Source: Candidatus Latescibacterota bacterium (GTDB lineage Bacteria; Latescibacterota; UBA2968). Taken from it: a stretch of DNA of 64,000 bases. Every line of letters starts with the position of its first letter. Within the stretch, counting starts at the first letter, position 1. A program made the position numbers and the translations under genes. The notes beneath the pieces were generated by a model, which worked only from the letters and a program-made list of their open reading frames with translations, was not told the origin of the DNA and did not search any database. This document shows positions 1 through 64,000 of this stretch, in pieces. The DNA is taken from NCBI GenBank assembly GCA_965205975.1, contig OZ242195.1, positions 2,944,001 to 3,008,000 on the forward strand. The letters run 5' to 3'.

Positions 1-3000
1 ACGCAGGACCCGATAATGCGCGTGGGGATTTACGGCAACGAGAATATGTACGTATTGCGCCATCTTGCCGAAGAAGAAATCAAACAAGAATTGGAAGCAC
101 TCAAAGGCGTAGCTGCTGCGCGTGTGAAAGGCGGACTCGAAGAAGAAATTCGGGTTGAGATCAGCGAGAGGCAATTGGCACTGATGGGACTCAATATCAA
201 CACCATCAACCGACGATTGCAAGAGGAAAATGTCAACCTGGCCGGCGGCAGCTTGTTAGACGGACAGACACAATACCTCGTGCGTACGCTGAATGAATTT
301 CGCACCATTGACGAAATTGCCAATCTGGTAGTAGGCGACCGCAACAATATTGAAATTCGGGTAAAGGATGTGGGACAGGTTTATCGCACGCACAAAGAGC
401 GGGAGATCATCACGCGGGTCAATGGTGTAGAAAGTGTAGAAATCGAAATTTTTAAGGAAGCCGACGCCAATATCGTGGCGACAGCACAGCGCGTACGCGA
501 CCGCCTGTTTGGCACGCCCGAACAATTGGCATACATAGAAAAACTCAAAGCGGGCGAAATCGAAGCAGCCAAAGCCAACGACCGGCGGGAACAGGTGCGG
601 CAATTTGTGCAGATGAAAGAAATGACGAGTTTTATCGCTTTTACATTGCCCGAAGATGTGGCTATGGAACTGCTGTCCGATCAATCGACATTTATTGAAT
701 CATCGATCAATGAGGTCAAACAAACCGCGGTGATAGGTGGGTTGTTGGCAATACTGGTCCTGTACATCTTTCTTCGCAATCCGTCTCACACCGCTATTGT
801 GGGACTCGCCATCCCGATTTCAATTGTGGCGACATTTGCCCCTATGAACATCTTTGGCGTATCCCTGAATATCATGTCTCTGGGCGGGTTGGCTCTCGGT
901 ATCGGAATGCTGGTTGACAATGCCATTGTCGTATTGGAAAGCATTTTTAGATGCCGCGAAGAAGGCGACGATATGATTGCGGCCACCATCCGGGGAACAG
1001 GGGAAGTCGGCGGGGCGGTTTTTGCATCCACGCTGACAACTGTGGCGGTATTTTTTCCCATTGTATTTGTCGAGGGCGTGGCCGGGCAGATTTTTGGCGA
1101 CATGGCACTAACCGTTGTCTTTTCACTCCTGGCATCTCTGGGCGTCGCGCTATTCTTTATCCCCATGCTGGCTTCGCGGCAAGTGCATCTGTCACGCGGC
1201 GATAGCGAAGGACAGGGCGGGCGTCTGATGCAGTCTGAAGTATTGCAATTGCGTTCAGTCGCGTGGTTACTCGAAGGCATGGGTCTGAAAAACAGGGACG
1301 AAAAGGCGCTTCAATATCACGCCATAAATTTTAGCACGCTGTTGATGCGCGTGCCAATTGGCTTTATCTATTTGTTGGGCGAATACGTTGCCCGCACATT
1401 GTGGCTTGCAAGTGTAATCGCGATCGTGGCACTCAAAGCCGTATTCACCGTATTGGCGATTCTTCTATACCCTATCATCTATCCCGGATGGGGATTTTAC
1501 TGTTGGCTCGGTTCCGGACCATTATGGCGTCGTGAAATAAATCGCCTGTGGGGACCTCTATGCGCCTGGACTGAGGAGCGCGACCTGTTTGGCAAAGCAT
1601 GGGTACGGATAATATGGGACGATTTGCTGGCATTTGTGACGCCCCAAAATTTGGGACGCGACCTGAGTGTACAAACGAAATGGACAGGTAGGACATTGAA
1701 GCGTCTGTTCCGCTGGGTCTGGGAGCGCGCGATCTGGAAGCGCGTTTTAAAAATCGCACCGGTGCTCCTCGGCGCGGCAGGTGTTTTGCTGCTCTTTGTC
1801 CTCGGCGCAGTTTATTTTCTTCTTCGATTCCTGATCTTTACAACACTCATCCTGGTAGGCAAAATACTGATTCTGACACTCATGTTTGTGTTTTTAACCG
1901 GATTGGTCGCATTGCTGTTAATCGCCCTTGTCCTGTTGCCCCTCCTCGCGCCAGTGCTATTTTTGTTTGAGCGCGGTTTTGCAGCCATTCGGCTTGCTTA
2001 CACGCCTTTTATCCGCTGGGCTTTGCACAACAGACTGAGCATTATAGCGGGTGCTGTGGTGCCCTTTGCAATATGCTGGATGGTCTTGCTGCCCCGATTG
2101 GGCAATGAATTGATCCCCCAGGTACATCAGGGCGAATTTAATGTGGATATTGGTTTGCCCGTAGGCACGCCGCTCGAAATGACTGATGAAACCCTGAAAC
2201 TCATCGAATCGCGGGTGATGGATGCTTATGATGTAGGTGCGATTTCTTCGACCGTTGGCGTGGATAAAACCGATATCGCATCGTCTGATCAAGGCGAGCA
2301 CACCGGGGTTGTTTCCGTGGTACTGGAGGATATCGAAACAGAGAACCCCCAAAATGTAATGGCGGGTTGGGGACAAGATCTCCTGACATTGCCCGCGCGT
2401 ATTTGGGGAGGCATCAGGGGGGAAAGTGTTTTGGCACAGCGCGAAGACGCATTGATGGCTGATTTGCGAAACAGACTCTCGGATTTGCCGCAGATAAAAG
2501 CCGATTTTTCACGCCCCGCACTATTTAGTTTTAAGACGCCTATAGAAGTGGAAATTCGCGGATACGATCTGCCAACATTGACCCAATTGGGACGCGAAGC
2601 CGAGCGGGTAATGAGCGAAATTCCCGGACTTTACGATGTAAAATCGAGCCTTCAGCGCGGCAATCCGGAAGTGCAAATTGTCTATAAGCGCGACTTGTTG
2701 GCAAAATACAACTTAAATGTGCGTCAGGTCGCCTCGCTGGTGCGCGAAAAAGTACAGGGCAATGTGGTAACGCGATTTCGAGAAGCCGACCGGCGCATTG
2801 ATGTACTGGTGCGCGTAGATGAGGCTGACCGCGCCGGAGTAACTGAGTTGCGTCGGCTGGTGGTGAACCCGGGGCGACAGCAAGTGCCCATTCGCCTATC
2901 TGCAGTGGCCGATATTGAAGTACACGAAGGACCCAGTGAAATTCGGCGCATAGATCAACAGCGCGCGGTTCTAATTTCGGCCAATGTGAGCGGTATAGAT

Positions 3001-3597
3001 CTGGGAACGATGACAGCTATGATTCAGCGAGCATTGGAAACAATGGAAGTGCCCCAGGATGTATCGATGGTCATTGGCGGACAAAACAAGGAAATGGAGA
3101 CATCGTTGAACAGTTTGACCTTTGCATTGGGCCTCGCAATTTTTCTCGTGTACATCGTAATGGCCTCCCAATTTGAATCATTCCTCCATCCATTCGTAAT
3201 TATGTTTAGCATTCCGTTGGCACTAATTGGCGTAATCGTCATTCTATTTCTCACCGGCATACCTCTCTCGGTAGTGGTCTTTTTGGGCGTTATCATGCTG
3301 GCGGGCATTGTCGTGAACAATGCCATCGTACTCGTAGATTATATCAACCACCTGCGGCGCAGTGGAATGTCTAAATTGGAAGCAATTGTGCAGGCAGGCG
3401 AAGTGCGGTTGCGCCCCATCTTGATGACCACATCAACTACCGTACTGGGATTATTGCCCATGGCACTCGGCCTGGGCGATGGCGCAGAAATCCGCACCCC
3501 AATGGCCATCACCGTCGTCGCCGGACTAATCAGTTCCACGATTTTAACACTGGTAATTATTCCAACGGTATATTCTCTAATGGACCGCGGCGAATGA
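1..3597 (+). CDS. AcrB/AcrD/AcrF-family RND transporter permease, 5'-truncated by the window edge
   Basis: Frame is open from base 1. TM4 motif GMLVDNAIVVLE, TM10 GIVVNNAIVLVD, RLRPILMTT and LIPQVHQGEF are present. Confidence 0.95.
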   Translation, partial: TQDPIMRVGIYGNENMYVLRHLAEEEIKQELEALKGVAAARVKGGLEEEIRVEISERQLALMGLNINTINRRLQEENVNLAGGSLLDGQTQYLVRTLNEFRTIDEIANLVVGDRNNIEIRVKDVGQVYRTHKEREIITRVNGVESVEIEIFKEADANIVATAQRVRDRLFGTPEQLAYIEKLKAGEIEAAKANDRREQVRQFVQMKEMTSFIAFTLPEDVAMELLSDQSTFIESSINEVKQTAVIGGLLAILVLYIFLRNPSHTAIVGLAIPISIVATFAPMNIFGVSLNIMSLGGLALGIGMLVDNAIVVLESIFRCREEGDDMIAATIRGTGEVGGAVFASTLTTVAVFFPIVFVEGVAGQIFGDMALTVVFSLLASLGVALFFIPMLASRQVHLSRGDSEGQGGRLMQSEVLQLRSVAWLLEGMGLKNRDEKALQYHAINFSTLLMRVPIGFIYLLGEYVARTLWLASVIAIVALKAVFTVLAILLYPIIYPGWGFYCWLGSGPLWRREINRLWGPLCAWTEERDLFGKAWVRIIWDDLLAFVTPQNLGRDLSVQTKWTGRTLKRLFRWVWERAIWKRVLKIAPVLLGAAGVLLLFVLGAVYFLLRFLIFTTLILVGKILILTLMFVFLTGLVALLLIALVLLPLLAPVLFLFERGFAAIRLAYTPFIRWALHNRLSIIAGAVVPFAICWMVLLPRLGNELIPQVHQGEFNVDIGLPVGTPLEMTDETLKLIESRVMDAYDVGAISSTVGVDKTDIASSDQGEHTGVVSVVLEDIETENPQNVMAGWGQDLLTLPARIWGGIRGESVLAQREDALMADLRNRLSDLPQIKADFSRPALFSFKTPIEVEIRGYDLPTLTQLGREAERVMSEIPGLYDVKSSLQRGNPEVQIVYKRDLLAKYNLNVRQVASLVREKVQGNVVTRFREADRRIDVLVRVDEADRAGVTELRRLVVNPGRQQVPIRLSAVADIEVHEGPSEIRRIDQQRAVLISANVSGIDLGTMTAMIQRALETMEVPQDVSMVIGGQNKEMETSLNSLTFALGLAIFLVYIVMASQFESFLHPFVIMFSIPLALIGVIVILFLTGIPLSVVVFLGVIMLAGIVVNNAIVLVDYINHLRRSGMSKLEAIVQAGEVRLRPILMTTSTTVLGLLPMALGLGDGAEIRTPMAITVVAGLISSTILTLVIIPTVYSLMDRGE

Positions 3598-3600
3598 ACC

Positions 3601-3665
3601 GTTACCAGTTGTCAGTCCCAACCCCTCAACCCCGGTGTAATGCGGGGTAACTGACCACTGACTAC
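3601..3665. repeat. ~65 bp hairpin-forming element with 7-nt-period arms (copy 1)
   Basis: gttgtcagtcccaacc...tgcggggtaactgaccactgactac; similar to 37151-37228. Confidence 0.75.
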
Positions 3666-3818
3666 TTTTTCCAATTGACTTTTGGCAACTTTTTATTTTC
3701 TTAAGCACTTGAAATTTTTATGGCAAGTAAACAAATACTCGGTAACTTTTTGCGCTTTTTTTCGTCTAACCCTTGTAACAACGATAGTCACCCTATTTGC
3801 CGAAACATGGAGAATTGA

Positions 3819-5192
3819 ATGATGCGTTTTAGATATATCGCAGTATTGGCAATAATCTTTGCCCATGTGAATACAAGTGCTCAGGAAGAGCGAAGAGAAA
3901 TGCGCCTGACGCTAAATGAATGCGTGGAGATCTCGCTGACGAGCAGTGCCCAGATCGAGCAATTTAAGTACACAGTTGCGATTGCTGAGACCCAGGTAGA
4001 TAATGCGCGAAATAGTTTCTTCCCGACCACTTCTAATATGTCATGGAGCATCAGCAGAGGTGTTCAGGGACCTCGTGAAGGGCAGGTTCTGGATCAGACG
4101 ACGGGTACGCTGGTACAGTTATTGGGGGAAGACCGCATTACCGGTGGACAGAATTTCAGAATTGGTGGCCTGACCATGCCGATTTATGACGGTCAAATTA
4201 TCTCCCAGCTATCGAGCGCGAAAAACAGCCTGATGCAAACGCAAATGCAACAAACTGGCAATCGCCAAACGATCATTTTTCAGACCAAACAGCGCTATTT
4301 TCAACTTTTGCAGACGATTAAACTATTAGAAGTCCAACAAGAGCGCGTACGAGTATCTGAAGAAAGCCTGCGCAGAGCAGAGACATTGTATGAGATTGGG
4401 TCCGCGGCAATTTTACAGGTGACGAATGCAAGATCAAATCTGGCGGGTTTGCGCGCAACCCTGATTCAGCGAGAAAATGATGTACGCATCGCCCAGTCGA
4501 ACCTGGCATTTACAATGGGTCTGGGCACGGATGTAGATATTATTCCATCAGAAGAAGAGTTTGAACTTCTGTCTCCCCAATATTCAGAGTCTGATGCACT
4601 GTCTATAGCCCTTAAAGAACACCCCGACATCCTGGACAGCAAGTACGGTATGCTGGCATCCCGAGACACTTATAATGCAACGAGGAAAAGTTTGTACCAT
4701 CCCAGAATAACAATGAACATGAATGCCTATAGCTGGAGTATCGGTAAGGATGAGGAATTTGGCGGTATAGAAGACCTATTCCTCAAGAACTATGGCTATG
4801 GTATTGGTCTCAGTGTGAACATGCCCATTTTTAACTTCAACACGAGCAACAACTTGAAACGCCAAAAGCTACAATACTTGCTCAGCCAGGAGCGGTTAGA
4901 CCAGGCCAAACGACAAAAAGCATTAACCATTCGACAGCGCTATCTCAACCTGGAGCGCTTTCGGCGTTTGATTGAAGCAAATGAAGTGGCAGTGGAAGCG
5001 GCTGAAGAAAATTTCAAGCTGGAAGAAGAGCGGTATAATTTTGGCGGGGGAACATTCCTCGAGCGATTGACTGCTCAGCGCGATTTGTTTGATGCGCGCA
5101 ATAATCTGGTGCAGTCAAAATACAACTATTTGATCGAAATGGCGAATTTAGAAAACGAAGTCGGCACACCTGTTGTCGGAAATCCTGAATAA
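3819..5192 (+). CDS. TolC-family outer membrane efflux protein
   Basis: Signal peptide, LTLNECVEISL, two OEP-like repeats (AETLYEIG; EEERYNFG); follows the RND pump. Confidence 0.9.
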   Translation: MMRFRYIAVLAIIFAHVNTSAQEERREMRLTLNECVEISLTSSAQIEQFKYTVAIAETQVDNARNSFFPTTSNMSWSISRGVQGPREGQVLDQTTGTLVQLLGEDRITGGQNFRIGGLTMPIYDGQIISQLSSAKNSLMQTQMQQTGNRQTIIFQTKQRYFQLLQTIKLLEVQQERVRVSEESLRRAETLYEIGSAAILQVTNARSNLAGLRATLIQRENDVRIAQSNLAFTMGLGTDVDIIPSEEEFELLSPQYSESDALSIALKEHPDILDSKYGMLASRDTYNATRKSLYHPRITMNMNAYSWSIGKDEEFGGIEDLFLKNYGYGIGLSVNMPIFNFNTSNNLKRQKLQYLLSQERLDQAKRQKALTIRQRYLNLERFRRLIEANEVAVEAAEENFKLEEERYNFGGGTFLERLTAQRDLFDARNNLVQSKYNYLIEMANLENEVGTPVVGNPE

Positions 5193-5207
5193 CACGGAGG
5201 CGAGTTT

Positions 5208-5666
5208 ATGGGTATGTTTTATCGAACTGGTGTGGGATTGGTTGCGGCTGCTCTGATCTTGAGCATGGCTGTACCTGCCCAGGCTGTGGGTAAGGACTTT
5301 TTGATGCGATCAAAATTTCACAGCGCGCTGATGTTTGGCCTGGGTGGCGTTCTTGTTAAGCAAGCATTCGACGCAAAAAAAGAGGCCAATGATGCTTATG
5401 ATCTTTACAAACAAGCCAGTAACGCTACAGACGCACGAAGTTTTTACGATAATTCCAAGCGTCACGACACCCGCGCCGCAGTATTGGGTGTAGCCGGTGG
5501 TGCAACCATTCTTTTTGCCGTGCATCTATTTATGAAAGAAGATGAGAGTGGTTTGCCTCCCCCAAAGATGGAACGAGGCATTGTGAACATCAAGGGTGTG
5601 GCAGTAGATATAAAAGGCGATGTGTTTCAAAGAAAGATGCAGGTACAGATAAAAAAAGGATTTTAA
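5208..5666 (+). CDS. Hypothetical exported or membrane protein
   Basis: GGAGG RBS, signal peptide ending AQA, hydrophobic segments. Confidence 0.75.
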   Translation: MGMFYRTGVGLVAAALILSMAVPAQAVGKDFLMRSKFHSALMFGLGGVLVKQAFDAKKEANDAYDLYKQASNATDARSFYDNSKRHDTRAAVLGVAGGATILFAVHLFMKEDESGLPPPKMERGIVNIKGVAVDIKGDVFQRKMQVQIKKGF

Positions 5667-5694
5667 AAACTGAAAAGCAAAAATAAAGGAAAGC

Positions 5695-5730
5695 AAAGGG
5701 ACGATACTTACAACGTATCGTCCCTTTTTT
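5695..5730. terminator. Intrinsic terminator between convergent genes, probably bidirectional
   Basis: aaagggacgatac-ttacaac-gtatcgtcccttt stem followed by a T run. Confidence 0.85.
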
Positions 5731-5737
5731 ATCAAAT

Positions 5738-6967
5738 TTAGCAGCCTTCAAATAACGCGATTGCACGAGTATATTCCTGCATCCACTGGGCTACCTCTCG
5801 GGAGGGTGAAAAACGGGTCTGTGCTGACTGTCTTGCTGCTTCGCCGAGTTGAGTACGGAGAACCTCATTTTCAACCAAGAGACTCAAGCACTCTGCCAAA
5901 TTATCGACGTTTTCAGGTGGTACGAGAAGCCCTGTAACCCGATCTTCAATCAATGCGCGTGCGCCATCAATGTCGGATGCAACAATCGGAAGCCCCGCTC
6001 CCATCGCTTCAAGCAGGCTATTTGGCGATCCTTCATAAAGCGACGGAAATGCGTAGATGTCCATTTCTTTTAAAAATGGCATCACATAGCGGTGAGCAAC
6101 GCCACCAGTAAATGTTATATGGGACTCTAAGTTTAGTTCTTTGATGCGATCTTCCCATAATTTTGCTTCCTGCTTATCGTGGATCACCCCGACTGCAAGC
6201 AGATGCGCGTGCGGATGCTTGCAATGTACCTGAGCAAATGCTTCTATAAGATGGTGAAAGCCCTTTACGCGACGTAAAACACTTGCGGTTCCAATCAGAC
6301 ATTTTCCTCGCGATTTCAAATCTGCGAGCATCGCACCAAACATACGCAGGACACCGCTATGATCACCTTTCGCATTGGCGAGACGAAATGAAACAAACTC
6401 GGTAGGATCAAAAGCATTTGGTAGAACTGTTGACATGGAGATATCCGTGATCTGCTTTGCCATGCCGAGATATTCCTCTGTCACAGATGTTACGAGATCG
6501 GCATGCTCCAATATCCAGACCAGTGTAGGAACCATCCTGCAATCGAAGCGAGTTGTCACCACATCTCCCCCTCGAAGGCTGACGACGACGGGGCGGTTTG
6601 CGGCTCGCGCAGCAAGAACAGCAATCAAACCTGGGGGAAGCGCAAAAATTCCATGAAACAGGTCAAAATTGATTTCTGAATGGAGTTTCTCAATATAAAA
6701 CCCAATTTCTCGCAGTTCAGACGGATCGGGATAATTACCGAAAGATCGTTTACTGAGAGATGGGTAAGTTCGATGGACCACAAGACCATCTTCAACCGAT
6801 GACTTCACATCTTCACCTACGGTTATACTTCCCGGTGTGATTACATGGACATCGACATTTTGGGCGGCAAGATTGCGTGCGATCCGACGAGTCGCAGTGG
6901 CGACGCCACCTATGCAGACAGGTGGGTACTGATAAGTGATGATACAAACTCTGATTTTTCGTGACAT
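5738..6967 (-). CDS. Glycosyltransferase family 4 (GT-B fold)
   Basis: N-terminal YPP..GG, RRVKG, FPSLYEGSPNSLLEAM (E-x7-E). Start placed at MSRKIRV. Confidence 0.92.
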   Translation of the reverse strand: MSRKIRVCIITYQYPPVCIGGVATATRRIARNLAAQNVDVHVITPGSITVGEDVKSSVEDGLVVHRTYPSLSKRSFGNYPDPSELREIGFYIEKLHSEINFDLFHGIFALPPGLIAVLAARAANRPVVVSLRGGDVVTTRFDCRMVPTLVWILEHADLVTSVTEEYLGMAKQITDISMSTVLPNAFDPTEFVSFRLANAKGDHSGVLRMFGAMLADLKSRGKCLIGTASVLRRVKGFHHLIEAFAQVHCKHPHAHLLAVGVIHDKQEAKLWEDRIKELNLESHITFTGGVAHRYVMPFLKEMDIYAFPSLYEGSPNSLLEAMGAGLPIVASDIDGARALIEDRVTGLLVPPENVDNLAECLSLLVENEVLRTQLGEAARQSAQTRFSPSREVAQWMQEYTRAIALFEGC

Positions 6968-7048
6968 AGACCTTGCTCCCAATTATTGAAATGAATTGAT
7001 CGAAATGTATTCTGTATCCCGTACCAATCTTGCGATATATCTGAAAAT

Positions 7049-7083
7049 TTGGGTTGGAAGAGTGATCAGATCTCCCAACCCAA
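7049..7083 (-). terminator. Stem-loop downstream of the peptide gene (attenuator or mRNA stabiliser)
   Basis: ttgggttggaaga...tctcccaacccaa inverted repeat; only a weak U tract on the minus strand. Confidence 0.6.
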
Positions 7084-7119
7084 TGAGGCTAAATTCAAAA
7101 GTCGTTGGATGTATCCTCA

Positions 7120-7233
7120 TCAACAAGAACAGTCGTGGGGGTACCAATCCACATCAAGAAGCCATCCCCCCCAATTCCAACCCGTCAGGTCCTCAATGCG
7201 ACCAAGTCGTTTAACACTGGGAGTCTGGTACAT
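7120..7233 (-). CDS. RiPP precursor peptide with lasso-type leader, 37 aa (MYQTPSVKRLGRIEDLTGWNWGGWLLDVDWYPHDCSC); absent from the ORF track
   Basis: Translated by hand. RBS AAAGGAGGTGA at 7239-7249, double TGA stop, leader matches YxxPx(L/V)xxxGxxxxxTx, adjacent to a PqqD/RRE gene. Confidence 0.88.
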   Translation of the reverse strand: MYQTPSVKRLGRIEDLTGWNWGGWLLDVDWYPHDCSC

Positions 7234-7266
7234 ACGTATCACCTCCTTTCTTATAGATTTTCGGGC

Positions 7267-7310
7267 AAAGTACAGAAATAACCACTGACCGGTCAATGCG
7301 TTAGCTAACG
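7267..7310 (-). promoter_or_regulatory. Putative sigma-70 promoter of the precursor overlapped by two palindromes
   Basis: TTGACC (7296-7291), 18 nt, TACTTT (7272-7267); palindromes TGACCGGTCA (7286-7295) and CGTTAGCTAACG (7299-7310). Confidence 0.45.
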
Positions 7311-7378
7311 TTATGATTCCAACTGCTTTGCCCTATTTCTGATCTATCGCAATTGAATTCCACACTTAAAAAAAGAGC

Positions 7379-7698
7379 TCAAGTCTGAACCTGGATAAGG
7401 TGAAAGTCTTGTAGATCGTTCAACAAATTATCCAGATCTCGTTGCAGTATATTAGCGTCCACGTCAAACTCCGTTTGTAACTTGGCGAGGGTATCGCCTG
7501 GTTGGTCCACAGCCAACATTATCTCTATCATCTCTGTAGCTGTGGTATTCAGTTCAAAATATACTCCAGTCACTGTGTCAACCAGAAGGCCCTGTTCCTC
7601 AATACGCGAAAACTCAACGATGTATCGTGCTGCCCTGCAACACCGATGAAATCGCGTCCGATGTCAGGCAATGCTTGAATTTTTGAGATCCTCTCCAT
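7379..7698 (-). pseudogene. PqqD-family RiPP recognition element, apparently frameshifted
   Basis: The frame reading IVEFSRIEEQGLLVDTVTGVYFELNTTATEM...FDVDANILQRDLDNLLNDLQDFHLI is PqqD-like. The ATG with an AAGGAG RBS at 7698 is out of frame with it. Only 7379-7573 is open from a GTG. Confidence 0.75.
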
Positions 7699-7816
7699 AA
7701 TGCTCTCCTTAATCCCATTTCTTTGTGATCAATCACAAGCAGCCCATCCGATGCTTAAATAGCTGTCGAATTTGGGGCTACGCCCTGCTTTCGGTGCGTG
7801 CCTGTATTGCCTATGC

Positions 7817-10228
7817 TTATTCATTTTTTAACTCTTTCACGGGATCTGTTCGCACAATGCGTATGGTGTGATATGAAATTGCCGCAAGTGCCAAGGCGAT
7901 ACAGCCTATCGCTGGTCCCACGAAGTGCATTGGCTCCAGTGGCATTTGAAAAGGAAAGCGTTGCAAATACGCACGCATCGCAAAAAAGGCCAGGATGCAT
8001 CCAATTATACACCCAATGAATGCAAGACGAACTATGGGTAAGGACAGCAAAACAAAGAGGGAGTGTGTGGAAGCTCCCAGAACCTTGCGAACGCCAACTT
8101 CTTTTGTGCGGCGGGACAGCATGTGCAGGGCAAACCCGATCAATCCTACACAGGCGACAATAATCGCCATGAATGAAGCCGTATAGCCGATGGATTGATT
8201 TATCTTTCGGATATTTCGAGTAGAATTTGCCAATTCATCCTTCAAAAGACCGAACTGCGGTGTAACACCTAGCGCGATTTCTGACCAGATTTGCTTTAAT
8301 ATTCCCTTGGTTTCTGTTGCCATATCCGGTTGGAGGCGCACCAGAATAGCCCGAATCTTAGTTTCGGGGTCTTTGTGAATGACCAGGGGACCCATGGGGG
8401 GCAAAATATTTTGAAAATAAAAGTCAGAGATGACACCTACAACCTGGGGGTGCTCAACCTGTCCTACTTGAAATGGAAATGTCTGACCAAGTGCGTGCGT
8501 CCATTCAAATCGCTTTGCGAGGTGTTCGTTGACCAAAACCTCGTTGGTCGGTCCGTTTGGATCCAAATTCTTGCCAGCAACTAAATCCACACCGAGTGTC
8601 TTTAGAAAATCGCCGCGCACTTTATAATGCCAAACAATCACTTCTGAATCGGTCAGTTTTTGCATGCCTGGCGACGATAATACCGGAATACTATTCACAG
8701 CAACCAATCCGACAACACCTGGGAGTTGCTCTGCTTTTTGGCGAAATCGCTCGTAATAAACTTCTGCCTCATCCCCCAAGACTTTGGGTTGTATAACCAT
8801 CAAATGGCGCATATCGAATCCCCTATCCATATAAGTAAAGTGATCAATCCTCTGCACCATAATCGTGGAGGATATCATCAGAAATACAGCCACAGCAAAC
8901 TGAACAACCAGCAGAAATCGGCTCAGGAGTGCTCTTTGTCCCGGAGATGTTTCACCTTTGAGCGCATCTACGGGCTGAAGCCGCGACAACAGCCACGATG
9001 GGTAGAACCCAGCTAAAATTGCCAATAGCACAGGCAATACAAGAATGAACAGGAACACCGTCATATTCCATTGAAGCTGAGGCTTATAGTGAGGAAAGGG
9101 AAAGAGAGATGCAAAATGGGGAAGCAATAGTTCACTCGCGCTCAGCGCGGCCCCCATTGCGATAAAACAAAGAATCATCGACTCGAGAATCGTCTGTCCA
9201 ACAATATGGCGGCGAGTTGCACCCAAGGTCTTGCGAATGCCGACTTCCGTGCCGCGCGCCATGAGTCGACCAATGGTCACGATGCCAAAATTGACGGCTC
9301 CTACCATGAGCACCAGAATCCCCATGAAAGAAAGCAAGATTAGAAACTGCTGCGGTATGTTCATCACTTGAAGTCCCGACATCTCAAATTCAGATAACGC
9401 GGATAGGGGTTGAAGATGGATATGGATGGGAGACTCTTCCTTTCTCCATTGTCCTTCGGCGCGATAGTTGTCAATCTGTTTAGCAAAATAAGCATCTGAA
9501 AAGTAGGGCAATCGGCGCTTTATATGATCGGATGTAACATTTTCTTTTAGATATAAAAAAAGCATGCTATCAAATTCACTGAACTGATCAGAAGATGCAC
9601 GCTGAGTCATGTGCTGATACGGAATCAGCATATCAAATTGCAAACTTGAATAATCCGAAAACGTTTCGACCACACCGCTTATGGCAAAATGTTCCCGCGT
9701 ATTGTTTTGTACCAAAGTCATTGAAGTTCCAACCACGTCAGCTATCGCCCCATCACCCGCCAGTTTCTCAGCCAGTGTTCGAGAAATCAGAATATTTTGC
9801 GGATTTGATAGGGCCTCGCTATTCCCATAAAGCACGGAAAATGAAAACAATGATAAGAACGAGGGATCGACATACGCGGCATAATCCATCCGAAAATGTT
9901 CGTCTTCATAGAGATAAGTAAGACGTCTTGAACGATAACGACAGACCGTTCCCAATTCGCGCAACTCATCGGAGAGAAATGGCCCAGCATCGGAGCGAAA
10001 AGATGCGTTTCGCTGCTCCCATACGGTCTGACCGAGCGCATTAGTGCGATAGATCCAGAAAATTCGATCTGCGTTGTCGTGAAAATCATCCCGCGTGCGA
10101 TAGCGATCTTCCACAAGTACAAACACCATCAATGCACACGTAATGCCCAACACTAAACTCAATACACTCATCACACTGGCAATCCGGTCACGTTTGAGTC
10201 GTCGCCAAGCGATTTTGAGACTTTTCAT
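7817..10228 (-). CDS. ABC transporter permease, duplicated MacB_PCD/FtsX type
   Basis: LKIAWRRL, RGTEVGIRKTLGA, RRTKEVGVRKVLGA, C-terminal DPVKELKNE. Confidence 0.92.
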   Translation of the reverse strand: MKSLKIAWRRLKRDRIASVMSVLSLVLGITCALMVFVLVEDRYRTRDDFHDNADRIFWIYRTNALGQTVWEQRNASFRSDAGPFLSDELRELGTVCRYRSRRLTYLYEDEHFRMDYAAYVDPSFLSLFSFSVLYGNSEALSNPQNILISRTLAEKLAGDGAIADVVGTSMTLVQNNTREHFAISGVVETFSDYSSLQFDMLIPYQHMTQRASSDQFSEFDSMLFLYLKENVTSDHIKRRLPYFSDAYFAKQIDNYRAEGQWRKEESPIHIHLQPLSALSEFEMSGLQVMNIPQQFLILLSFMGILVLMVGAVNFGIVTIGRLMARGTEVGIRKTLGATRRHIVGQTILESMILCFIAMGAALSASELLLPHFASLFPFPHYKPQLQWNMTVFLFILVLPVLLAILAGFYPSWLLSRLQPVDALKGETSPGQRALLSRFLLVVQFAVAVFLMISSTIMVQRIDHFTYMDRGFDMRHLMVIQPKVLGDEAEVYYERFRQKAEQLPGVVGLVAVNSIPVLSSPGMQKLTDSEVIVWHYKVRGDFLKTLGVDLVAGKNLDPNGPTNEVLVNEHLAKRFEWTHALGQTFPFQVGQVEHPQVVGVISDFYFQNILPPMGPLVIHKDPETKIRAILVRLQPDMATETKGILKQIWSEIALGVTPQFGLLKDELANSTRNIRKINQSIGYTASFMAIIVACVGLIGFALHMLSRRTKEVGVRKVLGASTHSLFVLLSLPIVRLAFIGCIIGCILAFFAMRAYLQRFPFQMPLEPMHFVGPAIGCIALALAAISYHTIRIVRTDPVKELKNE

Positions 10229-10303
10229 TTTACGTCTCCAGTGGTCAGTTTTACTAAAGTTGTGCTCCGCTCTTTCTGAAAAAAATAAGGTGCATAATTT
10301 TAC

Positions 10304-10320
10304 AGCAATAACCGTGCCAA
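10304..10320 (-). promoter_or_regulatory. Sigma-54 (-24/-12) promoter
   Basis: Minus strand reads TTGGCACGGTTATTGCT, matching TGGCACG-N4-TTGC, ~75 nt upstream of the permease ATG. Confidence 0.85.
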
Positions 10321-10395
10321 AGTCATGAAAAAAAATTCAAATGCTGAAATAACAATAAGTTAAGAAAAATTTCTTAAAATTGATGTACGCGAAAG

Positions 10396-10432
10396 TGTCC
10401 GATTTTGGGACAGTAGTGTCCGAAAATGAACA
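10396..10432. promoter_or_regulatory. Tandem enhancer-like (bEBP) sites
   Basis: TGTCCGATTTTGGGACA and TGTCCGAAAATGAACA start 21 bp apart, 75-110 bp upstream of the -24 box, with an AT-rich spacer between. Confidence 0.65.
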
Positions 10433-10708
10433 CTGAGCTACAGAAAAATCAAAAAAGCAACTACAGATGCATACAGGGGTCAAGTGATTAGCTCAGAGGA
10501 CGCGACTAAGTACCACTTCTTCTAAATATTGCGTGAATACAATGGGGAATATAATTTGTGGCGAACAGTAAAAGACGCGAAAAATAAATGCGTGCGTAGC
10601 GGTGGGCCTCTGTAACCGTCTGAAGGTACAGGGCAGCCACAATAACGATTGTCAAATTTGAGTGCGTCGTCGGGTTTGTCATTGGGCGATTTGTGGAGGG
10701 CGTTTGAC

Positions 10709-11203
10709 ATGCCATCGGGTAAGACACATACGCGGATTGATCTTTTTTTGCTGATAATCATCATCGGCATAGGAGCCTGTTTTTGGAGTCCCCTCGTCGA
10801 ATATTTCGGACGCGATGAAATGGTCGAATACGGAACTGTCTTTGTGATTGCCTATTTATTTGGCACGTTTTTACTATCGCCCGATCTAGACTTAAAAGCC
10901 AGTGATCCATTGAAGAACTGGGGGATTTTGCGTTTGCTGTGGCGGCCTTATTCCCATATTTTTAAACACAGAGGGCTTTCCCATACGCCGATTGTGGGCA
11001 CCTTGACCCGCGTGCTTTATATTTTTCTGGTGGTGTACGCTCTCGCTGCTATGGCGAACGCATTTTTTGATCTGGGTTGGAAAATGTCGTTTGACGACTT
11101 GAAGGACATGGATTTCAAAATCGTAATATGGGCACTTGCGGGGCTGTGTTTGCCCGATCTTTTTCACATTTTGGCCGATCACACACTTAAAAACGCCCGT
11201 TGA
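10709..11203 (+). CDS. DUF2227-family putative metal-binding membrane protein
   Basis: MPSGKTH start, LSPDLDL, HRGLSHTPIVGT, HILAD; GGAGG RBS before ATG 10709. Confidence 0.85.
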   Translation: MPSGKTHTRIDLFLLIIIIGIGACFWSPLVEYFGRDEMVEYGTVFVIAYLFGTFLLSPDLDLKASDPLKNWGILRLLWRPYSHIFKHRGLSHTPIVGTLTRVLYIFLVVYALAAMANAFFDLGWKMSFDDLKDMDFKIVIWALAGLCLPDLFHILADHTLKNAR

Positions 11204-11239
11204 CTTCTGGTTTAGTGCCCCTTATATTGCACACCCGCT

Positions 11240-12094
11240 GTGCTAAAAGCATTGGGAGATATGTTGAACTGGCAACGCAAAAATTTTTCGGTACTGGTCA
11301 TTCCAGATGATGGATCGAGAACCCTGAAGTTCAAGCTCAATTATCACATGCTATTGGGGATAGGCCTGGGATCTGTCTTGGCGCTGTGTATGGTATTTGT
11401 CGGTCTGTTTTTTTTCTGGAGAGCCACGTATTGGAAACACACCGCACAAATGCTTGAACAGGACAATGAGCGCCTGTACGCCGATGTTACCCGCGTGGAT
11501 GAATTGGCGCAAGTGGTAACGCGCATGAAGGTCGGAGAGCAAACACTGCGTTCTATATTGGCCAGCCACACCGGCTTGTCGCCAACACCTGTTGAAGCAC
11601 GATACCTTGAGGGTGACTATCCAGTTACAACGCTATTGGTGCAAAACAAGCCACGTGATGGTCTGGATATGCACTGGGTTCCCGCAATCTGGCCTGTATC
11701 CCCTTCTGTTGGATGGGTGGCACGCGCGTTTGAAGCGGGTGACACCTGCATCAGCGTGCTATCTCCGACGGGCATATTCAAAAATCGTCATTCGGGGATT
11801 GATATCGCCGCCAATGAAGGGACGCCTGTGCAGGCCACAGCCGATGGACAGGTAACATTTGCAGATTTCGATCCCGAGTTGGGGTATATGGTGGTTATTG
11901 ACCACGGTGGAATTTATACGACCCGGTATGGTCACAATCGCACACTGCTGGTCAAAGAAGGAGAGTATGTTAGGCAAGGGCAATACGTTGCACTGGTGGG
12001 TACCTCAACGCAAAGCCGTGAGCCTCATTTACACTATGAAATTATCGAAGGGGGGCGGGCATGCAATCCGCTCGATTTCTTACCTCGAAAATAG
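11240..12094 (+). CDS. M23-family metallopeptidase with N-terminal membrane anchor
   Basis: HSGID, TRYGH, PHLHYEI. Confidence 0.9.
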   Translation: MLKALGDMLNWQRKNFSVLVIPDDGSRTLKFKLNYHMLLGIGLGSVLALCMVFVGLFFFWRATYWKHTAQMLEQDNERLYADVTRVDELAQVVTRMKVGEQTLRSILASHTGLSPTPVEARYLEGDYPVTTLLVQNKPRDGLDMHWVPAIWPVSPSVGWVARAFEAGDTCISVLSPTGIFKNRHSGIDIAANEGTPVQATADGQVTFADFDPELGYMVVIDHGGIYTTRYGHNRTLLVKEGEYVRQGQYVALVGTSTQSREPHLHYEIIEGGRACNPLDFLPRK

Positions 12095-12537
12095 CGAAGT
12101 TTAACAAACAGAACCACGTAGAATCCATCAATACGATTGTAGGCGAGAGATCGGTTGTGGAAGGGCATTTTGAGATCGCCGACAGTATTCGCGTAGATGG
12201 AACTTTTCGTGGAAAAATCACTTCTTCTGGTTCACTGATCGTCAGTACACGGGGAGAGGTAGATGCCGATTTGATTCAGGTAAAAGATGCGGTTATTGAT
12301 GGATGTGTCAAAGGACCTCTGGATGCCTCGCACTCAGTAAGGCTTGGCCCCAGTGCTGAGGTTGATGGCGACATTACAACTCAGGTGCTGATAGTCCAAA
12401 AAGGGGCTGTATTGCGCGGGACCTGTACTGTAGCACCCAATTCTGTAGATATAGAAAAGCAGGAAGAGGAAAAAGAGAAGCAGGAAGAAGACATGGATAT
12501 AAAAAAACAAGAGGAGGTCGAGCAGGTAGCAGATTGA
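12061..12537 (+). CDS. Bactofilin (polymer-forming cytoskeletal protein)
   Basis: TIVGERSVVEG, IRVDGTFRGKI, GAVLRGTC; usual pairing with an M23 peptidase; acidic low-complexity tail. Confidence 0.88.
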   Translation: MQSARFLTSKIAKFNKQNHVESINTIVGERSVVEGHFEIADSIRVDGTFRGKITSSGSLIVSTRGEVDADLIQVKDAVIDGCVKGPLDASHSVRLGPSAEVDGDITTQVLIVQKGAVLRGTCTVAPNSVDIEKQEEEKEKQEEDMDIKKQEEVEQVAD

Positions 12538-12553
12538 TCGACACTGCGATAGA

Positions 12554-12587
12554 CAAAAAACGCGCGTTTATGACGCGCGTTTTTTTT
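12554..12587. terminator. Bidirectional intrinsic terminator
   Basis: aaaaaacgcgcgt-ttatg-acgcgcgttttttttt between convergent genes. Confidence 0.9.
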
Positions 12588-12623
12588 ATCAGATACTGAA
12601 TTCAGACTCGCACCGTACAGTAT

Positions 12624-13919
12624 TCAGCACAGGCTTTGATAACGACCATTGGGCAAAAGACGCTGTGCATTGTGTTGGCTGAGTTTAACCTCCATTAAAA
12701 CATCGTTGCCCTTGTAGTCCGTGTGCAAAACTTCGCCAATTCGATAGAGTTCTGACAGGAGCTTGCCTTCGCGTTGCGGAATCTGAACCACGAGCGTCAG
12801 ACGGTCGCCCTCAAGATGGTTGTAGATCGCCCACCGCAAATCTTTGAGTCCCTCGCCCGTTTCAGCGGAAAGCCAGACTGCATCGGGATATGTCGCTATT
12901 AGATATTCGCGTCGGGTCTGATCGTCTAACAGATCATTTTTGTTAAACACCAGCATCGTCGGCCTGTCGGCTACGTCGAGTTCGCCAAGCACCTCAATCA
13001 CCGTGGCGATATGTTCTTCACAAGCTGGATGGCTGACATCAACAACGTGGAGCAAAAGATCGGCTTCAATTGCTTCTTCGAGAGTACTGTGAAAAGAAGC
13101 GATCAGATGGTGGGGCAACTTTTTGATAAAACCAACAGTATCGGACAACAAAATATCGCGGTTATAACCAAGAGAAACGCGCCGCGTGGTGGAATCAAGG
13201 GTAGCAAAGAGCCGATCCTCAATCAGTACATCGGCGCCAGAAAGGGCACGCATAAGCGTAGATTTCCCCGCATTGGTATAGCCGACAAGTGCCGTGCGAA
13301 AAATATCGGTGCGTTGTTTGCGGGCGACCGCGCGTTGTCTGGCAATGCGGTCCAGTGCCTGTTTGAGAATAGTAATGCGGCGATTGGTCGCGCGTCGATC
13401 CACCTCGAGCTGCGTTTCACCCGGTCCGCGCGTACCCACCCCGCCAGTGCCACCAGTACCGCCAGCCTGCCGCGAAAGATGGGTCCATTGACGGGTCAAC
13501 CGGGGCAACATATAGATAAGTTGTGCCAACTCGACCTGTGTTTGCGCCTCTCGGGTTCTGGCGCGGCTGGCAAAAATATCCAGAATAAGTCGGCTGCGAT
13601 CGATAATTTTAACTTCAAGCAGGGCTTCGAGATTGCGGGTTTGTGCCGGCGAGAGGTCTTCGTCAAAAATAACGGCTTGGGCATCGCATTCTGCGACCTG
13701 TTCGACGAGTTCTTCAGCCTTGCCGCGACCAATCAGATACGCGGGATCTCTGCGCCGGCGTTCCTGAAGCACCTGCACAGCAACATCAACACCTGCTGTA
13801 TCCGCCAAAAGCCCGAGTTCGTCAAGCGTGTCCTGTGCTTCCTCAAGTGAGACACCGGGCAACGCAAGCCCGACGAGTATGCCCCGCTCAAGCGCGTGTT
13901 CTTTTGTGAGATCGTACAT
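12624..13919 (-). CDS. hflX: Ribosome-splitting GTPase HflX
   Basis: GPGETQLEVDRR, GYTNAGKS, LFATLD, DTVGFI, NKxD. Confidence 0.97.
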   Translation of the reverse strand: MYDLTKEHALERGILVGLALPGVSLEEAQDTLDELGLLADTAGVDVAVQVLQERRRRDPAYLIGRGKAEELVEQVAECDAQAVIFDEDLSPAQTRNLEALLEVKIIDRSRLILDIFASRARTREAQTQVELAQLIYMLPRLTRQWTHLSRQAGGTGGTGGVGTRGPGETQLEVDRRATNRRITILKQALDRIARQRAVARKQRTDIFRTALVGYTNAGKSTLMRALSGADVLIEDRLFATLDSTTRRVSLGYNRDILLSDTVGFIKKLPHHLIASFHSTLEEAIEADLLLHVVDVSHPACEEHIATVIEVLGELDVADRPTMLVFNKNDLLDDQTRREYLIATYPDAVWLSAETGEGLKDLRWAIYNHLEGDRLTLVVQIPQREGKLLSELYRIGEVLHTDYKGNDVLMEVKLSQHNAQRLLPNGRYQSLC

Positions 13920-14034
13920 AGTAGTGTTTCGGTGGATTTTTAAGCATCCTGAGACTTTCGGTCTATTGTGGCATCGTCTTTAGGCCATCAGTTCATGGTA
14001 TCATAGTCAATTTGATCTGTATATCTTTGATATA

Positions 14035-14520
14035 TCACTGTGTTATTCCTGTCGCAAGTTCTCTAACTGACACTGTGAATCTCTGCCCAATTGCATGAGA
14101 CTTTGCCAAAGTAAGAAACTCTATTTCATCGCGAAGATCTTTCAACTTTATAGTCTCGTCGCTCAGCACTTGTCCGAAAAGCTTGAACCAAAACCACCGC
14201 TTCAGAAATATACTCGTAATATGGTTTGGCACCATCCCTATCTTACGCCACTTAGATGGGGTACTCTTGTGCATACCAATATGCTTTGCGACCTCATAGA
14301 ATGATGTCTCGCTGACATCACAAAGAAACTCCAACTCTACGAAGCTCAGGACTTCTGAAGACCCACAGATTTGGTTGGCAATTGCTTTGTGTATTCTGTC
14401 AATCTCATCCTGTGAGATTGCGACTGTCCCATCTGGCATCTTTTTAAGATGCAACTTCGGGACAAGCCAGGTTCGACCAGCGGCCCGATACTTGTAATTT
14501 TTCTCAATCAGGCGGCGCAT
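14035..14520 (-). CDS. MqsA-like HTH protein, putative antitoxin
   Basis: GAGGAG RBS 7 nt before ATG 14520; XRE-like HTH (SFYEVAKHIGMHKSTPSKWRK); overlaps the upstream small gene. Confidence 0.55.
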   Translation of the reverse strand: MRRLIEKNYKYRAAGRTWLVPKLHLKKMPDGTVAISQDEIDRIHKAIANQICGSSEVLSFVELEFLCDVSETSFYEVAKHIGMHKSTPSKWRKIGMVPNHITSIFLKRWFWFKLFGQVLSDETIKLKDLRDEIEFLTLAKSHAIGQRFTVSVRELATGITQ

Positions 14521-14881
14521 TTTCATTCTCCTCAAGAAAGCCTTCCGATCTGGCAAGAAGGCGTGCTGAACTTGCCGAAGTAACCGATGGCGCACCATCA
14601 GTGCCATCGTAAAAACAGTAAAGAATAGCGTAAAGCACTTCATCATCTTTGTGAAAGACTCTGATACATGCGTAGTATCCAGACCGTCCGCTCGAGTTTG
14701 AGGGTGCCCATACAGCAAGTTCCTTCACAGTTTCACTTGTGCTTTTTGTCCCGACTAATCGTCCAACTTTAATGATGTATTGCAGTTTCTGACGAGCGCG
14801 AGCATATCTATCTGTTTCTGGCTCGTGTTCAACTAAGACTCTATGTCTGGGTATAAGTCTTATGGCATTCAACCAATCCAT
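14504..14881 (-). CDS. Hypothetical 125-aa protein, putative toxin partner
   Basis: First gene of an overlapping pair; TTGACT-16-TAAATT lies 6 nt before the ATG, suggesting a leaderless transcript. No recognisable family. Confidence 0.5.
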   Translation of the reverse strand: MDWLNAIRLIPRHRVLVEHEPETDRYARARQKLQYIIKVGRLVGTKSTSETVKELAVWAPSNSSGRSGYYACIRVFHKDDEVLYAILYCFYDGTDGAPSVTSASSARLLARSEGFLEENENAPPD

Positions 14882-14960
14882 AATTGGAATTTATCAACTC
14901 AACAAAAAAAGTCAATGCCTCAGTCGCGGAATATACAGCAATTTACTGAATCTAAATTCA

Positions 14961-15458
14961 CTACGTCTTAAAATTCGGCCTTATGATAGACGCAATCTCT
15001 TCCGCCCGTTCCCATGACATAGTCACCTTCTGCTTCAAACCCCCATCTTTTGGCTGTAAGGCAGCGATATGAGGTGGCCCACTGCCCCAGGTGCTCGACT
15101 TTCGCCGAGGAACAACGTGCATGTGAAAATGCGGCACCTCCTGCAAACTGGCCACGCCGTTATTCTGATAGACCGTAATCCCATCCGGATTGAAAGTCTT
15201 AACAAGTGCTTCCGCTGCTATTCGGACCGTCTTCATAATTTCGCCAGCCTCGTCATCCGTCAGATCCAATATCGTCGGCGCGTGTCGGCGAGGGATAACG
15301 AGAAGCTGTCCGATCTCAAACTGCCTGGGATTGAGCAACGCAAGCGTCTTTTCAGTCGAATTGATAACATGCCTCATTTCACCCCGTCCAGCAACTCTTT
15401 CACAAAATGGACAGGGATCCCACGTCGGCATCTCAAACGGGGCAACAGTATCACTCAT
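14961..15458 (-). CDS. HIT-family hydrolase
   Basis: CPFC and QEVPHFHMHVVPR. Confidence 0.92.
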   Translation of the reverse strand: MSDTVAPFEMPTWDPCPFCERVAGRGEMRHVINSTEKTLALLNPRQFEIGQLLVIPRRHAPTILDLTDDEAGEIMKTVRIAAEALVKTFNPDGITVYQNNGVASLQEVPHFHMHVVPRRKSSTWGSGPPHIAALQPKDGGLKQKVTMSWERAEEIASIIRPNFKT

Positions 15459-15939
15459 TGATTTTTTTTCTGTGTGATTTCTCATAAGAAACAATAGTCA
15501 TCCTATCATTGATCTCTCGCGTAACGCCAGTTCTCCTGTATCCCATTTTCTCATAAAAATAACAATTGCCTTCCTCTTGTAAAATCGTCTCAAGCTCCCA
15601 GCGCTCCGCATCAACAACATCCTCAACGAGCCCGATGGTATTTTGACCATATCCCTTCCCCTGATGCTCTGGAACGATAAACATGGGACTAATCCTCGCC
15701 CGTCTCACCTCGTCATCGTAGATAATTCTGATCGCTCCGATTCGCACGCTGTCAAGCATGATGAAGTAGTAAGTAGTATGGGGCTGCTTTAATCTGTCGA
15801 TAATTCGTTCAACATCTTCACTGGCCGGATTCGTATCATAATCCCGATACTTGCGAAGCAGTGGCAAAAATGACGCAACCTGAAGCCGATGAATAGCTTC
15901 CGCGTCTCTAATAGATGCTTTCTTTAGACTGATCCGCAT
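15451..15939 (-). CDS. GNAT acetyltransferase
   Basis: PEHQGKGYG, FYEKMGY. Confidence 0.88.
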   Translation of the reverse strand: MRISLKKASIRDAEAIHRLQVASFLPLLRKYRDYDTNPASEDVERIIDRLKQPHTTYYFIMLDSVRIGAIRIIYDDEVRRARISPMFIVPEHQGKGYGQNTIGLVEDVVDAERWELETILQEEGNCYFYEKMGYRRTGVTREINDRMTIVSYEKSHRKKINE

Positions 15940-15943
15940 AAGT

Positions 15944-16495
15944 TCACCTGTTTTTACGCGCCACCCATTCATCACGCAGTAAACCGCACCACACCATGTT
16001 TTTAAATTCGCCTCTTAGATAGATATCCTGGCGCAGGACACCTTCACGGACCATTCCGAGCTTCTCCATGACCCGGAGAGAACCCATATTTCTCTCATCG
16101 GCTGCAGCGCGAATGCGATTCAAATCTGGATAGGCCGAAAACGATTCATCGATAACAGCACCCGCAGCTTCCGTAGTCAATCCCTTTCCCCAAAAGCGTC
16201 GGGCAATGCTATAGCCCATTTCGCCAACGCGATTATCAAAATCAAATCCAATATTAATCCCACCAATAACAGAACCAGCGTATTCAATCGCCCAGGATGC
16301 GCGTGTTTTGCGATCCTGCAACACCTGACCTGCCACAAATTTTTCGGCATCTGCTCTCGTATAGGGTTGGGGAACTGGAAGAAAGCGTGCCCATTCCGGA
16401 TCGGATGCATACAACAGGACATCTTCAACATCCACAAGGCTAAACAGCCTGAGTATCAATCGGTCTGTTTTAATAAGTTCCGACAGCATTTTCAT
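15944..16495 (-). CDS. RimJ/RimL-type GNAT acetyltransferase
   Basis: TDRLILR, WGKGLTTEA, NMGSLRVMEKLGM. Confidence 0.9.
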   Translation of the reverse strand: MKMLSELIKTDRLILRLFSLVDVEDVLLYASDPEWARFLPVPQPYTRADAEKFVAGQVLQDRKTRASWAIEYAGSVIGGINIGFDFDNRVGEMGYSIARRFWGKGLTTEAAGAVIDESFSAYPDLNRIRAAADERNMGSLRVMEKLGMVREGVLRQDIYLRGEFKNMVWCGLLRDEWVARKNR

Positions 16496-16509
16496 GTCTC
16501 TTTTTTCAG

Positions 16510-17130
16510 TCAGCGCACATCCTCATTCAACCACCTGAGAAAACTCTCGTCATTGGTGTACTCATAGGCAAAACCACCACAACCTCTGAACAACTCTGGC
16601 TCCTTACTGCCATCTTCAATCAAAAGACTATTTCCATAGTGGATATCATCTCCCAGTGCCTTAAATGCAATCGGCCAGAGTACGCGTTTGTCGAATTCTC
16701 CATAATCTGAAGAATTGATAATCACATCAAATTTCTCGTTCAATCCATGCGCTGGAACGACGACATCTGAGAAAACATCCATATTGGCAGTTACAATCGC
16801 GGTTCTTCTCCCCAGACTTCTCTGCGTCAGTGCAAAATTCAGGACTGCCTCGTTAAAGTCAAGATCTCTGCATCCCAATTCCATAGTTTTCAAAACCGCA
16901 GAAATATCCATATTTGCGTGATTGGAGACAATAGCCGCAATATCTCTAAGACCCAGAGCATTCGTCATCCACATCCTGCAGATATGCCGATTGGCGAACA
17001 CATGCTCTTGAATAATCTCATGCCACTCGGGGCATTCAGGTGGGGATACCTTGAAATAGAGGTCGGATGACAACGTAAAACCGAAATCGAAAACAACGCA
17101 CTTGATCTTGCTCAGATCACCAACCTTCAT
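16510..17130 (-). CDS. HAD-superfamily-like protein
   Basis: CVVFDFGFTL (degenerate motif I), IVTAN, LLIEDG. Confidence 0.65.
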   Translation of the reverse strand: MKVGDLSKIKCVVFDFGFTLSSDLYFKVSPPECPEWHEIIQEHVFANRHICRMWMTNALGLRDIAAIVSNHANMDISAVLKTMELGCRDLDFNEAVLNFALTQRSLGRRTAIVTANMDVFSDVVVPAHGLNEKFDVIINSSDYGEFDKRVLWPIAFKALGDDIHYGNSLLIEDGSKEPELFRGCGGFAYEYTNDESFLRWLNEDVR

Positions 17131-17208
17131 TTCCCACACCTTTTGACTGAACTTTTGGAATAGCCTCGAAATAGTGAAGGCATCACTCTACAAATAGGGA
17201 TTCAATTT

Positions 17209-17871
17209 TCAGTCTCCAACTTGTTTCCATACATTAGCTACATACATTAAGCCTATTTCAGGGCTGCTGAGGATTGGAACTGAAAGTTCCGGGCACAAAT
17301 TTGCGGCTCCCGCCATAGAGGCTTGTGCCAACACAATGACATCTCCTTCAAGTGCTCTGTCTTTTATATTTCGGGCTATTTCACTAAAATACCCTTTGTG
17401 GTCTCCCGCCTCAAATCTACTCCAGGCGTTATCACAAAAAACTTCAATAAGTTCAACGCGCTTTTGATGAGCTTTTGCGGTTTCAAGAATAAGGTCACGA
17501 GTTGGAGCGATTGTACTCTCAAGCGCGGCAGCAACAATAATTCGGGACCCTATTTCGACTGCTTTCTCAGCCATAGGTCTATCGATTCGAACAATAACAC
17601 CATCTGTTAGATTATTTACTTTTTCCGCACTTGCTCCAATTGTAGAACATGTGCAGAGTATCACAGTTGCGCCTTTTTTTATCGCGGAGAGGATACAATC
17701 CCGAATACGTTCATCCAAATTTTGAGTAATTCCTTTGTCACGGGCCTCTGTCAGAAATTGCTCTTCTATAATATGTCTAACGGGTAATTCTAAAAAAGCT
17801 TCCTCTATAAGCCGATTAAAAGTATCGACATGCACCGGTGAAGTATGAAGAAAAGCCAAATGAGATTGCAT
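17209..17871 (-). CDS. Asp/Glu/hydantoin racemase-family protein
   Basis: FLHTS, CTCSTIG, RIDRPMA, VLAQASM, PILSSP. Confidence 0.8.
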   Translation of the reverse strand: MQSHLAFLHTSPVHVDTFNRLIEEAFLELPVRHIIEEQFLTEARDKGITQNLDERIRDCILSAIKKGATVILCTCSTIGASAEKVNNLTDGVIVRIDRPMAEKAVEIGSRIIVAAALESTIAPTRDLILETAKAHQKRVELIEVFCDNAWSRFEAGDHKGYFSEIARNIKDRALEGDVIVLAQASMAGAANLCPELSVPILSSPEIGLMYVANVWKQVGD

Positions 17872-17891
17872 GAAATGACGCCCTTTATGTG

Positions 17892-17966
17892 GATAGATAG
17901 GGTTTTACACAGAAATTCTACTAATCTTGTGACAATTTCAGCGGCAAAATGGTTTCTATATTACAA
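17892..17966. repeat. ~75 bp duplicated upstream element (copy 1)
   Basis: Aligns along its length with 25092-25167. Confidence 0.8.
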
Positions 17967-18072
17967 AACAGGTCCACGAACAGTATGGGCAGGTTTACTC
18001 AGCCCACGCCATGCAGTGCTATCTCCGCGGGATATTCTGACTGATTTATTATACGGATAGCCCAAGGAAGTG

Positions 18073-18507
18073 CTATAAATGTGAGTCACGCGCTCGTATC
18101 AGATTATCTACCCCGTATTTTCCCGAACCGATAACCACAAACATCCCGGTAATAACCAGATACAGAAATGCCATCTCCTTCGTGCTGAATGGATCCGCTG
18201 CATGTTGAAAGAACGCGGCAATCAACATGGTAAACCAAATAAAAAATGCCCCTGGCCGCGTGAGTAACCCCAGTGCCAGCAGTAGCCCGCCGCCAAACTC
18301 CGAAAAGGCTGCCATCCAGGCAAAAAACTCGGGCAAGGGAAACCCCAAATTTTCTATAACGACCACAAACCGCTCGGAAGGTGGGATCTTCCCCAATCCA
18401 TGTCCCAATGCCATACTCAACCCTACAAACACCCTGAGAATCGCCAACCCGACATTTGCCGGGATCGACTCAATAACCGATCCACCAAATACAAGTCGCT
18501 TAATCAT
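18073..18507 (-). CDS. DoxX-family membrane protein
   Basis: LRVFVG..HGLGK, EFGGGLLLALGLLTR, GSGKYGVD. Confidence 0.9.
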   Translation of the reverse strand: MIKRLVFGGSVIESIPANVGLAILRVFVGLSMALGHGLGKIPPSERFVVVIENLGFPLPEFFAWMAAFSEFGGGLLLALGLLTRPGAFFIWFTMLIAAFFQHAADPFSTKEMAFLYLVITGMFVVIGSGKYGVDNLIRARDSHL

Positions 18508-18535
18508 ATTCCACCTCCTAATTAAGGTTCACCGC

Positions 18536-20635
18536 TCACCCTTTAACATATTGATTGAACCAGTTGAACACGCTTTTGTAATAATCCCTGGTATCCGCAG
18601 CCGACCAATTAGCCGGAATATGGCCCTCGCGTTGATATTCTCGCATTTCCACTCGCTTGCCAAGTCGCCTGAGACCGAGGAACGTCTCTCTTGCATTCAC
18701 CGATCCAGGTACATCTTTGATTCCGCATATCACCAACACCGGCGCTTCGACCTGGTCAAAAGCAAAGAGCGGCGAGTTTTTAATATACGCATCTTGTTTC
18801 TCCCAGAGACTACCACCATTTCGCGCTTGCTTCCCTTCGCACCACCCTATTCTTGCTTCATCTATAAGATAAGTGCTGGTCATGTTGATTCCGAACGGCG
18901 CATTGGCAACCGCGGCGCGGAAAACCCGTGTTTGCGTAACCAATGCCATGACACCATAAGCACCATAGCTGTGCCCCCAAATACCGATTCGATTTTTGTC
19001 GGCAAAACCCATTTCTATGGCACGATTAACAGCAGGTAGTGTTACGCCCACAATCTGCTCAATTGGGTTATTGTCCTCCATAATCGAATCTGGATATAAT
19101 GCGGCATAGCCAGCACTGGTGAGTAACCGCGCTTCAGAAGCATACCTATCGCGCCTTGAGAAATCACTCCCAGGATAGATAGTGACAACCATGGGGAGCC
19201 TGTCTCCCGCCTGAGTATCTTTGGGAAGGAAAAGAGCCGCCTTCTGTACACGACCATTCGCATCCTTAAACTCTATGACTTTGCGCACTGGTTGTTCCAC
19301 ATCCCGTCGCCAGGGATTGATCTTAAGTAGTGTAGTGGACTCTCCACCGTCGAGAGGGTACGCATGTACTGCCTCTCTGCCGCGAGTAAAAACGAACCGT
19401 TCGGATGCTATTAGAGTGAACTCATCAGGACTTGAAAGTGGCGCAGGACAAACCTTAGCCGTCTCGCCGGAAACGGAATGGATGCGGACGATATATCTCA
19501 AGTTATCGTGTTTGTCAATTGCGTGGGCAAGAATATTGCCATGATCATCAGTATGAAGAATAGAATCACCGTGCCGTTGCGCAATCGCATTTACCCTCAT
19601 CTGAGTTGAATCCTTCAACAGCCGACGATTCTTACCGCCCTCAATGGACAGGTGATACAAACATCCTTTTTGGAGCCAAATAAGGCGTGTGCCATCCTTG
19701 GTCCACCAGGGTATTTGAAAGTTACCCAAGGACGAAGTGAATTCTGTCACCATTTTAGGCTCAGTTGATCCGTCCGCTGGTGCGAAGTAGAGATGTTGAG
19801 GGTCACCCCACTTTCCACCGGTGACATAGGCAATTGTCTGACAATCGGGCGACCACGAGAAACGACAGGCAGAACTGCTGACCGGTACTTCCCGAGCGAT
19901 CACATAAGGCTCGCGACCATCAAGTGGGACAATAGTCACATCGGCAATAATGTGGGGGCGATCCACAGGATATGCAATCTGATTGAGAAGTGCGACAGCT
20001 TGCCCATCAGGAGCCATAGCCATACGCTGGGTATTGAACGTGTGACCAGACGCTAACTCTGTTACAATGCCTGAGCTTATCTCCACAACACCGACGCACT
20101 TATCAGTAGTATCGGACAGTTCAAAGACTGATCTATGCTGGTCTGATGCGGGCTGTTCCGGAGTGTATGATTGTACAATGATGTCAGGAGATTTTTTAGA
20201 AACACGGGCATTCGGAATCAAAGGCACGATGATGCGGTGACCGTCAGGAGTCCATTGAAGAACGGTGCGCCACACGCGGATCACGGCGTTGGATACGAGG
20301 AATACTTCGCGCGTCTGTCTGTTCCACAATCCAACACAGGCATGAGCATCTTGTGTCACGACACAGGCGGCAAGTATTTGTCCGTCTGGAGACCATTGGC
20401 CTGCCCAACTCATTTGTAGATCAGAAAACGGCTCTATGGATTCACATGTTTCAACGTCTATAAGGACAATGTATGCGCCGTTCACTTCACCATAATTGGC
20501 ATCGTCAGGCACGCGACGCTTCCCATGACTGAGTGTTACAGCAAGCAATCCGCCATCAGGGGAAAGATCCCACGGACAACGACTGGTAAACTGATTGACA
20601 TTCAACAAGTCATCAACAGTGAATGCTCGCGACAT
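18536..20635 (-). CDS. S9 (prolyl oligopeptidase family) peptidase
   Basis: WSPDG propeller repeats, GHSYG nucleophile, EGH. Confidence 0.9.
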   Translation of the reverse strand: MSRAFTVDDLLNVNQFTSRCPWDLSPDGGLLAVTLSHGKRRVPDDANYGEVNGAYIVLIDVETCESIEPFSDLQMSWAGQWSPDGQILAACVVTQDAHACVGLWNRQTREVFLVSNAVIRVWRTVLQWTPDGHRIIVPLIPNARVSKKSPDIIVQSYTPEQPASDQHRSVFELSDTTDKCVGVVEISSGIVTELASGHTFNTQRMAMAPDGQAVALLNQIAYPVDRPHIIADVTIVPLDGREPYVIAREVPVSSSACRFSWSPDCQTIAYVTGGKWGDPQHLYFAPADGSTEPKMVTEFTSSLGNFQIPWWTKDGTRLIWLQKGCLYHLSIEGGKNRRLLKDSTQMRVNAIAQRHGDSILHTDDHGNILAHAIDKHDNLRYIVRIHSVSGETAKVCPAPLSSPDEFTLIASERFVFTRGREAVHAYPLDGGESTTLLKINPWRRDVEQPVRKVIEFKDANGRVQKAALFLPKDTQAGDRLPMVVTIYPGSDFSRRDRYASEARLLTSAGYAALYPDSIMEDNNPIEQIVGVTLPAVNRAIEMGFADKNRIGIWGHSYGAYGVMALVTQTRVFRAAVANAPFGINMTSTYLIDEARIGWCEGKQARNGGSLWEKQDAYIKNSPLFAFDQVEAPVLVICGIKDVPGSVNARETFLGLRRLGKRVEMREYQREGHIPANWSAADTRDYYKSVFNWFNQYVKG

Positions 20636-20697
20636 ATTTATCTCTCCTGGGGTTTACTGCTGTTGAGCTTCTGTTAAAGACGACTATTCGCTTTCAA

Positions 20698-20973
20698 TTA
20701 TCCCACCGAAAAATGCAATTTCTTTCCAACTGCCTTTGCATACTTCCCCAAAGTTGACAGCCTGATGTCTTTTGCATGGTTTTCTATTCTTGAAATCGCA
20801 GATTTCTTGGTATTCAGTTTCTGTGCCACCTCTTCCTGGGTTAGACCAGCCTCCTCTCGAGCTTGTCGAAGGAGAACACCGATCTTAAATTCCAAATAAC
20901 CAGCTTCGTAATTCTCGGCAAATTCGGGATCTCTTGCCTTGCGTTTCTCAACATACTTTTTTAAATCGCTCAT
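20698..20973 (-). CDS. HigA-like XRE antitoxin
   Basis: [23 protein letters not shown] overlap with the toxin. Confidence 0.88.
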
Positions 20974-21320
20974 CGATTTTTCCTCCTGAAATAATCTCGT
21001 TTTCTCTGTTCTGCCAGACGGATATCTGACCTTGGAATCTTCTGTGTCTTCTTGGCAAAGGCATGGTTGAGAACCACCAACTTTGGACCATCAAAAAATG
21101 CCAGAAGCCTAAACATATCTCTACCAATGTTGACACGAACCTCCCAGATGTCATCCGTACCGACCAGTTTCTTAAAGTATTGTTGGGGAACAATCTCCAA
21201 TTCCTCAATCAATCCCAATGTCCAAGTGGCTTTAGCACCTTGCCGCGCAGTAAGGGAATCCAAAAATTGTTCGACAGGACAATGTCCTGATGCTGTGCGA
21301 TAAAAGGTGATTTCTCTCAT
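20970..21320 (-). CDS. RelE/ParE (Gp49/HigB-like) toxin
   Basis: [25 protein letters not shown]. Confidence 0.9.
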
Positions 21321-21403
21321 ATTTAAAAGTTAACGAATATGTTACCAAAAAGAAATAAAAATAACATTTATCTTTCGTGGCACAATGATCAGGACAGATA
21401 CTT

Positions 21404-21712
21404 CTATAGATACTTTCTTTTGACTAATTCGCATAATGGAATAGACTGTCGCTCAAGCGAGTGTAGTCTGTCCAATTTCCAACCGGGAAAAACGAGAACC
21501 GCCAGATGGCACTGCAACGCCCGAGCGAGCACCTTGGCACGCTCAACGCCAAGCTGGATGCGATTATTTTCGATGGCCGAAATAGTTGATTGGGAAATGC
21601 CTGTGCGCCTGGCAAGCTCATTTTGACTAAGCTCCTGAAGTTCGCGGATAATACGGACGGACTCACCTACGGATACCTCAATCTGCTTCTTGGCACGACA
21701 GTAATTTTCCAT
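21404..21712 (-). CDS. Orphan XRE antitoxin-like HTH protein
   Basis: VSVGESVRIIRELQELSQNELA...LGVERAKVLARAL...VLVFPGW; start moved to ATG 21712. Confidence 0.8.
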   Translation of the reverse strand: MENYCRAKKQIEVSVGESVRIIRELQELSQNELARRTGISQSTISAIENNRIQLGVERAKVLARALQCHLAVLVFPGWKLDRLHSLERQSIPLCELVKRKYL

Positions 21713-21713
21713 T

Positions 21714-21740
21714 TCACTGTCTCCGATAATCATGAGCGGT
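21714..21740 (-). pseudogene. Possible C-terminal scar (TAHDYRRQ*) of a deleted RelE/StbE-type toxin
   Basis: acc gct cat gat tat cgg aga cag tga ends just before the antitoxin ATG; HDYRR is the terminus I recall for toxins partnering this antitoxin type. Confidence 0.55.
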
Positions 21741-22158
21741 CAATAGAAGAAGGACCGGTTTGCACCTTGTAATAGGTCCTCGTCCTGTCCGCGAAGTAAT
21801 CCTTGATACGCTCGACCTGCTTTGGGGACGTGTTGCTCGGAATACGGTCTAAATGAAAATATTCAATCTGATCCGCCTCATCGGTAAGTTGGAGCGCACC
21901 TCCCGTAACCTCGCAGAAAAATGACAACACGATCTCATTCTTATCTGTTTTACTGTACACCCCACTGAGATGGACGGGCACAGCTTTCAAACCCGTTTCT
22001 TCTTCTATCTCTCGCACCAGAGCAGCCCACGGACTCTCGCCTGTCTCAACACCCCCACCGGGTAAATTCCACAAATCGAAGTCGCGTCGGTGGCACAACA
22101 AGACGCGGTCTTTATCATCGGTAATAATCCCAAAAACGCCGATTGTGAACACGGTCAA
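21730..22158 (-). CDS. NUDIX hydrolase
   Basis: GGGVETGESPWAALVREIEEETG. Confidence 0.92.
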   Translation of the reverse strand: MTVFTIGVFGIITDDKDRVLLCHRRDFDLWNLPGGGVETGESPWAALVREIEEETGLKAVPVHLSGVYSKTDKNEIVLSFFCEVTGGALQLTDEADQIEYFHLDRIPSNTSPKQVERIKDYFADRTRTYYKVQTGPSSIDRS

Positions 22159-22703
22159 AACCCTCTTCTGATATATCGGACATATCCCAACTCGGCCTCG
22201 GAGATACCCAACCCATCCAGTTCACCTATTGGGACAAATGTCGCATCCTCCTCATAGTCATCATCGCACATCAAATCTGGCACATGTTTGGAAGCGCGGG
22301 CGGTATAAATAATTTGAAAAAAGTGAGGGAGATATGGGAACTGGAATCCAGGCGGCTTCGGCTTGAGATGTTCCAGATGGATGAACCCCAGGCGTGAGAT
22401 AGATTCAACCGTCCAGCCTGTCTCTTCAATAACTTCACGGCGAAGTGTTTGTTCGAAAGTCTCTCCCTCCTCGCGCCGACCACCCGGCAAAATGTGGTTG
22501 CCCTTGCGGTTCCTGAGTACGAGAACAGAATCGTTCTGGAAAACGAGACATCGAACAGAAGTTACAAACTGCTCTGATGGCTGTTCATCGGAACAAAAAT
22601 AACGCACGCGCAAAGGCATCGTCCCATTTGCCCACAGAGCCTCTGTCTCGTGAAAAGAAGTCTTACCCTTCAAAAACGTCTGTATATCTCCGTTATGATT
22701 CAA
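22155..22703 (-). CDS. NUDIX hydrolase
   Basis: GGRREEGETFEQTLRREVIEETG. Confidence 0.9.
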   Translation of the reverse strand: MNHNGDIQTFLKGKTSFHETEALWANGTMPLRVRYFCSDEQPSEQFVTSVRCLVFQNDSVLVLRNRKGNHILPGGRREEGETFEQTLRREVIEETGWTVESISRLGFIHLEHLKPKPPGFQFPYLPHFFQIIYTARASKHVPDLMCDDDYEEDATFVPIGELDGLGISEAELGYVRYIRRGF

Positions 22704-23232
22704 CGCTGTCTATTCCTTTAAAATCGAGATAGAGACGACTGGGTTGAATACCCGTGTTATTTTGATACTTTCCACTTTTGTAGGTCTCGAAATCGCCATC
22801 CAGGGTATGGTAGTAAATTTGGCAGATTTCTACATTTGGATAGACTCGAACGGGCCGAATACAGAACATCTCCAATGTCCAGTACCCGGCAAAGCCCACA
22901 TCACCGAAACCTGCGGTTACGTGTACAAACAACCCCAATCTACCCACAGATGACCGCCCCTCAAGCATGGGAACATAATTATTCGTTCTGGTGAATTCTG
23001 CTGTCCTGCCAAGATAGAGCGTTTGGGGTTGCATCTCGTACCCATCATCAGGAATCTGTATAGATCGCGTGCGATTTTTCTTCTTCATATCGAGAACGCC
23101 ATCCTCGTATATCATGAGTTCATTGGCAAGTGAAAGATTATAGCTATTGGGATTGAGCCTGGCAGGATCAAACGGCTCAATAATGATGTCCTTTCCCATT
23201 CGCTCTTGGATCATTTTTCCCGACAAAATCAT
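22693..23232 (-). CDS. dcd: dCTP deaminase
   Basis: NPNSYNL, EGRSSVGRLG, AGFGDVGF.G.WTLE, GKYQ. Confidence 0.9.
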   Translation of the reverse strand: MILSGKMIQERMGKDIIIEPFDPARLNPNSYNLSLANELMIYEDGVLDMKKKNRTRSIQIPDDGYEMQPQTLYLGRTAEFTRTNNYVPMLEGRSSVGRLGLFVHVTAGFGDVGFAGYWTLEMFCIRPVRVYPNVEICQIYYHTLDGDFETYKSGKYQNNTGIQPSRLYLDFKGIDSVES

Positions 23233-23729
23233 AACGCGCTCCCCGACTCTTCTACTTCTGGAAGATCCCTATACATGATATGCATATAATCTGCAAAACC
23301 ATGCTTTCTCCAAAATGAATATCCAACGGTATTCATAGAAGCCACTCGGAGTTCAACTCTGTCTATTCCCTGAGACCGAAACCAATCCAACATTTCATTT
23401 AACATCAACTCTCCAATTCCCTTTCTCCTGTGTTCAGAAGAAACAGCCAAATCTTGAATAGTGCCACAGATTTGCTTGACGAATACGGGAGGATATTTGT
23501 CAATTCTCGCTATTCCGAAGCCCATTGGCTTTGTATTCTCAACCGCCATAATCACAAGGGCATCCTCAGCCTCAATCAGTCTTTCCAGATTCTTACCCAT
23601 GCTTTCTCCCGCACCATCGGACAGAGTATATCTCGAATCAAACGGGACATGAAAATCCATGAGTTCTTTCCAGATCTCCAGTATAGCGGGTATGTCAGAT
23701 TTCAAAGCCCTAACAACTTCCACTTTCAT
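23229..23729 (-). CDS. GNAT acetyltransferase
   Basis: HRRKGIG, FWRKHGF; GGAGG RBS. Confidence 0.88.
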   Translation of the reverse strand: MKVEVVRALKSDIPAILEIWKELMDFHVPFDSRYTLSDGAGESMGKNLERLIEAEDALVIMAVENTKPMGFGIARIDKYPPVFVKQICGTIQDLAVSSEHRRKGIGELMLNEMLDWFRSQGIDRVELRVASMNTVGYSFWRKHGFADYMHIMYRDLPEVEESGSAL

Positions 23730-24555
23730 CCCCTCCAATATACGATGCGTCATTGACCACCTGCGTATATACGCCTGTTTTTGAAACCTCTGAAATTACA
23801 AAATCGAGAAAATCTATAGCCTCTTGTCTCGCATCCAATTCAATACCGTATTGCCATGCCAGAGCATTCCCCACCAAATCACGCCATCTCTCTCCATAGT
23901 TCTCCTGCACCCATGACGCAGCCATCTTCTTCGAACCAACAACGGAGCAAATCACAGTATGCAGTATTCGACACAGATTCAGAATGAAATACGCTTCATG
24001 GTGGCTATCCCTAAAATATTCTGGACTGGATTTTTTCGGCGCCCATTCCTGAAACAAATCTCGAACGCAGGCTTTTCGCACATCCTCAACATCAACCGGG
24101 GGCGACAGCTTCGTAAAACTCGGACCAAATAGCGCGATGGAATGGCTATAAAGAAAATATTTGTTGATTATCCATTCATTCCCATAGGGTGCCTCTGCAT
24201 AAAGGGTACAATCACCACCCCAGTACCAGGGCCGAGGCTCCGTTGGAGGCATAACACATGGGAGCATATCAACAGGCGTATAAGAACACTCTAACCGCCG
24301 TGCCCATTTCTCGAATTTTTCTTCTATCTCTCTGTGTAAACGTCCAATTGAATCGAGTTCACTTCGAGAAACAGGTCGATGCACAATCACTGTAATATCA
24401 ATATCACTGCTATGGTAGTTAAACGCTCCATGGGACAGCGAGCCGGTCAGATATATTCCGAGTACATTTTCTTCGAGAACGGGAAAAACGCCTTTAACAA
24501 AAAAGTCTATGATCTCGTTCACATCGGGATATTTCGTAAGATAGCTTGTAATCAT
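23710..24555 (-). CDS. Aminoglycoside adenylyltransferase-like nucleotidyltransferase (NTase plus DUF4111-type domain)
   Basis: GIYLTGSL...SDIDI, YFILNLCRIL, SKKMAASW. Start moved to MITSYL because the track's 5' extension overlaps other genes. Confidence 0.8.
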   Translation of the reverse strand: MITSYLTKYPDVNEIIDFFVKGVFPVLEENVLGIYLTGSLSHGAFNYHSSDIDITVIVHRPVSRSELDSIGRLHREIEEKFEKWARRLECSYTPVDMLPCVMPPTEPRPWYWGGDCTLYAEAPYGNEWIINKYFLYSHSIALFGPSFTKLSPPVDVEDVRKACVRDLFQEWAPKKSSPEYFRDSHHEAYFILNLCRILHTVICSVVGSKKMAASWVQENYGERWRDLVGNALAWQYGIELDARQEAIDFLDFVISEVSKTGVYTQVVNDASYIGGDESGSC

Positions 24556-24559
24556 AGAT

Positions 24560-24728
24560 TTATTTTGACCTATTCTCTTCCAGCCAATCAACCGCGAAAT
24601 CCACGACATCGCGTTGTGGCATGAGTTGACAACTCGCGAGACCGACCTTGCCATGACGCACCACATTCCCCGCGTCCGACTGCAAAAAATCCTCACCGAT
24701 GCGATCAAAATCCGAACTTTTATTTCAT
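24560..24728 (-). pseudogene. C-terminal remnant of an AAC(3)/YokD-family acetyltransferase
   Basis: Hand translation DFDRIGEDFLQSDAGNVVRHGKVGLASCQLMPQRDVVDFAVDWLEENRSK*; the upstream ATG at 24728 is out of frame. Confidence 0.72.
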
Positions 24729-24737
24729 ATAAGCCAC

Positions 24738-25082
24738 CTATTTCGCTGCAATCGCGACCATCTCTACAAGCGTACCTCCCTCCAGATTGACCTCCACACA
24801 GGCGCGCTGGGGCCAATTTTCGGCACCAATCCAGGCGTCCCAAACCGCGTTCAGGATGGGTTTCTTTGACATATCTGTGATATAGATCGTGACGGAAAGA
24901 AGACAAGACTTATCGGTTCCAGCCTCAGCGAGATTTGCGTCTAACTGTTCGAGTGCCTGTTGAGTCTGACTCTTGAGGTCTGCGGATACATCCGGTGCAG
25001 TGACAACTGTATAGACAATGCCATTGTGTTCAACGGACTTGCTGCGACCAAATGCCTTTCCCGGATATCGTTTGATAGTCAT
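24738..25082 (-). CDS. RidA/Rid-family (YoaB-like) protein
   Basis: QTQQAL, LNAVWDAW, PQRACV, LVEMVAIAA. Confidence 0.9.
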   Translation of the reverse strand: MTIKRYPGKAFGRSKSVEHNGIVYTVVTAPDVSADLKSQTQQALEQLDANLAEAGTDKSCLLSVTIYITDMSKKPILNAVWDAWIGAENWPQRACVEVNLEGGTLVEMVAIAAK

Positions 25083-25091
25083 AAATGCTCC

Positions 25092-25167
25092 GATAGATAG
25101 CGTTTTACAACAGAAATTTTACTAATCCTGTGACAATTCTATCAACAAGATGGTTTCTGTGATACAA
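25092..25167. repeat. ~75 bp duplicated upstream element (copy 2) containing TTGATA-18-TAAAAT on the minus strand
   Basis: Aligns with 17892-17966; lies directly upstream of the Rid start codon. Confidence 0.8.
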
Positions 25168-25330
25168 GCGATAAGTTTTTAGGAGATTGGCGCGATTGGA
25201 ATAAGAGCCTGCGGATTGCCGAACTTGATCAAAGGATGAGAGAAAGGTTGGGTGGGTTGAGTAAGGAAAGGATTGGGAATGGGTGTATTACATCTCCTTC
25301 TGGTATGTAAGACCAGCCTCTTTCTCGTTT

Positions 25331-26071
25331 TTATTTTCGGCAAATGACAAAGTGTTCCATCCAGAAATGCCAGATATAATCTACGGATCGAAAGCCCGCC
25401 TCTTTTAACCATTCAACCTGGGAAGAAAAACGAGATATCCGATCCCTCTCAGGGCTATCTTCATCTACCTGCCCAATAATCTCACGCACCCGATTCGCCT
25501 CTTCAATATCAATCCCAGCTTCTTCGAACCTCTCCTCTCGGCGAAAATTGAGCCGCCTTCGACCCAACTTATAAACATCGTCGTCAAAGCGCGTGGACAT
25601 GGCATCGATTAAAAAGAACCAGCCACCTGTCTCAAGCACATCGTAAATCTGCCTGAACAGGCGGGCTTTATTCTCATCTGTAAGATGATGGACAGTCGAA
25701 AACGATGCAACGAACTGAAAAGATCCCAAACCTTCTGGCAGCCCCTCATTGAGGTCTCTCTGAAGAAACTCTACACGATCTAAATGAGTACCCATCTTCT
25801 GAGCCGCAAATCTCATCATCTCATCTGAAAAATCGATAGCCACACAAGTTGCTTTTGGATATTTCATCAGAACACAATTGAGAAATATACCCGTTCCACA
25901 TCCCAAATCGAGCATCCGAAATTCCGTATGGTCATCAAACGGAATAAAATCCAGAGCCAGACTGTGATAAAATTCAAACATCTCAATCCGAATCGGCTGC
26001 AGGCGATCATAATCCTCAGCGCGCGTTGAGAATTGAACACTTTGAGATTTCTGATTCTTTTGATTATTCAT
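25331..26071 (-). CDS. Class I SAM-dependent methyltransferase
   Basis: MLDLGCGTG, DFS.EM, VHHL, WLKEAGF. Confidence 0.9.
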   Translation of the reverse strand: MNNQKNQKSQSVQFSTRAEDYDRLQPIRIEMFEFYHSLALDFIPFDDHTEFRMLDLGCGTGIFLNCVLMKYPKATCVAIDFSDEMMRFAAQKMGTHLDRVEFLQRDLNEGLPEGLGSFQFVASFSTVHHLTDENKARLFRQIYDVLETGGWFFLIDAMSTRFDDDVYKLGRRRLNFRREERFEEAGIDIEEANRVREIIGQVDEDSPERDRISRFSSQVEWLKEAGFRSVDYIWHFWMEHFVICRK

Positions 26072-27378
26072 TTTCGACCTTTGTGACAATCTCGATTGAT
26101 AACATCAAGAGCCGCTTTCACCTCACACCACGAAACATCATGGGGCAACCTATCCGACAGAGCGGCTCTGGCCGCACAAACCCCAGCAGCTTGTCCCATT
26201 GCCACGGCATTTCCAGTCACCCGATAGCTCGAATGCGCTATAAAATCACCACTGATGCAACGCCCTGCCATTAGCAAACCATTGACATCCCGCGCAATCA
26301 GCGCCCTGAGTGGAATATCATAGGGCTGTGACCGATGCGGCTTCGCCTCTACGATCTTCGTTTTCTTCGGATCAGTCGAATGCACATCAATCCCCATCGT
26401 AACCCGACAAACGGCATCCTCGAACCGCGCACCCCGCAGAAGATCCTCTCCCGTCACCTCATACCGCCCGTGAATCCGCCGTCCCTCCCGAACACCGATC
26501 TGCGCGCCCGTTGCCACCACGCGCATATCCGACCACACACCGCCGTGCGCCCGCAAAGCAGCCACCTGCGTATGAATCTCCCGACGCGCGCGAATCATCG
26601 CCTCTGTAATCGCATTGGCATCGTCGCATTTCACGCCGTACTGATGATTCGCCATAAGCGCGAACAAATTGTCCCTGATGCGAAATAACGTCGGATGACC
26701 ATACGAAGGCGAAACACCGATCTCCTCCATCAGCGCGCTCAGCCTCTGCTTCGGCTCTGCCATAGACCCGCCCACGTAGGGCTCGATCTGATCGAAATGC
26801 AACCCCGTAATCAGTGCCATCAGACTCATCGGCTGGACATCCCCGGTCTCCGGATGACCGACATCGAACCCACATCCGCAAAGCGCCCCCAGATCACCGT
26901 CGCCAGTCGCATCGACAAAAGCCTTCGCATGCCACGCCTCTCTCCCGGCTTTGGACTCCGTAATCACGACCGAAAGCCTATTCTCGCTATTCCGCGCTGC
27001 CCCAACCACGCGCGTCAACAGCCGAATCTCAACACCCGCCTCGACACACATCTCGTCGAGAAGCAACTTCATCTCTTCGACATCATACGCGTAATTCTTC
27101 CCACCCTGAGCGCGAAGCCTGCGCGCATCCCGTGCATCGAGCCGAGAAGTAATCTCCGCCATAATCCCGGGCTTGTTCGCCGAATCGATAATCCAACTCA
27201 ACGCACCCGTCGTCCACACCCCCCCCAGGCTACCGTGCAACTCGATCAACCGCGTCCTTGCACCCTGCCGAGCACACGCAATCGCAGCGGCAATACCAGC
27301 CGGACCTCCACCACAAACGACCACATCCACATCTTCCACAATCGGGATATTTCTTTTCTCTTCTCTATGAGTCAACAC
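26068..27378 (-). CDS. FAD-dependent oxidoreductase
   Basis: GGGPAG, VDATGDGDL, GVREGRRI.G, AGRCISGD. Confidence 0.9.
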   Translation of the reverse strand: MLTHREEKRNIPIVEDVDVVVCGGGPAGIAAAIACARQGARTRLIELHGSLGGVWTTGALSWIIDSANKPGIMAEITSRLDARDARRLRAQGGKNYAYDVEEMKLLLDEMCVEAGVEIRLLTRVVGAARNSENRLSVVITESKAGREAWHAKAFVDATGDGDLGALCGCGFDVGHPETGDVQPMSLMALITGLHFDQIEPYVGGSMAEPKQRLSALMEEIGVSPSYGHPTLFRIRDNLFALMANHQYGVKCDDANAITEAMIRARREIHTQVAALRAHGGVWSDMRVVATGAQIGVREGRRIHGRYEVTGEDLLRGARFEDAVCRVTMGIDVHSTDPKKTKIVEAKPHRSQPYDIPLRALIARDVNGLLMAGRCISGDFIAHSSYRVTGNAVAMGQAAGVCAARAALSDRLPHDVSWCEVKAALDVINRDCHKGRK

Positions 27379-27391
27379 AGCAGCCTCCTAT

Positions 27392-29314
27392 TCAACAACA
27401 ATACCTCTCCAACCACGACAACATCCTATCGAGATATTCCACATGCAGCGCCGGGTGTCCGCTCCTCCTGAACCCATGAGACGACTTCGGAAAGCGCACA
27501 AACTCCACCGTCTTGCCCTGTCGTTTCAGCGCGACAAAAAACTGCTCGGCCTGTTCGATTGGACAGCGATAGTCCTCCTCCCCGTGCATCAGCAACACCG
27601 GCGTCTGCACCTCAGATGCGTACGTCAATGGCGACCGCTCCACAAGAGCTTCCACATTCTCCAGAACTGACCCCCGCCACTGATTCTCCCCAAACGACAC
27701 CCCAATATCTGACGTACCGTACATACTGTGCAAATTGATACACGGAGCACCGATCACCGCCGCCTTGAACCGATGGTCGTGACCCACAATCCAGCTACTC
27801 ATAAAACCGCCATAACTATAGCCGTGAACCCCCAACCGATCTGCATCCACATAGGACCGATCGCACAGCAAGTCAACCCCTGCCATCAGATCCAAAAAAT
27901 CTTCTCCTCCCCAATCCCCCAGCACCGCCTTCAAAAAATCTGGCCCATAAGACGACGACCCCCTCGGATTCACAGCCAGCACAATATATCCCGCGCCCGC
28001 CAGAATCTGATGCGTGACATCGTACGAATCCGAAAACCGGCCATTTGGTCCCCCGTGAATATCCAGCACCAGCGGATAGGACCTCGCCTCGTCAAAACCC
28101 TGGGGAAACAGCACCCGCGCCTGAATCGACTCCCCACCCCGCTCGAACACCAGCTTCTCCACGCGCGCACCGGGGTGCGCCTCCAAAAACCCGGCATTCA
28201 CAGCCGTCACCGCGCGTTGACGCTTCGCTCCCACATCCATCACCACCACATCGCACGGACACACAGGCGAGGACATCACCATCGCGACACGCGCACCCGC
28301 GCGGTCAACCGACAAACCCGTACAAACCTGACCACCCCCATCCACAACCTCGGTCTGCAAAGAAGGATCATCGGGATTCACCCGACACAAAAAAGATTCA
28401 CCCTCCCTATCACCAATAAACAATATCCCATCCCTCGGCGTCCAGCACCGCGGCGCAAGAGGTTGCACAACCGTATAAACATCACCCGCCAAGCACACCG
28501 GTGCCTCGTCTTCCTCCAGCACAAACAGCCACGACTGCCTTGAATCCCACACATCCGCGTCCTGCGACCCCGCAACCACCAACCGCATGCCATCCGGCGA
28601 CCACGCCACAGACTCCGCGCGACTCAACCCCTGCGACCAGCACTGCGACCTCCCACTCGCCTTATCCATCACATGGACCTCTGAACCCCGCATAAAATCG
28701 CGCCCCTCGACGCAATCCGTCACAAACGCAATGCGGCTCCCATCGGGCGACCACACAGGCGACCCGTGATCGCCTTCCCTATCTGTAATCTGCTCAGCCT
28801 CGCCCGTTACAGCATCTACCAGAAACAATTGCGAAAATGCATCGCCTCGCCAACCACCCTCGTCATCGCGATACCGCACGCGACGGGCCACCTGCGTCCT
28901 CGGCACCTTCTCCTCGCCATCTTCCACGCGATCTGGATCCACGCGCGACACAACGACAAACGCCGAACCATCGGGCGACCACGCCATATCCTTCACACCG
29001 TCGGGAAGCGTCGTCACCTGCCTCGCATCCCCACCATTGACCGGCATCACCCAAACCTGCTTTTTATCGTCCTCTCCCGAACGCAAAAAAGCCAGCGTCT
29101 TCCCATCAGCCGAGAGCCTGGGTGCCGTATCCCCGGTCGCCATATCCACAGCATCCCCACTCTCAAGCGACTGCACCACAATCCGCGACTCCCGCTTCAT
29201 CGTCTCCTTGTTGATCTCCTGCCGAACAAAAACCACAGTCGGCCCATCCCCCGCAATCTCAACTGCCGATACCTCAATCAAATTGTATATATGCTCGGGT
29301 TTAATTGGCGACAT
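27392..29314 (-). CDS. S9-family peptidase (acylaminoacyl/dipeptidyl type)
   Basis: IHGGP, NPRGS, GYSYGG, HGEEDYRC, SHG. Start moved to MSPIK. Confidence 0.92.
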   Translation of the reverse strand: MSPIKPEHIYNLIEVSAVEIAGDGPTVVFVRQEINKETMKRESRIVVQSLESGDAVDMATGDTAPRLSADGKTLAFLRSGEDDKKQVWVMPVNGGDARQVTTLPDGVKDMAWSPDGSAFVVVSRVDPDRVEDGEEKVPRTQVARRVRYRDDEGGWRGDAFSQLFLVDAVTGEAEQITDREGDHGSPVWSPDGSRIAFVTDCVEGRDFMRGSEVHVMDKASGRSQCWSQGLSRAESVAWSPDGMRLVVAGSQDADVWDSRQSWLFVLEEDEAPVCLAGDVYTVVQPLAPRCWTPRDGILFIGDREGESFLCRVNPDDPSLQTEVVDGGGQVCTGLSVDRAGARVAMVMSSPVCPCDVVVMDVGAKRQRAVTAVNAGFLEAHPGARVEKLVFERGGESIQARVLFPQGFDEARSYPLVLDIHGGPNGRFSDSYDVTHQILAGAGYIVLAVNPRGSSSYGPDFLKAVLGDWGGEDFLDLMAGVDLLCDRSYVDADRLGVHGYSYGGFMSSWIVGHDHRFKAAVIGAPCINLHSMYGTSDIGVSFGENQWRGSVLENVEALVERSPLTYASEVQTPVLLMHGEEDYRCPIEQAEQFFVALKRQGKTVEFVRFPKSSHGFRRSGHPALHVEYLDRMLSWLERYCC

Positions 29315-29316
29315 AT

Positions 29317-29373
29317 CTATCTCCCACGCGACGTATAAACGCGACCGCCCTTGATGAGCAAATCGTACGTCAT
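29317..29373 (-). pseudogene. 18-aa remnant resembling an amidohydrolase N-terminus (MTYDLLIKGGRVYTSRGR*)
   Basis: Has its own AAGGGAG RBS; YDLLIKGGRV is the typical first strand of dihydroorotase/D-aminoacylase-like enzymes. Confidence 0.65.
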
Positions 29374-29403
29374 CGCAAACTCCCTTCTCGTAAATTCCTT
29401 CAC

Positions 29404-30186
29404 TCACCCAGCGTGTACGCGCGGCATGATCAGGCGGCGGTTGCGCGCCAGGGGCAAACCGGCAAAAGCACAGCGGTTATTCCACTGATCGATAGCCGCG
29501 GCACTTTTGTATTCATTGATAATAGCGTGGCGGCCCTGCTGCGTATAGTTGTGCCCAGCTCTGTGTACCACCAGCACATGAATAATCGCCACATCGCCGG
29601 GTTGCGCACTCAGAACAACCGGGCGTTTGGGAGCAATCAAATCATCTGCAATCGAGTGACCCCTGTACGTAGGAAACTCGCCCTCTCGATGGGAACCGGG
29701 CACCACCTCAGTGGCACCGGCCTCAAAATCAGTGGGATCGAGATACGTGATTGCCGCGGCCAGATCCGGAATCGTATGCCGCTCGTAAGGCCAATCCTGA
29801 TGCCAGCTCTGCTCACAGAAAAAACCGGGCGGTTTATTGCGGATCTTCCCATTGTGAAAATCCAGATCAGGCCCCAAAAGATCGACCATAACCGAAACAA
29901 TGCGCGGCTCGGTGAACTGATCGAACCAGTAGTCATCAGCCAGCGTCTGATCCATCATACCCACGACATTCTTCGGATTAAAAGAATCGGGCTGATACCC
30001 CTCGGGCACCTCCATAAAACTGTAGCGCATATTTTGGGGGCGCCCTTCGGTATGGGTAACCAACTCGTGGAAACGGCGGCGCATCTCCTCCATTTCACGA
30101 GGATCGTAAAAACCCTGCAAAAAAAGAAAGCCATCCGCGTCAAAAGCGCGCTTCTGCTCTGGCGTCAAAATCAACAAATCGGACAT
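29404..30186 (-). CDS. PhyH-family Fe(II)/2-oxoglutarate dioxygenase
   Basis: FDADGFL, WHQD, VVPGSH, HRAGHN. Confidence 0.9.
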   Translation of the reverse strand: MSDLLILTPEQKRAFDADGFLFLQGFYDPREMEEMRRRFHELVTHTEGRPQNMRYSFMEVPEGYQPDSFNPKNVVGMMDQTLADDYWFDQFTEPRIVSVMVDLLGPDLDFHNGKIRNKPPGFFCEQSWHQDWPYERHTIPDLAAAITYLDPTDFEAGATEVVPGSHREGEFPTYRGHSIADDLIAPKRPVVLSAQPGDVAIIHVLVVHRAGHNYTQQGRHAIINEYKSAAAIDQWNNRCAFAGLPLARNRRLIMPRVHAG

Positions 30187-30226
30187 GACACAGTCCTCCT
30201 ACAACCGCTGATTAACAGGTATTTCG

Positions 30227-31207
30227 TCAATGAGGATGGGTTAGTTCATGGAGATAGGGCAACAAATAGGCAATAGCGACGCTCACAATCAGACCGAAAG
30301 TAATCTTTGCAAAGTCTGAAAGCACCAAACGCGACACCTCCTTACGGCTGCGGTGCTTCTCATTCCATGCAACGGCGATCTCGCGTCCAGCCAACAAACC
30401 GACGAAAACCCAGGTCGTGCTCATCGGGAGCTTGCTAACTTCCTTGAACAGGAACAGCACAATGCCATAGATCAAATCTACAAAAGTCGCCGAACGGATA
30501 TCCGTAGTATTCGTCTTCGTCAACACCACCTTCTGGATCGCACCGCCATGCGTATAAAAGATAACAGCTTGCATAGCCAACATAGCGACGATGGATGCTA
30601 TGAACCACCCCAAAGCTATGTCTGGCGTGCGAGTAATCGGGTCGCGCGGCAGAAAAACATAGATATTGGCCAGATCCTGAATCAGCCACTGACTCCAGAG
30701 AAAACCAGTTGAACACCACTGAGCCACCACCCACCAGGGACTTTTCGGTCCCTCCGTTTGCCTGAAACGGGACTCTAACCCCCGCGTAACCAGCCTGTAA
30801 ATAAAGATGGCGGCCATGAATGCCGTCGCATATCCAGCCAACGACTTGATCAACATGCTCGGCAATGCCTTCGGCGCAAACACCGTCAGAGTCAGGAATG
30901 TGGTACTGACTGGAATACCTCCGCGGGTCAGCAAAAGCAGTACAAAAGGCGGGATGCAGTAAACCCAGGTAAAATGGTCTGGCACTTCAATCGCCGTAAG
31001 CCTCCCATACGAGACATCGCCATCATAGACCACCCACCCATATACGAGGACCGCAGTCAGGATGCCGGCGCCAAAGAGCCACAGCACCCACCAGGGACGG
31101 TGAGAGTTGGAGCTGAGAAACGTCCCCAACGTCTGAATTGCGTCGTTACCGACAATAGAATACGCACCGAGCAAAAAGCCGATGACCATTAAAACTTCCA
31201 AACTCAT
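30227..31207 (-). CDS. Polytopic membrane protein, PiT/PHO4-like permease
   Basis: GND, GIPVSTT and PMSTT motifs, many TM segments. Confidence 0.6.
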   Translation of the reverse strand: MSLEVLMVIGFLLGAYSIVGNDAIQTLGTFLSSNSHRPWWVLWLFGAGILTAVLVYGWVVYDGDVSYGRLTAIEVPDHFTWVYCIPPFVLLLLTRGGIPVSTTFLTLTVFAPKALPSMLIKSLAGYATAFMAAIFIYRLVTRGLESRFRQTEGPKSPWWVVAQWCSTGFLWSQWLIQDLANIYVFLPRDPITRTPDIALGWFIASIVAMLAMQAVIFYTHGGAIQKVVLTKTNTTDIRSATFVDLIYGIVLFLFKEVSKLPMSTTWVFVGLLAGREIAVAWNEKHRSRKEVSRLVLSDFAKITFGLIVSVAIAYLLPYLHELTHPH

Positions 31208-31292
31208 AAATCCCCTCCCTATAAGGTTGTGTCAAATGTCCATTACCCGAGTCATGGCAGACATTCAACGAACGGTTGCGATGATAATGAGA

Positions 31293-32756
31293 TCACGCAA
31301 TCGAAAAATCAAACCTGACACGCGACTGATCGGGTGCTGCAGTAAATGTGATATTCGCCGTGCTACCTGTGATCTCAACAGCACGCTGTACAATATCCGT
31401 CTCTACTCCAATCTCGAGACCATCCAGACGCCATACATCCTCTTCGAACACAGCCACATTTGGTGAAAAAATCTCAAACACAAACTCCCGCGGATATCCG
31501 GCCTCTGTCTGCTGTTCATCTATAATCTCAGCCTCAATCGACAGACAGCCCGATTCCGCCTTCGCCGCAATCTGTCCAATATGCCGCAGCGCGAGCCAAC
31601 CGGTCTCGCCATCTGACATGCGCCAGTGGATCGTCGCCGGATGGTATTGGAAGCTCCGACCAGAATAACCACCCGAATCCTCCGCGCCAATCATGTAATG
31701 CTCATCCAGCCACGCGGTTGCAACGCGCTCATCCGTAATCCGCTTCTCAATACTTCGCGGACCCTCAAACACCGAAAAAGCGGCAGCGATCTCTGGCGGC
31801 GCATCAACTCCCAGAATCGCAAGACAAGGTCCATAATTGAACTCCGCGTTAATCTCCTCTCCACTCGGAAACGGCGTCACCTCACGGCCAAACGCGAGCC
31901 AGATATGCAGACTCGTAAGCGCGGTATAATGCTTCATATCCATCCCATAGCTGCGCGAAAAAGGCCCGCACAGATTGCCCAATCCCGCGTGGTAATAGCG
32001 CGCAATATCCCGCCAGAGTTCTGCCTCCATATACGCGCCCAGTTCGTGAAGTGAACTGCTCTCCAGATAGCGTCGCCAGAAGCCCAGTGCGTAGAGATTG
32101 ACACCGTAGTACGTCGGGGAATTGTACTCCGCAAAAGCATTATTCTGCGCGAACAGGCGATAGACCTCACCGCCAAACTCCTCTCCGTATAAAACCATCT
32201 CATCGTTACCGATACGCTTCCCAACCCACACGCACAGCGCAGCCTTCATCAAAGCGATATTCGAATACGTCGGCGGACAGCGATCCGGTGGCTCGCCCAC
32301 AACAGCCATCTCCAAAGACCGGATCATGCGATCAACCAATCGCCGGGGCAACCGATCCTCATACTCCTCAAGCACAGTCGCAAACCCAAGCCCGATAAAC
32401 TGTCGCCAGTTCGGATCGTAAGCTCGCCACATCACGGCATCACCCTCTGAGGGATGCGGCTCGCCCACATAGCGATAAAAAGTACCGTGGTATGGCGTCC
32501 CTGGCTCGTCGAACTGATTATCGATAATGGCATCAATCGTACGGCACGCCCGCTCGACATCATCACCCTGATTGCGAAGCAGAAGCCCCACCGCGAACCA
32601 GACCGAATTCCGAACCATTAGCACCGCATCATTCTGGCGATGAGACCACAACAGCGCACCATCGGGATCCCAGAATCCCTCTGACCATTCGAGCGACTCA
32701 GTTGCGAGATGTCTCGCATAAGGCGACAGATCGGATAAAGAAATTCCTTCAGACAT
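31293..32756 (-). CDS. Hypothetical protein, possibly an alpha/alpha-toroid lyase or hydrolase
   Basis: 487-aa ORF with DPNWRQFIG, EYNSPTYYG and GPFSRSYG; function not assignable. Confidence 0.7.
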   Translation of the reverse strand: MSEGISLSDLSPYARHLATESLEWSEGFWDPDGALLWSHRQNDAVLMVRNSVWFAVGLLLRNQGDDVERACRTIDAIIDNQFDEPGTPYHGTFYRYVGEPHPSEGDAVMWRAYDPNWRQFIGLGFATVLEEYEDRLPRRLVDRMIRSLEMAVVGEPPDRCPPTYSNIALMKAALCVWVGKRIGNDEMVLYGEEFGGEVYRLFAQNNAFAEYNSPTYYGVNLYALGFWRRYLESSSLHELGAYMEAELWRDIARYYHAGLGNLCGPFSRSYGMDMKHYTALTSLHIWLAFGREVTPFPSGEEINAEFNYGPCLAILGVDAPPEIAAAFSVFEGPRSIEKRITDERVATAWLDEHYMIGAEDSGGYSGRSFQYHPATIHWRMSDGETGWLALRHIGQIAAKAESGCLSIEAEIIDEQQTEAGYPREFVFEIFSPNVAVFEEDVWRLDGLEIGVETDIVQRAVEITGSTANITFTAAPDQSRVRFDFSIA

Positions 32757-32836
32757 TGTGTGTTTCCATGTTCAATTTTGAGTTCACCATAATATACGCT
32801 TTCATTGCAAATCCCTACCGAGAAATTTCCATTGGA

Positions 32837-33541
32837 TTATGACGCCGCCGCATGTTGCCGCAACGCTTCGGCAATGCGTTGGAAGCGCATATCTTCGGGA
32901 AACTGCGCGAGCCATTCCATCAACGTCTTATTGTCCTCTGTAAACTCTGCATCGGGATCGGCGCCGTTCTCCAAAAGCAACTTTACCGTATCGAGATGCC
33001 CATGCCCACCAGCGCAATACAAAACCGTATGCCCGCGATCATTTGTGACATTGACATCTGTGCCATGCGCGATCAACAAACGCACGACTTCCGTATCGCC
33101 ATTGCGCGCCGCGTGATGCACAGGCTGATCGCCGCGACCATCTGTCGCCGTCGCCAGATGGGGATGCCTGTTGAGCAACGCCTGCACCCGCGCTACATCT
33201 GCGAGAAAGACAGCCCCCAGGAACTGCCGAGACAAATCATCAGCCGGACGAACATGGGGATCCAGAGCACCGTATTGAATAAGCAGCGAAACAATATTTT
33301 TATTATTCGGAACCTCGCCAGCGTAGTGCAACACATAGCCATCATGAGCGGACAAATCGGCACCCGCCTCAATAAGCAGACGCACAATATCCTCATGTCG
33401 CCAGAGTCCCGCGTGAAAAATCGGCCGCCATTCGTATTCATCATCCGCGTCAACAACAGTGGGATCGGCTGCGATCATTTCCCGCACAGCGTCGATATCT
33501 CCACGCCTGCATGCATCGTGAATTGTTAGTGTATCACTCAT
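32837..33541 (-). CDS. Ankyrin repeat protein
   Basis: Repeats PIFHA.., PVHHAARNG.TEVVRLLI..G, GHLDTVKLLLENGAD; AAGGAGG RBS. Confidence 0.92.
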   Translation of the reverse strand: MSDTLTIHDACRRGDIDAVREMIAADPTVVDADDEYEWRPIFHAGLWRHEDIVRLLIEAGADLSAHDGYVLHYAGEVPNNKNIVSLLIQYGALDPHVRPADDLSRQFLGAVFLADVARVQALLNRHPHLATATDGRGDQPVHHAARNGDTEVVRLLIAHGTDVNVTNDRGHTVLYCAGGHGHLDTVKLLLENGADPDAEFTEDNKTLMEWLAQFPEDMRFQRIAEALRQHAAAS

Positions 33542-33557
33542 TGCTACTCTGACCTCC

Positions 33558-34163
33558 TTAAATGCGACGTGCAATAACAGAATGAAAAAAAATACCGTCT
33601 CGGGGTTCCAATCTGCGATAGTACTCCAACCTGAATGACCTCTGTAAAACTTTCAGAAGCGTCTCCGTCCTTCTCAAAGAAAAAAACCGCTTCGGCTCAT
33701 AAGAATCTCGCTCCAAAATCCCCTCAAAATCATCACCTCCCCACACGCCAACATACATCAACCCATCCTCCACGAGCCGCGCCGCAATCAAATTGAAAAC
33801 CTCATCTATATCTGCCTGCGGGATATGCAGCAGACAATTCATAGAATACACCGCATCAAAAGTCTCGCTCAACTGATCGAGATTATAGCAATCCAGAACG
33901 CGAGCAGAAATACCCTTCTCTCTCGCCAGCTTTACCATCGCAGGCGCATTATCAACCGCAAAAACCCGGAAACCCTGCTCTTGAAAAAATTTCGCATCAT
34001 GACCAGGACCACATCCCAGCTCGAGAATAGAACTTCGTCGTTCATCTCTCAAACACTGCAAAAACGCGCTTCGCTCTCGCACCTTAAACGCATCAGTAGA
34101 ACTACGCTCCCTCTCCAGCGCATGTCTTTCATACGAGGCAATCAGGCTATCGGTGAACTTCAT
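33558..34163 (-). CDS. Class I SAM-dependent methyltransferase
   Basis: ILELGCGPG, CLLHIP. Confidence 0.9.
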   Translation of the reverse strand: MKFTDSLIASYERHALERERSSTDAFKVRERSAFLQCLRDERRSSILELGCGPGHDAKFFQEQGFRVFAVDNAPAMVKLAREKGISARVLDCYNLDQLSETFDAVYSMNCLLHIPQADIDEVFNLIAARLVEDGLMYVGVWGGDDFEGILERDSYEPKRFFSLRRTETLLKVLQRSFRLEYYRRLEPRDGIFFHSVIARRI

Positions 34164-34286
34164 GAAAGCCTCCACAAAATGGATTGGCAGATGGGAACAG
34201 CTTGATTTTCAGCCACAGCCTCTTTATTATGCCTTACAACTTCCACAAAACCAAAGACATTTTTTGTAGATAGGGCAAAAAACTTT

Positions 34287-35651
34287 ATGACACCAGATCA
34301 AATCAGAGCGCGTCTTGAAAGCGACAAAATACAAAAAATTAAACTCGCTGGCTTCGACATCGACGGCGTTATGCGCGGCAAATACATATCGCTCGACAAG
34401 TTCTTTTCCGCCATGGAAAAAGGCCTGGGCTTCTGCGATGTAACATTCGGCTGGGATATGATCGATCAACTCTACGAACAACCCACCGTCACAGGCTGGC
34501 ATACCGGATATCCAGACCTCCTCGCCAAAATTGATCTGAGCACCTATCGCGTGATACCCTGGGAACAAAATACCGCGTTGTTCTTGCTCGACTTTTATGA
34601 AAACGAAAATCAGCCACTTGCAGTATCCCCGCGCCAACTCCTCCAAACAATCGTTCGCAAAGCGAATGACATGGGATTTCAGCCATACATATCAGCGGAA
34701 TACGAATACTTCATTTTTAGGGAAACGCCCCATTCTCTTGAGGACAAAGGGTATAAAAATATGACGCCACTCTCGCCTGGATGGTTTGGCTACAGTATAT
34801 TGCGAGCATCTGCGGCTTCAGAATTTGTTCACGCAATCATCGATGGTATGGGAGCGTATGGCGTTGAACTGGAAGGGATACACACCGAAACCGGACCCGG
34901 CGTATATGAAACCGCGATTCGTTACGACACGGCCTGCAACGCCGCAGACAAAGCCGCCCTATTCAAAACTGGCGTAAAAGAAATTCTATCCAGACACGGC
35001 CTCGTCGCAACCTTTATGGCGAGATGGAGTCCAGACTACCCCGGCTGCAGCGGGCACCTGCACCAGAGCCTGTGGAATCTGAAGGGAGACACAAATTTAT
35101 TTGCCGATGAATCAGATCCGCAGGGCATGTCTCAAATAATGAAACACTATATCGCGGGACAAATCGCCACAATGCCCCAAATGATGGCACTGATATGCCC
35201 GACCATCAACGCCTACAAGCGGACAGTCCCCGGAGCCTGGGCACCGACCAACGCCTCCTGGGGAATTGAAAATCGGACCGCCTCTCTCCGTGCGATTCCA
35301 GGTACATCTCCCAAATCCACGCGCACCGAATATCGACTGGCTGGCGCCGACGCCAATCCCCATATCTCGATGGCGGCCAGCCTTGCCGCCGGGCTATACG
35401 GTATAGAGCATCAACTCGACCCCGGCGAGGCGTTCACGGGAAATGCCTACGAAGCCCCCGAAGGGCGATTTGATCCCTTACCAAAATCGCTTGAGGAAGC
35501 GATAGATGAATTAAAAAATAGCGAAACTGTCCGTGCCTACCTCGGCGACGCATTTGTGGATCACTTCGCAATCACACGCGAACATGAAATTGCGGAATAT
35601 CGCCGCGCCATAACAGATTGGGAACTCAAGCGATACTTTGAGATCATCTGA
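34287..35651 (+). CDS. Glutamine synthetase-family ligase (gamma-glutamyl ligase-like subgroup)
   Basis: DIDGVMRGK, HTETGPGVYE, GCSGHLHQSL, WGIENRT, EYRLAGADANP. Confidence 0.9.
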   Translation: MTPDQIRARLESDKIQKIKLAGFDIDGVMRGKYISLDKFFSAMEKGLGFCDVTFGWDMIDQLYEQPTVTGWHTGYPDLLAKIDLSTYRVIPWEQNTALFLLDFYENENQPLAVSPRQLLQTIVRKANDMGFQPYISAEYEYFIFRETPHSLEDKGYKNMTPLSPGWFGYSILRASAASEFVHAIIDGMGAYGVELEGIHTETGPGVYETAIRYDTACNAADKAALFKTGVKEILSRHGLVATFMARWSPDYPGCSGHLHQSLWNLKGDTNLFADESDPQGMSQIMKHYIAGQIATMPQMMALICPTINAYKRTVPGAWAPTNASWGIENRTASLRAIPGTSPKSTRTEYRLAGADANPHISMAASLAAGLYGIEHQLDPGEAFTGNAYEAPEGRFDPLPKSLEEAIDELKNSETVRAYLGDAFVDHFAITREHEIAEYRRAITDWELKRYFEII

Positions 35652-37146
35652 ACGCCCCCACAATATAGTTCCCCACCCGCAAGGCATTTGCCGCAATCGT
35701 CAAACTCGGATTGACGCCGCCAGACGTGGGAAACACGCTCCCATCTGTCACAAACAAATTGTCAATCCCCCGAAACTGGCAATTTTCATCCAGCACACTC
35801 GTCTCTTCATCACCGCCCATACGCACTGACCCCACGCCATGAGAAAAAGTGTCAATGCGATACGTATGAAAAAAAAACGCGCCCGATGCACGCAAAATAT
35901 CTTTAGCCTTTTCCACGAGATAATCGCGGCGCTCACAATCTCGCGCAGTGTACTGATGTGTGACCTGTGCGCGGCTGATGCCATAAACATCCTTCTCACC
36001 TGCCAGCGCAACGCGATTCTCAAACTGCGGCTCATCCTCTGCAACACACAACAGATTTTGCAAAAAGCCAGCAACCATTGCCGTCAGATTTTTAAGTCCA
36101 AAAGGCGCGTGGTGCTTCAGTGCTATAGACGACGGCGTGTAAATATCCTGAATTACCCCAACAGCGCGGCCGTCCTGCCCTCGACAATCCCCGTAAAAAT
36201 CCGAAAAACACACTTGCTTGTGAAACACCCCTTCCGGATTCGTGCGAAACGGAAACACCCCCGCCACAACAGCATTGCAATGACGCATCAGAAAACGCCC
36301 AATCAAATCGCCCTGCGGAAACGAATACAACTCTGACCGCAACAAAATAGCCGGACTTTGCAGTGCTCCCGCAGCAACAACAGCAATGGGCGCGGGTACT
36401 TCAAACGCCTTTTTTGTACGCCGATCCACACACGCCACAGCACGCACACGCTCCCGTTTGCAAATAACACGCGCGACCTGTACACCCGTCAAAATCTCAG
36501 CCCCAGCATCCTGCGCCAATTTGAGCAACGTCATAGTCAAATCATTTTTAGCCTCAATTTGACACGGAAAACCATCACAGGTCAAACATCGGATACACAC
36601 GGTTCGCGCCCGATCCGAAAAATTGATCGCCAATGGCATGCGAAAAGGCCGATACCCCAATGCACATCCAGCATCCCAAATGCGTTGTGCAGGATGGGAA
36701 AGTTCAATAGGCGGATACAAATAGTCACCCGTGCGCGGCGGCTCGCACGGGTCGGTACCTGCCTCTCCATGCACTTCCAACAAGCGCTCGACACAATCGT
36801 AATGCGGAGCAAGGTCCCCATACAAAATCGGCCACGCGACCAAATCTTCTTCGCGCAGCCTCAGCGATGCCCCACCGTAAAACACGGACATCCCACCAAC
36901 CACTTCATTCTCGACCACATCTGCAAAATTGCGGTCCTCATATTGCCTGACGCGAAGCGGCGATGGTCCTTGATAGCGTTTCTCAACCAGCACAGAACGG
37001 GGATCCCAATCCTCTGCATCGCGCCTTGCCCAATCGCCCCGCTCCAACAGCAAAACCTTCATACCCGCCGCAGCCAACACATAAGCGCAGACACTACCTC
37101 CAAATCCCGTACCGATAATAACGGCGTCGTAATCGTTAAAATTCAT
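35644..37146 (-). CDS. GMC-family oxidoreductase
   Basis: GTGFGG, CxxCxxCxxxxC, HGVGSVRMG, GGVNPSLTIAANALR. Confidence 0.9.
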   Translation of the reverse strand: MNFNDYDAVIIGTGFGGSVCAYVLAAAGMKVLLLERGDWARRDAEDWDPRSVLVEKRYQGPSPLRVRQYEDRNFADVVENEVVGGMSVFYGGASLRLREEDLVAWPILYGDLAPHYDCVERLLEVHGEAGTDPCEPPRTGDYLYPPIELSHPAQRIWDAGCALGYRPFRMPLAINFSDRARTVCIRCLTCDGFPCQIEAKNDLTMTLLKLAQDAGAEILTGVQVARVICKRERVRAVACVDRRTKKAFEVPAPIAVVAAGALQSPAILLRSELYSFPQGDLIGRFLMRHCNAVVAGVFPFRTNPEGVFHKQVCFSDFYGDCRGQDGRAVGVIQDIYTPSSIALKHHAPFGLKNLTAMVAGFLQNLLCVAEDEPQFENRVALAGEKDVYGISRAQVTHQYTARDCERRDYLVEKAKDILRASGAFFFHTYRIDTFSHGVGSVRMGGDEETSVLDENCQFRGIDNLFVTDGSVFPTSGGVNPSLTIAANALRVGNYIVGAFR

Positions 37147-37150
37147 GGAT

Positions 37151-37228
37151 AGTTATCAGTGTTGTCAGTTGTCGGTTATCAGTCCCAACCACCCAGCCCC
37201 TGTGTGGCGGTGCGGGGTCACTGACTAC
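37151..37228. repeat. 7-nt-period hairpin element (copy 2)
   Basis: agttatcagtgttgtcagttgtcggttatcagtcccaacc...tgcggggtcactgactac. Confidence 0.75.
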
Positions 37229-38025
37229 TTCATTAAAACCTCAAATACGTACAAAACAATTAACCCAACAATAATGACCAGTGCCCCGTAGTGAAATTTT
37301 TCTCTGGAATCAATACACCGCTGAATTCGCGGCAAATCCGGGCGGAACTTACCCGACATCGTGCGCTGAATATACGTCTTGTAATACTCCACAACAAAAC
37401 GCTCCAAACCGCCATTCATATACACCAGAAATCCCAACGATATGGGATGCAGGGGATCATTGAGAAAATAGAACAGCGGCGAACAGACCGCCAGCACCAA
37501 GCCCGACCGCTGAAACTTCAAAATTTTAAACCCCTCAAACGGCGCGTCTTTATACGCCCCGCCAAGCGACACCAGCAGGCCCGTGACATAAGCCGTCAAG
37601 AGAAATACCCAGAAACTCGTCACGGGCGCGGGAATCAACAACACGGCAAAAACGCCCAGCACCAGCACAGTACCAACCGCATAACGCAGCAAATCGCTCG
37701 CAACATACCGCCCAAAAAACGTAATGCGCGAAGGCACAAAATATTTGTCCTGATCTTCCGTACGGAAAAACCCCTTGTAAAGCTCGGCCAAAAACCGTTC
37801 CAACCCCATAATCAGAAAAAAAATCTGAACCCATCCCAACGCGGAAAAACTCGCCTTAAAAATCGGGACAAAATACAACACCGCAAAAATCACAACATGA
37901 AAATAAACACTCCGCGGAAACGTCCTGGGCTTAAAATCCTCGTAAGGCGAGTCCTTGAACGCCCCCCACAAAGACGTATAAAGTCCAGATACAATACTCA
38001 CGCCCAGACCAATGTAGAAATTCAT
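37225..38025 (-). CDS. Hypothetical membrane protein with an internal duplication
   Basis: GAFKDSPYEDFK..F.RS vs GAYKDAPFEGFK..F.RS; GLERF..ELYK vs GLERF..EYYK. Confidence 0.8.
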   Translation of the reverse strand: MNFYIGLGVSIVSGLYTSLWGAFKDSPYEDFKPRTFPRSVYFHVVIFAVLYFVPIFKASFSALGWVQIFFLIMGLERFLAELYKGFFRTEDQDKYFVPSRITFFGRYVASDLLRYAVGTVLVLGVFAVLLIPAPVTSFWVFLLTAYVTGLLVSLGGAYKDAPFEGFKILKFQRSGLVLAVCSPLFYFLNDPLHPISLGFLVYMNGGLERFVVEYYKTYIQRTMSGKFRPDLPRIQRCIDSREKFHYGALVIIVGLIVLYVFEVLMK

Positions 38026-38027
38026 AG

Positions 38028-40472
38028 CTATAATTCCGATTCGTCTAATGCCTTCACTTCACTTTTTTCACGCCCTCGATCTCCCTCAAGCACTTCCAAA
38101 ATAGCGGGCAGCACCAGCACGGCAGCCACAAAACAAGTCAACAAACCAATCAACGCCAACCGCCCAATTGAGTTCAGGCCGGGATGTGTCGCCATCATCA
38201 ATCCAAAAAAGCCCACCATCGTCGTCAGCATAGAAATGAACATCGCCCCACCAGTACTCCTGATCACCACCGGCATAGACCCGGGGCCCTCCTCTCGATA
38301 TCGGTGATAGAGATGTACCCCATTGTCAATCCCCATACCAATTATAGTGGGCAGTGCGACCATATTGTAGAAATTGAGCTTCAAATCCTGCAAATACAGC
38401 GACCCACACATCCACACAGTGCCACAGGCAAGGGGAAAAATCACCAGCAAAGCAGAGCGCAAACTGCGAAAATCAGCCAGCACAATGAGCAACACGACCA
38501 CCACTGTCAGCGAGATTGCACGCGGACTATCGCGCAACATCAAGCGCAACATATCGGCAAAAATGATATTGGAACTCGACGAATAAAATACCTTGCCCGA
38601 TGAGGTGTGAATTTCGTGTGAATCTTCGGCAAATGCAATGGCATTTTTTCCATCGCGCAACTGTACACTCGGCAAAATTTGTGCAAAATACGCCTGGCTT
38701 CCATCAATAGTCTCAAATTTTCTCAATAAATTTTCGGGCAAATCTTCAACCGAAAGTCTTTTGACATCCAACAAATCGCGCAGAGAATCGAGCTGTGCCT
38801 TTTGTGTGCCCTTGATCAACTTCGCGCCCTCGCCATTGGCCAGCGCGCGAATTTCTCCAATGATATCCAGCTTTTCATTTTGACCGCGCAACTCTGTCCA
38901 GAGCGTTTTGACTTTGTCAATCGTCGGCGTCGGATCATCTTCGGCTATCTTCTTTTCCAATGCATCTACAATCTCATCGAGTTCCGCTTTGCTATCCGCC
39001 AACACAATGCCATAAGACTGCGATTCACTGCCGTATTTCGGAATCGTCGCCATCTTTTGTTTCACCTTGACCGATGCGGGCAAATTAGAACGCAAATTGG
39101 TAAAATCGTATTCAAAATCGATATCGCGCAAATGAATGCCCAAATACACCGTAAGGATCAACGCGCCGGCAATCACCAACTTCGGATATGGGAAATGCCC
39201 CCGGCTGCCACCCCAATTGTGTCCCCACACGTGCCGCATGCGAATCCACATAAACCTTTGATCCGCCAGCACCAGCACAGCGGGCAATACAGTCGTCATA
39301 GAGACCAGCGACATCAAAATACCCGTGCCCACAATAAAACCAAACTCGGAAAAGCCCCTGAAATCTGTCAGCGTCAGAGAAAAGAACGCAATGGATGTGG
39401 TTATCGCCGCCGTCAAAATAGCCTGCCCAGTCTGACTCAGCATCGTCTCTATAGACATTCGCACATCCGTCTTGTCCATGCGAACTTCGAGATATCGCGC
39501 AAACATGTGAATGCCAAAATCAATCCCCAACCCAAACAAAATCACAAATAGAAAAGCCGTCATAGTATTCAAATTGCCGATAACCCAGTACGTAATGGCA
39601 AACGCCCAGATCAAGCCCATCGCCAGCGGAATAGCCACAAAAAAAGCCGCCAATGGCTGGCGGAAATAAAACGTCAAAAGCGCGACAATACCCACGACAC
39701 CAAATATCAGCGTCGAGCGGACATCGCTTAAAATGGTATCGTATTCGTCAATCTTGTTCTTAAACGGTCCTCCGTATTCAATCGACATCCGAGGGTGATA
39801 CGCGCGTGGATTTACCTTCTTGACCGCCTGCTGAATCACCCACTGCATATCTTTGGCAAAACCGATATTGCTCACCGTACCTGCTGCCATCGCCTCCAAT
39901 GCCAGGATGGTGCGGTTGGGATTGGTATAATACGTCTCATCTCCATTATCTGCCGTGCGATACTTAGCCTCAATATCCGAAAAATCGAGCACGGCTTCTT
40001 CTTCATCGAGAGAAATATACAACGGCGACAGCTTCAACTTTTCCTGGATGATATAATCATCTATGCGCGTGAGAATCTCATCCAAATCGTCCGTTTCCAT
40101 AAACAACAGCGCGTTCTTGCGATAAAATTCCGCATCTCGCTTATAATCGACAAAGTTTATATAAGTCTCGTATTTTTCGTCCCGTAATTCACGTGCCAGA
40201 TCCTCGGCAAAACGCCTATTTGCCTCAAAATCGGGACTTTGCACCAAAACCACCAGACTGCCCACGCCGCCCACGCGCTGTTTGATCTCATTGAGCGTCT
40301 TCACACTCTGATAATTTTCCGGAATCAGGGCAACGAGATCCGTCTCGAGTTTGCGTCCGAGCCTGTACACAAAAATACTGCAAAAAGCCGTCAACAAAAT
40401 CGACACCACAAGAATACCTCTGTAGTGCCGATAAGTCCACCCCGCCAAAAAACGAAGCACCACTTCAACCAA
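38028..40472 (-). CDS. MMPL/HpnN-like RND lipid transporter
   Basis: GLGIDFGIH and GMGIDNGVH; two TM bundles separated by periplasmic loops. Confidence 0.9.
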   Translation of the reverse strand: MVEVVLRFLAGWTYRHYRGILVVSILLTAFCSIFVYRLGRKLETDLVALIPENYQSVKTLNEIKQRVGGVGSLVVLVQSPDFEANRRFAEDLARELRDEKYETYINFVDYKRDAEFYRKNALLFMETDDLDEILTRIDDYIIQEKLKLSPLYISLDEEEAVLDFSDIEAKYRTADNGDETYYTNPNRTILALEAMAAGTVSNIGFAKDMQWVIQQAVKKVNPRAYHPRMSIEYGGPFKNKIDEYDTILSDVRSTLIFGVVGIVALLTFYFRQPLAAFFVAIPLAMGLIWAFAITYWVIGNLNTMTAFLFVILFGLGIDFGIHMFARYLEVRMDKTDVRMSIETMLSQTGQAILTAAITTSIAFFSLTLTDFRGFSEFGFIVGTGILMSLVSMTTVLPAVLVLADQRFMWIRMRHVWGHNWGGSRGHFPYPKLVIAGALILTVYLGIHLRDIDFEYDFTNLRSNLPASVKVKQKMATIPKYGSESQSYGIVLADSKAELDEIVDALEKKIAEDDPTPTIDKVKTLWTELRGQNEKLDIIGEIRALANGEGAKLIKGTQKAQLDSLRDLLDVKRLSVEDLPENLLRKFETIDGSQAYFAQILPSVQLRDGKNAIAFAEDSHEIHTSSGKVFYSSSSNIIFADMLRLMLRDSPRAISLTVVVVLLIVLADFRSLRSALLVIFPLACGTVWMCGSLYLQDLKLNFYNMVALPTIIGMGIDNGVHLYHRYREEGPGSMPVVIRSTGGAMFISMLTTMVGFFGLMMATHPGLNSIGRLALIGLLTCFVAAVLVLPAILEVLEGDRGREKSEVKALDESEL

Positions 40473-40486
40473 TGAATGCCACCTTT

Positions 40487-41083
40487 CTAATCCGACGTAT
40501 CTTCACCCAGTTTTTCTTTCAACTTATCCATCAAGCCCGCAAAAGAAGACCTGCGAATCTCCCGGCGAAACTGCGACCGATTGCTGCGCGCAACACTCAA
40601 CTCATCAATGACCATATCGTAAATCAACCACTTGCCATCAGCGAGATGCAATTTATAGTCAATCGTACTCGACTCGCGCCTGTAATACACCACCGTCTTG
40701 ACAATAGCCTGTGTGCTATCAACTTCGACGCCCGTATAGTCGATCTTTTCCGCTTTCGTATATAACGCGGGATCGGCGTAATTTTTCTCGATCAACCGCC
40801 TGTTCACAGCTACAAAATCAGCCCGCTCTTCTTCTGTTCTCGCTGTCCAATCTCGGCCGAGAGACTCCCGGCTAAATGTTTCAAAATCGAACAACTCACC
40901 GACAATAGCTTTAAGCGCGGCACGCTCTTCAGCCGTATCGCCCCCGGTTTCTGAACGCACAATATCCTGAATCGCCCGATCGCGACTCTTCACCATCTCG
41001 AGCAGCGCATCGCTCTGATCAGACGCACCCGCCACGCCCATCAAAACCAGCATCAAAAACGCATGCCTGAACAATAAAAGCAT
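40487..41083 (-). CDS. MlaC/Ttg2D (HpnM-like) periplasmic lipid carrier
   Basis: Signal peptide, FDFE..SR.SLG..W, W.IYD..ID.LS...NRSQF. Confidence 0.85.
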   Translation of the reverse strand: MLLLFRHAFLMLVLMGVAGASDQSDALLEMVKSRDRAIQDIVRSETGGDTAEERAALKAIVGELFDFETFSRESLGRDWTARTEEERADFVAVNRRLIEKNYADPALYTKAEKIDYTGVEVDSTQAIVKTVVYYRRESSTIDYKLHLADGKWLIYDMVIDELSVARSNRSQFRREIRRSSFAGLMDKLKEKLGEDTSD

Positions 41084-41427
41084 AACATATCACCTATTAA
41101 TATCAACTACTTGTTTACAGACGGCATCTCCGTCAAGTTTAGTATCTTTCTCACACAAAGTCAAGACAGCGGTAGCCTGTTTTTGAAAAAGAGAGCTTAA
41201 AAATTAAAAAAATAAATAAAGCCCTATTTTCCAACAAAATTCTCTAATTATCTTAAAAAAAATACCGCGTACAATTTTAGACGTATCTAACCGCCAGAAG
41301 ATCCGATCAACTGGCGATAGAGCGCGATGGTTTGGCTGGCTAGCACTTTTTTCCCTGTACAAACAAACTTCTGTTGAAGTTATACACCCCCCAACAGAAG
41401 TTTATCTCAATTCAAACAGGATTTGCA

Positions 41428-42879
41428 TCAATCGGCTTTCTCTCCCACATCCACATTCAAAGCACCGCGCGCGCGCAACATCTGCCCGCCAAAGCCGAAA
41501 ATACCAGCCGTCAACAGGGCGGAACCAATCACGAGGAACCAGTACATACCCTCAATACTATTGGCGACAGCCAATGTGCAAAAGAAGGCGGCAAAAAAAT
41601 CGCGGCGACTCACAAATTTGAGCGACATACAAAAACGGTGAAACCACCCGCGTTCACTCTCGGGAACATCGCTTGAAAACGCCATATTAAAACTCACAAT
41701 ACTGCCGGACCCCACCACTTTCATATACAGAAAAATCAGCAACACCCCCAACACATCGAGAAAAACCATCACACCGCCCAGCAGGGGATAAAATGCCTCA
41801 CCAGTATATTCATACATCCCGGCGAGCACTGCGACAAAAAACACGAGATAGGACATATTATCCGCCAGGGTATCAACCCACTCACCCATGCGAGAACCCA
41901 TAAATTTTAATTTCGCAATCTCGCCATCGCACCCATCTACAATAGACGCAAACTGAAACAACAGCCCGCCCAGTGCCAGATGCAAATAACTCGCACTCGC
42001 ACTCCCCTTAAAAACCAGCCATGCCGACAAAAAACTCAACAACATCGTCGCAATCGACAACTGATTTGGCGTAACAGGTGTATGCACGAGCAGGCGAGAA
42101 ATGCGCGTGGAGACTTTGCGATTGAAATAGCGCGACACAAAGCCATCGGTCGGCTTACCGAGCCTGCGAAACAGCTCCTGCCCCGCGTGAACATGTGCCT
42201 CGGGCGTATCCACATCGAGCCAAAACGCGCCATCGATATCCGCAGTCCGCATACTGCCTCTCTCAGCCAAAACGCGAATCCCCCCCGACAATGACCCCTC
42301 GCCCTCTGCTATAGACCGTTCCAGCGCGCCAAACAAAAATGGACTACACAGAAAAATCCCGGTATCCACCGCATTGAAATCGGCCAATTCTTTCCCAATT
42401 TTGACCACGCGACGGTTCTGTGTCATCACCTTCGTGGCATCTTCCATATCAAAAATGCCATTGATATCTGTATCGACACACAGCACGGCTTCATCCTGCC
42501 CAACCGGCATACGGCGCAACTTGACCAGTATCTCGGGATCAAACAGATGATCGGACATCAAAAGAATAAACGGCTCATCGACATATTCCCTAGCACTCAA
42601 TACCGACACCCCATTGCCGCGCGCCCATTCCTTATTTTGAACCCAGTCAATCGCCACATCCGAAAGCTGCGGATCATCGGCAAGCGCGTGCATAATCTCG
42701 TGGCACCGATATCCAACCACAACCACAAACTCTGAAATGCCCGCGCGCATAGCCGACAAAATCGTGCGCTTGAGCAATGGCACACCGGCCAGAGGCACGA
42801 GAGGCTTGGGCAGATCCGCCCCATAACCTCTCAACCGACTGCCCATACCGGCGGCAATAATTACAGCTTTATTCACCAT
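41428..42879 (-). CDS. Bifunctional NTP transferase / CDP-alcohol phosphotransferase (IPCT/DIPPS-like)
   Basis: AAGMGSRL..PKPL, GNGVSVL, LMSDH, DATKV, VDTG, WLDVDT; then TPNQLS and DGCDGEIAK...S..G...D...D. Confidence 0.88.
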   Translation of the reverse strand: MVNKAVIIAAGMGSRLRGYGADLPKPLVPLAGVPLLKRTILSAMRAGISEFVVVVGYRCHEIMHALADDPQLSDVAIDWVQNKEWARGNGVSVLSAREYVDEPFILLMSDHLFDPEILVKLRRMPVGQDEAVLCVDTDINGIFDMEDATKVMTQNRRVVKIGKELADFNAVDTGIFLCSPFLFGALERSIAEGEGSLSGGIRVLAERGSMRTADIDGAFWLDVDTPEAHVHAGQELFRRLGKPTDGFVSRYFNRKVSTRISRLLVHTPVTPNQLSIATMLLSFLSAWLVFKGSASASYLHLALGGLLFQFASIVDGCDGEIAKLKFMGSRMGEWVDTLADNMSYLVFFVAVLAGMYEYTGEAFYPLLGGVMVFLDVLGVLLIFLYMKVVGSGSIVSFNMAFSSDVPESERGWFHRFCMSLKFVSRRDFFAAFFCTLAVANSIEGMYWFLVIGSALLTAGIFGFGGQMLRARGALNVDVGEKAD

Positions 42880-42913
42880 AACTTCTGCAACCTTTCGCAA
42901 TATCCCGAGCGAT

Positions 42914-44269
42914 TTACAAAAAACTGCGCCCAACAGCCCGTTGTAATTTTGCCCAGGATCGGTTAAAATTGAACACTGCTTCGTAATATTTGGCGCGAAT
43001 AATGCCATACTCTTTTGCGGCATCTATCATATCTGACGCCTCTTCAAGCCCGGCATTAAACCCATCGCGAACCGATATAAACCACCGGCGGGTCGCCCGC
43101 CGCGCCGTGCTGGCAGCCGCCATATTCTTCTGTGCCTCGATCAACTCGCGGTAAATCTTCTCAATTTCAATTGCCACGCCCTTCTCGGCCAGTTGCTTCT
43201 GATACAACAACTTCTGATATTCCAAACCCGCTTTCCGCGCCTTCGCCGACGTAAGCCCAAACGACAGCGACTGCCGAACACCTATCACCGCCCCTGCTTG
43301 CAAAATATTGAAATCATCTCTGGCAAAAGGACTTAGTTGATCGTCGCGGTTCGGTGCGTAGCCATACTTAAATTGACCCGCAATAAATACCTGGGGATAC
43401 TGCTCGCCTTTTGCCACCTGCATTAGAGATTCACGCACCTGTACGACAGCCTGCAACTGCTGCATATCTTCGCGCTCCCCCGCGCGTTTGAGATAAAACT
43501 CAAGCGGCTCAATCTCCACATCAACCGGTGTTAAAGGACCAGCAAGAGTCAGCGAATCCCCATCGCTCAATCCCAAAAGCAGACGCAGGGCAGACTCGGC
43601 AAGCGCTTTTGTTTTCGCCGCCTCGTGTACTTTTTCGCGCACATCAAAGGCAAACCGATCAATGCGGTTCAGATCGGCATACGTAAAATCGCCTTCCTCT
43701 GCCTCCAGTTTCTCCGACACAAACTCGCGCGCCGTTTGAAAATCACTTTGTGCCTCCAATGCCAGTGCCCATAAATCCTGCGTCAGTTGCAGCCCAAAAT
43801 ACACCTCGGCGACCTGAAGCTCCAGATCGCCCCGCGCTTTTCGCAGCCCCGCCTGCTGAGCCGTTACCCCTGCCATAGCCGCGGCTTTGGCCCCGGATAA
43901 CTGACCAAATGTGAACAGAGGTTGCACAACTGTCGCTTCTGTACGCGTAAAAATACTCAAATGACTCAGCATGGTATTGCCAGTGAGCGCGTCACCGCGC
44001 GCCTCGGGCGAGGGACCAATAACTGACCGCAGTTCAAACTGCGGCAAAAAACGGATGGCATTGGCCTGATCTAATTGCGCCCGCGCAATATCGACATCAA
44101 CCGCTGCCGCACGCACGCCGGGATGCACGCGCAGGGCCTGTGCAATACTCGCGGACAAATCATACGTTTCGGCACGCAGAGAATGCACACAGATAAAAAT
44201 CCCCAAATAGGACACACATAGCTTTAGCATGTGTGAAAAAAAAATACATCTGTTGCAATTTAACAACAT
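42914..44269 (-). CDS. TolC-family outer membrane protein
   Basis: Signal peptide, QPLFTFG, OEP-like helical repeats. Start may be at 44231. Confidence 0.85.
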   Translation of the reverse strand: MLLNCNRCIFFSHMLKLCVSYLGIFICVHSLRAETYDLSASIAQALRVHPGVRAAAVDVDIARAQLDQANAIRFLPQFELRSVIGPSPEARGDALTGNTMLSHLSIFTRTEATVVQPLFTFGQLSGAKAAAMAGVTAQQAGLRKARGDLELQVAEVYFGLQLTQDLWALALEAQSDFQTAREFVSEKLEAEEGDFTYADLNRIDRFAFDVREKVHEAAKTKALAESALRLLLGLSDGDSLTLAGPLTPVDVEIEPLEFYLKRAGEREDMQQLQAVVQVRESLMQVAKGEQYPQVFIAGQFKYGYAPNRDDQLSPFARDDFNILQAGAVIGVRQSLSFGLTSAKARKAGLEYQKLLYQKQLAEKGVAIEIEKIYRELIEAQKNMAAASTARRATRRWFISVRDGFNAGLEEASDMIDAAKEYGIIRAKYYEAVFNFNRSWAKLQRAVGRSFL

Positions 44270-44379
44270 ATCTCCTTTACACTTCGGCGAAAAACTCGGG
44301 AATATAAAAATCTATATCTATATTAAACAAATACTTAAAAAGACCATCCAAACAGGCACAAAACATCTCTCCCTATATA

Positions 44380-44395
44380 AGCGAAATCCGTGCCA
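44380..44395 (-). promoter_or_regulatory. Putative sigma-54 promoter
   Basis: Minus strand TGGCACGGATTTCGCT (GG-N10-GC spacing); palindrome ccggac-aaaa-gtccgg at 44416-44431. Confidence 0.6.
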
Positions 44396-44539
44396 TCGTA
44401 AAATATATAAAAAAACCGGACAAAAGTCCGGATTAGCTATACTAACGTTTTCATCCGCGAGAAGTTCCCTCCTATATACCCCACACGTAGCACAACGACG
44501 CCGTCAATCACTGATCGCTAAATATTAGCTTTTTACTCT

Positions 44540-44567
44540 GTGTTTATCGGTGTTCATCTGTGGTTGC
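44540..44567. repeat. 9-nt-period repeat
   Basis: gtgtttatcggtgttcatctgtggttgc is identical to 56714-56741. Confidence 0.8.
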
Positions 44568-45510
44568 TTTTCACCGCCATCAAAACAAACCCAAAAGACA
44601 CCCAGAAAATTTTTCGGATGCGCCGGATCAAGGCAACGCCCAACCCCAATTCGGGTGTCAATCCCAACAATTGAAAAAGAAACACATGCCCACTTTCAAA
44701 AACGCCGACACCAGATGGAATAAAGAAAAACGCCGTGTTTATTATCAACGACAGGGACGTGAGCAAAAAAGCGGTCAAAAAAGATTGTGGCTGTCCCAAC
44801 AAGCTGAGAATCGCATACACTTCAAAAGTTCCCAAAACCCAACTCAGCATATGCAACGCCATACACAGCCAGAACCCCGGACGATTCTGCTTGTAAAATG
44901 CCGCTATCGTCCGATCAACTTCTTCAAACTTTTCGCGCTTCGACTCCAAAAACGAGAGACGCAACTTTTTTAAAACATCCAGCAACCACACAGACGCCCG
45001 TTGGCGCTGAGACACATAAGCCGCTACAATCCCAACCGTGCCCAACACCAGGGCAGCCCCCAATCCAATCTGCACTTCTACCGAAAGTGAAAACATCCCC
45101 ACGGCTAACCCCGTGCCAATCAGCGCGAAGACCAGGCCACTCACCAATTCAACCGTCTTATTGATCACCAGAGAGGGCACGCCCTGCGCCACAGAAACCC
45201 GATCGCGCAACATATACGCTTTGGCGACCTCACCGCCCACATGGGAAGCTGGTGTGACATTGCCAATAGCTTCTCCCGACAACTTTGTACAAAAAAGTGA
45301 CCAAAAACGTGGACGCTCGTCATCAAAACACATCGCCCATGCCCACGTATTGCTCACATGCCAGCCCAATGCAATGAGCAAAACAGGCACATAGCCCCAC
45401 CCCATCTGCCGCACTTGCGTCCAGGCGGCGATAATCCCAACCTCGTAAATCAACACCAGCAGCAGCGTTAACCCAATTCCCCAGAACATCACTCTGCGCG
45501 CAGTTTTCAT
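44554..45510 (-). CDS. Lysylphosphatidylglycerol synthase TM-domain (flippase-like) protein
   Basis: NVTPASHVGGEVAK, IPSGVGVFE, ALIRRIR. Confidence 0.85.
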   Translation of the reverse strand: MKTARRVMFWGIGLTLLLVLIYEVGIIAAWTQVRQMGWGYVPVLLIALGWHVSNTWAWAMCFDDERPRFWSLFCTKLSGEAIGNVTPASHVGGEVAKAYMLRDRVSVAQGVPSLVINKTVELVSGLVFALIGTGLAVGMFSLSVEVQIGLGAALVLGTVGIVAAYVSQRQRASVWLLDVLKKLRLSFLESKREKFEEVDRTIAAFYKQNRPGFWLCMALHMLSWVLGTFEVYAILSLLGQPQSFLTAFLLTSLSLIINTAFFFIPSGVGVFESGHVFLFQLLGLTPELGLGVALIRRIRKIFWVSFGFVLMAVKSNHR

Positions 45511-45582
45511 TCACCATCTATCCCAAAAGAAACGGCGACCAAAATGCGCCGCCGTTCGTCAATAATGCCTTCTAAAACACCG

Positions 45583-47091
45583 TCAATTAACCCGCATAAT
45601 CACGTGATAGCCCAGAGGGGTTTTGACAACCCCACTGACTTCATTGGGTTTGAGCTTCATCACTGCGGCTTCAAAATCCGGATGCAAATCGCCCTTGGAA
45701 AAAAATCCCGTACTTCCACCATTTTCTTTTGAAGGATCAATAGAATAACTCCTCGCCAAAGCGGCAAAATCTTCTCCGACTTTGAGCTTGTTCAAAATTT
45801 CCTGAGCCTCAATTTCCGTCTTCACCAGAATATGCCGCACCCGCATCTTCCCCGCCTGAATCGACTTAATAATATCCAGATTGCCCTGTGCATCGCGCAG
45901 CGTACTGGCATCCTTGCTCTCGGCCATTGCCGTTTCATACGCTCTTCGCGCCTTGTCAAAATCTCCCCGGGCCGAATAAATAAATCCCAAATTGTTGTGA
46001 ACTTCGGCATCTTTGGGATCAATCGCCAATGCCTTCTCGTAAATCACACCTGCAGAATCGACCTTCTCTTCGCCCAAATATAGCAAAGCCAACCGCTTAT
46101 AGGGCGCAATCCACCTGGGAGCACGCGAGATACAGGTCAACAACTCAGCCTTGCCCTGTGCGATATCGCCCCTGGCCACATAGACTTCTGCCAGCCGGAA
46201 TCGCACCAAATTGCCATCGGGCGCGCGTTCCAAAATGCCCAGCATCTCGCCAATACTGGCATCAAAATTACCCCTGGCCGCGTACAACTGTGCAAGTGCA
46301 TCGCGCACCTCGAGATCATCCGGAGCGAGATCGCGCACCTTTTCCCAGGCCGTCTGTGCGATATCTAAAGAATCTACTTCTGCACTCATAAAACCGAGCG
46401 CACGATACACAGATGGATCTTCTGGCGCAGCAGCGACAGCCTGTCGATATGCCGCAAAAGCCTTCTGAGTCATCCTCAGCGCGTGAAAAACCCCACCCCG
46501 ATTGACCATCAACATCACATTGTCCGGATTGGCAGCAAGACCGCGATCCATAATGGCAATTGCACTGAGTGTATCGCCAACCGCAATATGAATCAGCGCC
46601 AGAGATTGATACGCCTCGATAAAATCGGGACGGCGTTTGAGCGCGGCTTCAAAATTGGCAATAGCTTCTCCGGGCTTGCCCAGATCGCTATTGAGAGATG
46701 CGCGTTCTGCCAGAAGCAAAGCGGGTTCATCGCTTTGCCCAATCCCCTGATCAAGCACAGAAAGAGCCTGGGAAAATTTGCCCTGCCGAACGAACACCAG
46801 CGCCAGATCGCGATATCCGCGAACAGAACTCGGTTTTATCTCCACCACCTTTTGAAAAGCGGCCACCGCAGCGTCCAATTGCCCGGCCTCTGCGTAAAGC
46901 GTCCCCAAAAAACCGTGCGCTGCCACACTATCGGCATGTGCATCGACAAAAGCGCGTGCCACCGCGAGCGCCTCGTCAATTTTACCCTCGCTATAATGCG
47001 CCTCAATCTCTTTCAAAAAATCCCGCGCATCCACAACTGGAGCCTGAAAAAATATCATACCCCATACAAAACACAGCATCCACCGTTTCAA
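45583..47091 (-). CDS. Exported TPR protein with a C-terminal parvulin-type PPIase
   Basis: About 10 TPR-like units, then VRHILVK, FAALARSYS.D, VKTPLGYHVI. Confidence 0.9.
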   Translation of the reverse strand: MKRWMLCFVWGMIFFQAPVVDARDFLKEIEAHYSEGKIDEALAVARAFVDAHADSVAAHGFLGTLYAEAGQLDAAVAAFQKVVEIKPSSVRGYRDLALVFVRQGKFSQALSVLDQGIGQSDEPALLLAERASLNSDLGKPGEAIANFEAALKRRPDFIEAYQSLALIHIAVGDTLSAIAIMDRGLAANPDNVMLMVNRGGVFHALRMTQKAFAAYRQAVAAAPEDPSVYRALGFMSAEVDSLDIAQTAWEKVRDLAPDDLEVRDALAQLYAARGNFDASIGEMLGILERAPDGNLVRFRLAEVYVARGDIAQGKAELLTCISRAPRWIAPYKRLALLYLGEEKVDSAGVIYEKALAIDPKDAEVHNNLGFIYSARGDFDKARRAYETAMAESKDASTLRDAQGNLDIIKSIQAGKMRVRHILVKTEIEAQEILNKLKVGEDFAALARSYSIDPSKENGGSTGFFSKGDLHPDFEAAVMKLKPNEVSGVVKTPLGYHVIMRVN

Positions 47092-47144
47092 AATTCAACC
47101 TCCATCCTTGACAACATCAACACAACACAATATACTCACATTTC

Positions 47145-47705
47145 ATGAACTCTTTAAAACAAAACGCCGTACCACTCATAGCCTTTCTAATCGCAGGAAG
47201 CACAGCGATACTCGCTTACGACCACTTGCACTATGTGATTCCCTATGTGGTCTTCAAGTATCCCATCGCCATTGTCGTGCTCTACGCTTTTTTTCAGCTC
47301 ATCGCTTATGCAGAGCGTAGGCGCAGTGCCCAACTCGACGAAGTGGGCCTGCTTCGGCCTCTGCGCGACGGCGCATTCCTCGTATGCCTGCACGCACACC
47401 TGCGCGACCTCGGCATAGACCTGAACCTTTTATCATCGGCATCCAGCATGCACCTCGCCCTGTTGTCCTGGGCGGTCGCCCTCATCGGATATTATGCCAT
47501 TGAGCAACCCGGAGGATTACCTGGCCGTTTAATCAATATCCTGTCCTCTTCTACCACGCGCATCACAATCTGCCGCGGACTCATCATCTCGGGACTGATA
47601 GGGGTAATCGGCACATTCGCGGCAATTGTGCAACCCCTCTGGCTCGGCCTCCCCCTGCTTCTGGTATTCATTCGCGTCTATCTGCGATCCGGAGACGGAT
47701 CGTGA
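47145..47705 (+). CDS. Hypothetical membrane protein
   Basis: Several hydrophobic helices; GTGA overlap with the next gene. Confidence 0.7.
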   Translation: MNSLKQNAVPLIAFLIAGSTAILAYDHLHYVIPYVVFKYPIAIVVLYAFFQLIAYAERRRSAQLDEVGLLRPLRDGAFLVCLHAHLRDLGIDLNLLSSASSMHLALLSWAVALIGYYAIEQPGGLPGRLINILSSSTTRITICRGLIISGLIGVIGTFAAIVQPLWLGLPLLLVFIRVYLRSGDGS

Positions 47706-48586
47706 ACGTAGAAAATGAACGCCTCAACACCCGCGCCGCCCTGCTCAACCTCTTGACGGCAATCCTCTGGGGTGGCAATTCCGTATCCATCAAAATGGGG
47801 CTATCTGGTATTCCACCGCTTTGCCTGGCTGGCATGCGTTTTTTTCTCGGCGGACTCGTCGTCTATATCTGGACGCTTCCGCTGAAACTCGACCTGAAAC
47901 TCAAATCCAACGAGCGACGAGGCATTGTTGGCCTCATTTTTATTTTTCTGACACAAATCTACCTGCTCAATGCGGGAACCGATTACACCCTCGCCAGCCG
48001 CTCGACCATCTTTATCTCTGCCTATCCCTTCTTCACCGCCTCGTTTGCACACATCTTTATACCGGGTGACAAAATCAGCACGCGCAAAATGATCGGCATG
48101 GTATTGTCTTTTCTCGGCGTAATACTCATCTTTGCCGAAAGCCTATCACTCGGCGAACTTCAACATCTTTTGGGCGACATCCTCGTACTCGCAAGTGCCG
48201 CTCTCCTCGGCGCTCGCCAGGTTTATCTCAAGCGCCTCGTCCAGAACATACACCCCGGAAAAGTCTTGATCTGGCAATCCGCACCCAGCGTACCCATCTT
48301 TTTTTTACTCAGTACACTATTTGAAACACAGGCCATTCAACTCGATATCCGCGTCCTGAGTGCCATTCTCTATCAGGGGCTCGTCGTCGCGGGATTCTGC
48401 TTTATCCTTCTCACCAGCCTGCTGAAACGCTATTCGGCCAGCCGCCTCTCTGTATTTGGATTCATCACCCCAATTGTCGGCGTCGTCGTCAGCAACCTCC
48501 TCCTCGGCGACCCCATCTCACCCATCCTCCTCCTCAGCCTCGCGCTCGTGGGCATCGGCATCACCATTGTCAACACATCGCAGTGA
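47702..48586 (+). CDS. EamA/DMT-family transporter
   Basis: ILWGGN..SIK, about 10 TM segments, two EamA repeats. Confidence 0.9.
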   Translation: MNVENERLNTRAALLNLLTAILWGGNSVSIKMGLSGIPPLCLAGMRFFLGGLVVYIWTLPLKLDLKLKSNERRGIVGLIFIFLTQIYLLNAGTDYTLASRSTIFISAYPFFTASFAHIFIPGDKISTRKMIGMVLSFLGVILIFAESLSLGELQHLLGDILVLASAALLGARQVYLKRLVQNIHPGKVLIWQSAPSVPIFFLLSTLFETQAIQLDIRVLSAILYQGLVVAGFCFILLTSLLKRYSASRLSVFGFITPIVGVVVSNLLLGDPISPILLLSLALVGIGITIVNTSQ

Positions 48587-48676
48587 AGCCCCTCTCAAAA
48601 CGCACAGCCTATCAATCTATGCGGTCTCATTATACGCCGCAAGAAAAAACTGGTTTTAGAATCCAATGTACGCACT

Positions 48677-50056
48677 TTACCCGAGCCGAATATCGGGCAA
48701 CTCAAAATCATCGCCCGTGTCTTCAATCCACTGTGCAAGGCGCGCGTGGCACCGTTCCTTCTCCTTCTGAAACGCCCTGTTATAGACGTAATTCGCCTGT
48801 TCGTAGGGATCATCCGCCGTATTGAAAAGCAACCAATCATTACCCGGCGTACAGGCGTATTTCCACCCATCTCGCATCACCACAGCCCGCCACGCCTTAT
48901 TCACAGTATGCGAATGCATCTTTCGGGGAATCTGCTGTAAATACGCCGAATCGGGTTCAGAACCTCTATCCGGTTTTCCCTTAAACTCAGCGGCATTACT
49001 GGAAATACAGTGCCCCGAATAATCGTGTCCGACCATATCCTCGGGAACGGGAATACCGCAAAGCCCCAGCGTCGTAGGCGCAATATCGACGTGATTGATC
49101 ACCGCATCAGTAGATCCCGTATTCATATTAGCACCACCCCCCACCTTACCGATAATAAACGGAATGCGGACCGACTCTTCCCACGGCGATGATTTGCCCG
49201 TCTGCGCGTGGCTCCACAGCATATCGCCGTGATCGGAAAAGAAAATCAGGTATGTCTCCCGATCAACACCCATATCTTTGAGCGCCATGCGAATCCGTCC
49301 CACATTGTAATCCAGATTCTCCACCATCGCGTAATAACCCGCATGATCCAGGGCTGCCCGCTCGCGGATCTGGGGAACAACCGGCACATTGCGCCGAAGC
49401 TGAATATCCGACGGATGAATCCGGGGCGCACCGCCATCTGGATTGGTGGGCGGCACAAAGGGATTGTGGGGCGGCTGCACCGAAAGCACGGCAAAAAACG
49501 GCTGATAGTCTTCTTCATCACCCACATGATCCGCGAGATGGTCTAAAAACAAAGACGTCAGGCTATCCGTTTCGTACCCTTCCAGACGCCGGGGCGTTTC
49601 GCCCTCCGAACCATAAACATAGCACTCGTTCTGATTGTTATTATTCTCATACCCCATCCAGTACTGAAAATTCCCCCTGCGCTCGGGAGGAACACAGTTC
49701 TCCCGCGCATTAGACCCGTCCAAATGCCACTTGCCCACATAAGCTGTGTGATATCCCGCATCATTAAACGGCATAGCAATGGTCGGAATCGCCGGATCCA
49801 GTGGAGACGGCGTCTGCGTCACGCCATTTTGATGCGGATAAGTACCCGTCATTAGCGCACCCCGAAAAGGCGAGCACCACGGCGCACCGGAAACCGCGCA
49901 GTCAAAACGCATACCCTCTCGCGCGAGATTGTCGATATTCGGCGTAAACACATTGGGATCGCCCCGATAGCTCAATGCATGCGCGCGGTGTTGATCCCCA
50001 AAAACCCAGATTACATTCGGTTTGCGTACAGGGCGAAACGAAAATTGTTTACTCAT
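48677..50056 (-). CDS. Sulfatase
   Basis: DQHR, CSPFR..LMTG (CxPxR), GKWHL, PPH, SDHG. Confidence 0.93.
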   Translation of the reverse strand: MSKQFSFRPVRKPNVIWVFGDQHRAHALSYRGDPNVFTPNIDNLAREGMRFDCAVSGAPWCSPFRGALMTGTYPHQNGVTQTPSPLDPAIPTIAMPFNDAGYHTAYVGKWHLDGSNARENCVPPERRGNFQYWMGYENNNNQNECYVYGSEGETPRRLEGYETDSLTSLFLDHLADHVGDEEDYQPFFAVLSVQPPHNPFVPPTNPDGGAPRIHPSDIQLRRNVPVVPQIRERAALDHAGYYAMVENLDYNVGRIRMALKDMGVDRETYLIFFSDHGDMLWSHAQTGKSSPWEESVRIPFIIGKVGGGANMNTGSTDAVINHVDIAPTTLGLCGIPVPEDMVGHDYSGHCISSNAAEFKGKPDRGSEPDSAYLQQIPRKMHSHTVNKAWRAVVMRDGWKYACTPGNDWLLFNTADDPYEQANYVYNRAFQKEKERCHARLAQWIEDTGDDFELPDIRLG

Positions 50057-50069
50057 CGTAAAAACCTTT

Positions 50070-52610
50070 CTAATGCTCGTGCCCGTGATCGTGCAGGGGC
50101 GTATGATCGTGATAAATACCGTGCTTGTGCATCTGCTGGTGCAAGCGATTGTGCGCGGCCTCCAGCGTGGCGCGCATCTGTTTCAAACGCCTCGCTTCAG
50201 GTCGCGGAGCGAGCGTATCCAGATAGGCTATTGCCCCTTCGATCTGTTCCAAAACCGTCGTCGCATCCGCCTGTGAAAAAATGGGCCTACCCTCCACAAC
50301 CACCTGCACGGCACTCGTATGTGCGGCAATCTCCCCGTGCTGCCCCTTATAACTCCCGCGCACCCTCAGGGCAATCCACGTCGAATCCTCCACCCGTACC
50401 TCCGCACTCCCCGACACCGACAGGCCCTTATCCACATTCACCTGCTCATGCGTCAGCCCGCCCACAACGATCTCGACCTGATCAATCGGCAAACGCACCG
50501 ACGCCACCTCCCACGTCACATTGACCGTCCCGCCAGAGGAAGGCAACTGCACCTTTGAACCGGGCGCCTTCCCCTCCACCTGAATCTCTGCAAGCGGTCC
50601 CACCGTCACAAACGTATGACCCGCCTTTGTCGCCGCCATCCAGTTCTCATAACTAAACTCGCAATCTCCCAGATGCGTATAAGTACGCACCCCGCCGAGT
50701 TGCGACGCAGCCGCCATCTTATCCGAACCACCCACAACCGGAATGTGGTATCCCAAATTCAAATAGCGATACCAATCGGCAATCCCATAGGGATTGATCT
50801 GTGCATTGTGCGGATTAAACGTCATCATCTCCATCGCGTGGATCAGACCCAGCACAATATCTGCTGCGCGTTCGCACTGCGGATTTGGGCCGTGCGGCAT
50901 CACCACCAGTCCACCCTGATCAATGCACTGTTGCGCCCACTCCGCCATCGTGACTTCCTGCGCATCGCCCAGCGCAGATTCCGACGGTCCGCCCGAACAC
51001 AGCGGATGAATCATAAGCCCCGAATAACCCAGCAGCGAAATATGTCCCAGAACCTGCATGCGGTTCTCGGTGCCAACGCGCACGAGAAACTCGCCATCAC
51101 CCCCAAAATCCCGCGCGCCAAAAGTCGTCTTGCCATCAAAATCCGACACATTGCTGAACATTTCACCCCACTGGCTCGCCAGCAAATTCACCACATTCAC
51201 CCCCTCGCCCTCACCTTCCAGAAGTGCCGTTTGCGGACTCAAAAAATGCACATGCGTATCGGCTGTCACCCACCCCTTTTCCCGCCACTTGAGCACGCGA
51301 TCAATCTCAAAAGTCACCACATCGGTATCCGGCCCCACCGTAAATTTCTCGCGAATCGGCGCAATCTCATACCCCTTCTGGATATCGACATACACATCGC
51401 CCAAAGGCAGATCTGCCACGCATTCCCCCGGAATATAACAATACTGATTCAACCCATTGACATATTCGCCGTAATTATCCTCAAACCAGTGCGGGTTCAC
51501 CTTGCGATGATACCCCTTAGGCGGCAAATACTCCCCGGCCTCGCCGTGCATGTGCAACCGCACAGCAACCGGCGTCTCTGTCCCTTTCTCCACCACCCGA
51601 ATCTCGACAGGACGATGTGCGGGCTGCACCTCCACAATCTGCTTTGCACCTGCCAGATCGTAAGCCTGCGCCTCTCCATCCCCCTCCACATAAAGCTTCC
51701 CCTGCGGGTGTGCGATATACTCGACAACCACCTCAGAAGAAGACCGCTCGGGCTGCACATCCACCTCTGCGCTCAACCAGCGTTCCGCATCGTAATCCAG
51801 CACAGCCCGCGCCGACATCACCACACCCAGATCAATATCTATATCTTCAAACTCGCCATTTCTATTCAATTGCGCGCCCTCGGGCAATACCAACTTCAAT
51901 TTCTGGCGCACCCCCGGTCGCAACGGATGATCGGCGACCTGTGTATGCGTGATCCCCAGCACCAGCGACCGCTCGTTCCTGGGGACCAATGTCAGATGCC
52001 CAATGGGCTTTTCCGGATAGGGATTGGGCAACGCATAAACCCACAACTTTATGCGCCCGCCATCTCGTCCCGAACTGTGTCGCGTCTCGGCGCGACCATA
52101 AGCCGATGCAGGACGCCGTCCCAGACCGTGTTCATCCGTCGCCCCCATCACAACACCGGGCTTGGCCGCAGGCATCGCTGCAAATGCACTTGCCCCCCAC
52201 CCAATACGAGACTGTTGAATCGCAAACCGGCGCAAAATGCGCGTCGCCTCGGACTCGCCATCTTCATATTCCAACACGTAATCCGACACGTGATCGCCGA
52301 GTTCATTGCCATCCATAGCAAAATCGGCCAACCCCTCCTGATAATTACTCACGCGATTCTCGACCCCGTGCAAAAACACCACATAGCTCGCCTTCACACC
52401 GCCCATATCAACGCGCACAGCATCGCCATCGAGCAATATCCCATTCGGTTCATCTGGCGCACCCAATTCAAAAGGCATCCCCAGAATAGACTGAGAACCA
52501 TACATCGCGCCCAAATCTTCGCCACCAAACCCATCCAATTGCACGCGATCCACATTGTAATTTTCCGCCAGCGAAACAGGCGTAAAATGTTCAGATGGGG
52601 GAATATTCAT
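50070..52610 (-). CDS. CehA/McbA-family (PHP-like) metallohydrolase
   Basis: ADTHVH, GTENR..LGH, WYRYLNLG...VGGSD, TFVTVGP. Confidence 0.75.
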   Translation of the reverse strand: MNIPPSEHFTPVSLAENYNVDRVQLDGFGGEDLGAMYGSQSILGMPFELGAPDEPNGILLDGDAVRVDMGGVKASYVVFLHGVENRVSNYQEGLADFAMDGNELGDHVSDYVLEYEDGESEATRILRRFAIQQSRIGWGASAFAAMPAAKPGVVMGATDEHGLGRRPASAYGRAETRHSSGRDGGRIKLWVYALPNPYPEKPIGHLTLVPRNERSLVLGITHTQVADHPLRPGVRQKLKLVLPEGAQLNRNGEFEDIDIDLGVVMSARAVLDYDAERWLSAEVDVQPERSSSEVVVEYIAHPQGKLYVEGDGEAQAYDLAGAKQIVEVQPAHRPVEIRVVEKGTETPVAVRLHMHGEAGEYLPPKGYHRKVNPHWFEDNYGEYVNGLNQYCYIPGECVADLPLGDVYVDIQKGYEIAPIREKFTVGPDTDVVTFEIDRVLKWREKGWVTADTHVHFLSPQTALLEGEGEGVNVVNLLASQWGEMFSNVSDFDGKTTFGARDFGGDGEFLVRVGTENRMQVLGHISLLGYSGLMIHPLCSGGPSESALGDAQEVTMAEWAQQCIDQGGLVVMPHGPNPQCERAADIVLGLIHAMEMMTFNPHNAQINPYGIADWYRYLNLGYHIPVVGGSDKMAAASQLGGVRTYTHLGDCEFSYENWMAATKAGHTFVTVGPLAEIQVEGKAPGSKVQLPSSGGTVNVTWEVASVRLPIDQVEIVVGGLTHEQVNVDKGLSVSGSAEVRVEDSTWIALRVRGSYKGQHGEIAAHTSAVQVVVEGRPIFSQADATTVLEQIEGAIAYLDTLAPRPEARRLKQMRATLEAAHNRLHQQMHKHGIYHDHTPLHDHGHEH

Positions 52611-52628
52611 AATGCACCTCCGCAAATC

Positions 52629-52723
52629 AGCGAATCTACGAATCTACGAATCCCGCCCATCCTCCCCAAATCAGTATGTACTACCATTCGTCTATTCGTC
52701 TATTCGTCTATTCGTCTATTCGT
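52629..52723. repeat. 8-nt-period composite repeat (copy 1)
   Basis: (cgaatcta)2, a ccgcccatcctcc core, then (attcgtct)4. Confidence 0.85.
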
Positions 52724-54592
52724 TTACAAGAAATACCGCTCCTTCTTCACCATCACCTCAAACTCCTCTCTCGCCTTCTTCACCTCTTCCACTGTCGAAA
52801 CCTCGGCAACCGGCACATCCCACCAGCTCTCGTAGCCCGGCACGCGCACCTCGCGATCTACCTCCACCGCAATCACCGTCGTGCGATCCACAGATCGCGC
52901 CTCTTCAATCGCCCTCATCAACCCTTCTCTGCCCTCGGGCCGCAACACATAAGCACCCAAACTCTCGGCATTTGTCGCCAAATCGGTCGGCACATTGTCG
53001 CCATCCAATTGCCCGGTCCGCTCATCGCGCATCCTGTACTCTGTCCCAAACTCCTGCGCGCCCACAGCATCCGACAACCCCCCAATACTCGCAAATCCGT
53101 GATTATCCAGCAGCACAATATTCAGCTTAATCCCCTCCTGCACCGCCGTCGCAATCTCCTGCGCCATCATCAAATACGACCCATCCCCAACCATCACATA
53201 CACCTCCCGAGAGGGATCGGCCATCTTAATACCCAACCCTCCGGCAATCTCGTATCCCATGCACGAATATCCATACTCGAGGTGATATCCCTTGGGGTTG
53301 CGCGTCCGCCACAACTTGTGAAGATCGCCCGGCATACTGCCCGCTGCACAAATCATCACATCCTCCGGCGCCGAACCTTCATTCACCGCGCCAATCACTT
53401 CACCCTGACTCAAAACGGGCCGATGCCCCAAATTGTAAACGCGATCCACCTCGACCTCCCACGCCTCCCGAAATGCGGCAACCCGCTGTGTCAAATCCCC
53501 CGACACGCGATACCCCTGCACCGCTTCTGCAAGTTCCTCCAACACCACCCGCGCATCGCCCACCAGCGGCAATGCCCCGTGTTTGGCCGCGTCAAATTCC
53601 GCCACATTAATCGCGATAAATTTCACATCCGGATTTTGAAACGCCGTCTTTGAAGCCGTCGTAAAATCGCTCAACCGCGTACCAACAGCGATCACCAGAT
53701 CCGCTTCCCGCGCAACAATATTCGCCCCCGGTGTACCCGTCACACCCACCGCACCCAGATTATTGGCGTGGTCGTAATTAAGCGACCCCTTGCCCGCCTG
53801 TGTCTCGCCCACCGGAATTCCCGTCTGCTCCACAAATGCCGCCAGTGCGTCTGTCGCCTCGCTGTACAACACACCCCCGCCCGCAATCACCATCGGTTGC
53901 ACACTCTCCCGAATCCACGCCGCTGCTTTTGACACCAGATCGCGATCTGGTCGGTTGCGCGGCACCACCCACACTCGTTTTTCAAACAACGCTTCGGGAT
54001 AATCAAACGCCTCTGTCTGCACATCCTGCGGACAACACAGCGTCACAGCACCCGTCTCAACAGGCGAAGTCAAAACCCGCATCGCCTCGGGCAATGCCAA
54101 AATCGCTTGATCTGCCCGATTCAACCGATCCCAGTACCGCGACACCGGCTTAAAACAATCATTCACAGAAATATCCTGCGACGCATTGGACTCCAACTGC
54201 TGCAACACAGGCGCCACATTTCGCCGCGCAAAAATATCCCCCGGCAACAACAACACCGGCAACCGATTAATCGTCGCCGTTGCCGCGCCCGTCACCATAT
54301 TCGTCGCACCCGGTCCAATCGACGTCGTACACGCCAGCGTACCCAACCGATTCTTCATCTTGGCATAAGCCGCAGCCGTATGCACCATCGCCTGTTCATT
54401 GCGCGTCTGATAATACCGAAACTCATCGCGATACTCATGCAGTGCCTGGCCGATCCCGGCCACATTCCCATGCCCAAAAATACCCGACATCCCCGCAAAA
54501 AAGGGCTGTTCAACCCCATCGCGCGAAACGTACTGCACTTTCAAAAACTGAACAATCGCCTGTGCCATCGTCAATCGTCGCGTCTTTCCCAT
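52724..54592 (-). CDS. iolD: 3D-(3,5/4)-trihydroxycyclohexane-1,2-dione acylhydrolase IolD
   Basis: RLTMAQA, GIFGHGNVAGIG, RNEQAM, YHLEYGYSCMGYE, GDGSYLM, SWWDVPVAEVS. Confidence 0.95.
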   Translation of the reverse strand: MGKTRRLTMAQAIVQFLKVQYVSRDGVEQPFFAGMSGIFGHGNVAGIGQALHEYRDEFRYYQTRNEQAMVHTAAAYAKMKNRLGTLACTTSIGPGATNMVTGAATATINRLPVLLLPGDIFARRNVAPVLQQLESNASQDISVNDCFKPVSRYWDRLNRADQAILALPEAMRVLTSPVETGAVTLCCPQDVQTEAFDYPEALFEKRVWVVPRNRPDRDLVSKAAAWIRESVQPMVIAGGGVLYSEATDALAAFVEQTGIPVGETQAGKGSLNYDHANNLGAVGVTGTPGANIVAREADLVIAVGTRLSDFTTASKTAFQNPDVKFIAINVAEFDAAKHGALPLVGDARVVLEELAEAVQGYRVSGDLTQRVAAFREAWEVEVDRVYNLGHRPVLSQGEVIGAVNEGSAPEDVMICAAGSMPGDLHKLWRTRNPKGYHLEYGYSCMGYEIAGGLGIKMADPSREVYVMVGDGSYLMMAQEIATAVQEGIKLNIVLLDNHGFASIGGLSDAVGAQEFGTEYRMRDERTGQLDGDNVPTDLATNAESLGAYVLRPEGREGLMRAIEEARSVDRTTVIAVEVDREVRVPGYESWWDVPVAEVSTVEEVKKAREEFEVMVKKERYFL

Positions 54593-54611
54593 TTTTTCCC
54601 TCGTGAATAAA

Positions 54612-54740
54612 AGCGAATCTACGAATCTACGGAGCGGGGTACAACTGCGCCAGCAGTTCATCAACGAACCCCGCCCATCCTCCCAAAATCAGTACGTATC
54701 GCCATTCGTCTATTCGTCTATTCGTCTATTCGTCTATTCG
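54612..54740. repeat. 8-nt-period composite repeat (copy 2, with a ~35 nt insert)
   Basis: Same arms and core as 52629-52723, same orientation. Confidence 0.85.
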
Positions 54741-55502
54741 CACATCCGGCCGGTCGTGTACACCTGGAGACGCCAAAATCCGCTTCTGTTGCTCGGTCAA
54801 CCCCTCATAAACCGAACCATCGTACCCCTTTGGCGCGGAAATCAAATGCCCCGGACCGTATTTGTAAAGCAACACCCTGCGCTCGTGATCTGCCCGCCAC
54901 GGCAACGTGCCGTGTACCAGAGCTTCCGTAAAAAAGATCGCATCACCCGCCTTTGCCTCTGGCTGGACAACATAGTGCGGAACCCGCTCAAACCGCTGCA
55001 CATCGCGCGGCAAATCCATCCGGAAATTGCTCTTATGGCTACCCCGGACACAGGCAAATCCCCCATCCCCCGCACCGGCATCCGACAACACATACGTCAA
55101 CACCGACAAACCACACTGCATCACGCCATCTCGATACCTGTAATAATGGTGAAACAAATTCGGCTGCCCACCGTGCAAACTGCCTCGCTTCCCATTCTTC
55201 ATCATAAAAATGGCATAATCGTGATCCAGGCGGAACTTTGGTCCCAGCAACTCAATGAGATAAGGCAACACTTTGGGATGATCGATTAAATCTCGACACG
55301 CCACATCCCAATCTATAATACTCGGCGCGCGGCGCACACCTCTGGCATTGCCAAATTCATTATCCGCCTCCACATCCCCGTAATCCCTGGGAAACGCTCT
55401 ATCCGCCACCGCATTGAGCACATCCAATTCCTCGCGGCTCAACACATCTTTAATCACCAGATACCCATCGAGGTCAAACATAAACTTTTCTTCTGGGGTC
55501 AT
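54726..55502 (-). CDS. PhyH-family dioxygenase-like protein
   Basis: FDLDGYL, RLDH, LHGG, GSHKSN, FTEALVHGTLPW. Confidence 0.85.
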   Translation of the reverse strand: MTPEEKFMFDLDGYLVIKDVLSREELDVLNAVADRAFPRDYGDVEADNEFGNARGVRRAPSIIDWDVACRDLIDHPKVLPYLIELLGPKFRLDHDYAIFMMKNGKRGSLHGGQPNLFHHYYRYRDGVMQCGLSVLTYVLSDAGAGDGGFACVRGSHKSNFRMDLPRDVQRFERVPHYVVQPEAKAGDAIFFTEALVHGTLPWRADHERRVLLYKYGPGHLISAPKGYDGSVYEGLTEQQKRILASPGVHDRPDVRIDE

Positions 55503-55513
55503 ATCGCATACTC

Positions 55514-56650
55514 CTATCTATAGGGCAATGGCCTGGGATCGAGCCATTCTACAATTCGATCTTTAATTGCCCATGCAAAAAAGAAATTTCCGCGCGGCGT
55601 ATGATGTCCAATATAATACGGTTCCAAAAACGCCCGCACATCTCCCCGATATGTCGCGTACTCTTCCCGAAAAGCATCGCGCAAATCGATCACTGGCACA
55701 TCCTTTGTCGCCAACCAATTCAAAAACGTCTGGTCAAAAAGCGGCTCACCTTCCAATGCCCGAGCTATATTACTCGAACCATAAGACAAAATCACCAGCA
55801 GCTTTTTCCCATTGGCCTTTGTAAATGCCTCTGCCTTTTCAATCACAAACCGCGTCGCAAACAAAGCCGCCTCGGTATGCAAGCTATAAACCTCGGCATC
55901 CGATCCCGCATTCTCGAGTTCTCCCCCCATACTTTGTGCCATAGCCGACGCATCTTCCACACTGCCTCTGCGCGCCATAACCGCATGCAAAATCGGATCA
56001 TCGCCAAAAGTTTCCCACACCCAATCCGCATCGCACAGCCGATAGAGTTCCTCGGGCGTCTTACAAAAATTCTCGCACTCTTCCACAATTCCACTTTCCA
56101 GATCCACGCGCAAATGCGGCAGCGTAAACCGCCCCTGCCTTCCCATGCGAATGGACCGCCACGCGTCCAAATTTCGAAAGTGGTCGTCATCCCACACATT
56201 CAAAATCACATACTCGGCGGGATACTCCCGCTCCACAATCAACATTCGCCGATACGCCTGATACACACTGTGCCCACCAACGCCGTAATTGCGAACAGGT
56301 TCCAGCAAATGCGCCGCCAAATACTCCTGCCATGTCTCCCCATTGCTCACCTGATCGCAATGCGTAAAACTATTCCCATACGTATGAATGCGACACGGGC
56401 GATCCGCATAATTGACCACCTGCCGCGCACCGTCTTTCTCATAAGCGTAAAACCCGCGCGAATCATCCACACCACCCCCGCGAAACCCATCGCAAACCAC
56501 CCATCCGATCTCCGGATCAAACGCCGACTGTGCATTATTGCACATAATCCGCGCCAACTCTGCTGGCACATCTGCCCTGACAGGCGTCACAAAATGATCC
56601 ACCATCTCGCGCGTTGGCATAATCGACTCCAAATATTCGCGTCCTGTCAT
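55514..56650 (-). CDS. SGNH/GDSL-like hypothetical protein
   Basis: GNSFT, NYGVGG, GHHTPRGN. Confidence 0.65.
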   Translation of the reverse strand: MTGREYLESIMPTREMVDHFVTPVRADVPAELARIMCNNAQSAFDPEIGWVVCDGFRGGGVDDSRGFYAYEKDGARQVVNYADRPCRIHTYGNSFTHCDQVSNGETWQEYLAAHLLEPVRNYGVGGHSVYQAYRRMLIVEREYPAEYVILNVWDDDHFRNLDAWRSIRMGRQGRFTLPHLRVDLESGIVEECENFCKTPEELYRLCDADWVWETFGDDPILHAVMARRGSVEDASAMAQSMGGELENAGSDAEVYSLHTEAALFATRFVIEKAEAFTKANGKKLLVILSYGSSNIARALEGEPLFDQTFLNWLATKDVPVIDLRDAFREEYATYRGDVRAFLEPYYIGHHTPRGNFFFAWAIKDRIVEWLDPRPLPYR

Positions 56651-56670
56651 TGCTATATCCTCGTATCTTT

Positions 56671-56690
56671 CACAGGGGCACCGCCCCTAC
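56671..56690 (-). repeat. GTAG-type REP-like palindrome
   Basis: Minus strand gtaggggcggtgcccctgtg. Confidence 0.45.
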
Positions 56691-56707
56691 GTCTTGTATC
56701 TTACGTT

Positions 56708-56783
56708 TTATCGGTGTTTATCGGTGTTCATCTGTGGTTGCATCTCACGCCTTTCATCTGTGTACATCTGCGTGCATCTGCGG
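56708..56783. repeat. 9-nt-period tandem repeat
   Basis: Units such as atcggtgtt, atctgtgta and atctgcgtg; overlaps the stop of the acyltransferase. Confidence 0.8.
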
Positions 56784-57269
56784 ATCGTCTCGCTTCCTGA
56801 TCAACCGGGCCGGTGTCCCTCCAACCACCGAATACGGTTCCACATCGCGCGTCACAACCGCACCTGCGCCCACAATACTGTGCGCGCCAATGCGCACCCC
56901 GCCAATAACCACGGCATTGGCGCCAAACCACACGTCATCTTCTACCACAATCTCCCGCTTCTGCACCCTTTGTTGCACCATCGGAATATCGATTCGATCG
57001 TACCCATGCCCCACACTCGCAAAAACCACATGTGCCGCCACCGCCACATAATTGCCAATGGTCAAAGGCCCGTACAACACGCTATACGGCGCAAAATGCG
57101 TATGGCTACCAATATCGATCCACGCGCCACAGGGATTCACAAAAACCCCATTGTGAAACGCCACATCATCGCCAATACGCACCAATTCCGGATGCCGGAT
57201 ATCGACCAGCGGATCAAAGTGAACCGACTCTCCAATCGCCTTAAATGCCGATCTATCTATCTCTAACAT
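56754..57269 (-). CDS. Hexapeptide-repeat (left-handed beta-helix) acyltransferase
   Basis: IVVEDDVWFGANAVVIGGVRIGAHSIVGAGAVVTRDV..GGTPAR. Confidence 0.9.
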   Translation of the reverse strand: MLEIDRSAFKAIGESVHFDPLVDIRHPELVRIGDDVAFHNGVFVNPCGAWIDIGSHTHFAPYSVLYGPLTIGNYVAVAAHVVFASVGHGYDRIDIPMVQQRVQKREIVVEDDVWFGANAVVIGGVRIGAHSIVGAGAVVTRDVEPYSVVGGTPARLIRKRDDPQMHADVHR

Positions 57270-57279
57270 AAGTGCGTCC

Positions 57280-58713
57280 TCAAAGCGTCCCATGCCCTAG
57301 ATGCTCATCAAGAGCGGCGCTCAGCCGCTGAAAGACCTGGGGAAATTCAGCGGCGACATCGTCCCTCTCATTGCGCTGCAGATCGAACAGCAACTGGGGA
57401 CGCTCGCGCTGAAGGCACTCCGTCTCATCGGACGGCACATGCATCGGTTCGAAGACATCGCCCCCGATGCGCTTTGCCGGATCATAGCCGCGAACCAGTT
57501 TGAAACGCCCATCGAAAACCATGCGCCAGGCACTCAGGCCAGAAAATACCAGATCTCGATGCCTGCGTGCGCGGGCACCGAGATAATCGACGAGAGAACG
57601 ACTGTCGAGATCATCACCGGGATCCAAACCGCCCCACTCGAGGAAACTGGCGGTCAGATCCAGCGTCGTCATCGGCGCGTCGTCGCGTCCAAAAGCCGCC
57701 ACACCCGGCCCAGCGATCACCAGCGGAACCCCCACCGACGCCTGCAGAGGCGACAACTTCTGCCACTGGTCGTAATCGCCGAGCATCTCGCCATGGTCGC
57801 TGGTAAACACAATGATTGTGTTGTCGAGATCACCCCGCGCACGCACACGCGCGACAAGACGCCCGAGGCAAGAATCGAGATGTTCGACAGTAGCCGCCCA
57901 GTTGCGACGCACCTCCTGGTGCGTCTCGGGCGCAATATCCTCTGTATTGAACACGGGAAGAGGAAACTCGACGGACGGCTCGCGGTACCATCGGTGCATC
58001 GCCTCGGTAATGTCCCACGGATGATGGGGATTCTGCAGATTCACCTCCAAATACCACGGCCTGTCGTCGGGCGCCCGATCCAGAAGGGTGAGCGCATTGT
58101 TGGTGATCCAGGTGTCGAAGTACGCATCGTCGGGAAGTATCGTCGGGAAAGTAGCTGTCCACACACCCTCCCGGCTTCGGCGCGCGTAATCGGCAATATG
58201 ATCCTCTGCCAGGCCGCGCGCGTGCAAAAACGCCATGTACGCATCCTGAGGCACCATTTCGTTGTTGCGCATCAAAATGGTCGCCTGATTCAGTCCAGCA
58301 TTGAAAATGGCGTCAGAAAATCCCCATGCCTCCATGCCCTGGCACCCATCCACACCACAGTGGAGCGCAGGTGGACTCCCCGATTGGTTATTGCCCACAT
58401 GGTGTTTGCCTGCGCCCATAACATAGTATCCGGCCTCATCGCGCAGGCGCAGATGGTACTTGAGCATATTATCGGGCGCATAAGTATTGTTACCCCACAC
58501 GCGCGTACGATCGTATTCCTGCCCGGCCACCAGGCAGGCGCGCGACGGGGCGCAAACGGGCGACGGACAGATGGCGTTGGCAAGCCAGACGCCGCGCTCG
58601 GCGAGTTGCCGCAAATGCGGCGTGCGCACCGGAATATCGGGGTTCATCTCGACCCACTCCGGCCGCTGCTGATCCGTTTGGACAAAAAGTATGTTGGGGC
58701 ATCGATCCGGCAT
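57280..58713 (-). CDS. Sulfatase
   Basis: PNILFVQTDQQR, CAPSRA, NPHHPW, SDHGEMLG. Confidence 0.92.
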   Translation of the reverse strand: MPDRCPNILFVQTDQQRPEWVEMNPDIPVRTPHLRQLAERGVWLANAICPSPVCAPSRACLVAGQEYDRTRVWGNNTYAPDNMLKYHLRLRDEAGYYVMGAGKHHVGNNQSGSPPALHCGVDGCQGMEAWGFSDAIFNAGLNQATILMRNNEMVPQDAYMAFLHARGLAEDHIADYARRSREGVWTATFPTILPDDAYFDTWITNNALTLLDRAPDDRPWYLEVNLQNPHHPWDITEAMHRWYREPSVEFPLPVFNTEDIAPETHQEVRRNWAATVEHLDSCLGRLVARVRARGDLDNTIIVFTSDHGEMLGDYDQWQKLSPLQASVGVPLVIAGPGVAAFGRDDAPMTTLDLTASFLEWGGLDPGDDLDSRSLVDYLGARARRHRDLVFSGLSAWRMVFDGRFKLVRGYDPAKRIGGDVFEPMHVPSDETECLQRERPQLLFDLQRNERDDVAAEFPQVFQRLSAALDEHLGHGTL

Positions 58714-58732
58714 ACGCGTTCACCATTTCTTT

Positions 58733-58909
58733 TTATAATAACGCATCTTCACCAAACGTCTCAACATGAAACCGAATGGCAGATTTTACATCCGCCAAAG
58801 CCTCTTCATAAGTATCCCCCTGCCCAACGACGACCCCCTTCAATCCGAGCGGATATCCCACATAACCATCGGCATATCTCTCAACGATAATTCTAAAATT
58901 TCTCACCAT
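58733..58909 (-). CDS. Short HicB-family antitoxin, 58 aa; absent from the ORF track
   Basis: Hand translation MVRNFRIIVERYADGYVGYPLGLKGVVVGQGDTYEEALADVKSAIRFHVETFGEDALL; AAGGA RBS. Confidence 0.8.
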   Translation of the reverse strand: MVRNFRIIVERYADGYVGYPLGLKGVVVGQGDTYEEALADVKSAIRFHVETFGEDALL

Positions 58910-59003
58910 ATTTCCTTTTTAGAGCTTGAAGTGCTTCGAGCTTTATTAATCAAGTATCTCGATGATCCCTTATGGTTCTTTATCTTCACACAACCTGTAA
59001 CTT

Positions 59004-59909
59004 CTAATTAAAACCCGGATATATGCCGCCTTTTCTGGGACTGTAAGGCAAAAATCGGGGATCATAATAAACCAAAGGCATTTTATTGTGAACATCGGTC
59101 TTAATCACTGCTGTTTTACCAGAATCTCCAGTTGTATTGCTTATAGCGAAATCATCCTCTCCAATATAACCTACTTTGATTTCCCACAGCCAGGCTGTGT
59201 TTCCTCTATTTTCTTTTCCTCTAATAAAATTACCCTCACGATCTCCCAAGACATATCTAAAGGTTATGTACACACCGGCCTTAGGCAAATGTCCCTTGGG
59301 CTTGTTACTTTCCAAAGCCATTTTCAATTCTACATCTACGGCGGGTGCTTTGAGTGGCAATAAATCAGGGTACGCATGAGGTCGATTACGCCTGTATAGG
59401 CCCTCTGATGATTTTGCTATACCACTTCCAAGCAAATTTCCCAACATAGATGAAAAATTTGCGAGTTCGACTAATTCTGTGACCACAGGAGATTGAGAGG
59501 ATATTAATTTTCGGTCAATAGTATCTAATACGCCATAAGCATACTCAACTGCATCAAGTAACACAATGCCCTCAATACCCATTAATTCTAACAGGGTTTG
59601 TTCATTTCTAATATTTAATCTATTAGGCTTTCGCGGCTTTAGAAATTCAGAATATTTAGAATTTTCCTCTAATGAAATCAACTCAGCCATTTGCACCAAA
59701 TCCGATAGTGAAAATCCCAGAGCATGGGCAATTTGATTAGCCACTTGAATGGTGGGTACACGCTCGCGTCGTTCTAATAGCCCCACCATTGTTCTATGGA
59801 TACCTGCTTGTTCGGCTAATTGTTCAAGTGTCAACTGCTGTTCTATGCGAACAGCTTTTATTATAGCAAGAAAATTTTGGATAACTGAATCCAATTGATT
59901 TTGCTCCAT
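59004..59909 (-). CDS. XRE/C-protein-like HTH fused to a putative PD-(D/E)xK restriction endonuclease
   Basis: N-terminal LTLEQLAEQAGIHRTMVGLLERRER.PT; C-terminal YPDLL...VELK; divergent from a C5 methyltransferase; AT-rich. Confidence 0.75.
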   Translation of the reverse strand: MEQNQLDSVIQNFLAIIKAVRIEQQLTLEQLAEQAGIHRTMVGLLERRERVPTIQVANQIAHALGFSLSDLVQMAELISLEENSKYSEFLKPRKPNRLNIRNEQTLLELMGIEGIVLLDAVEYAYGVLDTIDRKLISSQSPVVTELVELANFSSMLGNLLGSGIAKSSEGLYRRNRPHAYPDLLPLKAPAVDVELKMALESNKPKGHLPKAGVYITFRYVLGDREGNFIRGKENRGNTAWLWEIKVGYIGEDDFAISNTTGDSGKTAVIKTDVHNKMPLVYYDPRFLPYSPRKGGIYPGFN

Positions 59910-59965
59910 TCAACAACCCCTTAGATGATGTATAAAAAGTATCAGGATGTGAGCAATAAAAAACC

Positions 59966-59997
59966 TTGACAGCTTTTAAAAAAGAGACTATAGTCTC
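59966..59997 (+). promoter_or_regulatory. Sigma-70 promoter of the methyltransferase with a palindrome over the -10 box
   Basis: TTGACA (59966-59971), 17 nt, TATAGT (59989-59994); perfect palindrome GAGACTATAGTCTC (59984-59997). Confidence 0.8.
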
Positions 59998-60031
59998 CAC
60001 CGAGTACTAACCTTTCTCAGGGGATCTAATT

Positions 60032-61186
60032 ATGAAGCAAGCCAAAATTTTCGATCTTTTTTGCGGCACAGGTGGTTTTTCAAAAGGTTTTGAAAAGGTT
60101 GCCGATATTCAATATCAAACTGTTTTGGGTGTAGATTTATTACCTATTGCTGTTGAAACTTTTTGTTTTAACCACCAGGAAGCCTTTGGGATATGCAAAG
60201 ATATACGAACCCTGAGAAAAACGGCAGTTTCTGACATGCTAAAAATTAAAAGGGGAGAATTGGACTTAATTATTGGTGGTCCTCCTTGTCAAGGATTCTC
60301 TTCTATAAGACCTTTTCGCTCGTGTCAAGAGGACGATCCAAGAAATTCACTATTTGAGGAATATGCTTCATTTGTAAACTTTTTTCGGCCTAAAGCATTT
60401 GTGTTAGAAAATGTTATCGGTTTGGCAACGCATAAAAAGGGTTCTACAATAGAAATGATGGAGGAATGTTTCTATAAAATTGGATATGAATCTGACTGGA
60501 AAATTCTCAATACTGCTCATTTTGGTATTCCTCAGAAACGAGAACGATTGATATTTATAGGCGTCGTCAAAGGAAATATGCCCAAATTTCCTGTACCAAA
60601 TTACCAATATAAAGGGGCGACTATCGGCCATAAAAAGAAATTCAGAATGCTTTTACCAAAGGAGCCTGATCTTTTTACAAAATCAGAATTGAACCCTGCA
60701 ATAACCGTTATGGACGCAATTGATGATTTGCCTCCCGTTGAATCTGGCGAGAAAGCCACAGTATATGTCAACAAACCAAGAACGGAATATCAGCAGGCAA
60801 GAAGGAATGGAACCAAAATATTAACACTTCATGAAGCGACCAATCATTCGGGAAAAATGCTCGAAATAATACATCACGCGGGCAAAAACATCAATTCTAT
60901 TCCCAAACATCTAATAAGTAGTGGGTTTAGTTCTTGTTATTCGAGATTGGATGCAAATGAGCCTGCGGTAACGATAACGGTCAATTTTGTTCATCCTGCA
61001 TCTAATAGATGTATCCATCCCCTACAAAACCGCGCTCTTACACCCAGAGAAGGCGCACGCCTACAATCCTTTGATGATGATTTCATGTTTGCAGGTACTC
61101 GCTCACAAATCGTCAAACAAATAGGAAATGCAGTTCCACCTCTGTTGGGACAGCGCATCGGAGAAGCATTAGCTCCCGTGTTTTAA
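60032..61186 (+). CDS. DNA (cytosine-5)-methyltransferase
   Basis: DLFCGTGG, GGPPCQGFS, ENV, PQKRER, REGARLQSF, QIGNAVPP. Confidence 0.96.
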   Translation: MKQAKIFDLFCGTGGFSKGFEKVADIQYQTVLGVDLLPIAVETFCFNHQEAFGICKDIRTLRKTAVSDMLKIKRGELDLIIGGPPCQGFSSIRPFRSCQEDDPRNSLFEEYASFVNFFRPKAFVLENVIGLATHKKGSTIEMMEECFYKIGYESDWKILNTAHFGIPQKRERLIFIGVVKGNMPKFPVPNYQYKGATIGHKKKFRMLLPKEPDLFTKSELNPAITVMDAIDDLPPVESGEKATVYVNKPRTEYQQARRNGTKILTLHEATNHSGKMLEIIHHAGKNINSIPKHLISSGFSSCYSRLDANEPAVTITVNFVHPASNRCIHPLQNRALTPREGARLQSFDDDFMFAGTRSQIVKQIGNAVPPLLGQRIGEALAPVF

Positions 61187-61220
61187 GCACCGACCATAGT
61201 ACAAACCAACCTGTTCTCCG

Positions 61221-62315
61221 CTATCCTAACTCTTTCAAAACTTCCCGCAACCGTCTCGCAACAATCACATCCTCCCCCTGCTCCATCATATAAGGCATCA
61301 CTTCCACACCATTTTCATGCGTAAACATCTCAATGCGCGGATCGCCATCTGACAACTGTTGCAGGACCTCCTCTGGCGCAATCGGCAAAACTGTCTGATC
61401 CCAGTGAACCTCCAGAATCGGCGCCACATTAGACCGCCCGGGGTCTCGAACCCGCGACGTCACCGACGGCAAATCCGCAACCGCACTGCCAATCGCCTGC
61501 AACCACTGCTCCCACTCCGCCCACTCGGCATCGTGATCGCGCTGCACCCACTTCTCCACCGCCGCCAGCAGCCCCATCACCTCCTCCTTACCCGCCTTCA
61601 TCGCTCGCCCCAGCGAATGATGTGGCGCGCCATTGATAAAAGCCGCCTGCAAAATATCCTTTCGCCCCAACACCAGCCCCGACGACTGGGGACCGCGCAA
61701 ACACTTGCCCCCGCTATAAGCCACAGCATCTGCACCCGCTTGCAAATACGCATTGGGCACATCTGGCCGCTCTGCCGCGGCATCCACAAATACCGGCACA
61801 CCCTTGCGATGACAAATCGCCACCACATCCTCAAGCGGAATATCGCTATGATCCGTTTGATCCCCAAAAAACGCAAACATCGCCGTGCGATCATCAATCG
61901 CTAAAGAAAGCGCATCGTGATCCTCCACCTCCACCATCTCCACCCCCGCCGCCCGAATCGCATGCGTATAAATATGCAAATGCCCAGGCTGATACAACAC
62001 CCGATTCTTCAACCCCCTTGTATCGGGCAATTGTTTGATCTTATCCGGATCATCACCCGCCACACACGCCGACGTCACCTGCGTCAGCGCCGCAGCGCAT
62101 CCATTTGTCACCAGCCCCCACTCGCACTGCATCAACGCGGCAATACGCGCCCCCACCGCATCCATCAACTCATCCAAATGCACATACGCCTTCGCCGCCT
62201 CCATCATCGCCTCGCATACCTCGGGCAACATCAGCGAACCGCTGATAATCGTATATGTCCCGCGACAGTTAATCAACGGCCGCACACCAATTGAACGATA
62301 AGTAGGAACAGTCAT
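61221..62315 (-). CDS. PLP-dependent SelA-like/DgaE-family enzyme
   Basis: LINCRGTYTIISGS, VDAAAE, YSGGK.LRGPQSSG, GRAMKAGKEE. Confidence 0.85.
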   Translation of the reverse strand: MTVPTYRSIGVRPLINCRGTYTIISGSLMLPEVCEAMMEAAKAYVHLDELMDAVGARIAALMQCEWGLVTNGCAAALTQVTSACVAGDDPDKIKQLPDTRGLKNRVLYQPGHLHIYTHAIRAAGVEMVEVEDHDALSLAIDDRTAMFAFFGDQTDHSDIPLEDVVAICHRKGVPVFVDAAAERPDVPNAYLQAGADAVAYSGGKCLRGPQSSGLVLGRKDILQAAFINGAPHHSLGRAMKAGKEEVMGLLAAVEKWVQRDHDAEWAEWEQWLQAIGSAVADLPSVTSRVRDPGRSNVAPILEVHWDQTVLPIAPEEVLQQLSDGDPRIEMFTHENGVEVMPYMMEQGEDVIVARRLREVLKELG

Positions 62316-62329
62316 AGTCGCCCTCCACA

Positions 62330-63739
62330 TCAGGCAAAATAGCGCGTGTACAAAATATAAATAGCCAGACCAATCATCAGCAAAAAACAGAACCACAACA
62401 GCAAATCCGTCTTCAAAGACGGTTTCAGGCGCTGATCGAGATGTCTATAGCGCAAATACAACGTCCCCCCGGCAATCAGAGGAAACTTAATCGCCCCAAA
62501 CAAATGCCCTATAGTCAGCATCCAAACCGGATTTTGAAAAAAGAAATACGCCAGAGAAGTCACCAGCGGGGAAACCACCGCCCAAACGCGCAAAATGCGA
62601 ACCCGAGTCTTGTAATCATTGCGCTCGATCAAACCCATCACAGACATCCCATCCGCAAAAATGCGCACACCACCGCCCAGACCGGATATCGCCGTTGAAT
62701 AAAGCACAAAAAAAGCACCCACCATAAACAACCAGAACGCCCATTCGCCAAGGGTCTGCGTGTACATATTGGAAAGCACGGGAATGGTCTCAAGACCATC
62801 GGGTTGTTTATTGAGCCGATACAACACACCCGCACCCAGCATATAAAATGGAATCGTCGCACAGGTCAGCAACCCCAGTGTCAAAAGCACATCGGTTTGC
62901 ATCACCCGAATCCATCCCCTCGCGCGCTGAACCCAGGCATTGGACGGATCTGCCGGTCCCGAAAAACGCGCATAGCCCTTTTCCACACACCAATACGTAT
63001 AGGCCATCTGTTCGCCCGACCCCACCCCGGTCCCCCCATACATCGCCAGCGCGGCCAACAGCGCAAAAACCGGAAAACCAAACGTCAGCCCACCGCGCAC
63101 CTCTTCCCAGGTAATCGCATATTCGGTCAACTGCAGCAAAACAGCACACGCGATCGTAATAAACGTAAAGAGCACCACCAGAACCGTCATCAGCCTCTCG
63201 AGAAACCGATACGTCCCCGTCAGAATAATCACAGACGCCGTACCAGCCAGAATAACCGTCCACCATTCCGAGCCAAGAGACGGCAGCGCCATGTGAATCG
63301 CCTGACCGGCCCCCCCGTAAATACCACCGCTGATCAACTGCCCGGGAATAATCCAGAGCAACCAGAAATAGATGTACCACGACACCTTCCGCCCGTTAAA
63401 CGCGGGCAACTTCCCGGGCAATCGGTTAAAAGCGTGCAAAAAAGGTTCGCCAGAAGCAACCGAAAAACGCGCGAGTTCCGCCTGAACAATATTCTTGCTC
63501 CAGCAACTCACCAGCACAAACCAGAGCATTGAAAATCCGACAATAGAGCCCAAATTCGTCGTCAAAATAATCTCACCAGACCCCACCACAGACCCCACCA
63601 AGATCAGCCCCGGACCGAGAAACTTCAGCGTACTGCGAAGTCCTTGTGGGGGGTCCTGAACCGCCCGTGGATCCAGCGCGTAGAGATCTGGATTTTCATC
63701 TTCTCCCGATGGTTGTACAGTTTTGGATTCTTCTGGCAT
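62330..63739 (-). CDS. Nramp-related transporter
   Basis: FLGPGLILVGSVVGSGEII, about 11 TM segments, YTYWCVEKGY. Confidence 0.8.
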   Translation of the reverse strand: MPEESKTVQPSGEDENPDLYALDPRAVQDPPQGLRSTLKFLGPGLILVGSVVGSGEIILTTNLGSIVGFSMLWFVLVSCWSKNIVQAELARFSVASGEPFLHAFNRLPGKLPAFNGRKVSWYIYFWLLWIIPGQLISGGIYGGAGQAIHMALPSLGSEWWTVILAGTASVIILTGTYRFLERLMTVLVVLFTFITIACAVLLQLTEYAITWEEVRGGLTFGFPVFALLAALAMYGGTGVGSGEQMAYTYWCVEKGYARFSGPADPSNAWVQRARGWIRVMQTDVLLTLGLLTCATIPFYMLGAGVLYRLNKQPDGLETIPVLSNMYTQTLGEWAFWLFMVGAFFVLYSTAISGLGGGVRIFADGMSVMGLIERNDYKTRVRILRVWAVVSPLVTSLAYFFFQNPVWMLTIGHLFGAIKFPLIAGGTLYLRYRHLDQRLKPSLKTDLLLWFCFLLMIGLAIYILYTRYFA

Positions 63740-63870
63740 ATACCCCCCTTGAAAACAAAAAGCCACCCGGTATGCACAGCGCATTTTCAGACAGTCCGGG
63801 CCATTGGCACCACTGGCATCGTGCTGTACGTGCGAATCTCGGGTGGTTATTTACGTGTCGTTTTGAGTAT

Positions 63871-63999
63871 TTAACGACGGCGACGCGACCTGCGGCCACC
63901 GCGGCCAGGGCGCCGGCCTCCGCCTCCTTGTGTACTCGGAGGAGGCGGTCCACCTGTTCCAGAATCGCGGAATGTAATGCGCCCCCGGTTCAGGTCATA
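63871..63999 (-). CDS. infA: 3' end of translation initiation factor IF-1 with a C-terminal extension (5' part lies outside the window)
   Basis: Hand translation YDLNRGRITFR-DSGTGGPPPPSTQGGGGRRPGRGGRRSRRRR*; YDLxRGRIxFR is the IF-1 C-terminal signature, but only 11 conserved residues are visible. Confidence 0.75.
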   Translation of the reverse strand, partial: YDLNRGRITFRDSGTGGPPPPSTQGGGGRRPGRGGRRSRRRR

Positions 64000-64000
64000 A

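Follow-up and report, generated by a model that had tools for sequence, protein, structure and literature searches.

The locus at positions 5738–10432 of the window, the 64,000-nucleotide stretch analyzed here (from contig OZ242195.1 of a Candidatus Latescibacterota bacterium), raises the question of how a peptide with a lasso-type leader could be matured where neither a cyclase nor a leader peptidase is encoded. Four co-oriented minus-strand units lie there, specifying a permease, a PqqD/RRE domain, a 37-aa peptide and a GT4 glycosyltransferase. The first-pass annotation had left a choice between a lasso peptide that is glycosylated and matured in trans, an undescribed RiPP type centered on a GT-B enzyme, and the relic of a larger cluster. 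The cyclase and peptidase genes of relatives, together with a deletion junction in the window, bear out the last of these, and we conclude with high confidence that the locus is the remnant of a lasso peptide operon of ordinary architecture after one recent deletion of ~3.55 kb.

The frame of the locus as first described, four co-oriented genes between a sigma-54 promoter and a terminator, proved real in profile, motif and repeat searches. The predicted –24/–12 promoter, in front of the operon at 10304–10319 (minus strand), is the only match in the window to TGGCACR-N4-TTGCW, a consensus with 38 matches in the genome. At the other end, between convergent genes, a perfect hairpin of 13 bp, T-rich in its tail on either strand (5695–5727), identical in the same-genus genome G007, is probably a bidirectional terminator. 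A 13-nt inverted repeat between the precursor and GT4 genes (7049–7083, minus strand) lies in a stretch conserved in G007 and could possibly form an mRNA-stabilizing or attenuating hairpin. Domains of a cyclase, a transglutaminase-like peptidase, a radical SAM enzyme or an ABC ATPase were indeed absent from the 55 window ORFs (20 + 35) scanned with Pfam.

The permease gene (7817–10228, minus strand) is intact and encodes an 803-aa duplicated ABC permease of the ADOP/MacB-FtsX type (PF12704 and PF02687), scoring 285 bits against TIGR03434, below the cut-off of 622. The genome contains 22 other tblastn matches to it, and no ATPase gene lies beside it. The GT4 gene (5738–6967, minus strand) is likewise intact; its 409-aa product (P0078) was assigned to the retaining GT-B enzymes by PF00534 and other Pfam domains, as well as by PDB matches, and has an E-x7-E motif at residues 312–320.

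The precursor gene (7120–7233, minus strand), with an AGGAGG site upstream, encodes an 18-aa leader and a 19-aa core. It scores 15.3 bits against NF033521, just below the cut-off of 19, and the leader weakly matches that of TbiA(alpha) in PDB 5v1v (E 1.1). The lasso register, Y-17/P-14/L or V-12/T-2 in the available text of PMC10368454, is kept by Y-17, P-14, V-12, G-8 and T-2, meaning that the leader first described as YxxPxL stands at Y, P, G and T while its motif is in fact YxxPxV. Compared with G007, the leader carries one amino-acid change in 18 codons and the core nine in 19. Across the three precursors on which our view of core diversity rests (P0087, P0088 and P0089), the acceptor Asp9 and the tail residues Cys17 and Cys19 are all invariant, and the core ring is predicted to be a Trp1-Asp9 macrolactam in the window and Trp1/Phe1-Asp9 among relatives.

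The RRE gene (lasso B1/PqqD; 7379–7618, minus strand) matches PF05402 with 40.3 bits (cut-off 23.4) and NF033530 with 43.4 bits, below the cut-off of 70. It is truncated at its 5' end, lacking the ribosome site, the start and the first ~9 codons, so that the first in-frame GTG, at 7573, would yield 64 aa and not the 88 aa of the intact G007 orthologue (P0086). In front of it lies a fifth part, a 42-codon ORF (7570–7698) that begins with the first ~27 of ~622 codons of a lasso cyclase (7619–7698, minus strand) and then runs out of frame through RRE DNA to a stop at 7570. The stub was recognized by its identity to the start of the relatives' cyclase: 25 of 26 codons are identical in G007, and the first 27 residues are those of P0036. 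A frameshifted RRE, with a single base lost from a run of Gs, was ruled out: the ORF in front is the cyclase start and the RRE start is lost. The "repaired RRE" of the first-pass annotation would accordingly be a cyclase–RRE chimera rather than the native protein.

What the locus has lost can be read from G007, whose orthologous locus is ~3.55 kb longer between permease and RRE and carries a 622-aa Asn-synthetase-type cyclase (C), a lasso B2 peptidase and a UDP-glucuronate-4-epimerase-like enzyme. Contig C79 of G007 aligns to window positions 1–7618 (90.8% identical) and beyond 7618 continues with the intact RRE start, a 370-aa epimerase, B2 and the cyclase C-terminus. Contig C97 aligns to 7620–8532 (98% identical) and continues into the cyclase; the permease that immediately precedes that cyclase shares 97.7% identity with the last 237 permease codons of the window. 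The two cyclase pieces belong to one gene, because P0001 (622 aa) matches both, and the full gene order was pieced together from these two contigs, P0001 and the equal sizes of longest contigs. Computed from P0001 and L038, 3552 nt are missing at the junction (7618–7620), comprising the rest of the cyclase, B2, the NDP-sugar epimerase, and the RRE ribosome site with the first ~9 RRE codons. We found no repeat in the window that would account for the deletion.

The G007 B2 scores 35.5 bits against NF033537 (cut-off 33) and has the C-H-E residues; P0084 is likewise a B2, and a metagenome scan with B2 returned two distant loci (38%). The cyclase matches PF00733 with 69 bits and has an SGGIDSS loop and no N-terminal Cys, and the relatives' cyclases score 27.9–30.4 bits against NF033535, far below the cut-off of 525. 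A model (pLDDT 63, from an alignment rich in AsnB sequences) has a fold of the Asn-synthetase/beta-lactam-synthetase type, with no lasso cyclase among the fold matches listed, and the cyclase alignment had 0 matches among PDB sequences. Among 31 family and 168 phylum genomes, only G007 has the cyclase, apart from the stub in the window; a match in G087 was set aside, as it starts with Cys-Gly-Ile and is surrounded by polysaccharide genes. Locus searches of genome contigs, with cyclase P0002 and with the GT4, confirmed no loci in sets that possibly excluded this and very near genomes.

Could the 3.55 kb simply have been dropped during assembly of an organism that has the intact cluster? Every other sample with cover at the junction has the intact form: besides G007, the runs X5 and X6, from two studies, have loose ends here (X5 at both 7618 and 7620, X6 at 7620) that read on into the intact genes. 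The deleted allele was seen in one run, X1, possibly the source sample of this genome. Yet the X1 contig, independently built by Logan (2,794 nt, depth 76), spans 5940–8733 with 0 differences, no X1 loose end at 7618–7620 is among those listed, and no DNA of the lost cyclase and B2 parts occurs elsewhere in this single-contig genome. We therefore consider an artefact very improbable. Run X2 gives only traces of cover over 5700–7790, leaving the junction uncovered and the hole uninformative. On this sequence evidence the loss is a strain-level one, because a near-identical GT4 (P0077, 408 of 409 residues as in the window) pairs, by longest-contig size, with cyclase P0036, which runs past the junction. 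The intact state of the GT4, permease and precursor genes is explained by a recent deletion, which does not prove them idle.

Given a real deletion, the peptide might still be matured in trans by other enzymes of this genome, which encodes an Asn-synthetase-like orphan of 583 aa that lacks an N-terminal Cys (C1:1382658; 69.9 bits against NF033535, cut-off 525), an 89%-identical paralogue of the epimerase (C1:4332424–4333428) and two other PqqD-like domains. We give this almost no credence: the genome-wide search that had been advised found no B2 in the 98%-complete single contig (PF13471, NF033537 and a 7-sequence custom HMM, E ≤ 1), the RRE of the locus itself lacks a start, and the scanned neighbors of the orphan synthetase (DUF362, PPTase, ABC transporters, TamB) include no B2, RRE or precursor. 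The other PqqD domains adjoin a suf operon or sit on a radical SAM enzyme. No more credible is an undescribed RiPP type with the GT4 as main modifier of an RRE-delivered peptide, even though the genes for GT4, precursor and permease are whole, the in-frame GTG at 7573, overlapped by the stop of the stub, is a possible restart for the 64-aa RRE fragment, and members of the GT4 clade are found repeatedly next to peptide-maturation genes of several kinds. The four-gene unit was seen nowhere else, the one orthologous locus in the 40 other genomes searched having both C and B2, and GT4 cluster members on long contigs also occur with these genes. With a cyclase stub at the junction and a leader in exact lasso register, the intact orthologues largely refute a GT4-centered type.

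The remnant reading implies an ancestral operon with the order sigma-54 promoter, permease, C, B2, NDP-sugar epimerase, B1 (the RRE), precursor A and GT4, from which one recent deletion took nearly the whole of C, B2 and the epimerase in their entirety, and the beginning of B1. By analogy with established lasso chemistry, in the intact parent B1 would bind the YxxPxV leader, B2 would cut after Thr(-2)-Gly(-1), and C would use ATP to join the Trp1/Phe1 amine to Asp9, while Cys17 and Cys19 in the tail may pair as a class IV-like disulfide. The permease would presumably export the product with an ATPase encoded elsewhere. More tentatively, the epimerase might make UDP-galacturonate and the GT4 might place the uronic acid on the peptide, at the conserved Ser18, at Cys17/19 or at Trp6. 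The monoisotopic masses calculated for these products are 2070.84 for the cyclised G007 core, 2068.83 with the disulfide and 2244.86 with a single hexuronate, against 2332.95, 2330.93 and 2506.96 for the window core. The window copy is most likely dead; the precursor, if expressed here, would be neither cut nor cyclised, and therefore no lasso product is expected.

That the GT4 glycosylates the peptide at all is suggested by its operon position, the epimerase in the parent and the associations of its clade, and we put it at slightly short of an even chance. The window enzyme is 94% identical to that of G007 and 91–99.8% identical to the 10 cluster members compared. Read indirectly, from equal sizes of longest contigs, 6 of the 14 cluster members are co-located with a cyclase member, while one more shares a contig with B2 and RRE; on contigs above 20 kb, this genome's excepted, all six adjoin lasso core genes, and two of the seven cyclase records on such contigs have no GT4 member of matching size. 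The clade tally (9 of 14) leaves out two neighboring GT4s as non-clade. A broader proposal, toward which we are more skeptical, is that the parent makes a lasso with a tail disulfide and a GT4-added uronic acid, the GT4 clade being a lineage-specific, general RiPP glycosyltransferase plugged into many unrelated peptide clusters of these sponge-associated bacteria (lasso, radical SAM/SPASM, C39-exporter, subtilisin/TIGR04066).

Irrespective of the glycosylation step, the locus is a cautionary case, in which one recent deletion produced a "cyclase-free RiPP" and the fused stub imitates a frameshift, and it displays a symbiont natural-product cluster in the course of loss at strain level. Its value lies in the undescribed parent, a small lasso cluster (~8 kb) in which a GT4 and a sugar epimerase are retained and which, if the proposed chemistry is true, would supply peptide engineering with a soluble tailoring enzyme. 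We found no published account of the parent cluster in a search outside subscription journals, no literature on UDP-glucuronate epimerases in lasso clusters and, judging by title and abstract start, nothing relevant on uronic-acid RiPPs in sponge symbionts. A GT4-added uronic-acid sugar on a lasso with a tail disulfide was not found reported for lasso peptides.

Several known systems invite comparison. Glycocins have a double-glycine leader and a C39 peptidase-transporter. They use a GT2 S-glycosyltransferase, whereas the window has a GT4 and a lasso-type leader; the three C39 genes of this genome (G000) all lie outside the window. Among the closest systems, as far as the available text of 10.1101/2020.11.25.399105 describes them, are fusilassin and cellulassin (FusA/B/C/E), split-B lasso clusters with a Trp1-Glu9 ring. 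They share with the parent a separate RRE, leader peptidase and cyclase, Trp1 with an acceptor at position 9, YxxPx(L/V) and Thr(-2), but the parent has Asp9 instead of Glu9, two tail cysteines, a GT4 with an epimerase and a highly divergent cyclase, and the window copy has C and B2 deleted. Class IV lassos (LP2006, pandonodin, felipeptins) have one disulfide wholly in the tail (available text of PMC9266682), as Cys17/Cys19 might form here; the difference is that the Cys-x-Cys (Cys-Ser-Cys) stands at the extreme C-terminus, where the two cysteines might instead receive the sugar.

As to sugars, the davasin (igt) cluster is a lasso cluster with a glycosyltransferase, the deacetylase/GT2 membrane protein IgtG, shown to glycosylate (available text of PMC11912497). 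A Ser acceptor would be available here too (Ser18), but the enzymes are a predicted soluble GT4 and a predicted NDP-sugar epimerase, with nothing IgtG-like. Pseudomycoidins, modified by the kinase PsmK and the nucleotidyltransferase PsmN, are glycosylated lassos that carry the modified Ser near the C-terminus (PMC9266682, same portion), as the product of the parent may do; here, with neither kinase nor nucleotidyltransferase, the sugar would come from the GT4. By description, the window enzyme may be likened to Cao24 of the cacaoidin cluster, a GT4 proposed to add sugar at Tyr in a class V lanthipeptide (available text of PMC8068269). The glycosylated lassos found in print, so far as these texts go, comprise two systems, one using a GT2 and the other a nucleotidyltransferase. 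If the parent's GT4 and epimerase do act on its peptide, this short list would gain a retaining GT-B enzyme together with a charged sugar.

On the minus strand of 5738–10432 we found a permease gene (7817–10228; PF12704 and PF02687), a PqqD-like stretch corresponding to an RRE (7379–7618; PF05402, 40.3 bits), a 37-aa precursor ORF with a strong ribosome site (7120–7233) and a GT4 gene (5738–6967); a sigma-54 consensus match (10304–10319) and a perfect 13-bp hairpin (5695–5727) were also seen, mostly as described in the first-pass annotation. Its statement that the window encodes no cyclase, peptidase, radical SAM enzyme or ABC ATPase also held, cyclase, transglutaminase, radical SAM and ABC ATPase domains being found in none of the 55 window ORFs scanned. 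In the precursor, an 18-aa leader carries Tyr –17, Pro –14, Val –12, Gly –8 and Thr –2, the same positions as in the lasso-leader register described in the accessible part of PMC10368454, and Asp is core position 9. No start codon stands near the 5′ end of the RRE frame; in a different frame, a good ribosome site is followed by a 42-codon ORF that begins at 7698.

The GT4 has an orthologue (94% identical) in one of 40 other genomes, G007, of the same genus. There, contig C79 matches window positions 1–7618 at 90.8% and then departs into the missing genes: an intact RRE (88 aa), an NAD-dependent epimerase (370 aa, 83% identical to P0097, a protein named UDP-glucuronate 4-epimerase by its source), the leader peptidase B2 (166 aa, scoring above the cut-off of NF033537) and the terminal part of a larger gene. 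Contig C97 matches 7620–8532 at 98%, and the same start codon opens a 493-aa frame. Both gene pieces are spanned by P0001, a 622-aa cyclase from a protein collection; it has PF00733 and an SGGIDSS loop, lacks an N-terminal Cys, and its structure model matches beta-lactam and asparagine synthetases. The 42-codon ORF is therefore the cyclase start, and by computation some 3,552 nt of the intact cluster are missing from the window. The cluster is rare in the phylum, the cyclase occurring at high identity in one of 167 other genomes.

We compared four sequencing runs (X1, X2, X5 and X6) across the junction. A single contig of X1, which may be the source sample of this genome, covers 5940–8733 with zero differences. 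Loose ends occur at 7618 and 7620 in X5 and at 7620 in X6, with the letters of the intact RRE start and cyclase; in X2, the place of the junction is uncovered. In the protein collection, 6 of the 14 GT4 cluster members apparently share a contig with a cyclase member, as judged by equal longest-contig sizes. By the same pairing, one such contig also has B2 and a precursor identical to the window's at 36/37 residues, and a GT4 with 408/409 identities pairs with a cyclase reading past the junction; for two of seven long cyclase contigs, no GT4 row matched. In the 408/409 strain the called cyclase is a 252-aa fragment, and another cyclase was split in two, which may reflect further decay or sequencing errors.

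The headline reading of the first-pass annotation, a new RiPP class working without a cyclase, proved wrong: the cyclase and B2 of the orthologous G007 cluster and the 42-codon cyclase start speak strongly against it. We are confident that the locus is a truncated lasso cluster, in line with the option of a relic of a larger cluster, which the cyclase, B2, epimerase and intact RRE of G007 bear out. The remaining option, a lasso peptide matured in trans, fares poorly. The genome is a single contig of 5.56 Mb, 98% complete, and the proposed search for a transglutaminase-type leader peptidase gave no match to PF13471 or NF033537, nor any at E ≤ 1 to an HMM of seven lasso B2 proteins from the same phylum, so that maturation in trans would lack its peptidase. 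The parallel search for asparagine-synthetase genes returned four PF00733 matches: three are short, in ORFs of 267–357 aa that by their N-termini look like other PP-loop enzymes, and the fourth, of 583 aa, is an orphan whose neighbours include no lasso genes. No second precursor copy was found in this genome. The orphan (L011 8314–10065; G000:C1:1382300–1384100) has no N-terminal Cys, scores weakly against macrolactam cyclase models and has no RiPP genes among the neighbours scanned.

Since cyclase and B2 are lost and the RRE is clipped, this truncated copy is in all likelihood dead; a GTG at 7573, in frame and overlapping the stop of the stub, could yield a 64-aa RRE. The window copy misses three features of a working lasso cluster, and the parent (the intact cluster of relatives) has all that sequence can test. 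Between this genome and G007 the precursor leader differs at 1 of 18 residues and the core at 9 of 19, with Gly4, Gly5, Trp6, Asp9, Val10, Pro14, His15 and the terminal Cys-Ser-Cys kept: the leader is conserved and the core changes fast, a pattern typical of a RiPP working until recently. By standard lasso chemistry, the parent's leader would be cut behind its Thr-Gly, and a ring would form between Trp1 (or Phe1) and Asp9. In the parent, the epimerase lies between B2 and the RRE, with the GT4 coming after the precursor in a single promoter–terminator unit, an arrangement that suggests transfer of UDP-galacturonate onto the peptide. The proposal that the parent represents a genuinely new variant, a GT4/uronic-acid glycosylated lasso, is tentative and somewhat doubtful. 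The cluster epimerase (L038 9700–10812) shares 89% identity with a copy immediately behind the ATP synthase operon (G000:C1:4332424–4333428), which suggests that it was recently duplicated into the cluster; in L049 and L055, similar copies are located close to related GT4s.

Relatives of the GT4 (33–46% identity) are largely confined to its own genus (12 of 41 genomes), among radical SAM/SPASM maturases, RRE-M50 proteases, C39 transporters, subtilisin/TIGR04066 proteins and short ORFs. In five genomes, 9/14 clade GT4s had such a peptide-maturation marker within 10 kb; the figure was 21/67 for the remaining GT4 matches and 3.7% for random positions (counted without the GT4 of the window itself and without one of 83 rows, under the cut-off). 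Because the genomes are related to one another and the markers were picked after the neighbourhoods had been seen, these figures hint that clade GT4s modify peptides but are no test of it; the other five have no marker, and several stand among other sugar genes.

A cassette recurring at L043, L044, L046 and L049 (G008, G001 and G020) looks like an undescribed RiPP family: radical SAM/SPASM, an 83–97-aa acidic ORF, a 333-aa protein, an RRE-fused M50/daptide-like protease and a clade GT4, accompanied by S41 peptidase, methyltransferase or sugar genes. L047, L050 and L052 (G008, G001 and G002) are candidate glycosylated RiPP clusters, with a GT28–GT4 fusion, a second GT4, a 136–156-aa ORF of conserved N-terminus and a C39 peptidase–ABC exporter; similar GT4–C39 pairs occur at G000 C1:252440, 2667376 and 2808240. 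L008 (G000:C1:2488000–2501000) has two GT4 paralogues (42–44% to the window's), GT28, GT2, a heparinase-like protein, a double-DsbA protein and, between ABC permease genes, two secreted-looking, Cys-containing ORFs of 116–117 aa sharing an N-terminus. A second, unrelated lasso-type cluster, L090 (G001:C1:3265400–3274600), contains two RREs, cyclase, B2, an HPr-kinase-like protein, an ABC transporter, a GT2-like protein and a GT4 sharing 28% identity with the window's; the leader pattern found no precursor in it. Four further lasso clusters of the phylum (L088, L089, L091 and L092) have clear precursors, and insertion sequences break up L089 and L091.

Elsewhere in the window, an AcrB-type gene (16–3597) precedes a TolC-like gene (3819–5192); its ORF has 1193 aa vs 1358 in G007 because the window starts inside the gene. 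At 14035–14881, two overlapping minus-strand ORFs of 227 and 125 aa, neither with a Pfam match, correspond in place to a single 277-aa ORF of G007 and may be a frameshifted gene. A 398-aa nucleotidyltransferase (23710–24906), whose C-terminal domain is that of an aminoglycoside adenylyltransferase, neighbours NUDIX, GNAT and dCTP-deaminase genes. At 59004–61186, the genes of an HTH protein and a C5 cytosine DNA methylase run divergently, a possible restriction–modification remnant.

Sources label members of the GT4 and cyclase protein clusters as Gemmatimonadota MAG proteins, and among the better-matching runs, those whose label is visible are sponge metagenomes. Lasso clusters have been reported from marine Gemmatimonadota MAGs at large (PMC11316326), and a sponge metagenome survey mentions families of lasso clusters that have group transferases at their flanks, without characterising them (PMC9426513); we found no description of this cluster in the open literature (subscription journals and bioRxiv supplements aside). 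The predicted Trp1/Phe1–Asp9 ring resembles that of the Trp1–Glu9 lassos fusilassin and cellulassin, as far as 10.1101/2020.11.25.399105 could be consulted. A putative tail-only Cys–Cys disulfide would place the parent in class IV, to which the available text of PMC9266682 assigns lassos with a disulfide confined to the tail. A GT4 role has been proposed for the cacaoidin lanthipeptide cluster (PMC8068269, seen in part). In the portions of the sources at hand, glycosylated lassos on record use the nucleotidyltransferase PsmN (pseudomycoidins; PMC9266682) or the GT2-type IgtG (davasins; PMC11912497), whereas the parent locus has a GT4.

What the first reader, a model, noticed from the sequence alone, without database searches (positions are those of the whole stretch)
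7120..7250. Unannotated precursor with a Trp-rich core WNWGGWLLDVDWYPHDCSC
Seen: strong Shine-Dalgarno, double stop and a downstream hairpin. With Thr at -2 the core starts at Trp1, has Asp9 in the usual macrolactam acceptor range (7-9), four Trp residues and a C-terminal Cys-Ser-Cys. Established: Trp1 lasso peptides exist (fusilassin, Trp1-Glu9), class IV lasso peptides carry a tail disulfide, darobactin's core also starts WNW, and some glycocins are glycosylated on Cys or Ser. Inference: the CSC tail is a candidate glycosylation or disulfide site, and WNW could alternatively be a radical SAM crosslinking motif.
Basis: partly seen in the sequence, partly recalled or inferred. Interest (0 to 1): 0.85.

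Follow-up and report, generated by a model that had tools for sequence, protein, structure and literature searches.

The report
Lasso precursor orphaned by a deletion
This small gene encodes a likely lasso-peptide precursor whose processing enzymes were deleted in this genome but survive in sponge-associated relatives, where the same leader carries fast-changing 19-residue cores predicted to be ring-closed, disulfide-linked and possibly sugar-modified.

Summary
The 37-codon gene (7120-7233, minus strand) is real, with the Shine-Dalgarno, double stop and hairpin described. It is a lasso-type precursor: Y(-17)xxP(-14)xV(-12), T(-2), core Trp1..Asp9.

A deletion of about 3.55 kb at 7619/7620 fused the first 26 codons of the cyclase out of frame to the RRE. 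It removed the cyclase, B2 protease, a sugar-nucleotide epimerase and the RRE start. No B2 or lasso cyclase was found elsewhere in this 98%-complete genome. A sister species and sponge metagenome contigs hold the intact genes; one has the same WNWGGWLLDV ring behind an intact RRE.

Four homologous cores share the leader and 19-residue length but vary strongly. Asp9, Gly5, His15 and Ser18 are invariant; Trp1, WNW and CSC are not. Each core has exactly two Cys, in three arrangements, which favours a disulfide. The radical-SAM reading is rejected. GT4 glycosylation of Ser18 is open (about 40%). No product, translation or topology was shown. The scan's earlier notes gave no match on other DNA.

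The parts
7120..7233 (-). Lasso-type precursor, 37 aa: 18-aa leader (7180-7233) and 19-aa core (7123-7179)
   Evidence: NF033521 lasso leader E=0.015, 15.3 bits, below the 19-bit cut-off; homologues
7239..7248 (-). Shine-Dalgarno AAGGAGGTGA
   Evidence: also present in G007
7049..7083 (-). Stem-loop between precursor and GT4 (inferred mRNA stabiliser or attenuator)
   Evidence: retained in G007; not listed as a terminator
7379..7618 (-). RRE/B1 (PqqD family) remnant: codons 10-88 of the intact 88-aa protein, own start and SD lost; first standard start is GTG 7573 (64 aa)
   Evidence: PF05402 40.4 bits, cut-off 23.4; comparison with G007
7619..7620 (.). Deletion junction; about 3.55 kb lost (most of cyclase, B2, epimerase, RRE start)
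   Evidence: run X2 spans it in one contig with 0 differences; X5, X6, X7 leave the window here into an intact RRE start
7570..7698 (-). 42-aa fusion ORF: about 26-28 N-terminal cyclase residues, then out-of-frame RRE DNA; its TGA overlaps GTG 7573
5738..6967 (-). GT4 glycosyltransferase, 409 aa, intact; part of the island
   Evidence: PF00534 and PF13439; 94% identical to G007; missing at the empty site in G009 and G001
5695..5727 (-). Terminator-like hairpin closing the operon; older than the island (also at empty sites)
7817..10228 (-). MacB/FtsX-type duplicated permease upstream; resident gene outside the island, possible exporter (inference)
   Evidence: homologous DNA at the G001 and G009 sites that lack the island

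Best explanation
The gene encodes a likely lasso-peptide precursor left behind when a deletion of about 3.55 kb removed the cyclase, protease, epimerase and RRE start from this genome, so this copy would most likely stay unprocessed. In intact relatives the island reads cyclase - B2 - epimerase - RRE - precursor - GT4 (shown in G007 across one contig break). Predicted route there: the RRE binds YxxPxV, B2 cuts after Thr-Gly, and the ATP-dependent cyclase joins the residue-1 amine (Trp or Phe) to Asp9, giving a 9-residue ring threaded by the 10-residue tail. The two Cys likely form one disulfide (about 0.6): in the tail for this peptide (C17-C19, class IV-like). His15 is a candidate lower plug (about 0.3). 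The GT4 possibly adds a uronic acid or hexose made by the epimerase to the invariant Ser18 (about 0.4, the weakest step). The fixed leader with a fast-changing core is likely a strain-level diversification system. Gene content, deletion and core variation are shown; every chemical step is inferred.
For: Deletion: G007 matches the window on two contigs that diverge exactly at 7620/7618, one continuing into a cyclase, the other coming from B2, epimerase and a full RRE. X2 holds the junction in one contig, while X5, X6 and X7 (three other studies) have the intact RRE start. Own genome (1 contig, 98.3% complete): no PF13471, no NF033537, no B2 homologue better than E=0.07, cyclase query hits only the remnant. 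Lasso machinery: G007 B2 passes NF033537, 35.5 bits against 33, and reads CLPRS..FHAWVE..VND. Four cyclase homologues of 622-629 aa have PF00733 and SGGIDSS and no N-terminal Cys. Cyclase P0003, GT4 P0034 and precursor P0156 share a longest-contig length of 499,447. Leader spacing matches YxxPxL at -17..-12 and Thr(-2) (PMC10368454 passages). Core against G007: 9 of 19 residues changed versus 1 of 18 in the leader (p=0.008) and 23 of 409 in GT4 (p=1e-6). Asp9 is the sole acid at 7-10 in 4 of 4 cores; two Cys in 4 of 4, at 17/19, 17/19, 16/19 and 3/13; 0.8% per random 19-mer. X16 has the window's ring W1-V10 behind an intact RRE joined to the epimerase, plus B2 and cyclase pieces. RRE-precursor model: weak support, score 0.48, best of 3 controls 0.01, contact agreement at least 82%, partner pLDDT at least 53; the mark was reached by 116 of 157 solved and 2 of 215 mismatched pairs, but at 0.60 or under by only 18 of the 157 and by both mismatches; solved RRE-leader complexes exist (recalled), so the pass may reflect likeness.
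Against: No product, translation or threading was observed. The leader scores below the NF033521 cut-off. The cyclase scores 30.4 bits against a 525-bit cut-off on NF033535, lower than on asparagine synthase TIGR01536, and has no PDB match. Only 4 full cores are known. Invariance of G5, H15 and S18 is not beyond chance (3 of 18, P=0.36). The cores are related, so the two-Cys figure is not four independent draws. The GT4 subfamily occurs in 14 other genomes of 168 searched, of which only G007 and G001 have a B2 gene; its neighbours are mostly sugar enzymes. The GT4 stayed intact here after the pathway was lost. A C17-C19 disulfide across one residue is strained (own knowledge).
Confidence: 0.8

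Rival explanations
1. Plain disulfide lasso peptide: GT4 and epimerase are passengers from the genus's mobile glycan cassettes and do not touch the peptide.
For: GT4 subfamily in 15 of 168 genomes, with 3 paralogues in this genome; 12 of the 14 other carriers have no B2. An 89%-identical epimerase stands alone after the ATP synthase operon here. Ser18 invariance is not significant.
Against: Both sugar genes are co-oriented inside the island, the epimerase between B2 and RRE, and GT4 is missing at the empty sites. X16 keeps the epimerase-RRE-precursor order. Ser18 is kept in 4 of 4 cores.
Confidence: 0.45
2. The orphan precursor still works in this genome, as a linear peptide, a thiol or metal binder, or through enzymes acting in trans.
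For: SD, leader, hairpin and GT4 are intact; a 64-aa RRE could be made by coupling at the GTGA overlap; the epimerase has a spare copy.
Against: No B2 or lasso cyclase found. The ring is unchanged from an intact strain, which fits a recent deletion without time to decay. CSC is not conserved.
Confidence: 0.1
3. Glycocin-like S-glycosylation of a tail cysteine.
For: C-terminal Cys in 3 of 4 cores; a glycosyltransferase follows the gene.
Against: P0156 has no Cys after position 13. Glycocin transferases are GT2 (PMC11912497), this one is GT4. Cys number stays even.
Confidence: 0.06
4. The deletion is an assembly error or a minor variant, and the organism has the full cluster.
For: X2 and its sister runs may be the source of the window; only contigs, not raw reads, could be laid.
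Against: An independently assembled X2 contig spans the junction with 0 differences and X2 has no loose end there. Three samples of that study hold 99-100% of the words. Of the deleted DNA only the separate epimerase copy matches in the genome.
Confidence: 0.05
5. WNW is a darobactin-type radical-SAM crosslinking motif.
For: The core begins WNW, as daropeptide cores do (PMC9055067); the upstream permease has a sub-cut-off hit to DarB (63.7 bits against 700).
Against: Daropeptide cores read WNWx(K/R)xF; here position 5 is Gly and 7 is Leu. Homologues read FDF, WNG and WQC. No radical SAM gene lies in the window's island or in the assembled parts of G007's.
Confidence: 0.02

Closest known systems
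Fusilassin (fuscanodin) and cellulassin
   Same: Trp1 and a 9-residue ring (Trp1-Glu9; bioRxiv 2020.11.25.399105 passages); split RRE/B2/C machinery.
   Different: Acceptor is Asp9; cores carry two Cys; island has GT4 and epimerase; position 1 can be Phe. Phe1 has a precedent (Phe1-Glu8, PMC13632552 passages).
Class IV lasso peptides (LP2006, pandonodin, felipeptins)
   Same: One predicted disulfide wholly in the tail and no dedicated oxidase in the island (PMC9266682 passages).
   Different: Very short spacing (CxC, CxxC); one allele (C3/C13) would instead link ring and loop, a form reported for engineered stlassin variants (PMC8480316 passages).
Davasins (IgtG) and pseudomycoidin (PsmK/PsmN)
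   Same: Lasso cluster with a sugar-adding gene; Ser as candidate acceptor.
   Different: IgtG is a membrane GT2 fusion and PsmN a nucleotidyltransferase acting after phosphorylation (PMC11912497 parts 1-2 of 4); here a GT4 plus a sugar-nucleotide epimerase, no kinase; activity untested.
Sponge-microbiome lasso gene cluster families (PMC9426513)
   Same: Predicted lasso clusters with glycosyl-, sulfo- and nucleotidyl-transferases in sponge symbionts are mentioned (passages).
   Different: The passages seen give no precursor family, core variation or chemistry; I did not read the supplements, which could include this cluster.
Prochloron patE hypervariable cassettes (cyanobactins)
   Same: Symbiont strains vary a small core in a conserved genetic background (PMC4663559 passages).
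   Different: Different RiPP class; here one core per precursor and only 4 alleles seen.

Membership tests
Lasso peptide (split B1/B2/C) | Leader YxxPxL at -17..-12 and Thr at -2 | tested here: met
   Y-17, P-14, V-12 (Val for Leu), T-2 in 4 of 4 homologues; NF033521 scores 13.9-15.8 bits, under the 19-bit cut-off
Lasso peptide (split B1/B2/C) | Asp or Glu at core position 7-9 | tested here: met
   Asp9 in 4 of 4 full cores and in the X16 and X11 partial reads
Lasso peptide (split B1/B2/C) | B2 cysteine protease in the cluster (intact relatives) | tested here: met
   G007 166-aa ORF, NF033537 35.5 bits against 33; PF13471 over cut-off
Lasso peptide (split B1/B2/C) | Asparagine-synthetase-like macrolactam cyclase (intact relatives) | tested here: inconclusive
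   PF00733, SGGIDSS, no N-terminal Cys, next to B2; far below NF033535 and NF033561 cut-offs
Lasso peptide (split B1/B2/C) | Complete RRE, B2 and cyclase in the window's own genome | tested here: not met
   RRE lacks its start
Lasso peptide (split B1/B2/C) | Leader binds the RRE | tested here: inconclusive
   weak model support only, 0.48 against best control 0.01, using the G007 RRE
Lasso peptide (split B1/B2/C) | Macrolactam and threaded topology in a product | not testable with these tools
   needs MS/MS, protease resistance and NMR
Class IV lasso peptide | One disulfide wholly within the threaded tail | tested here: inconclusive
   two tail Cys in 3 of 4 cores; 3/13 in the fourth; oxidation state unknown
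Daropeptide (darobactin) | Core WNWx(K/R)xF and a DarE radical SAM enzyme in the cluster | tested here: not met
   no rSAM gene in the island
Glycocin | GT2 S-glycosyltransferase and two nested disulfides | tested here: not met
   GT4 family; only two Cys; definitions
Davasin-type glycosylated lasso | IgtG-like deacetylase/GT2 membrane protein | tested here: not met
   the 409-aa protein matches GT4 models, not GT2; IgtG description

The most novel reading that the evidence does not exclude
A sponge-symbiont lasso family in which one tolerant cyclase closes hypervariable Trp1/Phe1-Asp9 cores, alleles switch the disulfide between tail-tail and a natural ring-loop form (C3-C13), and a GT4 with its own epimerase puts a uronic acid on the invariant penultimate Ser as a stopper: a GT4-glycosylated lasso peptide, not found in the papers searched.
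Probability: 0.25. Interest if true: 0.75.

Novelty: new variant of a known kind. Interest (0 to 1): 0.45.

Why it matters
The window's copy is a decayed pathway and would mislead anyone who tried to express it. The family behind it is a compact six-gene cluster with natural core variants 26-53% identical under one leader. That makes it a ready test of cyclase tolerance, of whether disulfide class is set by core sequence alone, and of whether a GT4 enzyme can glycosylate a lasso peptide. The two glycosylation routes described in PMC11912497 (March 2025) use a GT2 and a nucleotidyltransferase. It also gives exact masses to seek in sponge extracts.

Tried and rejected
1. First idea that the RRE was broken by a 41-nt insertion between short direct repeats: rejected when G007 showed those bases are the cyclase 5' end.
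3. The cluster-member look-up could not be made, so names and sources of P0002-P0004, P0155 and P0156 stayed unknown and their gene neighbourhoods were not seen directly.
4. Precursor profile over 168 phylum genomes: clear hits only in G000 and G007; six hits at E 0.003-0.04 were not examined. Two of the four representative hits (P0154, P0157) are long repeat proteins and were dropped.
5. Other lasso-like clusters in G001 and G041 were read; none has this precursor.
6. PDB sequence searches for the RRE and cyclase profile gave nothing.
7. RNA-library contigs X11 and X16 hold the precursor region at depth 16 and 60, with most other cluster pieces lower, but contig depth cannot show transcription and no silent control was laid: not used as evidence of expression. 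X9 covered only the epimerase.
8. Invariance of G5, H15, S18 tested and not significant.
9. Literature: searches for lasso + glycosyltransferase + glycosylated, lasso + GT4 (listing only), lasso + sponge + Latescibacter, class V lasso + disulfide (listing only; that name is used for a Lys-to-C-terminus macrocycle) and hypervariable symbiont RiPPs showed no description of this family. PMC12426817 has no occurrence of 'lasso'. Subscription papers and all supplements were not seen.

Full report
Observation. A 13-bp stem follows at 7049-7083 (z -2.85) but is not listed as a terminator. A strict SD + lasso-leader + acid-at-7-9 pattern returns only this ORF in the 5.56-Mb genome and nothing in 3 shuffles. 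The leader positions are Y-17, P-14, V-12, T-2, G-1, matching YxxPxL at -17..-12 and Thr at -2 as given in PMC10368454 (passages). The curated leader model scores it below cut-off.

Surroundings. On the same strand lie a MacB/FtsX permease (7817-10228), a PqqD-family frame without a proper start (7379-7663), the precursor, and a GT4 glycosyltransferase. The genome is one contig, 98.3% complete. It has no B2 protease (best B2 match E=0.07). Its best Asn_synthase hit lies 1.6 Mb away and is not matched by the cyclase query. Its two other PqqD hits are in unrelated loci.

The deletion. Among 40 relatives searched with the 2.4-kb region, 21 gave matches, but only G007 matched the island itself; the rest matched flanks or a GT4 motif. 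G007 matches on two contigs that part from the window at 7620 and 7618. One continues into a cyclase of at least 493 aa. The other carries the cyclase C-terminus, a 166-aa B2, a 370-aa epimerase, an 88-aa RRE, the precursor and GT4. The window therefore lost about 3.55 kb (the size uses the 622-aa homologue P0001 because G007's cyclase is split). What remains is a 42-aa ORF of cyclase N-terminus running into RRE DNA out of frame and RRE codons 10-88. The fusion reads HDTSL like homologue P0002, which suggests a junction inside a short GTTGA shared by both parents (inference). Run X2 holds the joined form in one contig with no differences, though it may be the window's source; X5, X6 and X7 from three other studies have the intact RRE start, and X5 also continues into the cyclase. 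G009 and G001 lack everything from about 5733 to 7800, so GT4, precursor, RRE, epimerase, B2 and cyclase form one island.

Machinery. G007's B2 passes NF033537 (35.5 against 33 bits). The cyclase has four close homologue clusters (80-98%, 622-629 aa) among 33 hits; the other 29 are distant asparagine synthetases. They share SGGIDSS and lack the N-terminal Cys of glutamine-dependent asparagine synthetases (the meaning of that Cys is own knowledge). They score far below lasso cyclase cut-offs, so the assignment rests on context. The epimerase's best PDB match is 5U4Q (E 2e-124), then WbgU/WbpP-type 4-epimerases; reading it as a UDP-glucuronate 4-epimerase type is my recall. A model of G007 RRE with the precursor gave weak support only (0.48 against 0.01).

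Homologous cores. Four full precursors were found: window WNWGGWLLDVDWYPHDCSC, G007 FDFGGWAIDVAFMPHSCSC, P0155 WNGGGETLDWLFNEHCPSC, P0156 WQCMGDRIDVFLCRHEISG. Leaders differ by at most one residue. All cores are 19 aa and 5-10 of 19 identical in pairs. Against G007 the core changed at 9 of 19 residues, the leader at 1 of 18, GT4 at 23 of 409 and the shared RRE part at 18 of 79 (p = 0.008, 1e-6 and 0.045). X5, X6 and X7 also show the core as 'same length, diverged'. Invariant: G5, D9, H15, S18. Leaving D9 aside, three invariants of 18 is what chance gives (P=0.36). Each core has exactly two Cys although positions move; a random 19-mer would have two in 0.8% of cases, but the cores are related. 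X16 carries the window's first ten residues behind an intact RRE joined to the epimerase, with B2 and cyclase pieces in the same run; residues 11-19 were not visible. X11 carries the P0156 type and X8 the G007 type. Runs X5, X8, X11 and X16 are on record as sponge metagenomes.

Mechanism. Shown: gene content, order, deletion, core variation. Inferred from known lasso biosynthesis: RRE binding, cleavage after Thr-Gly, residue 1 to Asp9 macrolactam. Trp1 nine-membered rings are known (fusilassin, cellulassin; bioRxiv 2020.11.25.399105 passages) and Phe1 has a precedent (PMC13632552 passages). In capistruin, also 19 residues, the upper plug is listed at position 14 (PMC12214591 Table 1). By analogy His15 would sit just below the ring, C16/17-C19 in the tail (class IV-like, PMC9266682 passages) and C13 in the loop. 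The P0156 allele would then have a lone ring-loop disulfide, described for engineered stlassin variants (PMC8480316 passages); if its plug lies before 13 it is ordinary class III. Lasso disulfides appear to form without a dedicated enzyme.

The GT4 question. For a role: it and the epimerase are inside the island, and Ser18 is kept in 4 of 4 cores. Against: the subfamily is in 15 of 168 phylum genomes, and only 2 of the 14 other carriers have a B2 gene. In 14 fetched loci, 66 of 116 neighbouring ORFs were scanned; they were mostly glycosyltransferases, sugar-nucleotide enzymes, sulfotransferases and thioredoxin-like proteins, with radical SAM genes in 2 loci and no lasso enzyme. I put peptide glycosylation at about 0.4. 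The lasso glycosylation routes in PMC11912497 (parts 1-2 of 4 read) use GT2 or a nucleotidyltransferase; sponge lasso clusters with glycosyltransferases have been noted in general terms (PMC9426513 passages).

Rejected readings. WNW is in 1 of 4 full cores, lacks the downstream K/R and F of daropeptides (PMC9055067 passages), and has no radical SAM partner. Cys glycosylation conflicts with P0156 and with the enzyme family.

Verdict. A real lasso-type precursor from a small, undescribed (in the searches listed) symbiont family, stranded in a deleted cluster in this genome. New variant of a known kind on predicted features only; interest 0.45. Supplements of the cited papers were not read and could list this cluster.

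Noticed in passing
G000:C1:4332424-4333449: Lone copy of the epimerase, 89% identical to the one deleted from the island, directly after the ATP synthase operon.
   Followed up: partly
P0155 core: Shares N2, G5, D9, W10, F12 and N13 with RES-701-1 as printed in PMC12214591 Table 1 (by-eye comparison, no statistic); the window core shares N2, W3, G5, D9.
   Followed up: no
L038-L039 (G001:C1:3250000-3285000): Larger lasso-like cluster with B2, cyclase, ABC transporter and several transferase-like genes, interrupted by UvrA-like sequence; no precursor found by my patterns.
   Followed up: partly
L042 (G041:C1 about 6996230-6998350): Cyclase and B2 related to the G001 cluster, with a short precursor-like ORF (YSKPKLVSYG leader) among many insertion sequences.
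   Followed up: no
G000:C1:2157000-2172000: GT4 paralogue beside a subtilase-like gene, several beta-propeller-like genes and a 75-aa Cys/Trp-rich ORF at 2171537-2171764; labels by eye.
   Followed up: no
G000:C1:3077000-3091000: PqqD-domain radical-SAM-like gene with sugar-nucleotide and subtilase-like genes behind a kinase-like regulator.
   Followed up: no
L083, L084, L086, L090: Recurrent cassette: GT4 preceded by a roughly 435-aa protein with a weak M50 peptidase hit and a 334-aa protein without Pfam match; possibly another peptide-modifying system.
   Followed up: no
window 59004-61186: DNA cytosine methylase-like gene beside an HTH-fused nuclease-like gene, a likely restriction-modification pair; by eye.
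   Followed up: no
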